Part shown: piece by piece, positions 1-50,145 of the stretch | How positions within the stretch are numbered: position 1 is the stretch's first letter | Layout: each line of letters starts with the position of its first letter | Made by a program: the position numbers and the translations under genes | Notes under the pieces: model-generated | Seen by the model: the letters and a program-made list of their open reading frames with translations, nothing else | What the model was told of the DNA's origin: nothing | Database searches by the model: none | NCBI GenBank assembly: GCA_023334545.1 | Contig: JAADVB010000137.1 | Span: 1-50,145 of the forward strand | Length of the DNA: 50,145 bases | Source: Salisapilia sapeloensis CBS 127946 | Lineage: Eukaryota; Protista; Oomycota | Reading direction: 5' to 3'

Positions 1-2
1 TC

Positions 3-128
3 TTGGCCAACTACAGCCTCGACGAGCGCTCTGTCTTCACCTCGGCCATGATCCTGCTCGCCCTCAACCTCGCGTTTCGTGTAGTAGGCTTTGTCGGACT
101 CATGGTCGGACTCAAGAGAAGCAAGTAA
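3..128 (+). CDS. 3' end of a membrane transporter, probably ABCG (White-like); partial at window edge
   Basis: Open frame LANYSLDERSVFTSAMILLALNLAFRVVGFVGLMVGLKRSK* ending in TAA at 126-128. The terminal hydrophobic helix plus basic tail resembles ABCG C-termini. Coding-like codon usage. Confidence 0.5.
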   Translation: MANYSLDERSVFTSAMILLALNLAFRVVGFVGLMVGLKRSK

Positions 129-2227
129 CGATGACAAGTGGAAGTGTAGCATGTATCCACTGAAAATGAAGGACACTTGAAGCAGATTTGACGCGAAAGA
201 TCTAATAATTGCATGACATTTCACTGCCTAGGCTGCATTCAGCGACGAAAGTTAAAGACAGCAGTAAAACTTTATTTTTGATCGTTTAGTTCTAGTGGAA
301 ACTTCGGCGGGTGAAGCTACGAGCTTGCGCTCCTATGTACTTTCATTTAAATTGACCAAGCGATGGCAAAAAGGATCATAGTGTCAATCAAGAGCGACAA
401 TATGAGCCACTAACACGGGAAGATAGTGGGGTCGAACTTCTATGGGTGAACATACTGAATGGTTCATGAGCGGGCAAACTAGGTAGTCTTTGAACACCGT
501 AGTTACAATTCCCATTAAAGCCAGTGTTGCCCTTCCACTGTGCATATCTTGTGCATTCTACTGAGACACACAAATTTTAATCTCCATTGGAACTATGATA
601 TTTCCATGTCAAGCAAACGTGTCTACTAGGCACTTACTAGTAGACGAAATTTTTTGTCCATCCCAAGACTATCAGAGACAAAGCCGCGACACTAGCTGGC
701 TTTCAAGGCCATACACTTGACTACTTTTTAATATGGGCGCTTTGTAATCGGTTATTCTTGCCAAATTCATCCTTAAATACCGTGCGCGCCGACGCTTGCA
801 ACCGTTCGACTCGTGAGTACAAACGCAGCTCATTTGATCCGTATCTCTGTGAGGCAAGCTACGGTTTTGCAAATTTATTTCTATAGCACCGGACTACTTG
901 ATGTAAATTTCCATTAACGAATCAATGTTTGTTGTTGCAAAGGTTTAGAAATACATCAAGCTAGAAACTTAACCTACGCCAATATTTGCTAACGAATAAA
1001 TACCGTAGAAACTCCATATGTGAAGTTTCCATTGTTGTTTGTCATCGAAGAAAATATTTGTTTTTTTACTTATCTTGCCTTTTTGGATGGTGGCAACGTC
1101 ATTGCTAGCGATTCGATGACAAACTCCCCTGATCTGCCTCTTACTCAAGGTACTCTCGCTTTGCAACGAACTCTGCTTGATTTGAACGCTCCACGCATTT
1201 TCCATGAGGCAGACATCACCAAATTTCTCTATTGCATTTATTCAAGTGCATGCGCATTCGAATCAATGGCTGTTCTCTCTTTCGTACCCACCTTTACCTC
1301 ACGTTTCATGCGCTTGATGCAGATCTTGGCACTGTAGCTGTGCCCTTTCGCATTGAACACAAAGCTTTCGAGATGCCTAGATATTGATTATCCGTAGGAA
1401 AATCTTAAAAGCACAATATTAAGAGCGAATGGCATGGTGGCAGTTTAAAATCGTTTTGGTTGTCGACTACTAGTCTCGAGCTCGTGTTGTAGAGCAGACA
1501 GAGCCATCCGTGCATGAAGTAAACACATCTACCTGAGTATCTGATTAGATTACCAGATCTCATTAGTGTCAAAACGTCGGTTCAGTCCACCTAGGAAACC
1601 GTCACTATTGGAAATCAGCTGTTTTTGCAAAATTGGCTGTGGAGAGCACTCAGAGGCTTCGATGTATTGCAGCGTGGAAAGCTTATTTGTATCGCTGACT
1701 AATTATGTGCACCTCCCTAATTCTTCGCAGAGCTCTGTTGACTCTAGATATTGAATCATGTAAAAGATCACGGGCTGTCGAGTGAACCCTTTGATTGGCG
1801 TAGAGTCTATCAATCCATGTGGCTTTGCCTGCCGGTCTCCTCGAGATGCTCGTCCGTTTCTGTGCATACGATGTAATGATGGCTTTGTTACCTCACATAG
1901 AACTTCTGGTTTCACACTGATAGCTCTTCAAACTCCGCACGTCTCTTTGCCGTTAGGATTCATGCCCCTACCATCAGTAGTGCCTTTTTCTAGCTTTCGG
2001 AGAAAGGCACAGTCTCGACTGAAGGCTTACTCGACCTTTTGCACCAGGAAGGAAACCATCTATTTCCGGCATTCGTATCCCCTACGCAATATCCGGATTT
2101 GCGACTCGTGCGAAGTACCATTTGTATCTGTAAGGCAGACCGCTGGATATCGAGCTCTTTTGACAAAGCAGAATTCGCCGGGAAAGGCATTAGGACGGCG
2201 CAAACGATTCATTAAAAACTTTCGAGC

Positions 2228-3949
2228 ATGAGCAGGAACTCAGGGTTTAACTTCAGCCTTGACCCAGCAAGTGCCAAAAGCTTAAGACAAGAGTCTGACA
2301 TGGTCTATATGACCCCAATACCGGCAGCTGCAGCTTCACCATCCAACAGCGTTGACATCCTCGAGTCGTTCTCTTCGGTCCATACCAATGATGTCCTCCC
2401 CACTCCTCCTTATAGTCACAACCAGCGTCGATATGTCGCAGGAGAGGCTTTTTACAACTTTGGAACACTCGGTACGATACGAGATGGAGGTGCCGTGAAA
2501 GCTTGCTCGACAAAATACTTTGCCCTGATGATCTCGGGTGGATTTGCAGCATTCATCTATAACATGGCTCGCGAGTGCGTTCGTCTAGTTCTTGAATCTC
2601 GGGATGAAAGCTCTGCAACGCAGTTGGCAGCAAGCCGCCTCATCGATATCGCTGCTACGTTGGCGTTTTTCGTTGGCTTCCTGTCGGACTGTCATGCTTT
2701 CTTCGGTTACCATCGCAAGTCGTACCTTATTCTTGGATGGGTTATTACAGCTCTCGTGCAAATACTCGTCGTCGCTCTTTCGCATGCTCTAGATGAAGAG
2801 TTACCGTCGTGGTTCTATCTCTTTTGCGCCTGCTTAACGAGCTTTGGAACGTTATTTCCATACGTCATGTGCGAAGTCAGAGTCGTAGAACTGTCCCAAA
2901 GGGAGACGCTAGAAGGTAGAGGCACTTTACTGGCGTATTATGCGATTGCCAAAACGTTAGGCCAGTGTCTCGGTTACGCTGTCACCCGAATGGTTCTAGG
3001 TGGTGGTTTCCAGCTCGAGCGAGTGCAAGCAGCGTATATCATTCTGGCTATATCGTCCATCATCCCAGCCGTGTTTGCTTTCTTCATGCTGGATGACTTT
3101 CGGTCGTATCAAGGCGTTAGTTGGAAAACCGGATTCAACCGCTTTCAGAAAATCATGACGCAGAAAGTGGTGCGCAACATAGTCATCTTTATCTGCATAT
3201 TTGCAGTATTCGGCAGTTTAGAAGTAGATGCTCTTGGCTACGCAGTCGATGCTTGGACACCTGTGTCCCCGGACGCTTCTTTCATTGGGCACATGATCCA
3301 ATTCGCCTTTGCAATCATCTTGATAGGAGTATGGCGATGGAAACTGCAGAATGTGAGCTGGCGATTGTTGTACTCACTCGCACCGATCACTGGATCCATC
3401 CCTCTCTTATTCCTCACCGTATTTGCAGCACAGCATGTCGTACGGAACATTGGCTTCTACTTTAGCATGGTAGCGCTCACAGGAATCGCAGACGGTATCA
3501 TGGCAATCAGCTACTTGGTTCCTCTTGTAGAGATTGCCGAGATTGGATCCGAGGGCACGACTGTCGGAATTATGCTTTCATTTAAAAAGCTGCTCGAACT
3601 CGTTTCGCATACTGTTAGTGATGTGATCTTTGATCACGGCAAGTGGGGTTTTACTCGTGAAGATATTCGCCAGGATGCATCCTCGGCTGGAACGATGGTT
3701 GCAGCATTAGCCGGTGTTGTCTATGGCATTAAATTATTGGCTCTGGTAGGCTTATACTACCTCCCAGCGCAGAAGCTAGATGCTCAACAGGAGCGCATTT
3801 ATGGCGGCTTTAGTCGTGCGGGAGGCATCTTTATCCTCGTCGGTTTTGCCGTTTGCTTCACTTATGTGTTCGTCCTCAACCTACTGCTTGCATCACCATC
3901 TACTGCCTGCCTACGATTTGTTGGTGGACAAGGCTGCGATGATGACTAA
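2228..3949 (+). CDS. Folate-biopterin transporter (BT1/FBT, MFS) family protein, 573 aa
   Basis: Single ORF with ~12 hydrophobic segments. Motifs GFLSDCHAFFGYHRKSYLILGW, VVELSQRETLEGRG, EIAEIGSEGTTVG, LPAQKLDAQ and C-terminal CLRFVGGQGC match oomycete BT1 family members as recalled. Confidence 0.85.
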   Translation: MSRNSGFNFSLDPASAKSLRQESDMVYMTPIPAAAASPSNSVDILESFSSVHTNDVLPTPPYSHNQRRYVAGEAFYNFGTLGTIRDGGAVKACSTKYFALMISGGFAAFIYNMARECVRLVLESRDESSATQLAASRLIDIAATLAFFVGFLSDCHAFFGYHRKSYLILGWVITALVQILVVALSHALDEELPSWFYLFCACLTSFGTLFPYVMCEVRVVELSQRETLEGRGTLLAYYAIAKTLGQCLGYAVTRMVLGGGFQLERVQAAYIILAISSIIPAVFAFFMLDDFRSYQGVSWKTGFNRFQKIMTQKVVRNIVIFICIFAVFGSLEVDALGYAVDAWTPVSPDASFIGHMIQFAFAIILIGVWRWKLQNVSWRLLYSLAPITGSIPLLFLTVFAAQHVVRNIGFYFSMVALTGIADGIMAISYLVPLVEIAEIGSEGTTVGIMLSFKKLLELVSHTVSDVIFDHGKWGFTREDIRQDASSAGTMVAALAGVVYGIKLLALVGLYYLPAQKLDAQQERIYGGFSRAGGIFILVGFAVCFTYVFVLNLLLASPSTACLRFVGGQGCDDD

Positions 3950-5015
3950 GTATCTTATGTCACCGACTCCAAGACTGCCGTCCATTCACGCAAGACTGGA
4001 CAGATAGAAAGACAATATTAAGTTTCTGGAACGCGTATTAGCATTATCTGTAAAAAGCCTAGCATTCGTGAAGCTACTTTCATGCACTAAGGTATATTGT
4101 TTGCCTAGAATGAACTCTCATGTATAGTGTAACTTTGCTAGAGCTTACTCAAGTGAACTTCATCAAAGTCTTTGGCGAGTTATCAGAACGGTACAGCAGT
4201 CTAGAAGGGTGGGAGTAGTCAGCACTAGTTGTCAGCTCACTTTCCTTTACCGTAACCTCGTCACACTTACCGTTGTCTGCGCGTTATTCGGTCATTGGAT
4301 GTGCTCTGCGTTTTCTTTGTTCGTGCTACTTTCTGCATAGAGCGCCTTAATGAGCATCTTTAGTACACAACACAGAGGATGCTATGTACTTCTCACGAAG
4401 CTAATGATGTGCTCTATATGTGCAAAATCTATGGCTATGACAAGGATGGCAGTGAACCCAATGCTCGCATGTGTATTTGACATCTGCGTCCCTCGTTGTG
4501 GTGCAAATGCAGGTGTCTCCTCCTTATATAATTTCAACAGCGCCTGCTATGCTCTCTTCTGTGTCCACACTTGCCTCTTGTGCAATGCAGCTAGTGAAGA
4601 TATGACTTGAAAAAGCGTTTTCCAAATTAAAATGAAGGTGATTAAGTGGCAAGATCATCTAAACGCGTACTAAAGCAAGAAAGCAATCTAGAGTACATAT
4701 AAGGCGAATTTGTAATCTTTTGATGATTGGTATCGGTAATTTCGATTTTGGTGCGTGTACCGGTTTATGGATGTCCAGTCGTAACCGCTACGGGTAAAGT
4801 CATCTAGTCTGTTTGCAGAAGCACCGATTCGTTAACGATGCAAGGCATGGATGGAATCACTTTCACAGAACGTGAAAACACACTTTAAGGCATTAATTAC
4901 CAGTACAGCTGAAAACACTACCGACTAAAGCATCGTGGTAAGAGGTACTTCAAACCAAGATTTAACTTCAAGCTTGTAGTTTTGAGCTCTGCTTGACCAT
5001 ACTTCAAGTATCTCG

Positions 5016-6598
5016 CTACGCTTCTTGCTTGGACTCTGCAGTAGTCATACTCTCCTGCCGAAGACGAATCTCAGTCATTTTCAGCCACGCCAGCTGCTGA
5101 TCAAGCTCCGAGATGCTACCTCTCCAATCGGATTCGATCAGAACTTCAGGTTCTTCCTTTTCATTTCCATTATCTCCTTCGGCAGAGTCTTCAGCTGACA
5201 ATTTACTTTTAAATTGGATAATCTGGGTGGCATCACTGGACGATGTCAGCTTAGCAAAGGCGCTCAATGAATCTTCAGTCGACGGACTAAGCTGGTCTGA
5301 GTCAAATTCGTAGATTTGACCAGGGCTGGATCCTTTCCATACTAAAGCACTCGTGTCTTTTGTCAGCTGAGAGATCCTAGATGGCTCAACAGTGGTGGAT
5401 CCAGTGCCTTCCTTATCACATCATCCAGCTGAAACCTCTAGTCGAGCAACCTTATAGGAATTGACTCGGCTGACAGAGTGATCGCAAGCAGAGCAGAGGC
5501 GAATCTTCGTGGACATCAGCTTTAAATCTGTACCGGCTTCGAGTAGCTCCATTGAAATAACTCACTTCTCATAGACGAAGAAATCACACAGAATACACGG
5601 GTAAGCTTTACGCAAGGGGCCAAATTGCTTTTTGCCATTTCGACAATTCGCTTTACTTTTGTTACTACTATCGCCGATAAAGCTCATGACTCTATCCTTG
5701 TTCACGGCTTTTCTCTGAAGGAGCCGCGAAAGTTCAGTTTTGCACAATGTGCGGATGACCAAGTATCCTTCAGTGAACTAGCGAGGGTGACGACAGCTTT
5801 AGCGTCGAGAATGTTATTTCCGAATGCTTCATAATATGCTTTCGCAAATACTTTGACTGATTGATCCAAAGTGGGCTTGAAAATAACACAAGACGAAGCA
5901 TGGGGTCGTACAATACCTCGTTCATCAAGCGGTGGAGTAATCGACAAGTCGATTGAATGTCCGAGATTATACCCAATGCGCTCATTTCCACTGAGTTGCA
6001 GGACTCCAGTTGATCAAATGTAAAAACGATCTCTGTCTTTTACAATACCTCGGAGCGCTGGGCTTGGAGTACCAGCATGCCATTGGAAAGTAGTGCAGCG
6101 TTGTGGATGTTCTAGAGTTGGCTTTTCAATTATCGCAAGAATCTGGGCATTCGTCACTGGTTGTCCAGTGTAATTTGCACTTTGCAAACCTGCTGCTTCG
6201 TCGCCGTCTACGAGACCGAATAAGAGGTCGTCTATATTGGTTGCGATCGTTCCATTCTTGACATTGACACGAGGCATTTGCCATCCAGAGCTGCGGTCAT
6301 GTGAATCTTTCACCACACGCCGAGGTGGGTTTCGCTCACGGTACATGGCCACATTGTTGGATGACTTAATCGGTTTCAGTGTTCATTGTCAACTTTCCGA
6401 GGCACCGATTGATCAAATTTTTGATAGTACCCAGGTGCTTCGTGGACGAGTATCATCGCGATACACTTGCAATCAGCTTTCTTTTCTTCCGAGAGGGAAA
6501 TCCTTCGTAAACGTCTGCTGTCCACTGCGTCTTCATGGAAATGATTCTGGTATCAGGATGCTAATTTTGAAATGGCACAAAGGCGTAGTGTCAATCCT
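5016..6598 (-). pseudogene. Decayed oomycete START-like + FYVE-finger family gene
   Basis: Joining minus-strand ORF fragments gives KPIKSSNNVAMYRER..GTIATNIDDLLFG..AQILAIIEKPTLEHPQRCTTFQW..IVKDRDRFYI*STGVLQLSGNERIGYNLGHSI..SAHCAKL, then a frameshift near 5735 into LSRLLQRK..CRNGKKQFGPLRKAYPCILCDFFVYEK*..RLCSAC (degenerate FYVE), ending in TAG at 5016. In-frame TGA stops at 6533, 6473, 6413, 6389, 6383, 6014, 5562 and 5421. Confidence 0.7.
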
Positions 6599-7479
6599 TT
6601 AGATGGAGACGGTACGGAGGGAAGTGTTTCTGGCATGCTGAGTGGACCAGCCTCTGTTCCATTTGGTATGCATTGGCTCAGGTATGGCATCATCCGTCGG
6701 AAAGAAGCGAGAGCTGTGTAGTTGAACATTCAAAGATTCATGATAATCTGAAGACTAGATTTTTCCATCTCTGTTTCGACAGCGCATAAGCAAATGATGC
6801 CGAGAAGTGCAGGAAAGCCAGGGTATATCGTGTTGCAGGCAATGGACCTATGTAACTAGCAAAGGACACTATATCGAGCTGGTCAGTCGATGCATTTGTG
6901 CTTGCCAATAGCGGGCATCTTTGTAGCTTTGGAGGGAACAAGCTCGAGTCCCACTCTCGTCGTGTTACTGATATCGTAGCTCGCAGAGTAATCAGATTTG
7001 ATGCTATCTTCAATCAATTTACTTGGTTTTTGTATGGATCGAACACCGAAATGACTGAAGAATGACAAAGTAGGAGTACGAAGCGGTATCCATAGCCAGG
7101 GTTAATGCGTGTCTTCTTAGATCAAAGAGCTCCTCTCAGCGGTCCAATGGGAATGATGAATCTTAAGGAAGTCGCCTCCTGTCCCTTTGGTTTCCTGTCT
7201 CGTATATTCACTTGTGTGCTGTATACATCACCCACATGCATCAGCCACTACCGAGGAAGATAGTAGCAGTGTGCTGTCTCACGCATGGATTTCGTTGCCT
7301 TGATTTTTCCCAAGGCACTCGCGTACAATATCCAAATTATACCTGTCTTTACCTATGCCTGCACGACGCACAGTCCGTATCAATTGACAAAGACACCGGT
7401 TGAGCGGAGTGACTTACTTTTAACTTCAAATTTTGGAGTCAGCTGTCAACTAAGTCGATGATTGCGTGGCGGAATTCGA

Positions 7480-7487
7480 CTCATTTT
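7480..7487 (+). promoter_or_regulatory. Putative oomycete INR core-promoter element upstream of the acyltransferase
   Basis: CTCATTTT ~20 nt before ATG 7505; fits the YCATTYY initiator consensus. Short motif, so a chance match is possible. Confidence 0.35.
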
Positions 7488-7504
7488 CTCTACCCACCAA
7501 AACG

Positions 7505-8720
7505 ATGCAAGACGACGACTCGATCAACCGCCTCGCGGTGCATCCGAGCGTCAAGTATGAGACCGAACAACCGACGATTTGGCGTCGAATGGCCGGCTTA
7601 AGCTACGCACTGTTGATCGTCGGTGCAGCCTTCCTGGACATGGCGTACGTCCTCGTGCCTGGTAGGTTGATTGTCAAGCCTTTGGCGGGTGTCGAAGCGT
7701 ACAAGAACTTTTACGACTGGGCCGAGCGCCACTACTTTGCCATGGTCAGTGGCATGATCGAAACTTGGTTTGGGATGCAATTGGTCATTACGACCGACTC
7801 GGACGAGTTGGGCGCAGATACCTTTGCTGATACTGATCAAATCCTCCTCCTTGCCAACCACCGTTCTGAAGTCGATTGGATATTCATATGGTATGTATAT
7901 ATGCTAGACAACGACTTGAACGTAGCTTACACGTGAAACTAGGAATCTAGCCATGCGATTTGACCGTCATGACGAGTTGAGACTGATGCTGAAAGCAGCG
8001 ATTCGGCATGTACCAGGAGCAGGGTGGGCTACGATGATGCTCGACTTTTTGTATGTGGACCGAGACTGGTCGTCGGATGAAGCCCGTCTTCGAAAGCAAC
8101 TGCGATCGTTCAAACAGACCAAGAAAGGCACGTGGGTCGGCATGTTTCCTGAAGGAACAGCATTGTACGACCGGACGTTAACGAAGAGTGAAGAGTTTGC
8201 TAAAAAGAATGGCGAAGCTTCCTACTCGTACGTTCTCCACCCTCGCGTTAAAGGTTTCCAGCTGTGTGTGCAAGAGCAGGATCCAGACTACATTCTCGAC
8301 ATGACTGTTGGGTACCCGGAACTATCTGAAGGCGTACGACCGTCTCCCATTCGCTTCTTGAAAGGGCTCGTTCCAAAGGAAGTTCATATCCACCTTAGCA
8401 AGTACCACCGATGTGAGTTCCCGAGTGAAATAGAAGAAGCAGGGGAGTGGATGAAACGAAAGTGGGCGGAGAAGGAGAAGCTGTTGCATCGATTCTATCA
8501 GACGAACTCCTTTAAAGACCAGCGTCCGGTCTGCCAAGACGTGACGATTGCACACAAAGTCCGAATGGGCATCTTTGTCCATATTGTCGAGCTTGTACTT
8601 GCTGCTGGACTCACGTACTACTTCCCATGGGCTGCGACGGCTTGGTGGAGTTTCTGTACGATTTTTGCGGTGCATTTAACGCGCACGTTTGGCCAAGTGC
8701 CAACGTCCGTATCAACATGA
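7505..8720 (+). CDS. Lysophospholipid/1-acylglycerol-3-phosphate acyltransferase (PlsC domain, LCLAT1/LPAAT-like), ~387 aa
   Basis: Exons 7505-7890 and 7943-8720 (GT-AG intron 7891-7942, 52 nt, restores DWIFIW-NLAMRF). Acyltransferase motifs NHRSEVDW and FPEGT, plus VLHPRVKGF. Confidence 0.9.
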
Positions 8721-8885
8721 TCATTTCTATTTGCCTCTTCTACTCCTGTCATGTTGTATTGCCTCGTGATGATCCATCTAGCTTCCATCTCGTTAAAAAG
8801 GATAAATAAAAGCATCCAAAGGAGTACAAAAAGACCAAGAACGAGCTACTTCAAGAAAAACGTACTGTCATTTACTTTATGAATC

Positions 8886-10067
8886 CTACGCATCAAACTC
8901 ACCATCGTTCAGGAGCCTCGAAAGAGCATTCTTCTTGGCTGCACGCTTGGCTTTCCGAGCAGCTTGTGCTTTTTCACGAGCTGCTTTCGCTTTCTCTCGA
9001 TCCGCACGTTGTGTCTCGTCATCGGACAAGTCGTCGAATGCACTTCCCAAGTCCATCTTTTCCTGCTTCATGTACACTGCTTGCTTCCTCTTCTTTTGCT
9101 GCGGCGGAGATTCGTTCTCAGCAGAACTGGTATCGTTAGATGGCTGCTCAGGCTCTTTTATCCCTTCCATGTTACTTGTGGCGACTTCTTCCAGAGACTC
9201 GGATGCCGTGTTGGTAGTTGGGCGCTTTTGAACTGCAGCTTTCATCGCCGCATACGTGTCGCTATCACTACCGTCACTATCGCTTTCGTCATGTGTCTGA
9301 ACGGGAACCTCCATGTCTTCCTGTCGCTTTCTCTTCTTACTATCTGAAGATGCAGCCTTGTCTTCGCTGGCATTAGCAGGCTTTTGCTGCGCAGTGACAG
9401 CGCTCTGCGGCTGCTTCTCATGCAAAAACATGCATTTTGGACCGCGATGGCAACGTCCTCTTTGATACGCAAAGCAGTATCGCTTTGGTTTTTCTTCTCC
9501 TTCGGTCTGAGCGCTAACAGGCTTTGCGACTTCGGATTCCGTGTCCTCTGTGTTCGGATGATGGAAGTTACACTTGTCACCACGTCTGCATGACCCTTTC
9601 TGTACAAACTCAAAGCAAGAACCAAAGTCACCTGCCTTTGTCTCATGAGAGTACGGACAAGCATCTCCCTTGGTGCATTTGCCCTTGCGCAAGAGCCAGC
9701 AAGGCTTTGGCTGGTCCGTATTCGCTTCGTCATTCTTGGCTTGTGACTTCACCTCCTTGGCTTTCATCTCGCCAGCTCGTTGTGACTGATGCTTGTCTTT
9801 CGACACAAGCGCCCTGACGTTTAGGATGCGTCCATTGTCCAGCTTCTTCTGGTGCATACCTTTGATCGCCTCTTGCATGGCAGACGCAGCGGCGAATGTG
9901 ACAAAGCCAAATCCACGGGACTCTTTCGTGTTTTTATCCAGCACTACTTTGGCATCAGCGATTGTACCGTAGCTCGAGAAGAGTTCGGAAAGCCCTTCGT
10001 CGTCCATGTCTTTCGGAATACCGACGACAATGACTTTTTGGTTATCATTCGATCTCATTTTCCCCAT
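8886..10067 (-). CDS. RNA-binding protein: one RRM plus three CCCH zinc fingers, 393 aa
   Basis: RNP1 SRGFGFVTF. CCCH fingers CWLLRKGKCTKGDACPYSH, CFEFVQKGSCRRGDKCNFHH and CFAYQRGRCHRGPKCMFLH. Basic NLS-like KKRK runs in the charged C-terminus. Confidence 0.9.
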   Translation of the reverse strand: MGKMRSNDNQKVIVVGIPKDMDDEGLSELFSSYGTIADAKVVLDKNTKESRGFGFVTFAAASAMQEAIKGMHQKKLDNGRILNVRALVSKDKHQSQRAGEMKAKEVKSQAKNDEANTDQPKPCWLLRKGKCTKGDACPYSHETKAGDFGSCFEFVQKGSCRRGDKCNFHHPNTEDTESEVAKPVSAQTEGEEKPKRYCFAYQRGRCHRGPKCMFLHEKQPQSAVTAQQKPANASEDKAASSDSKKRKRQEDMEVPVQTHDESDSDGSDSDTYAAMKAAVQKRPTTNTASESLEEVATSNMEGIKEPEQPSNDTSSAENESPPQQKKRKQAVYMKQEKMDLGSAFDDLSDDETQRADREKAKAAREKAQAARKAKRAAKKNALSRLLNDGEFDA

Positions 10068-10995
10068 GGTTCTTTTGTGATGATCCAGGTAGTCCTTAAG
10101 GTAGTTGTCTTCAGGGGCCTACGGAGTCGTGTTGTCCGTGATAGAGCTTCAGATGGACGAGTGTGCTCTGAAGTGTCCTTGAAGTCGATATGTTTTGCGT
10201 GACAACCAACGAAATGGCTCTGATATGCTTGCGTGATCTGTCTTCAAAGACATAGTAAATCTAGTTTTGATTACGCGATCTGTGGTGTTGAAATCTTGTA
10301 CAGTCGTATCCAGTACTTTGCCACATTTGATCTCTCGAAGCTATGGATCTATTCTAGCTATATGTCTATCTTTAAACTATCTGTGCACATTAGAGTTAGC
10401 GTTGTGCAAACTGATGACTTGGAACACGGAGGATGAAAACGGCACCAGTCGACAACCTATCATCATGTAAGGAACAGTTTTTACATTCGCATGCAACAAA
10501 GCACTTCAACAAGTAGATTTAAAGCATCTTGACGAAATAGGTGTAAGTATGCACATTTAAGTGTTTAAATTGCTATCAATGTTTTGCTATGTATCTATGG
10601 AAGATGATGTGGTATACCTTCAATAAGTTGAATGTAAGCCTGATACTTTTCTATGTGTGTGTCTTGCTCCTACACCTTCCTCGCCTTCTCTACATATAGA
10701 CTATGCAACACGGCAGCATTGATTGGTGGGCATTGAAGATTAAGCCCTAGTGGATGACTTCGATTTTCCTTATCAGATAAATTATATTATATCAAAAGCT
10801 ATATTCCCATGAGCATCGTCGACTTCAACAATAGAAGCCTTGCCGGAAGACAAGCTGTGAAATCAAAAGGCTGCTTAGTATCCTGGAACTTGAAGTCGAG
10901 GCCTCATTCGCGCAGAATATAGACAATGGAACTTCATAGCGCTTGAAGTTCTACTTGAAGCTTTCCAACCGAGCCTTCATATCGAGCTCTCGAGC

Positions 10996-11014
10996 TCTCA
11001 TTCTTAAATTTGAC
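10996..11014 (+). promoter_or_regulatory. Oomycete INR+FPR core promoter of the ADH gene
   Basis: TCTCATTCTTAAATTTGAC matches the INR (YCATTYY) followed by the flanking promoter region (MWTTTNC-like), ~45-65 nt before ATG 11060. Supports 11060 rather than the track start at 10943. Confidence 0.55.
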
Positions 11015-11059
11015 GAGGACCTCCAACAACAACTACCAGTCTACCTTCAAGCAAACGTT

Positions 11060-12331
11060 ATGCTTCGAATCGCTTCTCGCTTCACAACTTCTGCACGATC
11101 CTATAGTAATCGGCTTGGTGCTGCAACTGCTCAACATTCGTCCATGAATGTTTCCAGCTGTAAGAATGGCCATTCCAAGACCTGCGGATGCCATGCTTGT
11201 TCCAGAAGTTCATGTGGCTGTCCAGCCTGCTCCATGACCAAGCGCAACTTTGCGGTCAAGTCGCAATCCTCATACGACATTCCGAAGACGCAGCGTGCAA
11301 TTGTTTTTGAGGAAAACAACGGACCGCTGCAAGTCCGTGAAGACTGGCCGGTCACGCAACAAAAGGACCTTGAACCTGGTGAAGTTCTCGTTCGCATCGC
11401 ATACAGTGGTGTATGCCACTCAGATTTCCACATTTGGAAAGGAGACTGGCCCGTTTCGAACAAGTTACCACTTGTTGGTGGCCATGAAGGAGCTGGTTAT
11501 GTCGCAGCTATTGGTGATAACACCCAAACAACGTTGAAAATCGGGGATCCGGTCGGTATTAAGTGGCTCGCGGATTCATGTCTCGGATGTGAAGACTGCC
11601 GAAAAGGTCACGAGCCGACGTGCGAGCATGCGGAAAACCACGGCTTTTCAAAGGACGGATCTTTCCAGCAATGGGCTGTTTCATATGCGAACCATGTGAC
11701 TCCGATTCCAGAAGGCTTGCCCATGGATGCTGCTGCTCCAATTCTTTGTGCTGGAGTGACGGTCTATAAGGCCTTAAAGGAAGTGGGAGGCACTGCTGGT
11801 GACTTCGTGGTCATCCCAGGTGCTGGTGGCGGACTTGGTCACTTGGCGTGCCAGTATGCCAAGGCAATGGGATACCACGTCATTGCCATCGACACTGGAG
11901 CGGAGAAAAAGAAGCTGGTCAAGTCGTATGGAATCAACGACTTTATCGACTTTAAGGATGGAAACGTCGAGCAGAAGGTGAAAGACATCACAGGAGGAAG
12001 AGGAGCGCATGGTGTGACGGTCGTGGCTTCCTCGTCAGAGGCTTACAACGACGTCCAGAAGTACGTGCGTCCTTATGGGAAAATTGTGATGGTTGGTCTA
12101 CCGAAGGACGCGAAAATCACGGCTGACGTCTTGGATTCCGTGCTCCATTCTCATCGCTTCACCGCCAGCTATGTCGGCAACCGTCAAGATGCCGTCGAAG
12201 CCCTCAAAGTGGCTGCCCACGGTGAAGCATCGACGTCGTTTAAGGTGGAGCCTTTGAGCAATGTGCCGGATGTGTTCAAGCGTATGGAGAAATACGCGTA
12301 TGCTGGACGCATCGTCGTCGACTGCGAGTAA
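11060..12331 (+). CDS. Zn-dependent alcohol dehydrogenase (MDR, yeast ADH1/ADH3-like) with predicted mitochondrial presequence, 423 aa
   Basis: YSGVCHSD, GGHEGAG, structural Zn lobe CLGCEDCRKGHEPTC, APILCAGVTVYKALK and nucleotide-binding GAGGGLGHLA. N-terminus MLRIASRFTTSARSY is Arg/Ser-rich with no acidic residues. Confidence 0.92.
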   Translation: MLRIASRFTTSARSYSNRLGAATAQHSSMNVSSCKNGHSKTCGCHACSRSSCGCPACSMTKRNFAVKSQSSYDIPKTQRAIVFEENNGPLQVREDWPVTQQKDLEPGEVLVRIAYSGVCHSDFHIWKGDWPVSNKLPLVGGHEGAGYVAAIGDNTQTTLKIGDPVGIKWLADSCLGCEDCRKGHEPTCEHAENHGFSKDGSFQQWAVSYANHVTPIPEGLPMDAAAPILCAGVTVYKALKEVGGTAGDFVVIPGAGGGLGHLACQYAKAMGYHVIAIDTGAEKKKLVKSYGINDFIDFKDGNVEQKVKDITGGRGAHGVTVVASSSEAYNDVQKYVRPYGKIVMVGLPKDAKITADVLDSVLHSHRFTASYVGNRQDAVEALKVAAHGEASTSFKVEPLSNVPDVFKRMEKYAYAGRIVVDCE

Positions 12332-13518
12332 GCTTGTTTTCATGTTTGCGTAGCCAAAACACGACATTCCTCCTCTTCACTTCCACATTGCTTGATGATT
12401 TATAGTAGTAGCATGCTTCGTGCCTGTGGGCACGGCAACTGGTATCCTCTACTCTGTCCTTTTAGAGATGCGTTCATATCAACTTCAAGGATACTCTCCA
12501 ACAAAACGCCTTCTCAAGATATAACTATCCAAATATAGTGCCCGTCTGACTGTCTGACTGACATCTTCTTGAAAAGCATGCGTTCGACTACGATTTTGCA
12601 CATCTTAAGCAAAATCAAGCACTTGAAAGCAAAAAAATCGCGATCAAATCAGTGGTGTCCTTATCATTCACCTCAACTCTCTTCATTGTGCTTTGGATAT
12701 CTTCGATTCAAGTGAAGATGAGATTAGGCAAGGTTAAATAACATATCCACGCTGTTTTATACAAATTTATCAGTTCTCCCTTGATCTTCCGCACACGCTG
12801 GATGCTCGCGTTGTTGGTTGTAAGCAATGATGGCTCCTGTCTATTTAGCAATGCAGCGTAGATGTGGTATTCTGCTTGCCTCATGTGTCCCCCACGTCAT
12901 GGCAATCTCTCTTTACACGCTATCTACTTACTTTAAGTTAGCATTTTGCGTTTACCGTCCTCATGTAGTAACCGAGAGCTTTTCCCACTACCTTGATTGC
13001 TTTATCAAGATTAGCTTTTATCAACCTCACGATAATCCAGTGGATAAATTTCATAGACCATGTTGATAGTAGAATTTGATGTTAAAGGGTATTTACCAAG
13101 CTTTTATTTATTCATTCTTCACGACTAAATGCACATACGATCTAAGTGGACGGGCACGCTACTTGCAGTGAACGACTTTCAAGAGTGTGCATATGACAGT
13201 ATTAGCATATTGCTAAAAGTATACTAAAAAGTAGAGAGACAACTTTAGGCTATGGACGACTTACAACACTTGACTACAAACGTTACTCTTGCATATTTAC
13301 AGAGAGCTTCTGCCTCTACAATCAGTCTAGAGTACTTTTAAGCATGTTGTCGAATATCATGACCATTGACTCCATCGGAATAAACATCTCTGTCTTCACA
13401 TAAGACTTATCAACAAGTTTATATAAACCCATATAGTATGCTAAAACATCTTCCAAGGACATAAACACCATTGAACGGCAACAAGTGAATGAAGAATATT
13501 CATGTTCATTTACAATCC

Positions 13519-14608
13519 TCATGGCATTTTGTAGGCATTCGCAGCCTGGTACTTTTGGTACTTGTTGCTCAGCTCCAGGCTGAGTCCAGTGAAGACCGTC
13601 GCAACGCCAATCCAGCTCATGGTCGAGAGCTCGTGACCGTACCAGACGACGGAGAAGAGGATAGTGAAGAATTTACGCGTCGTCGTGATCGTCGTGCAAG
13701 TGAGGGCGGAGAACTGCTGGATCGTGAGGTAGATGAAGTTCTGGCCCAAGGCGCTGCAAATAGAGAAATATAGAATGGAGGTGAGGATCGAAGGATTCTC
13801 AAGACAGAACCAAAGACCTTGTGCCAATTGGCCTGTCACCAGGGCACCGGCACCTGTGTAGATGACTGCCCAAACGTTCGTGTACATCATCTGCTGATGG
13901 ACGGAAGGCCGTAGCATTTGCGTAATCTCTTCTTGCTTCGGTCCGGAGATACCGTCCAACGTAAGAGAGGAAAAGAGAAGGAAGAGACCGTAGGTACTGT
14001 TCTCCTGCGTGGCCTTGTTGGATGACATTTTGCCCAGTTGAAAGGTCGCAATACCGGCTGTGATGAGTAGTACACACAAGTAGTCTTTCGCTGAGTACTT
14101 TTTGCCACGCAAGAGGACGCCCATGAGCATGACAGGGATCATCTTACACGACTTGCCCAACGCTTGCGTCGGGTAGCTCACGTGCTTGAGCGCTTCATTG
14201 GAACAAAGCATGGCTCCGAGGTAGGCCATCGCAGTTGTTGCGAAAGGTTGCAACGGAAGCTGTTGGCGCACGGGCTTCCAGATAAACGTAGCTAGGTGCA
14301 TATTTGAGTACATATATCGATCGCTAGATTTATGCAAGTAGGTACCTGCATAGGCGACAGCTGTGTTGGCAACGCATTGCGCAAATAGTAGGAACAATGT
14401 AGCACTGAATTTGTCACCAGTCTCCGACCGATAGGTGAATCTACAGTATGTGTCATAAGACTATGAATGGCAAAGGAGTGGTTTAAGTGTATGCAAAGTA
14501 CATTTTTTCCTGGAAAATACCGTAGGACAGGTAGCAAGTGTAGATGCCACCTACGCAGAAGAGTAATTGTAAGACACCAGGGTTGGAAGCGTCCGCGTGG
14601 AGTACCAT
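13519..14608 (-). CDS. UAA-family nucleotide-sugar transporter (SLC35B1/HUT1-like), ~324 aa
   Basis: Exons 14608-14502, 14440-14346 and 14291-13519 (introns 61 and 54 nt). Motifs GGIYTCYLSYGYFQEKI, SNEALKHVSYPTQALGKSCKMIPVM and TITTTRKFFTILFSV. Confidence 0.9.
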
Positions 14609-15674
14609 CGTCACTAAGATCGATCGGATTGCTTTGTGTCTGGACAATTGTGCTGTCCTGTATAATCAGTACCTCTTTGTTTGATATTTGTCTTCGCTTT
14701 ATAGCTCTATTATTTCCGACCACTGCCTCCACGTGGCGAAGAAAGAAAGAATTTAAAAGAGAATTTCTTTTTATTCACTGGTTATCATGGATGGCACCAG
14801 GACTCCATGGCGATCTGTTTACTTGCGACGAGGACTGGATGCACCTGGCCATAAAGGCTGAGACTTTTGGTGCTATGAGAAATGTAGAGCCCAGCACAGC
14901 TCCTTTACGATAAATAAGTATGCAAGGATAAGACACTAGGACACGAACAAAGATCATAAATATCTGATCTCGTCCTTGAAGTGCGAGGATGGAGCTGAAA
15001 CTGAACACCCTCGACTCTATGGATCGACTAGATCACTTGACATATCATACTCGGATAGAAACATTAGATAGCTCCAAGTAAGGAATTTTTAGTCTATCGA
15101 AGACATCAAACCGATAAAAGAGCGATCTCCCAGCACCATTTTTGGACCACGATCAACGCTACAACCAGTTTATGTCCAGCTACATACACACACATCTCAC
15201 CACTCTCTTGAACTTTGCTCTGGACAGCTCGCGTCCTCTACTGCACAGGCACACAACCGAAAGAGGAGCGAAAGGAACCAAGCCCCAACGTTCCGAGCGA
15301 TGCAATCTGCACGACCAGGTCGATAGAAGAGCTCTACTTGAACAGGTGTTATACTTATGACGGGCGTACACGGCTCATCAGGAAGAAGTACACGTCCAAA
15401 TGATGTTCGCCACGCGTGAGATCCAAGTTCTCCCTATCGTGTATGCACTCTACCAAGACAGGGGTCAATTTTCATATAGTGGAACGCCTCGACCAAAGCG
15501 ATATCACGCACATGACTACATTGATTGCATCAGGTACCATTAAGCGATGCCTAAAGCCCACGTATGCATAAAGGAGATAACGTTTTCTATTTCGGTCCGG
15601 ACAAATCACGATCTAGATAAATTACGATCCAGACGAACTGCTCGGCACTACGCACATAAGATAAAAGCATGAGA

Positions 15675-17426
15675 TCAGCCAAAAAAGCCAAACCGATGCG
15701 GGTCGAACTTGGTCATGTCCAGTTTCGGTCGGATACCAGTGATTTCATCCGCAAGCATAGCAGCGCAGCCAAAGCTGAGTGTCCAGCCCTTGGACCCATG
15801 ACCAACGTTTACGTACAAATTTCGGACCTGGGTACGTCCGACGGACGGAACGTCATCTGCTGTCACTGGCCGGTAGCATACCCGTGTCGTCATGTTGGCT
15901 ACATCCAGGTAGTCGTCCGGGAAGATGGATTTGGCTTGATTGAGCAACCAGTCGAATCGTTTCTGATGGTTTTTGCCCTTGTTCGGATTGGCAAAGTCTG
16001 CGCCACCAGACACTCGTAGCGTACGACCGAGTGGTGATATAAGTGCTAAGCCGCCAGCGTATATATTGTGTAAAGGAGGTTTATACTGTTCTTTCACAGG
16101 TACGGAGAGGACGTACCCCTTGACAGGGTACGTGCTGAGGTTGATACCGGCGGATCGAGCGAGCTTGGAGGAACTGTTGCCCAAGGCTAAGACGAACTCG
16201 TCGCCTTCAATGAGCGATCCTCTCGATGTCTGGAGGGCGATCACGCCCGTGGCGTCGGATAGGATGTGCTGCACTTCTGTGTTGAAGCGGAACATGACGC
16301 CTTCACGCATGCATAGACGGTAGAGTGCTTTGCACATTTTATGCATGTCTCCGTTCGTACCAAAGGCTGAAAACAAGGCGCCTGGTTCGCACATGCCCTG
16401 TCGAATGGATGGTTCTAGGTTGCTTGCTTCTCGCGCATTCAATGGCTGGAGGTCCATGCCTAGTTCGGACAAGTGCCGACATCGATCCGAGTTGAGCGTT
16501 TCGTTGAACATACTGCCGGATGGAAAGAGCTCTAGTGTCCCTTGTGCTGTTTGATTCATATCCAACTCACTCTTCTTCACTGTCGCCTGTAGCTCACGTA
16601 GTTTTAGCATACTGTAGAAACCTAGCTCTCGAATCGTCCGACTGTGCTCATCCGCTTTACCCTTCTTACTGTTAAAGAAGAACTGGACGCCCCACTTCCA
16701 GAACCTCGTGTCTCGCAAAGCACTCATTTCTACCCGCACTGGCTTCCCAACCTTTGGCCACGGCGCAACACCGTTCGACTTCATCGGAGCGTCGAGCGGG
16801 AGTGGCGTCAGCGCTACGTCCATGGGCGACTCTACTGTGTGGTTTGCCTCTTGTATGTTGGACGCTGTAGGACGTTGCTTTGATGCCTTTGAAGGCTTTG
16901 ACGGCGCTTTTCCAGACTTTCGTTGTCGTTTGATCAGCTCTCGGTCAGCCCAGGACTGGTACATGGCCGGATCGAGGAATGCCTCGTCCTGAAGACTGAC
17001 TTGCGTACCGACCGACGCTTCCTTCTCGACGCAAAGGACTTCATGACCTTGTTTCGCTAGAAAGTAGCATGTCGTTAATCCGATGATACCTGCTCCACAC
17101 ACGATGACACGCTTGGTGTCGTGAGAAGGAAGTACGACGGTCGGTTCCATCTTCTTACTGTCCGGTCGTAAGGACCCAGCTTGACTTTTCGACCGAGACT
17201 GTTGTGCGTGTAGAATAGGTGGGAGCTTGGTACCTTCTAGAGCCGCAATGCTGTCACTAAGACCAGATTGGTCGGCTAGATGAGCAGGTAGGTCTGTCAT
17301 CGTCCGCATGGTCACATCCTCTGAACCTGAGCTGGATATCATGTCTAGTCGCGGAGGAGGCTTGAGTTCCTCTGACGATCGAGAGGGTTCAATCGAAGGC
17401 TCTGAAACACCGGAAGAAGAGCCCAT
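15675..17426 (-). CDS. FAD-dependent D-amino-acid dehydrogenase (DadA-like, DAO family) with a ~100-aa low-complexity N-terminal extension, 583 aa
   Basis: Rossmann motif VIVCGAGIIGLTTCYFL, YPVKGY, YRPVTADDVPSVG, and C-terminal GHGSKGWTLSFGCAAMLAD..FDPHRF typical of DadA. Confidence 0.85.
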   Translation of the reverse strand: MGSSSGVSEPSIEPSRSSEELKPPPRLDMISSSGSEDVTMRTMTDLPAHLADQSGLSDSIAALEGTKLPPILHAQQSRSKSQAGSLRPDSKKMEPTVVLPSHDTKRVIVCGAGIIGLTTCYFLAKQGHEVLCVEKEASVGTQVSLQDEAFLDPAMYQSWADRELIKRQRKSGKAPSKPSKASKQRPTASNIQEANHTVESPMDVALTPLPLDAPMKSNGVAPWPKVGKPVRVEMSALRDTRFWKWGVQFFFNSKKGKADEHSRTIRELGFYSMLKLRELQATVKKSELDMNQTAQGTLELFPSGSMFNETLNSDRCRHLSELGMDLQPLNAREASNLEPSIRQGMCEPGALFSAFGTNGDMHKMCKALYRLCMREGVMFRFNTEVQHILSDATGVIALQTSRGSLIEGDEFVLALGNSSSKLARSAGINLSTYPVKGYVLSVPVKEQYKPPLHNIYAGGLALISPLGRTLRVSGGADFANPNKGKNHQKRFDWLLNQAKSIFPDDYLDVANMTTRVCYRPVTADDVPSVGRTQVRNLYVNVGHGSKGWTLSFGCAAMLADEITGIRPKLDMTKFDPHRFGFFG

Positions 17427-18499
17427 GGTATTGATAATAACGAAAGGAAAGGAAATAAATGTCTAGCCGGAAGGTTTACGACGTCGCCTCTTAATAAAGT
17501 GCAGGAGGATTCTCCGGAAGCAAGTTTGCGCCGGAATGGTGGCTCAAGTCGGATGCGAGAGAGCGTGCGAGGGTTGCTCTCGAGTACCAGGAGAGGGGAT
17601 AGGATGGCCAGAGGAACGTAACGGACTGCTCTCCCGCTCGGTCCTCAATTGTAAAAGTGATCGAGCTCCTCTTCGACGCCATGCGAAGTAGCCAATCGTG
17701 TGCGAGCAAGCAGGAGATTGTCTGATCGCAACCGGCGGGACATATCGCACACGGACGTGCCGGACGCTACGAGTGTGGATGCACTTGATGATAGCTAGCA
17801 AACTTCCTTTCTTCCACGCATGAGCCTATCTTCAGTTGGATTGATGAAAGAAGAGGCGACGGCGACTTCAGGAAGCAAAAGAATGCAAAATGGCTGCACG
17901 ATCCACTGTGGCATATGCTACGAAAGCGCTGCAGACGAGCACACGGTTTGTGGGATCGTACGCATCGACAGCTTTTGCCCTGGATGAAAGCGCAAAGCGC
18001 CAGTGTTTCCGTAGAATAAGAATCTAGTGCGGGATACTCAAGTGCTTCTTCTGAAGCGACGCGTGGAAGGCTGCTTCGAAAGTACCCAGATCCAATTTCG
18101 TTCGATCGCAATGCTGACGTAAGGACGGAACAAACTTGCAGGTTAATCCGGTTGCCCGTTGCACTGGTCCTGAAGGCAGTTGGAACGCGTTACAGCGCAG
18201 TGTACGGTGAACTTTGTAAGTAAACGAAGTATGTGCCCTCCATTGCGTGCAAACTGATCCGACCTCGCCAGAGCGTGCACCAAGCTCGTATGTCTCAGTA
18301 GCAACCTTGCATGCAAGTGCCTCCGTAGCTGTCCATGTTCCCTTGTTTAGCCAGGATTGCTCCATCAAAATTGCATCCTTCCATATAGTTAAAGTCCTTT
18401 CGAGTACGTTCAATAAAAGAAGACATCAAATTGAAACCGACTTGGCTCGTGAAACGGGGCACGAACCAATTGATCACTTTACGTGGTCATCCTTGCTCC

Positions 18500-21400
18500 A
18501 TGCCAATGAAAGGCTCGCTCTCACCCGCATCTTCGATATCTTCCGTATCAACACTAGGCAGTCGGAATGAAAGTAGTGTCCGTGTTGCATTGCGAGTACG
18601 ACCTTTCCTGCCCAAGGAAATTGCGGCTCGAGCCAAGTCGTGCTTGGACACCGACACGGGCATGCAGACTGTGCAACTTCGAGGTGGCAGTAGTAAACGC
18701 TTCACGTAAGGCTTTTATCTAGTATTGTGACATGCTCATCTATTGGCATAAGCCTTGCTATGTGCATAATGATGCCATTGCTCTATCAAGATGCCAATGC
18801 TTCCAAAACGGCATGCTGACAATCACTCTGGTGGGATAGATTCGATCATGTATTTCCCTCTTCCACATCTCAATCAGGTACGCACTTTTAGACTACTCTA
18901 TCTTTGCATTTGTAGTTATATCTCTTCAACGTCTGACTGTATGCGCACCTCTTGCTTGCGATCTATAGAGCTGTACGAGACTGCACTCGAGCCATGGCTC
19001 GACTCGTTCCTTCAAGGCTTCAACGTCACTGTGATTGCATATGGGCAGACAGGCTCCGGAAAAACGTTTACGGTCGGTAGCAACAACTTGTCTTCTTTCT
19101 CGCCTCCCTCTACGTCCATCCCAAGTCCCACCTTGTACCAGTTATCGTCTACGGATACTTCTGACTTGTCTGCCAATGCTCACAAGGATGAAGGACTCAT
19201 TCCACGTTTCTTGCGGCAACTATTTGCAAGACTAGACCAGAGCCAGGTAGACGAGAGCTCGTCGGTCGTTAGCGTCAGTGTGTCTTTCCTTGAAATCTAC
19301 GGAGAAGAGATCTTTGACCTGCTGGATGACTCTCGTACGGTCGGCAATGGAAACGCCCATCTCGATCGACTTCAGCTGCGAGAAGGAAAGACAGGAGTCT
19401 ACGTCCTCGGTCTATCCGAAGTCAATGTGTCGAGTCAAGAAGAAGCGCTGGATAAGATGAGAGAAGGTTGTATGCGTCGGATCACAGCTGCAACACGTAT
19501 GAACCAGCACTCGAGTCGCTCTCACGCCGTTTACACGGTCAAGATCGTCCAGCAGACGTCTATTGGCGACAATAACATGCAGAGTAGAGTCGAATCGAAG
19601 CTTACGTTTGTGGATTTAGCCGGTAGCGAACGATTGAAAAAGACTGGAGCAGAGGGAGATCGGATGAAAGAAGGTATCCAGATCAACGTTGGGTTGCTAG
19701 CACTAGGGAACGTAATCAATGCGCTCGGAGACGAAAGGAAGAAGGCAGGACACATCCCATATCGTAGTTCCAAGCTAACTCGTCTCCTACAGGACGCCTT
19801 AGGAGGAAACAGTCGTACATTATTCGTCGCATGTGTATCTCCGACAGAAGAGCAAGTAGCAGAGACGTTGAATACGTTGCAGTATGCGAATCGGGCGAAG
19901 CGTATTCAGAATAAAGCCGTGAAAAACATTGACGAAAGGTCCATGGAGCTCATGCATTTGCAGAGAGCAAAAGAAGTGGTCGAACGGGAATATTTAAAAG
20001 CAAGGTTCTTGAGTCGAATGCCACCAGCAGACGTCGATGCCAAGGTAGAAGAGTTGATGGCGAGTGACGTGGTCACTTCGTTCTTGAGAGCGTTGGAGGA
20101 AGATGCAAGTGAAGGAGGGAACGAGTGGAAGCTTGCGAGCTTTGTGAGTCAAATCCAAAGCCTGGTGCCTGCAGACAACTATGGCCCACCAGTATCAAAC
20201 GACAGCGTATGTCCCATCATGAGCAATACGAGTGACATTGGATCGATGATAAGCACAACAGAGGAGGAAGAGAAGTTTACGATGGCGGAATTACATCAAG
20301 TGGCTCGTGTAATGGACAAAGTGCTAGATGTGGAGGAGACGAGGACAAGGTTTGTCGAGAGAAAGAGTGTGATGGAGAAGACACTTCGTGACTTGCAAGT
20401 CCGTCGACGTCGTAAAGATCAGCTCTTGTCAGCGTTCGTTCGAGCAGTGGAGAAGATGGAGCGACTGATCGAGTCTAGTCCAGCAGATAGTTTGCAAGTG
20501 AAGAACTTGCGCGTGCAGACAGAACGAGGACATGAACGATTGAGCCAGCTCGAGTCAGAGGTGGATCAACTGAATACAGAAGTGGAGAGGATGGAGGTCG
20601 AGTTGGAAGACTTGGTAGACAAGTGTCGAGAAGAATTGGAGCGGAAGGAGACTGAGTTACAGCACGTTCGGCAGATACCAGTAAGTGAGGGCGATGGGAA
20701 CGTCCTGGACTTGATGATGTGGACGCAGGAGATGCAGAGTAAAGGTGATGGTCGACTGCTGGAGATCTCTCAAAAGCTAGACGAGCGAGAGAAGAAGGCT
20801 GCTGCGTATCTGTATGAAGAGGTAGGCGCTGTTGCTCGTCTGCCTTGCTCCCTCATTCCTACGCCTGGGAATCGACAGTCGGAACACGTAATGAGTCAAC
20901 TACGTCAGCTACTCCAGGCATGTACTCTTGTATCATGTTCTAAAGCTCATGTAGCTAAGTATATAACTGTAGACTGCGCTGGATGAAGAGGATTTAGACG
21001 CGACGATTCAGAAACAACTAAGAGAACGCTGTCGATTGCTCTTAGAGTGGTCGTCGAGTTCATATTCGTCAGAGACGGAGGAAAAACTCCAGACGTGTGA
21101 TGATACGATCCAAAGCATTCGAGAGCTGCTTTCTCACTCGGACATGAACTCGACCCAGCTCCAGGCGCTCTTATCTTCTCTCGACTCGGAGACCTTGAAG
21201 GGAGTAGCACAAGGCCTGGTACTGGAAGTTTACAGTCAAATGCGACTGAACTACGCTTCTGTGGATGACTCAGAGTCGTCCGGAGGCTCCACTGACGTTG
21301 TCGGTCCAGAGATGGAAGTGGCGTCGGACAAGACTGATACAGAGGAGCTGCAGACATTGGATATGGTGAATGCGTATGTCAGTGTGCGTAGTTCTCAGGA

Positions 21401-23363
21401 AGCTGAAGTGGATGAACGAGTGTCGTACTGGAGTCATCGATCGCAGCAGCTGGAAGGAGAGATGCTGTCGCTGAAAGAAGAGAAGTGTGGGGTGGAGAGC
21501 AGACTAGAACAGGCTCTGGAAGACAACCAGAGTCTTCGGGAGAAACTGGGTGGACTTGAAAAGCGAGAGGATGCATTAAGTCTACTGAAACGATGTCAGG
21601 AGGTGTGGGAGGAAGTGGGCGTGACGGAAGCTGATCAGCAGCAGAAGTTTCAAGACATCAACGCTGTGCTTGTACAAAAGTGTAGCGAAGAGCTGGAAGG
21701 GCTTCAAGTGGCTCGCGAGCAGCTGCAGAGACGTTTGCAGGAAGGATTGACGATCGTGTCTCGACTGGAAGCAGCGTTGGAAGTAGAAGACGTTTTTGAG
21801 GTAGGACAAGCTCCGTTGCTGGAGCTGGAGAAGCAGGCTCGACGTAAACAGAGCGAACTGGAGGAAGAGGTTTGGAAACGTCTGCATCGACGTGTGCGTA
21901 GTCAGAAGAATGCTGCGGCGTTGATGATGACCATGGAGATCACTCAAGCAGCAGACTTTCGTAGCTCAGCTCCGAACGACTTGGACCTGACACTATTGGA
22001 AGATGAGGCTGTTGTCAAATGGGAAGAGAAGCTTCAGAATGGAGACGCGTCGTCTGTTTTAGTAGATCTGACGGATGCAATGGCGAGTGAGTTCCGAAAG
22101 TTGATCGGATCGAGCTGTTTGGATCAAGTTGAGAGGATGCGCAAGTGTTTGCTGGATGAGAAAGCGTATAGGCTAAGGATACTGGACGACTTGCTGTTTG
22201 ACGTAAGAGAAAAGATGCGATCTCTTGGGTTGCGCCAGTCGGACATGACTTCGCTCATGATTAAACTCTTTCCAGATGAAACCAAAGTCAAGGAATGGGT
22301 GTTGGGTGTCGTGGAGAAGAGCAGTAGTGTTGATGTCACATCAGCAACTTTGGATGCGTTCAGTCATGTAGTAGATAGCTTAGAACATATCATCTCTGGA
22401 CGGAAGGAAGCAAAGAAGGTGGTTAGTGAGATGTTGAACAAGGCGAGTGGAGCGGAGATGGATGTGGACAAGTACGCTTGTCCGCTAATGGTGGAGAATG
22501 AGGCAGTGGATGCAAAGGAGATGAAGCGATGTAAGGAACAGGTGGAGAGTATTGCGAGTGGCGTCGAGTCTGGTGCGAGGATGCTGCTGTATTCACTGTC
22601 AGAAGACTTTGCAGCGTTCGGCATGGATACTTTGCCTCAGCGAATGAGCTTTTTGCTGGGCAGGGAAGAATATGACGAGGATAGTACGAAGCGAAAGGTG
22701 TTGAACAAGTACATGCATGTGATCCAGTCGGACGTGGACGCTCCCATAACTGACGCAGTAGTCTCTTGTCCTTCCTTGCTGTCGGCATTCGATCCACTAC
22801 AGAACGACATTGGTAGCTATTTATCGAAAGAGTACTTGGAGTTGCAAGTCCAGAAGTTGGAGCAAGGAGCGATGGATATGCAGGTGTTGGAGGAGATCCG
22901 TCAGAACGCCCAAACCCGACTGCAGTCTTTACAACAGATCATGCGTTTGTTCCATGAAGCATCTGCCTACAAGAGCAAGATCGAGGAGTTCCAGTCTCAG
23001 ACCAAGAGCAAGGATCGGTTGTTTGGGTCGTCCTTGCGGCTGCTGGAAGAGGAAAAGTTCCGAAAAGCAGCCGCGAAAAAGTATCCTGCTCTGATCCGAC
23101 AGCTAAAGCAGGAAGTGGCCAAGTGGGTGCAGGACGATGAGGAAGAATTTGACTTGAGAGTGCTGGGTAGTGACTTGCAGCAGTTGCTGGAAGACATGAT
23201 GAATGCGAATACTGGGCTGATGCATTTGGATCTGGGCGTAGTGGACACCAAAAGTCGTAAGGGTGGAACGAGAGAACCACAGATGGTGAGACAAGGACAC
23301 AGCGATACGGACAGACTGACGTCGAGACAGTCAAGGTCGAATACACCTCGAGCCAAACCATGA
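18500..23363 (+). CDS. Kinesin-4 (KIF4/KIF21-like) motor fused to a C-terminal PRC1/Ase1/MAP65-like domain, ~1508 aa
   Basis: Proposed exons 18500-18705, 18840-18877, 18969-20821, 20879-20917 and 20973-23363 (4527 nt, phases consistent). Motor motifs VRVALRVRP, FT-FDHVF, YGQTGSGKTFT, SSRSHA, DLAGSERLKKTGAEGDRMKEG and LLQDALGGNSRT. C-terminal half carries CQEVWEEVGV and SKDRLFGSSLRLLEEEKFRKAAAKKYPALIRQLKQEVAKW. Confidence 0.82.
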
Positions 23364-23865
23364 GCGTACAAGTAGAATAAGAACTGATCAATAGCATATA
23401 CAATTGGCATTCACGTTGTCTTGATCTTTGTCGACTTCGTTCGCGGTACAACGTCGGACCAGAAACAGCTACAAAAGTGTCAAGTAGCATTATTGAGAAG
23501 CATCCGATATAGACGAAGAAAGCATGCTCGTATGATGCGTGGCACGTACGCACGAAAATGAATCGAATATTTAAAGTGGATAACGGTAAGGTGTTTTATA
23601 CATCCGACATATCCGCTTCCTGCAAGAAGGGTGCGATGCAATGCTTGCTGACTCAACAAAGCATCTCGTATGTGGTGATTGCGTCTACACTTCCTATATC
23701 GCGCCCACATCTGCATATTGGAGATAAGACACTTGCAAAGCATTGCAAGCAGAGAAACCACATGCCTGTATTCGCAGCCATTTTATCGCATCGAAAGCGT
23801 TCGGTAGGTCTCTTGCTCTGCGTTATAAAAACTCGTCACTTTCGTCTTTGAAGTCACATTGTCAA

Positions 23866-24993
23866 ATGACCTCCCTCTTAGGACCGACGAACAACATGGG
23901 CGGAGACATTGCCATCTATCTCGCAGTTGCGATCGCGTTGATCCTTGCTTGCACCGTGATTATGCTCTGGTGTCGTCGACGCTACCTTCGACAGCTGAAT
24001 TTCGACCCAAGTAGCTCAAAATACAATGCTCCACCTGCATCCGTAGTCGGCGCGGAAGACTTAGCTCGTTACCAAATCGACACCAGCCAGATTCATCTAC
24101 TCACCCAGTTTAACTCCAAAACTCACGGACTCGTTTGGGCAGCGAACTATGTCCATGAACTCGTCGTCGTGAAGCCATTGCAATTGCAAAAGTATGATGC
24201 AAATGCACGACGGAAAGTATTGGATCGTGTCACACAGCTCGCTTTGATATCTCATATCAAGGTCGTACAATTCATCGGCGTTTCTTGGACCACCGAGCTA
24301 GATTTCCACATCATTCTGGAACATGTGCCTCGAGGCGACATCGAAAGCTGTCTGTCGTTTACTCATGCAAACGCACTTGCGACCGAATGGGGTGAGCGGA
24401 AACTTCGGATTGCTAGCGACATTGCAGAGGCACTCGCCCACCTTCACTCGCTCAAGCCGCGCATTTACCATACGAACTTGAGGGCTCGCAACATTCTCAT
24501 CGACCACTCCTGGGGTGCAAAGATATCTATGTTCAGCTTCCAAAATTCCAACGACCAGATCTTGTCTCATCTTGACGGCAGCAGCCGATGGATAGCGCCA
24601 GAAATGCTAACTGCAAATGCGTCGAGCGAAAGCATGGCGAGTACAGCTGTTGATGTCTACGCATTTGGAGCAGTGATGCTAGAGCTTGACTCGCATGACG
24701 TTCCGTTCTATGATGCCTTATCTTCAACTGGGAAACCTCTCAGTGAGCGCGAGATGCGAGATCTACTTTCCAAGGGTTCATTGCAACCTTCGATCTGTGA
24801 AACGTGTCCGCCTGAACTGGCAGAGCTCATTGCCGATTGCCTTCAAGTTGATCCCACGAAACGACCTAGTGCACCTCGACTCGCGCATGATATTCGACAG
24901 TTGGTTGAAACCGTGCATGACAAGAGTTTGGTCAATGTCAGCGAGGTCAGTCTCATTAATTCCTTCACTGGGGAAACTGTATCTCAGCTATAG
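23866..24993 (+). CDS. Single-pass TKL-family protein kinase-like protein, probable pseudokinase, ~375 aa
   Basis: N-terminal TM (IAIYLAVAIALILACTVIMLW) followed by RRR. Kinase fold landmarks VVVK, VQFIGVSW, IAEALAHLHS, WIAPE, DVYAFG and DCLQVDPTKRP, but HRD is HTN and DFG is MFS. Confidence 0.85.
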   Translation: MTSLLGPTNNMGGDIAIYLAVAIALILACTVIMLWCRRRYLRQLNFDPSSSKYNAPPASVVGAEDLARYQIDTSQIHLLTQFNSKTHGLVWAANYVHELVVVKPLQLQKYDANARRKVLDRVTQLALISHIKVVQFIGVSWTTELDFHIILEHVPRGDIESCLSFTHANALATEWGERKLRIASDIAEALAHLHSLKPRIYHTNLRARNILIDHSWGAKISMFSFQNSNDQILSHLDGSSRWIAPEMLTANASSESMASTAVDVYAFGAVMLELDSHDVPFYDALSSTGKPLSEREMRDLLSKGSLQPSICETCPPELAELIADCLQVDPTKRPSAPRLAHDIRQLVETVHDKSLVNVSEVSLINSFTGETVSQL

Positions 24994-25196
24994 ATGGTGT
25001 ATTTAAAACAAGCGTGAACAGCTACATGTTGTGTACCGAAAGCTACAACTCGTTATAGTCGAGTCTAGCTTTGTAAGCCCATTGTGGGCAAGGTGATTCG
25101 CCTTTACTAGTAAATAAAGATTGAATCACGCAAAGTATTAATGTTAATGGCGATCATACTACATGTTAATATGTTAACTCTCGCAGTTGATGCAAT

Positions 25197-27089
25197 TTAT
25201 GTTGAAGGGCAATACTTCTCCATCCAGACGAACTGGAAACTAAAGTCGATTCCTACGGTGTAATCAGTATGATAGAAGGAATATAAATAAAGCATTATGC
25301 GCCATCTCGACTTACCTGAATGCTCGACAGTAAAGAGGAGTATATACGGTATCCACATGATCATCTTTCCTTGCACTTGTTTCGCTTGCTTTTCCAGTAC
25401 AAACGCAAGCAAGTATACTGGTGAACAGCCGAATTGATGCTTAAGCGTGAAATGCAGACAAAGAAAGGATAAAAATTCCAGAAGCGAGTACAAGAGTAAG
25501 TTGGCACTCGTCTGCTCGAGCTCTTCGTTCGACATGTTCTTCGAGTGAGCATAATAGATGGAATTGTGGAGTTTACTCAGTATTGTGAGGTACGTGATGT
25601 ACAGGACAGGGACAATGCACTCGACAGCCTCGACAAGCATGAGAAATTCGCTTCGAAAGAATAGCTTCAGGGTCCTAATCACGCGTTGCGTATTTACTTC
25701 ATCGGCCTTTGACTGTATCGGTTTTGTAGCTTTGGATTGTACACTTTTCGACGAAGGAGAAGTTGGCATGGCAGGACGGGGTACTATTGCATTGGCTCTC
25801 TTTGATCTTATGTACTCGTTTCTATTTGTCTTTTGCAAACTGGGGGCAGGGGCTTCGTGAAGTGTAGACCCTAGAGAAATTGACTTTCGAAGTGCTTGAA
25901 TTGAAAACCGGGAAGTTAGTTGTCTAACCATGTACCCAACACTTATGCGAAGGTGTGATGGCCATTCGACAATGAGTGTTGAAAACATTCGGACCTGGGA
26001 CGCTGCTAAGCCCGCTTTAAAACCTGGTTGCTGAACTAAGACAATTGCCTCTTTCAGAAGCGTTAATTGACGTGACCGATGTTGAGATTTGACCTCTGGT
26101 ACATCAGGATAATCTTTTAAAGAGAGATGGAGCTGGTACACTGCACCAAATGATTGAACTGCGTCGATAGTGATAATAATGAATACTGTGTAAATCGAAG
26201 TAGCATTCTGCATGCAGATTGCGACAGATAGACAGGTAAACAGGTCGATAGACATGACCGTTATTTCCGGAATTTTATCTTCAGCATTTGATGCGGCAAG
26301 CGCGATTGCATTCTTGGCAGCGATCTTCAGAATTGGAAACGTCATTACCCATAGTGTTTGCTGCGCATGACTCAGTACTCGAAATACAGCTACAAATCCC
26401 GAAAAGATAAGGACAAAGTTGGCTTGCACAGTTAGAACGGTCATTTGCTTTTTGATGCCGTCTAAAAGTCCTGGTGTAGAGGTGATTTTCTCGTAGCCTA
26501 CCGCCACGATGAACGTTACCGTTCCAACGAGATTAAATGGAATTACAGCAAGCACAGAACCAAAAGGTGTAGGAAAACACCATACTGCAGCGGTAGCCAC
26601 ATACATTGCTGTACATGTCACTGCCATTATAATACACAATAACAGCATTCGTGGGTATGGCAGGTAGAAGTTCGGTATTAGCCCATCTACTTGAGAATAA
26701 GCGCCCACAGCGCCTATGAACATGGTAAGCATCGCCCGAATCCAATAGTGTGTATTTCCGTCCCAATCAAGCTCTGGTGATTGCAACGGAATAGACTCTA
26801 TACCCACCGCCAGAAGTAGTGCCGGTACTGGCGTTAAAGTCGTAACTAGTAACACTCGCATAGGCGAAGTCTCTTCGGCATACTTGCTAAACTGCACAAG
26901 TCGATCAACAGAATAAGCTCCACGATGGCTAACGTTCGCCTTGTTCCATAGCTTCCAAAGTGAATGGAAGACTTGGCTGAAGAATGATAGTATTTGTCTA
27001 TCGATACAATTTCGCGAGGATACAGGTATCATTGTATCCACCGGACTAGATTCCGCAGCCTTTTCTTTTGCTTCGGTACTAGATTCCAT
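25197..27089 (-). CDS. Oomycete-type multi-pass membrane protein of unknown function, ~609 aa
   Basis: Exons 27089-25316 and 25252-25197 (63-nt GT-AG intron). About 10 hydrophobic segments. YSVDRL, PLQSP..W..N, YLLAFVLE and terminal GIDFSFQFVW resemble an expanded unannotated oomycete family as recalled. Confidence 0.75.
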   Translation of the reverse strand: MESSTEAKEKAAESSPVDTMIPVSSRNCIDRQILSFFSQVFHSLWKLWNKANVSHRGAYSVDRLVQFSKYAEETSPMRVLLVTTLTPVPALLLAVGIESIPLQSPELDWDGNTHYWIRAMLTMFIGAVGAYSQVDGLIPNFYLPYPRMLLLCIIMAVTCTAMYVATAAVWCFPTPFGSVLAVIPFNLVGTVTFIVAVGYEKITSTPGLLDGIKKQMTVLTVQANFVLIFSGFVAVFRVLSHAQQTLWVMTFPILKIAAKNAIALAASNAEDKIPEITVMSIDLFTCLSVAICMQNATSIYTVFIIITIDAVQSFGAVYQLHLSLKDYPDVPEVKSQHRSRQLTLLKEAIVLVQQPGFKAGLAASQVRMFSTLIVEWPSHLRISVGYMVRQLTSRFSIQALRKSISLGSTLHEAPAPSLQKTNRNEYIRSKRANAIVPRPAMPTSPSSKSVQSKATKPIQSKADEVNTQRVIRTLKLFFRSEFLMLVEAVECIVPVLYITYLTILSKLHNSIYYAHSKNMSNEELEQTSANLLLYSLLEFLSFLCLHFTLKHQFGCSPVYLLAFVLEKQAKQVQGKMIMWIPYILLFTVEHSGKSRWRIMLYLYSFYHTDYTVGIDFSFQFVWMEKYCPST

Positions 27090-27394
27090 CGTAGTTTGTT
27101 GTCTGGTAACACTTACTGGACGCAACCTGTCGTAAGAATATTTATACAAGATAGGTTTGTGCTGCTTAAATTAGATAGCACCCCTCGAAGCTACTCGACT
27201 TCAATACAACTTCAATATGGGATTTCGTAATCACATATTGGATTTTATTACTTTTCGCTACAGAATGCCCTTCTTTTTTGAACTTGAAGTATGACTGGAC
27301 AGACGGGCTGACACAAGTGGCCAGTCTTTGCATCGTGTCGAGGCCGAAAGAAGACTGCGAGCTCGTTACATTCTCTCGTTTCTATTCTATCCTC

Positions 27395-28666
27395 ATGGCT
27401 TCACAGGGAGACTCGTCCGTCGTGGGCGAAAATATATCATCATCGTCGGCTATCGACGACATGGACAATAGTACGACTCCAATGAATAGCGCGACCACTG
27501 ACACTGGGTCGGCGTTAGACGACACTGAGGATGGCATTCCTGGAGGAATAAATGCAGTGCCAAACAAGTCAACGGAGTCTGCTGTGGATAAATCATCAAC
27601 AGGCGACTCGTGCCTCTGGCATGACGCTGACTGGTGCCACCAACCACGTTCGTGCCGAGCGTGCCTCAATGTGAACTTGGGTGATAACAACAAGGTATAG
27701 ACGATACCACACATTCTCGTATAAAGCTCATAGAGTGGTGTGTAGTGCATGGTGGATCCCGTAGGCGCTTGCATCCCAGCGCGACCGAGTTCATCCTTAC
27801 CAAAGATCCAGTCCTCTCGCTTTGAAAACAGCTCGATGAACTACTACCGGTCGCAAGACTTTAAATACTGCGGTCTGGACGATTCGATTTGCAAGGACTG
27901 GAAAAAGCGTTGGCGTGCGGCCAATGATGGAGATGGAGAGGACGGCTATCACCTGGATGATGATGATCAGTGGCAAGAGGGAAGTAACTCGTCCGACCGC
28001 ATCGTCCATAGCGACATGCCGTCCTATGTCGTAGGCGACGATGGAGAGTGCCTGTGTATTCGAGCATGCGAAGAAGCAGAGTGGAAGAGTCACGTCATCA
28101 ATAGCCAATGTATCAAAATGGCGGATGCATACTCTGGCTTGGGTGTCATGACCATGGTCGGTCTGTCCATGGCAACAGTCGTGGTGCTCTTCGTCAGTGT
28201 CTTCCTCTTCCGAGTGTTCCAGAGGCGTCGCATGATGAACGAAAATGCAAGACAGGTCAACCGACGAGATCCTCAGATGGTCGCGCAACGTCGTCAGGCC
28301 ACACGACGACCTCGTCGGGAGAGTGCTGCACAGCCGATGGATCTCGAGGGATGGAAATCGTTCCGAGAGAGGTTGATTCAAAACGAAAGGACGCAGATTG
28401 CGCAGGGAGAAGAGGATAAAGGGACGCTGAGTACGATGCACGCTCCTTCGGTTGTGGTCGAGGACGGAGTTGGGTACCGTCCGGCATCGCCGAGTGAACT
28501 GAACCAACGTGGACCAGCGGACCTTCACATTTCTCCTCATGCGGTGGATGAGGTGGAGAGTTCGAGGGAGTCAACCAACGAACGTGAGCCAACGAATAAC
28601 CATGTATCTCTGGATGCAGTAGAAGAAGCGGAGACTCCGAGGGAAACGACCTACCAACGTGTTTAA
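27395..28666 (+). CDS. Single-pass membrane protein with one Cys-rich extracellular module (paralogue of 38718-40089), ~406 aa
   Basis: Exons 27395-27694 and 27746-28666 (51-nt intron joins NNK-CMVDP). Cys module CLW..WCHQPRSCRACLN..C..C..YCGLDDSIC..ECLCIRACE, TM, then cytoplasmic DLEGWKSFRERLIQNE. Confidence 0.8.
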
Positions 28667-29412
28667 ACCTTTGGTAGGCCTGTATCTGGCTGTCGGGAGG
28701 CAGTCGTGTGTATAAAGGCTGGAAGCATTGCGTTAATAATCTTTTGCTTGTTGAAGATTATGGGTCTCGAGTTGAAAGGTTCTATTAAGTATGCACAGAC
28801 TAGAGGTTGAGGTAGCGACATGCTCGTTTCTGCTATCCATCTTTCAAGTCGAAGGACTTTGCTTATCATGTCGATATTGTCATTGTGTTTATAAGTCTAG
28901 CTTATATAGTACACGCCTAGACTATCATCTTGCTCGTTGTAAGCATCACACAACTTATAGTCGATGATTTTTGCCTAGTGGTAACCTCGATGGAGGCCAG
29001 TTTGGTTGTCAGGTTAAGCGTGTTTGATCGAATAAGGTTGATAAGACGAGTATTATTTCCTCCTCCTTTATAGCTGGCAAACTTAATCTACATTGGAACT
29101 GTAGCATGGCCCTATCTTGTTTGTTACATTTTGAAAGAAGACGATCCAAATTAAGTACCATCTTCAGTTCCTATCTCTTTCAGAAATCTTAGGATGCTGT
29201 TTATCTAGAGAAGGGTTGATGAGACTAGCATACTTTTATCGCCTAGGTCAGAACTAGCATCCTGATCTATTTATACGGTAGCATGACAGTGGATTCATAC
29301 CCTGCATGTAAAGAAAGATAATCTTAGCTTAGGACTACTAGGGTTTCTTATCTCTTTTAATAGGCCTGGTAGCGTTCATTTCCTTCTTCGACAGCAACTT
29401 CAAACCCCCTTG

Positions 29413-30964
29413 ATGGGCACAAAGGTGATGGATACCAGCACTGCCATTGAAGTGATTGAGCCTTCCAAATCTCCTCCTGATAAATCCTTGGCTGTAGACA
29501 ATCCAAGTGCCGCTAGCCGAGATGTGCCCTTTGCCTACATCTTTATGCTCAACGTGATTGTGATGGTCTTCTTTGCTTCTTCATTAGGCGTGCCGGCGCT
29601 AATGAAACAGTTCGATTCCAAATCCTTGGACGAAGCAACATTTGAATCGACAGTGGAAACCACCCACAATGTGGAAATTCAGGTTAATTACGAAGGACTT
29701 GTGGGCTTGATGGTCGTCATCCTGATTTGCTCCGTCATCTTCGCCATCCTCTGGCTCAAGCTGCTTTTGCACTTCTCCAACAGCATCATCTACATCGCTA
29801 TATTTTCGGGCATCGGATGCTTTGCTGCGTCTGCAGGCGCGTGTTTTATTGAGGGTGTCCCAGCTCCTGGCGTACTTATCTCCTTCATGTGCGCAGGTTT
29901 GTGTGCATACGCGTGGTGCATTAGGGACGGCATACCTTTTGCAGCAGCGACGTTGAAGGTTTCATGTGCAGCTGTGGTTGCTTTGCCGAACATTTTCCTC
30001 GTTTCAATTCTCGTGTTGGCCAAGTCAGCGTTGTGGACACTCATTTGGGGTGTTGCTGTCATTGGAATGGCTTCTACAGCATCCCCGAACAATGAAACAG
30101 AATGCCCAGAAGGTCAGTGTAAAAATAGTGGCACGCCCATCCTAGCGTTACTCTGGTTGAGTTACTACTGGGGACAGCAAGTTTGTCAAAACATCGGGAC
30201 GTGCTCTATCGCGGGTGCAGTTGGATCCTGGTGGTTCCAACCTGAAGCTCAAAATCCGACGAAAAATGCACTCAAGCGCTCGTTGACAAAATCCTTTGGC
30301 TCCATTTGCATCGGCTCGCTCATTATTGCCATTATTCAGATGTTGAAAAAAGTTCTTGGTGGCGGTAGAAACGGCAATGGCGGTGTCGTGCAATCTATTC
30401 TTGGATGCTTCTGCGCTGCAGGTTTAAATATCATTGAGTACCTCAACGACTATTCCTACGTGTACATTGCTCTGTACGGAAGCAGTTTCCGCGAAAGTGG
30501 TGCCGCCGTTTACAATCTGTTTAAGTCACGCGGGATTAGTGTTGCTGTTAATGACTCGGTAATCAGCTTTGCGCTATCGTTTGTCAGTTTCGGCATTGGT
30601 AAGCGCATATCTTTCTTCGACCATATTAGCATCTTTGCTCATATCATTTATAGGCTTGCTTACGGGCGGATGTGGTGTCGCTCTGGTTTTCATGACGCCT
30701 CTATCCTGGTACGATAACAACGAACTTATCCAGACTTTGGCTGTGGTCGCCATGGGAATCTTTGGCCTTCTCGTCGGCTTCGTTATGTCGAAGCTTGTGT
30801 GCAATGTCATCGATACAGCGACAAATACCGTCCTCGTTTGCTTCCTCGAAGACCCGGCAGCGTTCAAAGCAAATCACCTTGAGCTATATGAACACCTTGT
30901 TGGAGCATGGAAAGAGTATAAGCCGGAAGCACTAAACACAGCATTTAAAGGAGAATTGTCCTAA
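29413..30964 (+). CDS. Choline transporter-like (CTL/SLC44/PNS1) protein, ~498 aa
   Basis: Exons 29413-30598 and 30654-30964 (55-nt intron). Motifs SFGSICIGSLIIAIIQ, YLNDYSYVYIALYGSSF and TVLVCFLEDP. Confidence 0.88.
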
Positions 30965-30979
30965 GAGAGAGAGAGAGAG
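30964..30979 (+). repeat. (AG)8 microsatellite at the CTL stop codon
   Basis: ctaagagagagagagagagg at 30961-30980. Confidence 0.8.
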
Positions 30980-31477
30980 GTAGCTGTACAAGCTGGAACT
31001 TGGAACATCTTGATCGCTAAAATGAATGCAACACAAGACGAAATTTAATGATTCAAGTTGGGCAGTAAATGCCAGTTGCGTTATATCGCTCAACCGTTCT
31101 TCACGCACATCCTCTTATGATATTTATAGAGATGGAGTTTCATCTGAACGATTATGCCCCGCTAGATTATTATTTGGGCTCTTTGCATAGATAAGGTTGA
31201 CCTTGGCACTATCATAAACACATTCCATTGCTAACGAGATGGAGGAATCTAAAGAAAGCAAGACGAGTGAAGCGTATGTTCCTATTCCAGTCACTCTTTT
31301 CATCGTAGCTTGAAAATGTTTTGAAATTGTATATATAGGAAGAGGCCGGTGAAAGCGCCGCCTTCATCAGCACCGCCAAAGCGTGCTCCGATGGCACCTC
31401 CAAAGGTATTCTATAGCTTGCTGTAATCAAAAGTGACTGAATTGAATTGTATCGAATGCTAATGACTATACCTGTTA

Positions 31478-34100
31478 ATGTTCAAGACTGCACCATCCGA
31501 TGGATCGATAAAGCCGAAGAAGAAAATGGTCCCTCCTCCTTCACAGCCTCCCCCTCAAAGCAGCAACTCTGCTGCTGGAGCTTTTCGTGCTAAAGCTGGT
31601 GCACTACCACCACCGAAAGATCCTCCGCCATCGAATGCGATGCAAAGCTCAGTTGCCAAGGTTCGAAGTGCTGCTAAGACAAATAATTCAGGTGCAAAGC
31701 CCGTTGGGCCACCTCCTGCTAGGCCACCATCGGCAAAAGGCATACCAAAAGATACTTCTGACAACAAACTTGTATCTTCAAGTGCTGATGACTTTGAAAG
31801 AAATCACACCAGCAGTCAACAAGTTCCTGGTAAAAGTGAACCAAAGAACCTTCCTGTGGCGAAGACGAAGATTAGCAGACCTCCCTCCCGTGAGTCGACT
31901 TCACATCCAAAGTCTACTGCGCCACTTGTAGACCTACTTGGGGATTCGTCGCCGATTATAGCTTCCGAATCGTCAATGAAAACTACCAACTCTATCCAAC
32001 CTCACAGTCGGCCTTCAACTGCATCTACACATCTTAATGCTCGTGGAAGCTTTGACATTCGAAATGATAATACTGAGTCAAAAGCTAGTTATTCGGTAGG
32101 AATGCCGAGAGAGTCTGACTACTCATCGGCGGATAGACACAATGAACCTACGTATCGGCCATCATCGTCGGCATTTGGCACTACATCTTGGAAAGCACCA
32201 TCATTCGGCGCTCCTAGAGAGACCAAGCGAGGAATATCAAGCTATCTCGAAGACGAAGACACTTCGTCATCAATCGGCTTCCGATCAACTGCTGGTCGTG
32301 CGGCTCCCGTAAGTGGGACATTTCGAGCAACGAAAGCTGAAGATGAAGTATTTGTCGTCAAGAAAGTGGAAGCGAAAGACATTACTGGCAATGGAAAGAA
32401 AGAAGAGCCTTTGTCGAGTGGGTTGCACCAGGTTACCGTCAACGAGCGAGCTGACTGGAAGGCATCTTCCATGGCGAGTGACTATTCCTTGGATGGTGTT
32501 GAAGAGATTTGTTGTCTGCCAAATGGTAACATTGAGGTGATGCCAGTGAAAGATGGGACGGATGCGAAGCGAACGCCCTCAAGCGAGCGAGTTGATGATG
32601 AAATGCCCGAACTTCCGTTCTTCGAAAGCAAAAGTAATAAGCGCCTTGATGAGGAAGAGAAGCAGGAATCGAAAGCTGAGAGTATTCGTGAGGAGCGGAA
32701 CAGTGAAGGTCGAGACACTAGCTGGAAGTATGAATACCGTCACGATGAAGGCAAGACTGACGACGAAGAAAATGTTGAAACGAGATCCCACTCGTCCAGA
32801 TCGGGACGGGGGAAGCATAGTGATGAGGAAGATAGCAGAGAGCAAAATCGATCGACGACTGATCGCAAAGATAAAAGAAGAAGCAAGAGAAACCGCAAGC
32901 ATCATCGTGACTCGAAGAAGATCACTGCCCACGTAAGCTGTACCACTTTGATCGTCATTAAATTGCATATTTCATTTAGCTTTTATGCAGTTTTTCAATC
33001 CCAAAAACATGCCGTATGTACCGGAGGACTTGCTTGACTTTGTCCAGCGTCCCATCGACGGAGGTCGAGGTTGCATATTAAAGTGTTTTATCGAGCGCAA
33101 TGACACTGGATCGAATAAAATTGCCCCGATCTATACAATGCTCTTGGAAGTGAACAGCTCGAGCGGTAGACCGATCATGTATGCTCGTAAGAAACCGTCG
33201 AGTAGGATCACGTCCTACTACATCATCTCTCTGAATAAGTACGTGCATGTGCGGCATTCTTGTATCTCATGAGAATCACCACTATCCTATATGGAACAGA
33301 GAGGACCTCTTCTTGACGCGCTCGATGAGAAGTCATCAGTTCCTGGGAAAGCTACGATCGTCTGTATCAATGATGGAATACACGTTGTATGGTCAAGGCT
33401 CAAACCCAGAGGACGTCGATTCCGATTGTGAGGTGGATGATGAACTTCGAGACAGTCTGCGCCCAGAGTTGGCTTTTATTCGGTACCACAATAATCGCAA
33501 GGTATCATCTTTATAACATTAGATTGGCCATGTAAGAAGAACTAAAAGAGCTGCATATAGCAATACCCGCGTAAGATGGAAGTCTTGTTGCCTGCTGTTG
33601 TGGATAATGGCACAGCTTCATTAAATTGGAGACCGTTGACACGCGATCAAATGCTCCAAGAACACCAGCATAAGATTGCTTCGACGGTACGCATTCTTTC
33701 CACAGCCATAGGGTATACGTCTTACTGTAGCTTCGTGTAGGGAGGGCAAAACGTAACACACCACAATAACTTTATCTTTATGCACAAGCGAGAGAGCAAG
33801 TATGACCCATTGTCGTCGTGTATCGTGGATTTTCGTAGCCGAGCAACGTGCGTGTCGGTGAAGAACTTTCAGTTAGTGCATTCAGAGCCTATGGAAGAGG
33901 CTATGATAGACAAATACAGGAGTTTGCATCCGGAGTTTGTGTATGAAGATCAGGGCACCGTATCCATCCCTCAAGAGCATGTGATATTGCAACTGGGAAA
34001 GGTGGGGAAAGACTGCTTCAACGTGGACTTCCAGTACCCCCTGTCCATGCTCCAGGCTTTTGCCATCAGCTTAAGTCGATTTGATACAAAGCAGAGGTAG
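31478..34100 (+). CDS. Tubby-like protein (long disordered N-terminus, C-terminal Tub domain), ~796 aa
   Basis: Exons 31478-32932, 32991-33238, 33300-33501, 33561-33686 and 33741-34100, all GT-AG and in phase. Tub motifs FLGKLRSS, YPRKMEVLLP, DFRSRATCVSVKNFQL, LQLGKVGKDCFNVDFQYPLSMLQAFAISLSRFD. Confidence 0.88.
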
Positions 34101-34600
34101 ATCATAGACACGATTAAAAATAAAACTGAAATATACGCACTTTATCAGTACAAATAAGAATTCGGATGGAAGTCATGGACACCTAGACTAGAGTGCGACG
34201 TTTACTTTCCACCGAATGGGACGCATTCAATGTAATTCCAATCGCTTCTTCTATCGAGATAGTGGTACCCACCATTCTATTTTGGTGCATCGTGCGGGAA
34301 TACCTACGAAGATCGCGTCGGCAGGCAAGGCTGCCCCTGGAAGATACCGCCGCTTCAGCTCATCTGAGACGACTCCAAAAACCTGTCTTATTTGATAACC
34401 TGCACATGGCACATGTGTTCGTCTGATAGACTTCTGCATCAAGATACCTTTCATACGAATTAACCGATCCCTTACAAATCATCATTACGGCTTGTAAAAA
34501 TTCGATTCCAATCGAAACTCGTAACCTTCCCATCCTCCGCTCCATCTATCCGTGCTCCTCATAAGTACGACGACAGATACACTACTTTTGCATCTAGACA

Positions 34601-36355
34601 ATGGGCAAGTCGGAGGAGACCAAGCCTTTGCTAGGCACGACCAAGAGTCGAAAAGAAAATATCGTCACGAGAGTGCCGACCAAGGAGCAATTGTTGGAAA
34701 AACCGGCACCGGACTACAATACAGAGAAGGAGAAGCGCAAGAAGAAGAGCAAGGAGCCGGAGCTAGACGTGCGAGCCGAGTTCTGGGTGCTCTTCCCCAT
34801 GGCGCTCCAAGTCAGTGTCTCCACCTTTGCCAGAATTGCACTCACTTCCATTGACAGTGCCTTCCTTGGTCACGTCGGTACCAAGGAGCTAGCAGCCGCT
34901 TCCCTAGCAAATGTCTGGACAAGTGTGCCCATTTCGGCTGTATGGGCTGGTGCCTCCTCCATGACAACGCTGTGTGGACAAGCGTGGGGTGCCGGCAATG
35001 GAGTCTTGGCCGGTATCTGGTTGCAAATGGGCATCGTAGTTACCAGTTTCTGCTCCATCTTTGTCATCATTCTCTACTGGAACGTCGAATATGCGCTGGA
35101 GGCGTCCACGGATGACCCGGAAGTCATTCGCCTAGGCTCTCGGTTCTCCCGCATCTTGTCGCTCGTCATCTGGCCGCAACTGACCTACGCGTGCATCCGT
35201 CTGTACTTCCAGTCAATGGGCATCACGACGCCAACGACGATCGTCGGCGCAACTTCCATCGGTGTGGCTGTTGCTGCCAACTACTACTTGATCTACGGCT
35301 TCCTCGGGTGGGAAGGTCTCGGATTCGACGGATCTCCACTTGCATCCGCCGTCGCGTCGTGGTACCAGCCTATTATGCTCGTGTGGTACTGCATCTTTTA
35401 CAAGAAGATGCATCGCCAAGCGTGGGGAGGTTGGAACCTATCGGAGCTGACGATGCGTCGGTTTAAAATCTTCATGAGTATCTCGGGACCAGTGGCTGGC
35501 AATGGACTGTTGGCGATGCTGTCCAACTCGGTGCTATCTCTCGTCGCGATGAAGCTCGGGCCGGACATCATTGCCGCCAACGCCATCATCTCTGGTCTCT
35601 GGGGACTCCTCTGGGCACTCTTCTTTGGCTTTGGCATCGCCACGCAAGTGCGTGTCGCCAACTACTTGGGCTCCAGACGTCCGTTTGCGGCGCAAAAGGT
35701 TGCCATGCTAGGGTTTTGCACGACTTCTGTCGTTGTCGCTTGCTTGGCAGTCGTCGCGCTCTTGCTAGCTGACGACCTCTTCCGGCTGTACACGGAAGAC
35801 AACCATCTCCTCAACCTCTGCCTTCTCGTCCAGCCCATGTTCGTCTGCGCTTTCTTCATGGAGTCCATCGAGATCCTGTCGTCGTGTATATTAACAGCCA
35901 TGGGAGAGGTGAAAATTCCGGCGTTCACGAGCGTCGTTTCGACGTGGTTCGTCCAGCTCCCGACAGCGTACGTCGGCGGTATCTGGCTCGGCTTTGGCTT
36001 CCCAGCACTCTGGTACGGCATATTGTTCATGGAAGCAGTCAAGCTCACGGTCTTCCTCGTCGCCATCGCACGTACGGACTGGAAGCAAATGTCCAGGAAG
36101 GCAGCGGAGAATATGGAAATGAAGTACGAAACGACTGATGATGAAGGCGATGATGAGGCGCTGCGTATGGCCATGGTGGAGGCCGATATGACGCCGAACA
36201 GTATGAACGCAGTCGTCCGGTCTCCCATGACACCCCAGGCGATCAATACGCCTCAAGGCCAACGTAAGACGTGGGACAAGATCGAAGAGGACTTGCGTGA
36301 AGAGGACAGTGGACCAAAACGTCGTCACCAGCGTGCTGCCAGCAGTCTCGCCTAG
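34601..36355 (+). CDS. MATE family efflux transporter, 584 aa
   Basis: FLGHVGTKELAAASLA, TLCGQAWGAGN, QVRVANYLGSRRP, two MatE halves, ~12 TMs. Confidence 0.92.
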   Translation: MGKSEETKPLLGTTKSRKENIVTRVPTKEQLLEKPAPDYNTEKEKRKKKSKEPELDVRAEFWVLFPMALQVSVSTFARIALTSIDSAFLGHVGTKELAAASLANVWTSVPISAVWAGASSMTTLCGQAWGAGNGVLAGIWLQMGIVVTSFCSIFVIILYWNVEYALEASTDDPEVIRLGSRFSRILSLVIWPQLTYACIRLYFQSMGITTPTTIVGATSIGVAVAANYYLIYGFLGWEGLGFDGSPLASAVASWYQPIMLVWYCIFYKKMHRQAWGGWNLSELTMRRFKIFMSISGPVAGNGLLAMLSNSVLSLVAMKLGPDIIAANAIISGLWGLLWALFFGFGIATQVRVANYLGSRRPFAAQKVAMLGFCTTSVVVACLAVVALLLADDLFRLYTEDNHLLNLCLLVQPMFVCAFFMESIEILSSCILTAMGEVKIPAFTSVVSTWFVQLPTAYVGGIWLGFGFPALWYGILFMEAVKLTVFLVAIARTDWKQMSRKAAENMEMKYETTDDEGDDEALRMAMVEADMTPNSMNAVVRSPMTPQAINTPQGQRKTWDKIEEDLREEDSGPKRRHQRAASSLA

Positions 36356-36464
36356 AGCCTTCGTGATCTACACGTTGGCAGCGATAGACAAGTAATAAAC
36401 ACATCCAACTTCAATGGATCAAGAGTTTTTTATTTTCGTACATGTAGACGCATGGATGCAGGAT

Positions 36465-38071
36465 CTAGTTTCGTGCTTCCGGGCAGCCGTCTCCTGGACG
36501 ACGAGACTGGATGTCACTTACCAAGGCGGATGGTAGCTCTCCCTTCTCCATAAAGCCCTTCATGTGGAGAATAGGAGCGACACCGATCTTGGAGATGGAC
36601 TGGCCTTGAATCAGTTCGCTGTACTTTTGCGGATGGAAATTGGACAGAGGGTCGTTGCTTGCGTCGACTTCGGCACTGACGCTTTCAGCGACCTTAAACA
36701 GAGCGTCAATGTCGTTCATCTTCATGAACGGACACGTGGCGCATCCTCCGGCAGTCGAGCATCCTTCTCCGCCAGCAACGCCAGGCACAAGCTGCTCCTC
36801 TTCCGTCGACACAGCGTCGGCAGCTACGGGGAAAATGATTTCGACCTCTGGCTTCTTGCCTTTAGGAGCAGCCTGGAGCGTCTGCTGGACACCGCGGACG
36901 ATTGCGGTGATCATGCCAGCTTCCGTGCCGAGGACAAAGCTCAGCTTTTCGTCCGAGCCCTGGGCAATGGCTGCCTCGGTCTTGGCTTTGATAAAGTTTA
37001 AGATGTTGGAAGTGGATCCGACGACACCTCGGTCTTGATTCTGAGCTTCCATCGCCAGCGTGAACATTTCGCCTGGCACTTCAAAGTGAGCCGTGTGGTA
37101 CGCATGCGAGTACTCGTCCCGCACACGCTGCGTCACCTTGTCGCCGAACATATGATGCACGACGCAGTTACCTTCTTTAAAGTAGTCAAAGCGAGTCAAA
37201 AGTTCCTGGATCGTCTTCTGGTTGTGCTTGGGATGGATCATGGCGATCTGGTCGTCCGACAACGTCGCAATGTGACGGAACATTTGCTCTAGGTTCTCAC
37301 CCATGTATGTGTCCGGTCCGTACCAGATACGCAAGTCTGGAACTTGGGCAAACGACTGGAGCACCGTCTGGACGACGTTGGATGAAGTGCACGTGATAGT
37401 CGGCACAATGTCATGTGCAAACGCTTTACTACGTAAGGATGTGTTGATGTAGACGACGTGGAGGCTGTTGGGCGTTTGAGCAGCCTTGGTCAAATATGCG
37501 GCGTAGGCTCGTTTTTCAGCCGATTCAGCCAAACTGCACCCAATCTTGCTCTCCGAGAGACGGTAGACTGGAATGTGTTCGAATCCGTTCGAGTCCAAGT
37601 TCGCTCGCACGCTTTCCGACATAAAGTCGACGCCCAAGACGGCCACAGACTGGATACCCTTCTGTGCCATTTTTGCAGCAGCTTCTCCCATCGCCAACGA
37701 GTCGGCAATAAACGTATGCGGCCACGAGAGGGACGAAAGGATGCCCTGGAGCTCAGGGTCCATGTAAAAGTGGGCAACAATGCCCATCTTCTTCTCGTGT
37801 AGGATCTTATCTAGCTCCTGGACGACCGTCGGGTCCGGCTTCAGGTACGTCGCTTGTGCCTCGGCGAATGATCCTTGGGCGGTGATGTCATTCTCTGTGA
37901 TCTGTCGCATAAAATTAGTATATGGAGAATGTAAAGGTCCTAGGAGTGGAGTACCATGATGGAAGGGAAGGGTCGGTCCCACGATGTTTGGAGAGGCTCT
38001 GCGGCGGTGGACTTGGCTCGCACGAGAGCTGCATTTCGCACTTTAAGAGTAGATCGGAAGGCGGCACGCAT
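36465..38071 (-). CDS. nadA: Quinolinate synthase A (plant-QS-like, no SufE domain) with predicted mitochondrial presequence, ~517 aa
   Basis: Exons 38071-37955 and 37901-36465 (53-nt intron). Motifs VAHFYMDPE, DSLAM, GVDFMSE, IGCSLA, VYINTS, CTSSN, GNCVVH, HFEVP, GTEAGM and GGCATCPFMKMN; three Fe-S Cys present. Exon 1 encodes MRAAFRSTLKVRNAALVRAKST. Confidence 0.92.
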
Positions 38072-38080
38072 GGTGTTTGG

Positions 38081-38090
38081 AAAATGAGTA
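38081..38090 (-). promoter_or_regulatory. Putative INR upstream of nadA exon 1
   Basis: TACTCATTTT on the minus strand, 10-19 nt before ATG 38071. Short motif. Confidence 0.35.
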
Positions 38091-38717
38091 TTGAGAGGAT
38101 CGGCGCAAAAGCTGGAATGGGATGTTCTGGGTGTGGGTGACCTCTCGTCGCGATCTTTATGGACCGTCGGAATTGCGAAAGAGGAGGGGTCACGTCCTAT
38201 TTTATAGCGACCAGTTCAAGCAACTGGCTTTCTGGTCGGTATCGTCACTTTGCGACTGGCGTATGAGCTTGCGTGGATTCTTGTCCTAGACGTGTGGTAT
38301 CTCACGGTAGGATTCTCTGGTATCTTGGACAAAATGATCGCTCCAGGTGTACCCACGAGCACCAATTAACTCGCTGGGTATGTCACTTGAAAACATACAG
38401 CTTTCACGATGGAAATCGATCTCGCAATCGGTAGATGACGTTTTAGTTGTAAAAGACATACATCTAGTAGGTTCCTTTTCCTAAAGTTCAAGAACCATGG
38501 TTGTACCAGGTGGTACAACACGCACAACACGCCATGGAGACAGCATTACTGTCTTCTAGCGCTGTAATCTCTCTATATCGTTTCTCAGACTGGTTGAACC
38601 TACCTCTAGTGGGTATTTAAGGTAAGCGTATATACAATTATATCTATATCCAATCTCTTTACCACCTAGGTGCAATGGATAGTAAAAAACGTTCGTTCTG
38701 AATTGTCTTTCATGTTG

Positions 38718-40089
38718 CTATCTCGGTCCGTCTCTCGCTTCATGTAATTGACTTGGTGAGTCTGATCGATGCCTGCCACCTTCTTCCACCTCTAAGCTAG
38801 GTTCTTCGTCGACATTCATGTGCATCTTTTCCAATGATAAATTCTCGGTCGTAATCAGTTTCTCCCGCATAGCGTGCCACCCTTCCAAATCCAGTTGTAG
38901 CTGCGCTCTCCTTGGCTGCCTCCTTTCTTCCTCCAATCTTCTGCGTGCCACCAATCGCTTCCGATAGAAGCGTAGTCCAATACCCAAAGCGACCGAGAAG
39001 ACAATGATGCAGCCGATCATTATAAATGCCAAATCAGACAGATTATTCATAATGCCGATGGAATAAGACCCTGTACTCCCACACATATCATCCTGGATCA
39101 TAGCTGCTCTTCCAGGTGACTCACAAGCAGATACACAGACGCATCCGTTCTCGCCGACACAATATGCACTCGGGTTTTTATCTGCATCATTGAATTCTGT
39201 CTTCTTGCAATCAACGCAGATCGGATCATCTGACTCGCAGTAGGTCGTATTGACCGATGGAAAGTAGTGGTCTGCTGCTGCCGACGAGTTCCGTCGAAAG
39301 TCTCGACTGTAGTCATAGAACTTCATGTCGGTGCACAATCCAGAGGGCGTGATGACACAGTTCGTGCCAGAGTACAAGTTCGTATTAAGACAATCAAAGC
39401 AGGTACGAGGAATGGAGCAGTATGTGCTGTTTAGATACCACATGCACTCATCTTCGTGGCTGTAGACGTTCTTGGTCGTTGGTTCCGACACGTGGTTGCG
39501 GTCGATAGCACCGTCGTTTAAACTGTTATTCTCTGCCAAGGCACAGTCGCTCGCATTGTCCTGTGTCTTCAAGGCAGTTTCCAACTGACCGAGCGCATAG
39601 TTTCGCCATGTGATGTCTTCACACACGGCCACACAGACGCATCCCTCATGTCCTACGCAATAGAGTGACGGATTCAAGCTAGGCTTACGAAACGTATGCT
39701 CTCGACAGCGGCTGCAGATCGAGTCATTAAGTTCGCAGTAGGTCGAATTCAGGGCTGGAAAGTAGTTGTAATGAATCGGGTATTGGCTCGCGTAGCCTCC
39801 ACGACGATAGTCTTCACTTTTATTATAGCTGGATATATCCTTGCACAGACCAGTTGGTGTTAATGTACATTCCTACGCGACCCGGTTAGCGCTAGTAAAG
39901 AAGTGAGAAGACTGGAGTGTGTACCTGCCCCGAAGCCAGTGGCGTGTTCAGACAGTCATAGCATGTGCGAGGCTCGATAGTGCACGTGCCGTCATCTGCC
40001 TGTACTGTGTAGTAAGAGCAGGTGTCTCCGAGCTCTTCATCGACCATAGCCATGGCACTAGAGGCGGAGGCAGAAGTCTTGCTGGCCAT
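38718..40089 (-). CDS. Single-pass membrane protein with two tandem Cys-rich modules (paralogue of 27395-28666), ~439 aa
   Basis: Exons 40089-39925 and 39872-38718 (52-nt intron joins SGQ-ECTLTP). Two copies of C..C..PRTC.DCLN..C..TP.GLC..YFP..N.TYCE..D.IC..C..YCVG..GCVCV..CE, many NxS/T sequons, TM, then LDLEGWHAMREKLITTE. Confidence 0.82.
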
Positions 40090-40375
40090 CTCGAAGGCCA
40101 GAATGAATCTGACCAGTGTACTTGACTTGATCTGAGTATGCTTCTCAGACGGGCCAGCACATTACCAGATGTGCGCTGCTGGACTTGGGCTCGTGTGGAG
40201 GTTCGAAAGAAGCGACTTGACACAAACGCCCTCGGGTCGTGTCCGATACTTGACACTGTGTCTTTGTACAGTTGTCGTCTGTCTGTCATGTATGCATTTG
40301 TAGGAATTGTTGATAAGAAAAGATAAAGAGGAATTGAACCGACTGGAATGTGATATTTCTTCTTGAAACGAACGC

Positions 40376-42029
40376 TTACACGGCACTACCGTAGGCCGAG
40401 ACAAGTGCGTCGCCATGGAATTCACGCCATCCACTGACCAATCGCTCATACTTTTCCGGATGGTTGCGATTGAGGCTCACGGGATCCTCGGCAAAACACA
40501 CAAAAACAGTGTGCAGAGCTGTCACGACGACGCGCGCAAGGATCATAGCCATGCTAAAGCCAGCAATGAACCCAATCGTTCCCAACGTAGCTGTATACAT
40601 CAATGAGTACAAGACTTATCTACTTGGTAAGATAATAATAAGTTACCGTAAGGAGCTTCGGCGGATCGGAAAGCAGTGAACCAGTCGGTGTTTCCGAAAC
40701 GAGCGATCAGTAGACCGGCACAGCACGTGGCTACACCGACGCCGAGCGCGCCAAAGGACAGTGCGCTGGACGTGAGGTCGTCGTTGATGACAGCCGTCCA
40801 TCCTCGGTTCCGGAAGAGTTCCATCACTGCTTTTCCACTCGTACGGAAGTCGTAGCCATAGATGCCGACGTAGACATATGCGAACGAGTTAAAATACTCC
40901 ATGATGCCTTCCAAACAGTTGAGGATGCACTCCGCCATGCACGCGACGCAGGCTAGAGCTGTGTTCTCATCCTCCCTCGCCTGTTCCTTAAGCACATTCG
41001 CCATCTACAAACACAGTACCATTAAGATATGTAAAAAGCAGAACTAGGGTCAAGACATACTGTTCGGAGAGCCTGCAGGATGGCTACGAGTAACGAGCCG
41101 AGGCAGATACTGCCAAAAGACGTGGTCATGGATCGGTACAATGCACCAAAGGTAGCCTTCTGAGCGTTCGGCTGGTACCACCAGGTCGCCACGACGCCAG
41201 CGGTGGTGCAGGTCAAGACATTCTGTAGCACTTGTTGTCCCCAGTAGACAGAGATGAGGAGGAAGAAGACAGCGGTACCTCCTGCCGTTCCTCCGCACAT
41301 GTGGCCTTCCAGTCCTCCGTTACGACCATACCTCGGCGTGTTAAATCCTTTCTGACACTCCGGATCGTTCGCCTGGAGACTATTGTAGACACCGAGGAAG
41401 GCGAGAGACCAGAGCATGAGCCACACTGTCTGCTTGACCACGAGTATGAGGGCGACACCAAAGATGGACGAGTGCTCAGATACGGCTGCACAGGCAGCTT
41501 GGAGATTGGCTGTAGCAAAGGCGATTCGACGCTGGACAAGATATATGTAGCACACGTTGATAGCCGCGAATGCCAGGAAGAGGACACCAGCAACTGGATT
41601 CGCGAGAAAAGAGGCAATTGCGAAGATAGTGGTGAGTGCGACGTTGAGCCATAGTGCCACTTGGATCATCGTGGACGCGAAGGCCATGAGCAGCCTCATC
41701 CAGGCCATGCTGATGACGACACCTGCGCCCACAAGGACAGCCGAGAGGACGAATACCATGGTATAGTCCGACCCGGCGGAAGGCTCTTCACCAACGCCTC
41801 GTACGTGGGATTTAAGAGCTGGTATGCCTAGCCAGAAAGCGAGCACAGCGATGGAAGCGACATTAAGAAGGAAGAGAAGCGCAAAGATGGCATCGTTGCA
41901 CTTTTGCGGAGGCTTGTCCATCCGCATGGTTTGGACAGCATCTTCATTTGGAGCAGACACATGCTGTGCCCCAGTCCACTTTTCGCCTGGACCGAGCATC
42001 GGCTCGTTCTCCCGAGACTCCGTGTACAT
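40376..42029 (-). CDS. Second CTL/SLC44/PNS1 protein, ~513 aa
   Basis: Exons 42029-41061, 41004-40647 and 40590-40376 (two 56-nt introns). Motifs TTSFGSICLGSLLVAILQ, YFNSFAYVYVGIYG and TVFVCFAEDP. Confidence 0.9.
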
Positions 42030-42286
42030 TCCGCTTCGTCTCTTTTTAGCGGCTTTTCACGTTTTTGCAAATGAAGACAATCGCTTCTCATCCAAAGCAT
42101 TCAAATAGCAAGAGTAGTGTGTACATTTGTAATCTATGGGGTCCATATCGAACGATTGAGCACGAAGAAATGGAAACAAGCTTTCTTCCTCGGTGTTATT
42201 GGTCTTAATATAGTCAAAGGAACAAAAGAAGAGGTGGGTAGTATACTACTCGATTGAAGGATGTGAGATTTCAAAATGGAATCTTC

Positions 42287-43201
42287 TTAAGCACCGTACT
42301 TAGGAGCAAAACCTAGTCGAAAGGCTATTTCAGAGATAAAAGCACGAATGTCCATCGTGCCGTACGTGCCGTTCGTTTCGACTTCTTGCGAATTAAAGGT
42401 CTTGACGCCGTCGCAACGAGTGGCGTTGGGCTGATGGAATGTCAGCATCAATCTGTCTTTTGCTGTCGACGCATAGCTTGCGTCCGACTGCTTGTCAGCA
42501 CTTTGCTGCGGCTTGAACGGATGCACCGACTCGTCCGATGACGTTGCAGCGTCTACCTTTTCAACGACAGCCAGCATACAAGGATTGTTGGCCACTTCGT
42601 CTTGTTTTACGAGTAGTTGAGTGAAAAGCTGGTGCACCCATGGAGCTTTGGAATGGATCTCCGAGCTAGAGATTGGCAGGTGGATGAACACGAGCTGCTT
42701 GGACGTGGAGTGCTCCGATACGAGCGCATGAATCTCGTCAATGACGGCGGATGTAGCATCCAAGTCAACTGATTTGGTTGTTTCGAGTCCTGATGCTTTG
42801 ACCCATGCAGCCACTTGCGGACTAGAGCTGTAGAATGCTACTGGGAGCGTTGGGTATCTACATAAAACCATGATTTATGCCTGTTAGGACCGGTCAGATT
42901 CGAAATTTAATACATCATGTTGTACGTACTGTAGCTGGCCATCATCCTGAATACCCAGCAGTTTAGATAGGATGTGCTTCTGACTGTTGGAAGCGTCATC
43001 TACTTATGTCGTTCATTAATTCCATCGGATTCGATCAGGATGAACAGCGTATTGTCGAAGGCAGCTACCTGCGTATTGGAGGAACCCATTGCATCCACGC
43101 TCCGCCACGTCGTCAATGGCTGTCCTGTTACCGCTCGCCCCGGAAGGAACCTCGTCCGGGCAGAGGCATAGGATCAAGATCTTTGATGATTGTGTTGTCA
43201 T
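42287..43201 (-). CDS. Uncharacterised soluble protein ending in FAPKYGA, ~257 aa
   Basis: Exons 43201-43069, 42999-42930 and 42857-42287 (69- and 72-nt introns, phases consistent). N-terminal DDVAERGCNGFL and C-terminal EIAFRLGFAPKYGA recall an uncharacterised family also seen in plants (from memory). Confidence 0.65.
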
Positions 43202-43674
43202 TTGGAGTATTGGAAAGTGTCGATTAGATTAGTTGTGAGTCGAAATTTTCATACAAAAAAATACGAGCCAGAAATGACATTTGGACTATTCTGCTCGTGA
43301 CACTAAATTTCATGCTGTTGAATGAAATGACTTCGAAGTTGAAGTAAAGACCTTGACAGATCTGTAGGCTCTCGACATGCCAGATTTCTATTAGACTTTT
43401 GTTCGATAGTACATTTTTATGATCATCCAGTGTTTGATTAATTTGTTGTTGTTTGCATTTCCATCCATGTATCCTGTCCAATTCGCAATATAACCTTATT
43501 GCTGAAGTCGAATATTCTCTAGTATCAGCAGAGTCGTATAAAGCGTAATGAGGGATGGATTGAGTATGCCGAACATTTAAGTAAAACACAGGAAGCTTAT
43601 CATTGCAAGGAAGGCATAAAGGAATTGTATTGACAAACGATGCCCACAGTTTTCTCCAGAACGAGTCAAAAAGT

Positions 43675-44298
43675 CTACGCCATCATGGCAACAAAAGCGG
43701 CTACAATAGCCATCGATGGGACCGCTGCCAGTGCAACGGAGCTGTCACTATCGGATCCGGCTGAAGCGTCTTCGTCAGCGCCATTCTCGGAGCTATCCGA
43801 ACTCTTCTCAGAGTCATCATGGTCATGATCATGGTCGTGATCATGGTCGTGATCGTGATCGTCGTGGTCATGGTCATGATCATGGTCATGATCGTGATCG
43901 TCGTGGTCATGGTCATGTTCATGGTCATGATCGTGGCTGCCAGCCTCTCCTGAAGCAGAGTCTTCCATTCCATGGCAGAGATCATGAAGCTCATGGAATG
44001 GCTGGGCGAGGTCTAGCTGTTGACCATCCACTTCAATAGTACAGTTTTCGGGTGCAGCATCAAGCACATCATGGACAATATCCGTGCATTCTTCAGATGA
44101 GCAGAACGATTCCAAAAGCTCGCCAGCGTTCTCAAGAAGGTCATTAACGCTTTCGACTGAAGAGCTGCCGTCGTTAAAACACGAAGTGACGGATTCCGCA
44201 TCCTCTACGGCTTTTTTAAGCGCGTCTTTTTGCTCTTCCGTGCACTCTTGAGCGTAGGCAGTAGCAAAAAGAGCAGCGATAAAGACGGTCTTGATCAT
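43675..44298 (-). CDS. Secreted, probably GPI-anchored elicitin-like (ELL) protein with a His-Asp repeat tract, 207 aa
   Basis: Signal peptide MIKTVFIAALFATAYA. Six Cys spaced C-x20-C-x25-C-x4-C-x14-C-x21-C (elicitin pattern). Ser/Asp-rich stalk and hydrophobic C-terminus VALAAVPSMAIVAAFVAMMA. Confidence 0.8.
   Translation of the reverse strand: MIKTVFIAALFATAYAQECTEEQKDALKKAVEDAESVTSCFNDGSSSVESVNDLLENAGELLESFCSSEECTDIVHDVLDAAPENCTIEVDGQQLDLAQPFHELHDLCHGMEDSASGEAGSHDHDHEHDHDHDDHDHDHDHDHDHDDHDHDHDHDHDHDHDDSEKSSDSSENGADEDASAGSDSDSSVALAAVPSMAIVAAFVAMMA
43813..43935 (-). repeat. Coding tandem repeat, ~3 copies of a 39-nt unit, encoding (HD)n
   Basis: Encodes HDHDHEHDHDHDD-HDHDHDHDHDHDD-HDHDHDHDHDHDHDD: 41 codons, 19 His. 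Confidence 0.95.
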
Positions 44299-44651
44299 AG
44301 TGATTGTCGAATGGACGAATGGAAACTTGGACTTGAGGGGTAGAAGGCGAGATGATGAATGAAGTGGTTGGGAGCGAGTCGATGATCGGAAAGGAATCCG
44401 ACGACGACATGTGAGTGACACAGATAGGGAAATAAAAGTAGAGTACCACTATACATTTTAGAGGGAAATTAATCAGAATTAATATGAATTAGTCAATTAG
44501 AGACAGGTGTCTCCGTCTTCGGAATAGGACGGTGGGATTTGCAGTGGATGAGTGTTTTGCCCAGTTGCAACCATTGACGCTTTCGACGTGACACTCTATC
44601 AGCACTCTTGGCCTCTGTACACCCTCGTCGTCGTCGGAATGAAAATCGGTG

Positions 44652-44699
44652 GCCTCTCGTTAGTGACATCTCAAATGAGCCTCTCGATAGTGACATCTC
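44652..44699. repeat. 21-nt direct repeat (1 mismatch, 27-nt period) in the divergent ELL/IFT122 intergenic region
   Basis: gcctctcgttagtgacatctc at 44652-44672 and gcctctcgatagtgacatctc at 44679-44699. Confidence 0.85.
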
Positions 44700-44987
44700 G
44701 ATTGAACTAGCGTAGCGTGCAGTATGACACAGATGATGTAGATGTCCCATCCACCTGCGTTCATAGATGGTTTCTTCATTTGCAGCCAATTGATTCAATA
44801 TCGATTATTATACGAAGATAAAATGATGTAAAGGTACATTGGCGTTTCATTCTGCGTGTCCTCTACCAGTGGTCGCGAGTTTGTTCATTCATCCGACGCA
44901 TAAAGCTTTATTCGTCTTTAGCGGTTCTCTCCGGTTGTGATTGTTCAGCAGGATTCCTTCGGGTCAGCCTAGTACGATCGACTAACA

Positions 44988-47900
44988 ATGAGAAGTGTCT
45001 TGTCCTGGTCCGACCGAATTCCCGAGCATAATGGGGAGACGTACGTTGTGCAGGACTTGACATTTAGTCCGGACGGAAGTCAACTTGTGGTTGCTGTTGG
45101 CACAAGGGTGCTTGTATACGACGCGGTAGATGGTACTTTACTGCATTCCTTGAAAGGGCACAAAGGGATTGTGTATACCGTCAGCTATCAACATGACGGT
45201 AAACGGTTTGCGTCTGGTGGAGCGGATAACATCGTCATCATTTGGACTGACAAGGCCGAAGGTATCCTTAAGTACACGCACAACGACAGTATCCAAAAGC
45301 TGGTGTATAATCCAGCTACACAGTGTCTGGCAAGCTGTACGGCTACGGATTTCGGATTGTGGGCTCCTGAACAAAAGTCCGTTGCAAAGCATAAAGTCAC
45401 ATCCAAGATTCTAACAGCAAGCTGGACAAACGATGGTCAGCTTATCGCTCTTGGTCTTTTGGACGGCCAAGTCACGATTCGAGACCGACAGGGAAATGAA
45501 AAGCAGCTACTCGAGAGAGGTGGGCCTGTGTGGGCCTTAAGCTGGAGTCTGTCTGCAAATGAGAATGCGGACGTCTTGACGATCGGTAGCTGGGATAAAA
45601 CCCTGTCAATGTATGGCTCGAATGGAGCCATGGTCGGGAAACCGCGTAAACTGGCGTTCAATCCAACCTGCATCCAGCACTACAGCAAAGGAAAGTATCT
45701 GCTTGTCACTGGTTCTAATCGCAAGGCTGCACTGTACTCGCGAGATGGCATCCAGCTTTCCGTCATCTGTGAACTAGATAATTGGATTTGGACGATTGCT
45801 GCTCGGCCGAAAACTAACTTTGTGGCCGTCGGATGTGAAGACAGTTCCATTAGTGTCTACTGTCTCGTATTTGGTACCGTGCACGGCATCTACCAAGAAC
45901 GATACACGTACCGAGAAAACTTGACAGACGTCATCGTCCAGCATCTTATGACGGAGCAAAAGGTCCGTATCAAGACACGAGACTACGTTAAAAAACTAAG
46001 TGTTTATCGAGATCGACTTGCTGTCCAAGTGTCCGACCGTATCCTTATCTACGAGCTTACCGGTGACCAGAGCTACGATATGCGATACCGAACGAAAGAG
46101 CGTATTCAAAAGAAACTCCCATGTAACTTGCTCGTTGTCACAAGCTGTCACTTTATCCTGTGCCAAAAGCAAAAGCTGCAACAATATGACTTTACGGGTA
46201 AAATGGAGCGTGAGTGGATCTTGAACGCATTGATTCGGTACATTAAAGTCACGGGAGGTGCTCGTGGACAGGAGGGACTTCTTGTCGGTCTCAAAGATGG
46301 TTCTGTCTGGCAAATCTTCATCAACAATCCATTCCCAGTGCTTTTGCTTCAACTCAGCAGTCCCATCCTTTGCCTCGATATTAGCGCTAATAGAGAGAAG
46401 CTCGCAGTTGTGGACGATACTCAAAAATGTAGTGTCTATAACGTCGCGACGAAAGCATTGCTGTATGAAGAGCTAGGAGCGAACAGCGTGGCTTGGAACA
46501 CCGAGTTTGAAGATATGCTGTGCTTTGCTGGAAATGGATTTTTAAAGGTGAAGACTGGTCTGTTTCCAGTGCATTCACAAAGGATGCAAGGCTTTGTCGT
46601 TGGTTTCACAGGCTCCAAAGTCTTCTGCCTGCACTCGCAAACAGTGCAGACGATCGATGTACCTCAATCTGCGCCGTTGTATCGGTACATTGATCAGAAA
46701 GACTTTGGTCAGGCGTATCGCGTCTCTTGTTTAGGCGTGACACAAGCAGATTGGAAACTTCTTGCATGGGAGGCGCTCAAGCATTTAGACTTTGACACTG
46801 CCCATCGCGCTTTTGCTCGTGTTCGAGACGTTCGCAGCATTGAAATTGCATCAAGTCTACAGCAATCTCACAAGCAGCTTTTGATTGCTTCGAAAGACAG
46901 CGGTGAGCAAAATAAACTCTCTCGTCGAATGACCCAGGCGGAGGTACTAGCGTTCCAGGGTCGTTTTCAACTCGCTGCCAAACTGTTTGCGGATTGCAAC
47001 GAACCTCAGAAAGCAATTCAAATGTTCGCAGACCTACGTATGTGGGAGGAAGCGAAGAAGTTTGCTGCACAGACGCAAAAGATAGACATCCAGCAACTCG
47101 TAAAGGACCAGGCAAAGCGTGCTGAAGAAGTGCAGGACTGGCGAGCAGCTGCTGAGATGCACATTGCAAGTGGAAATACGCTTCGTGCCGTCGAAATTAT
47201 GGGGGAAAGAGGTTGGTTTGATGACCTGGCAGATCTTGTAAGTAAGACAGACAGCTCGGAACGTGCTTTATTGTCATTGTGTGGCAAGTACTTTACGGAA
47301 GCAGACAAGTTCGTACAAGCTCGAGACGTGTTCCTCAAAGTTGGTGACTTTGAAGCTCTTGTTCGAATGCACTTGCGTCTTGAGGAGTGGGAAGCCGCTG
47401 TCCGTGTTGCTCAATCGCACCGGAATGAAGTCACTAACGTGGAAGAGGTGTATCTGCCGTATGCGGAATGGTTAGCTGGGCAAGACAGATTCGAAGAAGC
47501 CCTGGAGGCATATGCATCGGCGAGGAGGCCGGACCATTGTGCAGAGCTGCTGAAGAAGATGATCCAGAGCGCTGTGATCGAGCATCGTTTCCAAGATGCA
47601 TCCTACTACCACTTGCAGCGCTGCAACCAGCTCCTGAGTACTTGCACGAAGACTGAAGATAGTGACAATAAAGATGATGCGGAAACACAGCGCTTCCAAC
47701 TGGAGGAGGCGTTTGAAAGCGAGCGCATGTCAGAGCTATACTATGCTTATGCGCTCATCTACTCTTACACGGATGAGCCGTTCACAACGTTACTTCCAGA
47801 GCCTCTGTTCCACACTGCTCGCTTCCTTGTGAACCAGATAGCGCAGATGAGTTACAAGTCACCACCGGGTATCTCGCTGGCCAGTGTCTACTTTACGCTA

Positions 47901-48722
47901 GGTCACCACGCCATTCAGCTCGAATCGTTTAAACTTGCCCGACAAGCTTTTGACAAACTACTTCAGATGAAAATAAAGCCAGAATGGAGCAAGCAGGTAG
48001 AGCTGATGGCAATAACACTACAGTCGAAGCCCTATTCTGATAAAGAGGAGCTACTACCGGTCGACTATCGCTCCTCTGCTGTTAATCCGCTATTGAATCC
48101 GAATGCCACTGGTGATGTGAGCGTAACGTCCGGGCATCCGTTCATACGATCCTTTATCTCATTCGAAAACCTTCCGCTTGTCGAGTTTCAGCCTGCAGAA
48201 GGCATTTCGGATGTAGAAGCTGAAAAAATGCTCGCAGTGCATCCAAATACTAATTCCTCTAGTGAAGGATACGGTGGTAAAGGATGGAGAGAGAGTGACG
48301 AGGGTGGGACGCAGACACTTCGACTAGGTGATGATGACGATGACGGAAAGGAATCTGACGATCGGCAAGAGAGTAGACCTAAAAGTGGACGCGAACTCTT
48401 TGATATTGCATTGAACAAGCAAGCGCATTACGGTGCCAGCACTGGTCATCGCTCTTTCGTACCAGAGTACAAGGTCCTTCAGCTCGATGCCCTCACACTG
48501 GAAGCGCTTCATCCGACCGAGGTGTTTGTGGTGAAATATCCAGGATCGGCCATTCGGAACAAATACTACAAAAACGTCATCCCGGAAATCCGTATACACT
48601 ATTCTCGCCACTGTCGACGATTTTTCCATGAAGAGGACTTTGAAATGGCATATCTGAGACTTGGGCAGTGTCCTTGCTGTCATGACAAGGAAATGGAGTA
48701 CGATGAGGATAAAGAAGCTTAA
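44988..48722 (+). CDS. IFT122: Intraflagellar transport protein 122 (IFT-A, WDR10), 1244 aa
   Basis: N-terminal WD40s (LKGHKGIVYTVSY..GKRFASGGADNIVIIW, EGILKYTHNDSIQ), TVHGIYQERYTYRENLTDVI, ANSVAWN, TPR/alpha-solenoid with AIQMFADLRMW, and C-terminal FFHEEDFE..CPCC. Confidence 0.96.
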   Translation: MRSVLSWSDRIPEHNGETYVVQDLTFSPDGSQLVVAVGTRVLVYDAVDGTLLHSLKGHKGIVYTVSYQHDGKRFASGGADNIVIIWTDKAEGILKYTHNDSIQKLVYNPATQCLASCTATDFGLWAPEQKSVAKHKVTSKILTASWTNDGQLIALGLLDGQVTIRDRQGNEKQLLERGGPVWALSWSLSANENADVLTIGSWDKTLSMYGSNGAMVGKPRKLAFNPTCIQHYSKGKYLLVTGSNRKAALYSRDGIQLSVICELDNWIWTIAARPKTNFVAVGCEDSSISVYCLVFGTVHGIYQERYTYRENLTDVIVQHLMTEQKVRIKTRDYVKKLSVYRDRLAVQVSDRILIYELTGDQSYDMRYRTKERIQKKLPCNLLVVTSCHFILCQKQKLQQYDFTGKMEREWILNALIRYIKVTGGARGQEGLLVGLKDGSVWQIFINNPFPVLLLQLSSPILCLDISANREKLAVVDDTQKCSVYNVATKALLYEELGANSVAWNTEFEDMLCFAGNGFLKVKTGLFPVHSQRMQGFVVGFTGSKVFCLHSQTVQTIDVPQSAPLYRYIDQKDFGQAYRVSCLGVTQADWKLLAWEALKHLDFDTAHRAFARVRDVRSIEIASSLQQSHKQLLIASKDSGEQNKLSRRMTQAEVLAFQGRFQLAAKLFADCNEPQKAIQMFADLRMWEEAKKFAAQTQKIDIQQLVKDQAKRAEEVQDWRAAAEMHIASGNTLRAVEIMGERGWFDDLADLVSKTDSSERALLSLCGKYFTEADKFVQARDVFLKVGDFEALVRMHLRLEEWEAAVRVAQSHRNEVTNVEEVYLPYAEWLAGQDRFEEALEAYASARRPDHCAELLKKMIQSAVIEHRFQDASYYHLQRCNQLLSTCTKTEDSDNKDDAETQRFQLEEAFESERMSELYYAYALIYSYTDEPFTTLLPEPLFHTARFLVNQIAQMSYKSPPGISLASVYFTLGHHAIQLESFKLARQAFDKLLQMKIKPEWSKQVELMAITLQSKPYSDKEELLPVDYRSSAVNPLLNPNATGDVSVTSGHPFIRSFISFENLPLVEFQPAEGISDVEAEKMLAVHPNTNSSSEGYGGKGWRESDEGGTQTLRLGDDDDDGKESDDRQESRPKSGRELFDIALNKQAHYGASTGHRSFVPEYKVLQLDALTLEALHPTEVFVVKYPGSAIRNKYYKNVIPEIRIHYSRHCRRFFHEEDFEMAYLRLGQCPCCHDKEMEYDEDKEA

Positions 48723-49299
48723 CGAGAATATACAGTATTGACAAAGAGCATTCGTCAATTTATCATAGCTGCGTTTGCCTTTCAGTTTGAAGGCAGTATC
48801 TCTAGACTCTAAGATGTTCACCAACGTAAATCGCTGCTCATAAAGTTATACTTAGTACGAGTAACGCGATCGAATGCACAAAGACAGCATAATCGAGTAC
48901 GTTATAGTACTGTGTGGCTGATTAAATCCATCTTCCACAGGTTTGTGCGAGCTGTCGATAACCGTCCTGGCCTGTCTTTCTTCGATTACACGATTGTAGA
49001 ATGAAAAGTGATATTATAAGATACGTTTGACACTAGAGGCTATCTTGACAGTTCATCTAAAGTTGATGAGAATAAAAGAGGATTGCCATATCAGCATGAC
49101 GATAAATAGCTAGGACCAGTTCTGGTAGGGTCATTTGTGACCTTATGTACTTATACCTCTCGTCGTATACGAAAAAGATAAAATAATTTCTTTTCTTTTG
49201 CTAGTGGTCCATATTTATGACGCGTATACAAAGTCCAAGTGAACATATCGCGCAGCTACAATCGCTCATCCAGACCACAAATAACATCGCAAGAGTACC

Positions 49300-49554
49300 A
49301 TGTTCGCCCGTAAAGTTTCTCAGCAGATCTCGAACAAGAGCGGCCGCCGCGGCATCTCCTTCCTCGTGAACAAGCCTAGCCATGTGAAGGAGAACCAGGA
49401 GATTTTCCTCTCCCGACCGGACCCCACCTACGTCAAGAAGAGCTCCGACCGTAGCGTCTACTACGCGCTCTGGACCGTCTTCGGCCTTGGAGTTGCTGGC
49501 TCTCTCCGCGGTGAAGTTAACATGTCCACGGGCACTGGTAAGAAGGAGGAATAA
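49300..49554 (+). CDS. Small mitochondrial inner-membrane protein, probably cytochrome c oxidase subunit VIIa-like, 84 aa
   Basis: Presequence MFARKVSQQISNKSGRRGIS, then NKPSHVKENQEIF..PTYVK..D..VY and one TM; strongly biased codon usage. Confidence 0.6.
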   Translation: MFARKVSQQISNKSGRRGISFLVNKPSHVKENQEIFLSRPDPTYVKKSSDRSVYYALWTVFGLGVAGSLRGEVNMSTGTGKKEE

Positions 49555-50011
49555 GGTGGATCTAAGGAATCCGCATTCTCAGCTGGACCACCGTACTTTA
49601 TCGATTTAAATTCGACGCAGTACCATCAAGGCTACAGCGAAATATACGAATTGAACCGGTACTCTTGTTTACGTTCCGTCTCTTACATGGAAACGTATTC
49701 TGTCTTTGTCCGCCCAAAGCTCTATCCACCCCTGTCTTTTCATATATTTCATTCTCTGAACACTGCCTAGCAACCTTATAGACCCATCCCTTTTGCTGTA
49801 GATCTCTTTGTCTTCAGTCTTCTTATGCTATATGTACATGCATTGTATGTGCCTGCCTTGGAATGCTCGAACGATAAAGTAGATCGGAGTACTGGTCCTT
49901 TGGCGGTCTGTCAACCCTCTCTATAAGCGCATGTGGTCATTTAGAGCACACTAAACGCCAACCGAAGACGATCAAGCTGCTGCCAGTGCTCCACCACCTT
50001 CATAGGACACT

Positions 50012-50145
50012 ATGAGCTCAGAAGCCAACCGCGTAAGCTTTGATGAGCTCTTTCGTCGCTCCGTCAACCTTGTCAATGCGTCCTTGCCACCGAGTTCGAG
50101 TGCTTTCCAGAAAGAGCTGGCGACGACGGTGGCTCAGCTTCGACA
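50012..50145 (+). CDS. 5' start of a gene running off the window, possibly TAP42/IGBP1-like
   Basis: MSSEANRVSFDELFRRSVNLVNASLPPSSSAFQKELATTVAQLR is open to the edge; helical pattern loosely resembles the TAP42/alpha4 N-terminus. Only ~44 codons visible. Confidence 0.35.
   Translation, partial: MSSEANRVSFDELFRRSVNLVNASLPPSSSAFQKELATTVAQLR

What the first reader, a model, noticed from the sequence alone, without database searches (positions are those of the whole stretch)
18500..23363. Apparent kinesin-4 / PRC1(MAP65/Ase1) fusion: a single-chain spindle-midzone module
Seen in sequence: the two long track ORFs (18791-20986, 21036-23363) join in phase through short introns, and the downstream frame opens exactly at the AG acceptor 20971-20972. 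The first ORF otherwise ends in a junk tail, and there is no intergenic space for a second promoter. The N-terminus is a kinesin-4-type motor. The C-terminal ~600 aa carries CQEVWEEVGVTEADQ (~21590-21640), resembling the PRC1 N-terminal dimerisation start LQEIWELIGIPEDQR. It also carries EFQSQTKSKDRLFGSSLRLLEEEKFRKAAAKKYPALIRQLKQEVAKW (~22985-23130), resembling the spectrin-like microtubule-binding core of PRC1 and Ase1 (R..LL.EEK.R...K..P.L...LK...W; reference sequences recalled from memory). Established knowledge: in vertebrates PRC1 recruits KIF4A to antiparallel overlaps to set midzone length, and plant MAP65 and kinesin-4 act together similarly, as separate proteins. Inference: here the motor and cross-linker are one polypeptide, a Rosetta-stone fusion that may act as a self-contained slider and overlap-length controller. 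I cannot tell whether this architecture is already catalogued in other oomycetes.
Basis: partly seen in the sequence, partly recalled or inferred. Interest (0 to 1): 0.82.

Follow-up and report, generated by a model that had tools for sequence, protein, structure and literature searches.

The report
Kinesin-4 fused to MAP65/PRC1 cross-linker
This oomycete gene really does encode one 1527-residue protein joining a kinesin-4 motor to a complete PRC1/MAP65/Ase1 microtubule cross-linker, two proteins that work as separate partners in animals and plants, and the same fusion is conserved across oomycetes and in diatoms although I found no paper describing it.

Summary
The two long ORFs belong to one four-exon gene (18500-23363, + strand). 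RNA contigs from four runs join them in frame through a 55-nt GC-AG intron (20918-20972). The GT at 20822 is not used, and 20822-20917 is conserved coding sequence.

The 1527-aa product has three parts:
- an intact kinesin motor, closest to KIF4, KIF7 and KIF21;
- a stalk of about 520 aa;
- a complete MAP65/Ase1/PRC1 module of about 600 aa.

The MAP65 assignment rests on several tests. Pfam PF03999 scores above its threshold. Profile-profile comparison gives probability 99.8% over 497 columns. The predicted fold matches only PRC1 in the PDB. The 14 best Swiss-Prot models are all MAP65, Ase1, PRC1 or S. pombe Mcp1.

The fusion is not peculiar to this genome. Full-length colinear orthologues occur in Phytophthora, Lagenidium, Globisporangium, Peronospora, Pythium, Aphanomyces and Achlya. 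Related fused proteins occur in diatoms, in a bolidophyte, and as uninterrupted ORFs in metagenomes. Public databases hold these proteins under generic names, and I found no paper on the architecture.

A role in sliding antiparallel microtubules and controlling overlap length is inferred, not shown. RNA did not cover the 5' exons.

The parts
18500..18705 (+). Exon 1: start codon and the N-terminal strands of the kinesin motor (VRVALRVRPF...KRFT)
   Evidence: Sequence, translation and alignment to orthologues. No RNA contig covers it.
18706..18839 (+). Intron 1, GT-AG, 134 nt
   Evidence: Inferred from homology: joining the exons restores the kinesin motif FTFDHVF. Not shown by RNA.
18840..18877 (+). 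Exon 2, 38 nt (FDHVFPSSTSQS)
18878..18968 (+). Intron 2, GT-AG, 91 nt
   Evidence: Inferred from homology. Two RNA contigs begin inside it at 18906 and 18953, so it is partly retained in them.
18969..20917 (+). Exon 3: the rest of the motor (P-loop, switch I, switch II, neck up to about 19913) and the first part of the stalk.
   Evidence: Pfam PF00225, E 5.9e-93. Motifs located. RNA contigs are continuous across it. Orthologue alignment across 20822-20917.
20918..20972 (+). Intron 3, GC-AG, 55 nt: the join between the two long ORFs
   Evidence: A skip of 55 nt is seen in contigs of all four runs. The intron ends read GCATGT...TGTAG. The join is in frame, phase 0.
20973..23363 (+). Exon 4: the second part of the stalk, the full MAP65/Ase1/PRC1 module and the stop codon (23361-23363)
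21540..23210 (+). Folded part of the MAP65/Ase1/PRC1-like module: N-terminal helical hairpin, rod and spectrin-like microtubule-binding domain (protein residues 921-1477)
   Evidence: hhalign of A1 against A2: probability 99.8%, E 1.2e-27, 497 columns. AlphaFold model with mean pLDDT 77. Foldseek finds only PRC1 entries 4L6Y and 4L3I below E 0.001. The 14 best Swiss-Prot models are all MAP65, Ase1, PRC1 or Mcp1.
21594..21638 (+). CQEVWEEVGVTEADQ, at the start of the PRC1-like dimerisation hairpin
   Evidence: C, Q and G are invariant among 9 oomycete orthologues. It aligns to the N-terminus of MAP65 proteins.
22986..23126 (+). EFQSQTKSKDRLFGSSLRLLEEEKFRKAAAKKYPALIRQLKQEVAKW, the core helices of the spectrin-like microtubule-binding domain
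   Evidence: Best Pfam PF03999 stretch. It aligns to the PRC1 spectrin domain of 5KMG and 3NRX, EFERKASDPNRF..LLKEEKQR. It is the most conserved block in the family.
23211..23360 (+). Basic C-terminal tail predicted to be disordered (10 K+R and 10 S+T in 49 aa; one TP site)
   Evidence: pLDDT below 50 for model residues 559-607. Composition.

Best explanation
One gene (18500-23363, + strand; 4 exons, 3 short introns) encodes a 1527-aa polypeptide. It contains an N-terminal, catalytically intact, plus-end-type kinesin motor of the kinesin-4 (KIF4/7/21/27) group, a stalk of about 520 aa, and a complete MAP65/Ase1/PRC1 module. That module has a dimerisation hairpin, a rod, a spectrin-like microtubule-binding domain and a basic disordered tail. 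The architecture, its expression as a spliced in-frame transcript and its conservation are shown here.

The gene is the local orthologue of a fused family present in all sampled oomycete orders and in diatoms and bolidophytes. The fusion therefore most likely arose once, before these stramenopile lineages split.

The mechanism is inferred. The MAP65 module would dimerise tail-to-tail and select antiparallel microtubule overlaps, as PRC1 and Ase1 do. The covalently attached motor would walk to plus ends. In doing so it could push the cross-linked antiparallel microtubules apart, and it could collect at overlap ends and limit their growth. One chain would then do what the PRC1-KIF4A pair does as two proteins. 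The likely sites of action are the intranuclear spindle midzone and possibly interphase antiparallel overlaps between nuclei in coenocytic hyphae.
For: Gene structure:
- In-frame 55-nt GC-AG splice in contigs of 4 RNA runs; one contig spans 19072-23405.
- The spliced CDS is 4584 nt with no internal stop.

Conservation:
- Single-HSP colinear BLAST over residues about 20-1490 to proteins of 1450-1770 aa from Lagenidium, Phytophthora ramorum and P. infestans, Bremia, Plasmopara, Globisporangium, Peronospora, Aphanomyces, Achlya and Saprolegnia.
- The junction region itself aligns with orthologues.
- Short 'stand-alone' hits are split gene models with kinesin pieces just upstream on the same strand.
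- Uninterrupted ORFs encode Kinesin plus MAP65 in metagenome contigs L001 and L003.
- Chaetoceros carries Kinesin, KIF21A_4th and MAP65. The Thalassiosira C-terminus matches at hhalign probability 97.3%. Triparma matches by BLAST.

Motor:
- PF00225, E 6e-93.
- GQTGSGKT, SSRSH and DLAGSE are intact.
- Best PDB hits are KIF4 and KIF7.
- Nearest named homologues are KIF4/21/27 and KIN-4.
- In the tree, fused motors from oomycetes, diatoms and the bolidophyte group together at SH-aLRT 88, apart from unfused kinesin-4s.

MAP65 module: evidence.

Background on the two-protein system: Bieling 2010 and Subramanian 2013 as cited in PMC5192431; PMC6200392 and PMC10316633 (titles and abstracts).
Against: - No RNA contig covers exons 1-2 (18481-18842), and two contigs start inside intron 2. 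A full-length mRNA carrying the whole motor is therefore inferred from homology, not shown.
- Contigs are assemblies, not single molecules.
- In 3 of 4 runs the contig breaks near 21565-21603, and depth roughly doubles 3' of that point. This could be 3' bias or a shorter 3' transcript.
- The kinesin-4 stalk domain PF25764 is not detected in the oomycete proteins.
- The grouping of all fused motors is only moderately supported, and one fused protein on a long branch (P0027) falls outside it.
- Nothing here tests localisation, motility, oligomeric state or antiparallel selectivity.
Confidence: 0.8

Rival explanations
1. These are two adjacent genes, a kinesin and a stand-alone MAP65. They appear joined only through read-through transcription or assembly of overlapping transcripts.
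For: The contigs are de Bruijn assemblies. Depth differs between the 5' and 3' parts in three runs, with a break near 21580. Several database entries are stand-alone MAP65-only proteins of about 600-900 aa.
Against: The only stop between the ORFs lies inside an intron that is removed in all four runs, leaving one frame. There is no in-frame Met near the start of the MAP65 module. Orthologues align colinearly across the junction. The 'stand-alone' entries that were checked have kinesin pieces directly upstream on the same strand, or have members of about 1700 aa in their cluster. Other taxa encode both domains in one uninterrupted ORF.
Confidence: 0.03
2. The C-terminal half is a generic coiled-coil kinesin tail, and the PRC1 resemblance is a chance or compositional match.
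For: phmmer against the PDB found nothing. A family profile hits the PRC1 spectrin domain only at E about 0.1. The Pfam score is modest at 30 bits. Identity to PRC1 is 13-14%.
Against: The Pfam score is above the gathering cut-off here and in many orthologues, reaching 62 bits across the whole model in P0027. hhalign gives probability 99.8%, E 1e-27, over 497 columns against proteins that score 100-150 bits on PF03999. Foldseek finds only PRC1 below E 0.001 in the PDB. The 14 best Swiss-Prot hits are MAP65, Ase1, PRC1 or Mcp1, aligned from their N-termini, with a clear gap to the next hit.
Confidence: 0.02
3. The fusion is real, but its main job is not the mitotic midzone. It could organise interphase antiparallel overlaps that space nuclei in coenocytic hyphae. 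Alternatively it could act mainly as a passive brake or bundler, with the motor serving only to target plus ends.
For: A Phytophthora preprint reports antiparallel overlaps between microtubules of neighbouring nuclei and proposes MAP65-type cross-linkers for nuclear positioning (10.1101/2025.10.02.679959). Kinesin-4 and MAP65 also act in interphase arrays in moss (PMC10316633, abstract).
Against: No localisation or expression-timing data were obtained here. Conservation in unicellular diatoms, which are not coenocytic, argues for a more general role that includes the spindle.
Confidence: 0.2

Closest known systems
Vertebrate PRC1-KIF4A (Xklp1) midzone module
   Same: The same two protein families are involved. 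The window protein carries a kinesin-4-type motor and a full PRC1-like module, comprising a dimerisation hairpin, a rod, a spectrin-like domain and a basic tail.
   Different: In vertebrates these are two separate polypeptides that bind non-covalently, and recruitment is regulated. Here they form one chain with fixed 1:1 stoichiometry. The usual KIF4 C-terminal cargo and chromatin-binding tail is replaced by the MAP65 module. The oligomeric state is unknown.
Plant MAP65 with kinesin-4 (moss Kin4; PMC10316633)
   Same: A MAP65 cross-linker at antiparallel overlaps and a kinesin-4 that limits microtubule growth there. The Swiss-Prot structural hits are led by Arabidopsis MAP65-4, -9, -5, -3 and -6.
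   Different: The plant proteins are separate. Sequence identity of the module to plant MAP65 is only 13-15%.
Orthologous fused proteins in public databases, for example Phytophthora ramorum XP_067740127.1 'Chromosome-associated kinesin KIF4B', Achlya hypogyna OQR93907.1, Saprolegnia parasitica SPRG_20873, Albugo laibachii F0W936 and Chaetoceros tenuissimus 'kinesin family member 4/21/27'
   Same: The same domain order and colinear alignment over the whole length for the oomycete proteins. Several already carry both PF00225 and PF03999 in precomputed annotation.
   Different: The window protein is only 30-38% identical to them overall, so it comes from a lineage not represented in those databases. 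The diatom versions keep a KIF21A_4th stalk domain that is not detectable here. None is described in any paper I could find.
Yeast Ase1 with kinesin-6 Klp9 or kinesin-5
   Same: A motor recruited to an Ase1-marked midzone to slide antiparallel microtubules. S. pombe and S. cerevisiae Ase1 are among the structural matches.
   Different: The motor family differs, the proteins are separate, and recruitment is controlled by phosphorylation.

Membership tests
Kinesin superfamily | Motor domain with P-loop GQTxxGKT/S, switch I SSRSH and switch II DxxGxE | tested here: met
   PF00225, E 5.9e-93. GQTGSGKT at residue 107, SSRSH at 263 and DLAGSE at 297.
Kinesin-4 (KIF4/7/21/27) | Motor domain groups with kinesin-4 members rather than with other kinesin families | tested here: met
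   Best PDB hits are KIF4 (239 bits) and KIF7 (234 bits), against KIF3B (212) and KIF11 (203). All nearest named homologues of the orthologue are KIF4, KIF21, KIF27 or KIN-4. The tree holds kinesin-4-group sequences only, so there is no formal test against other families.
Kinesin-4 (KIF4/7/21/27) | Family-typical stalk domain (Pfam PF25764 KIF21A_4th) | tested here: inconclusive
   No Pfam hit in the window protein at E up to 1. hhalign of the oomycete stalk against the diatom and animal domain gives only 47% probability over 51 columns. The domain is present in the diatom fused proteins.
Kinesin-4 (chromokinesin KIF4 subtype) | C-terminal Cys-rich, chromatin- and PRC1-binding tail | tested here: not met
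   The C-terminus is a MAP65 module instead. This protein is not a KIF4-type chromokinesin in its tail.
MAP65/Ase1/PRC1 | Match to Pfam PF03999 above the gathering threshold | tested here: met
   30.2 bits against a cut-off of 26.9, E 2.6e-7. Orthologues score 33-62 bits.
MAP65/Ase1/PRC1 | Homology over the whole protein, from the N-terminal dimerisation region through the rod to the spectrin-like domain | tested here: met
   hhalign: 497 columns, probability 99.8%, E 1.2e-27. Foldseek alignments start at residues 1-25 of MAP65, PRC1 and Ase1 and run to about 510-550. PRC1 4L6Y gives TM 0.57-0.59 normalised by target.
MAP65/Ase1/PRC1 | Conserved basic helix motif of the spectrin-like microtubule-binding domain | tested here: met
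   KDRLFGSSLRLLEEEKFRK aligns to PRC1 DPNRFTNRGGNLLKEEKQR in 5KMG and 3NRX. R, L, EEE, F, R and K are invariant in 9 orthologues.
MAP65/Ase1/PRC1 | Basic, disordered C-terminal tail | tested here: met
   pLDDT below 50 for the last 49 residues. The tail has 10 K+R against 5 D+E.
MAP65/Ase1/PRC1 | Homodimerisation and selective cross-linking of antiparallel microtubules | not testable with these tools
   This needs biochemistry.

The most novel reading that the evidence does not exclude
The fused kinesin-4-MAP65 may be the only MAP65 of oomycetes and diatoms. It may also be the long-sought kinesin that sits in the midzone 'matrix' of the stramenopile central spindle and drives or limits anaphase-B sliding. 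A 2016 review speculated that the kinesin-anchoring matrix of diatom spindles may comprise Ase1 (PMC5192431). Combining a parallel stalk dimer with an antiparallel MAP65 dimer could build bipolar tetramers or chains. That would be a route to a kinesin-5-like slider that evolved independently.
Probability: 0.2. Interest if true: 0.85.

Novelty: new variant of a known kind. Interest (0 to 1): 0.62.

Why it matters
PRC1/MAP65 and kinesin-4 form the textbook minimal module that builds antiparallel microtubule overlaps and sets their length. A natural covalent fusion of the two, kept across oomycetes and diatoms, is independent evolutionary evidence that the partnership is ancient.

It also offers a ready-made single-chain version for reconstitution. 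Such experiments can ask how fixed 1:1 coupling changes sliding, braking and overlap length.

It gives a concrete candidate for the unidentified midzone motor and matrix of the diatom central spindle, a classic anaphase-B model. It likewise gives a candidate for the antiparallel overlaps recently described in Phytophthora hyphae.

Because the architecture is absent from the plant and animal homologues recovered here, it also marks a lineage-specific feature of oomycete cell division.

Tried and rejected
- phmmer of the C-terminal piece against PDB sequences found nothing.
- The word-indexed homologue search with the 796-aa piece found nothing. This reflects the tool's length window and coiled-coil word noise, because the exhaustive search then found 61 relatives.
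- A profile of 9 orthologues against the PDB gave only E about 0.1 for the PRC1 spectrin domain. That is too weak alone, but the alignment is the expected one.
RNA and orthologues both read through.
- The KIF21A_4th domain in the oomycete stalk was not demonstrable.
- The C-terminus of the labyrinthulomycete Hondaea kinesin-4 shows no MAP65 similarity, so the fusion is not universal in stramenopiles.
- I looked for a stand-alone oomycete MAP65. None appeared among named hits, and the short hits proved to be split models. This was not a proteome-wide test.
- The bacterial-type promoter scan upstream is irrelevant to a eukaryote and found nothing.
- Seidl et al. 2011, on oomycete domain combinations, is not held. 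Six literature searches found no description of the fusion.
Full report
**Observation**

The frame of the second ORF extends upstream to a TAG at 20970-20972, so it opens exactly after the AG at 20971-20972. CQEVWEEVGVTEADQ starts at 21594, and EFQSQ...EVAKW spans 22986-23126.

**Gene structure**

Reading upstream, the kinesin motor starts at ATG 18500. Two short GT-AG introns (18706-18839 and 18878-18968) restore the classic kinesin N-terminus ...RVRPF...KRFTFDHVFPSSTSQSELYE.... This N-terminus aligns residue for residue with oomycete orthologues.

Contigs from four public RNA runs (three samples, one study) were laid on 18300-23700. In every run a contig crosses the ORF1/ORF2 boundary with one skip of 55 nt. 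With the stated 2-nt ambiguity this skip is 20918-20972, a GC-AG intron. In run X3 a single contig of 4279 nt runs from 19072 to 23405. The contigs do not skip 20822-20917, so the GT donor at 20822 is not used.

Exon 3 ends at 20917 in phase 0 and exon 4 starts at 20973 in the frame of ORF2. The four exons give a 4584-nt CDS and a 1527-aa product with no internal stop. The retained 32 codons align with orthologues...SLFxK...LQxALDxEDLEASL.KELRKR.... Coverage ends about 30-40 nt after the stop codon. An upstream neighbour's transcript ends near 18401-18415.

Two caveats apply.
- No RNA contig covers 18481-18842, and two contigs begin inside intron 2. Exons 1-2 and their splicing therefore rest on homology.
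- In three runs the contig breaks at about 21565-21603, and depth is roughly doubled 3' of that point.

**The motor**

Pfam gives PF00225 at E 5.9e-93. The P-loop, switch I, switch II and the neck motif are intact. The best solved structures by sequence are KIF4 (239 bits) and KIF7 (234 bits), ahead of KIF3B (212) and KIF11 (203). The nearest named homologues of the Lagenidium orthologue's motor are all KIF4, KIF21, KIF27 or KIN-4. I did not run a phylogeny against all kinesin families. The kinesin-4 stalk domain PF25764 is not detectable in the oomycete proteins, although it is present in the diatom relatives.

**The C-terminal half**

Five lines of evidence identify it as a MAP65/Ase1/PRC1 module.
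- Pfam PF03999 (MAP65_ASE1) scores 30.2 bits against a cut-off of 26.9, with its best stretch on the spectrin-like region.
- A language-model feature search returned MAP65 clusters for 59 of 100 hits.
- I aligned the last 600-680 residues of nine oomycete orthologues (A1). I compared this by hhalign with an alignment of eight stand-alone proteins (A2). Five of those score 100-150 bits on PF03999. They come from Dictyostelium, a rotifer and metagenomes. The result was probability 99.8%, E 1.2e-27, over 497 aligned columns running from the RCQeiWeELG start to the LMHLdL end.
- An AlphaFold model of the 607-residue module (mean pLDDT 77, all-helical, disordered last 49 residues) was searched against the PDB. 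Only four chains scored below E 0.001, and all were full-length PRC1 (4L6Y and 4L3I; E 9e-6 to 5e-5; TM 0.56-0.59 by target). The next hit was at E 0.15.
- Against Swiss-Prot models, the 14 best hits are Arabidopsis MAP65-1 to -9, S. pombe and S. cerevisiae Ase1, human and mouse PRC1, and S. pombe Mcp1. Thirteen are aligned from their first 25 residues and S. cerevisiae Ase1 from residue 78. There is a gap of three orders of magnitude to the next hit.

A family profile aligns EFeasasqkdRLfgsSLrLLEEEkFRk to PRC1 EFERKASDPNRFTNRGGNLLKEEKQR in 5KMG and 3NRX, although that search alone is not significant at E 0.1.

**Conservation of the fusion**

An exhaustive HMMER search of 1.84 billion representative proteins with the 796-aa exon-4 product found 61 relatives. 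The strongest include proteins of 1452-1696 aa that match in their C-terminal halves. Pfam finds a kinesin motor at the N-terminus of each. They come from Pythium oligandrum, Phytophthora ramorum (one entry is named 'Chromosome-associated kinesin KIF4B'), Lagenidium giganteum, Aphanomyces stellatus and Achlya hypogyna.

The spliced window protein aligns colinearly, mostly as a single BLAST HSP covering residues about 20-1490, to the following:
- Lagenidium;
- P. ramorum and P. infestans;
- Bremia and Plasmopara;
- Globisporangium and Peronospora;
- Aphanomyces, Achlya and Saprolegnia.

A further search lists the same family in many Phytophthora species and in Albugo laibachii and A. candida. 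Some entries already carry both PF00225 and PF03999 in precomputed annotation.

The shorter MAP65-only hits are split gene models, as three checks show.
- Their clusters contain members of about 1700 aa.
- In Pythium insidiosum a kinesin gene lies 2 kb upstream on the same strand.
- A metagenome contig shows kinesin pieces, stalk pieces and the MAP65 piece in a row.

**Beyond oomycetes**

- Two metagenome contigs encode kinesin plus MAP65 in one uninterrupted ORF, of 1233 aa and 2473 aa. This excludes gene-model artefacts.
- The diatom Chaetoceros tenuissimus has Kinesin, KIF21A_4th and MAP65 in 1861 aa.
- The C-terminus of the Thalassiosira 1826-aa kinesin-4 matches the oomycete module at hhalign probability 97.3%, E 2e-11, including the spectrin motif.
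- The bolidophyte Triparma matches by BLAST.
- The labyrinthulomycete Hondaea kinesin-4 does not match.

In a quick maximum-likelihood tree of motor domains, the oomycete fused motors form a clade (SH-aLRT 98) that contains the window protein. Together with the diatom, bolidophyte and brown-alga sequences and two metagenome sequences they form one group (SH-aLRT 88). This group is separate from animal KIF4A and KIF21A, fungal kinesin-4s, Hondaea, and a second, unfused oomycete kinesin-4 paralogue. One long-branch fused protein (P0027) falls outside it. A single old fusion is therefore likely but not proven. I saw no stand-alone MAP65 among named hits, but this was not a proteome-wide test.

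**Which organism**

The window protein is 35-38% identical overall to the peronosporalean, pythialean and Lagenidium orthologues, and 32% identical to the Saprolegniales orthologues. It is even more distant from Albugo in the C-terminal half. No close copy was in the protein libraries. The window thus comes from an oomycete lineage not represented there. The tree places it on the peronosporalean side, weakly next to Albugo.

**Mechanism (inferred)**

In vertebrates, PRC1 dimers mark antiparallel overlaps and recruit kinesin-4, which limits plus-end growth and can drive relative sliding. The sources are Bieling 2010 and Subramanian 2013 as cited in PMC5192431, and PMC6200392 (abstract). Moss MAP65 and Kin4 cooperate similarly (PMC10316633, abstract).

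Here the two activities sit on one chain. The MAP65 module would supply antiparallel selectivity and a second microtubule-binding site. The motor would supply plus-end-directed stepping. A molecule bound by its spectrin-like domain to one microtubule and walking on the antiparallel neighbour would push the minus ends apart. Accumulation at plus ends would cap overlap growth. How a parallel stalk dimer combines with an antiparallel MAP65 dimer (as a dimer, a tetramer or chains) is unknown.

**Novelty**

Six full-text searches found no paper describing a kinesin-MAP65 fusion. A 2025 Phytophthora preprint says only that MAP65/PRC1/Ase1 is conserved in oomycetes and has not been studied there. [quoted passage not shown]

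The architecture is visible in public protein databases under generic names. The window gene is therefore a new, divergent member of an uncharacterised but catalogued family. As a system, it is a new variant of the known PRC1-kinesin-4 module.

Noticed in passing
window 21565-21603: In three of four RNA runs the transcript contig breaks here, exactly where the MAP65 module begins. Contig depth is about twice as high on the 3' side (24.9 against 12, 18.5 against 9.2, 16.1 against 9.6). Run X3 reads through in one contig. This could be 3' bias or a shorter 3' transcript. There is no in-frame ATG nearby.
   Followed up: partly
window 18481-18968: No RNA contig covers exons 1-2 of the kinesin, and two contigs start inside intron 2 at 18906 and 18953. 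An in-frame ATG at 18941 would give a motor lacking its first 81 or so residues. Unspliced pre-mRNA or low 5' coverage seems more likely.
   Followed up: partly
window 19085-19200 (protein residues about 117-155): A Ser/Pro/Thr-rich insertion of about 35 residues follows the P-loop helix of the motor, in the loop-5 position. Orthologues from Phytophthora, Peronospora, Globisporangium, Pythium oligandrum and Lagenidium share it; Aphanomyces and Achlya lack it.
   Followed up: no
window 18300-18415: A highly expressed neighbouring transcript (contig depth 60-112, contigs of about 3.3 kb) ends only about 85-100 nt before the kinesin start codon. The kinesin 3' UTR is only about 30-40 nt. Gene spacing here is very compact.
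   Followed up: no
L004 (Pythium insidiosum), L005 and the contig of P0073: A nucleotide-sugar transporter gene (UAA/TPT family) lies tail-to-tail immediately downstream of the fused gene in P. insidiosum and in two metagenome contigs. In the window the downstream gene is instead a kinase-like ORF (23743-24993), so local synteny is not kept.
   Followed up: no
P0098 (Nothophytophthora) and P0099 (Aphanomyces stellatus, 1627 aa): BLAST shows two separate kinesin motor matches within each of these proteins. They are either tandem-motor kinesins or merged gene models.
   Followed up: no
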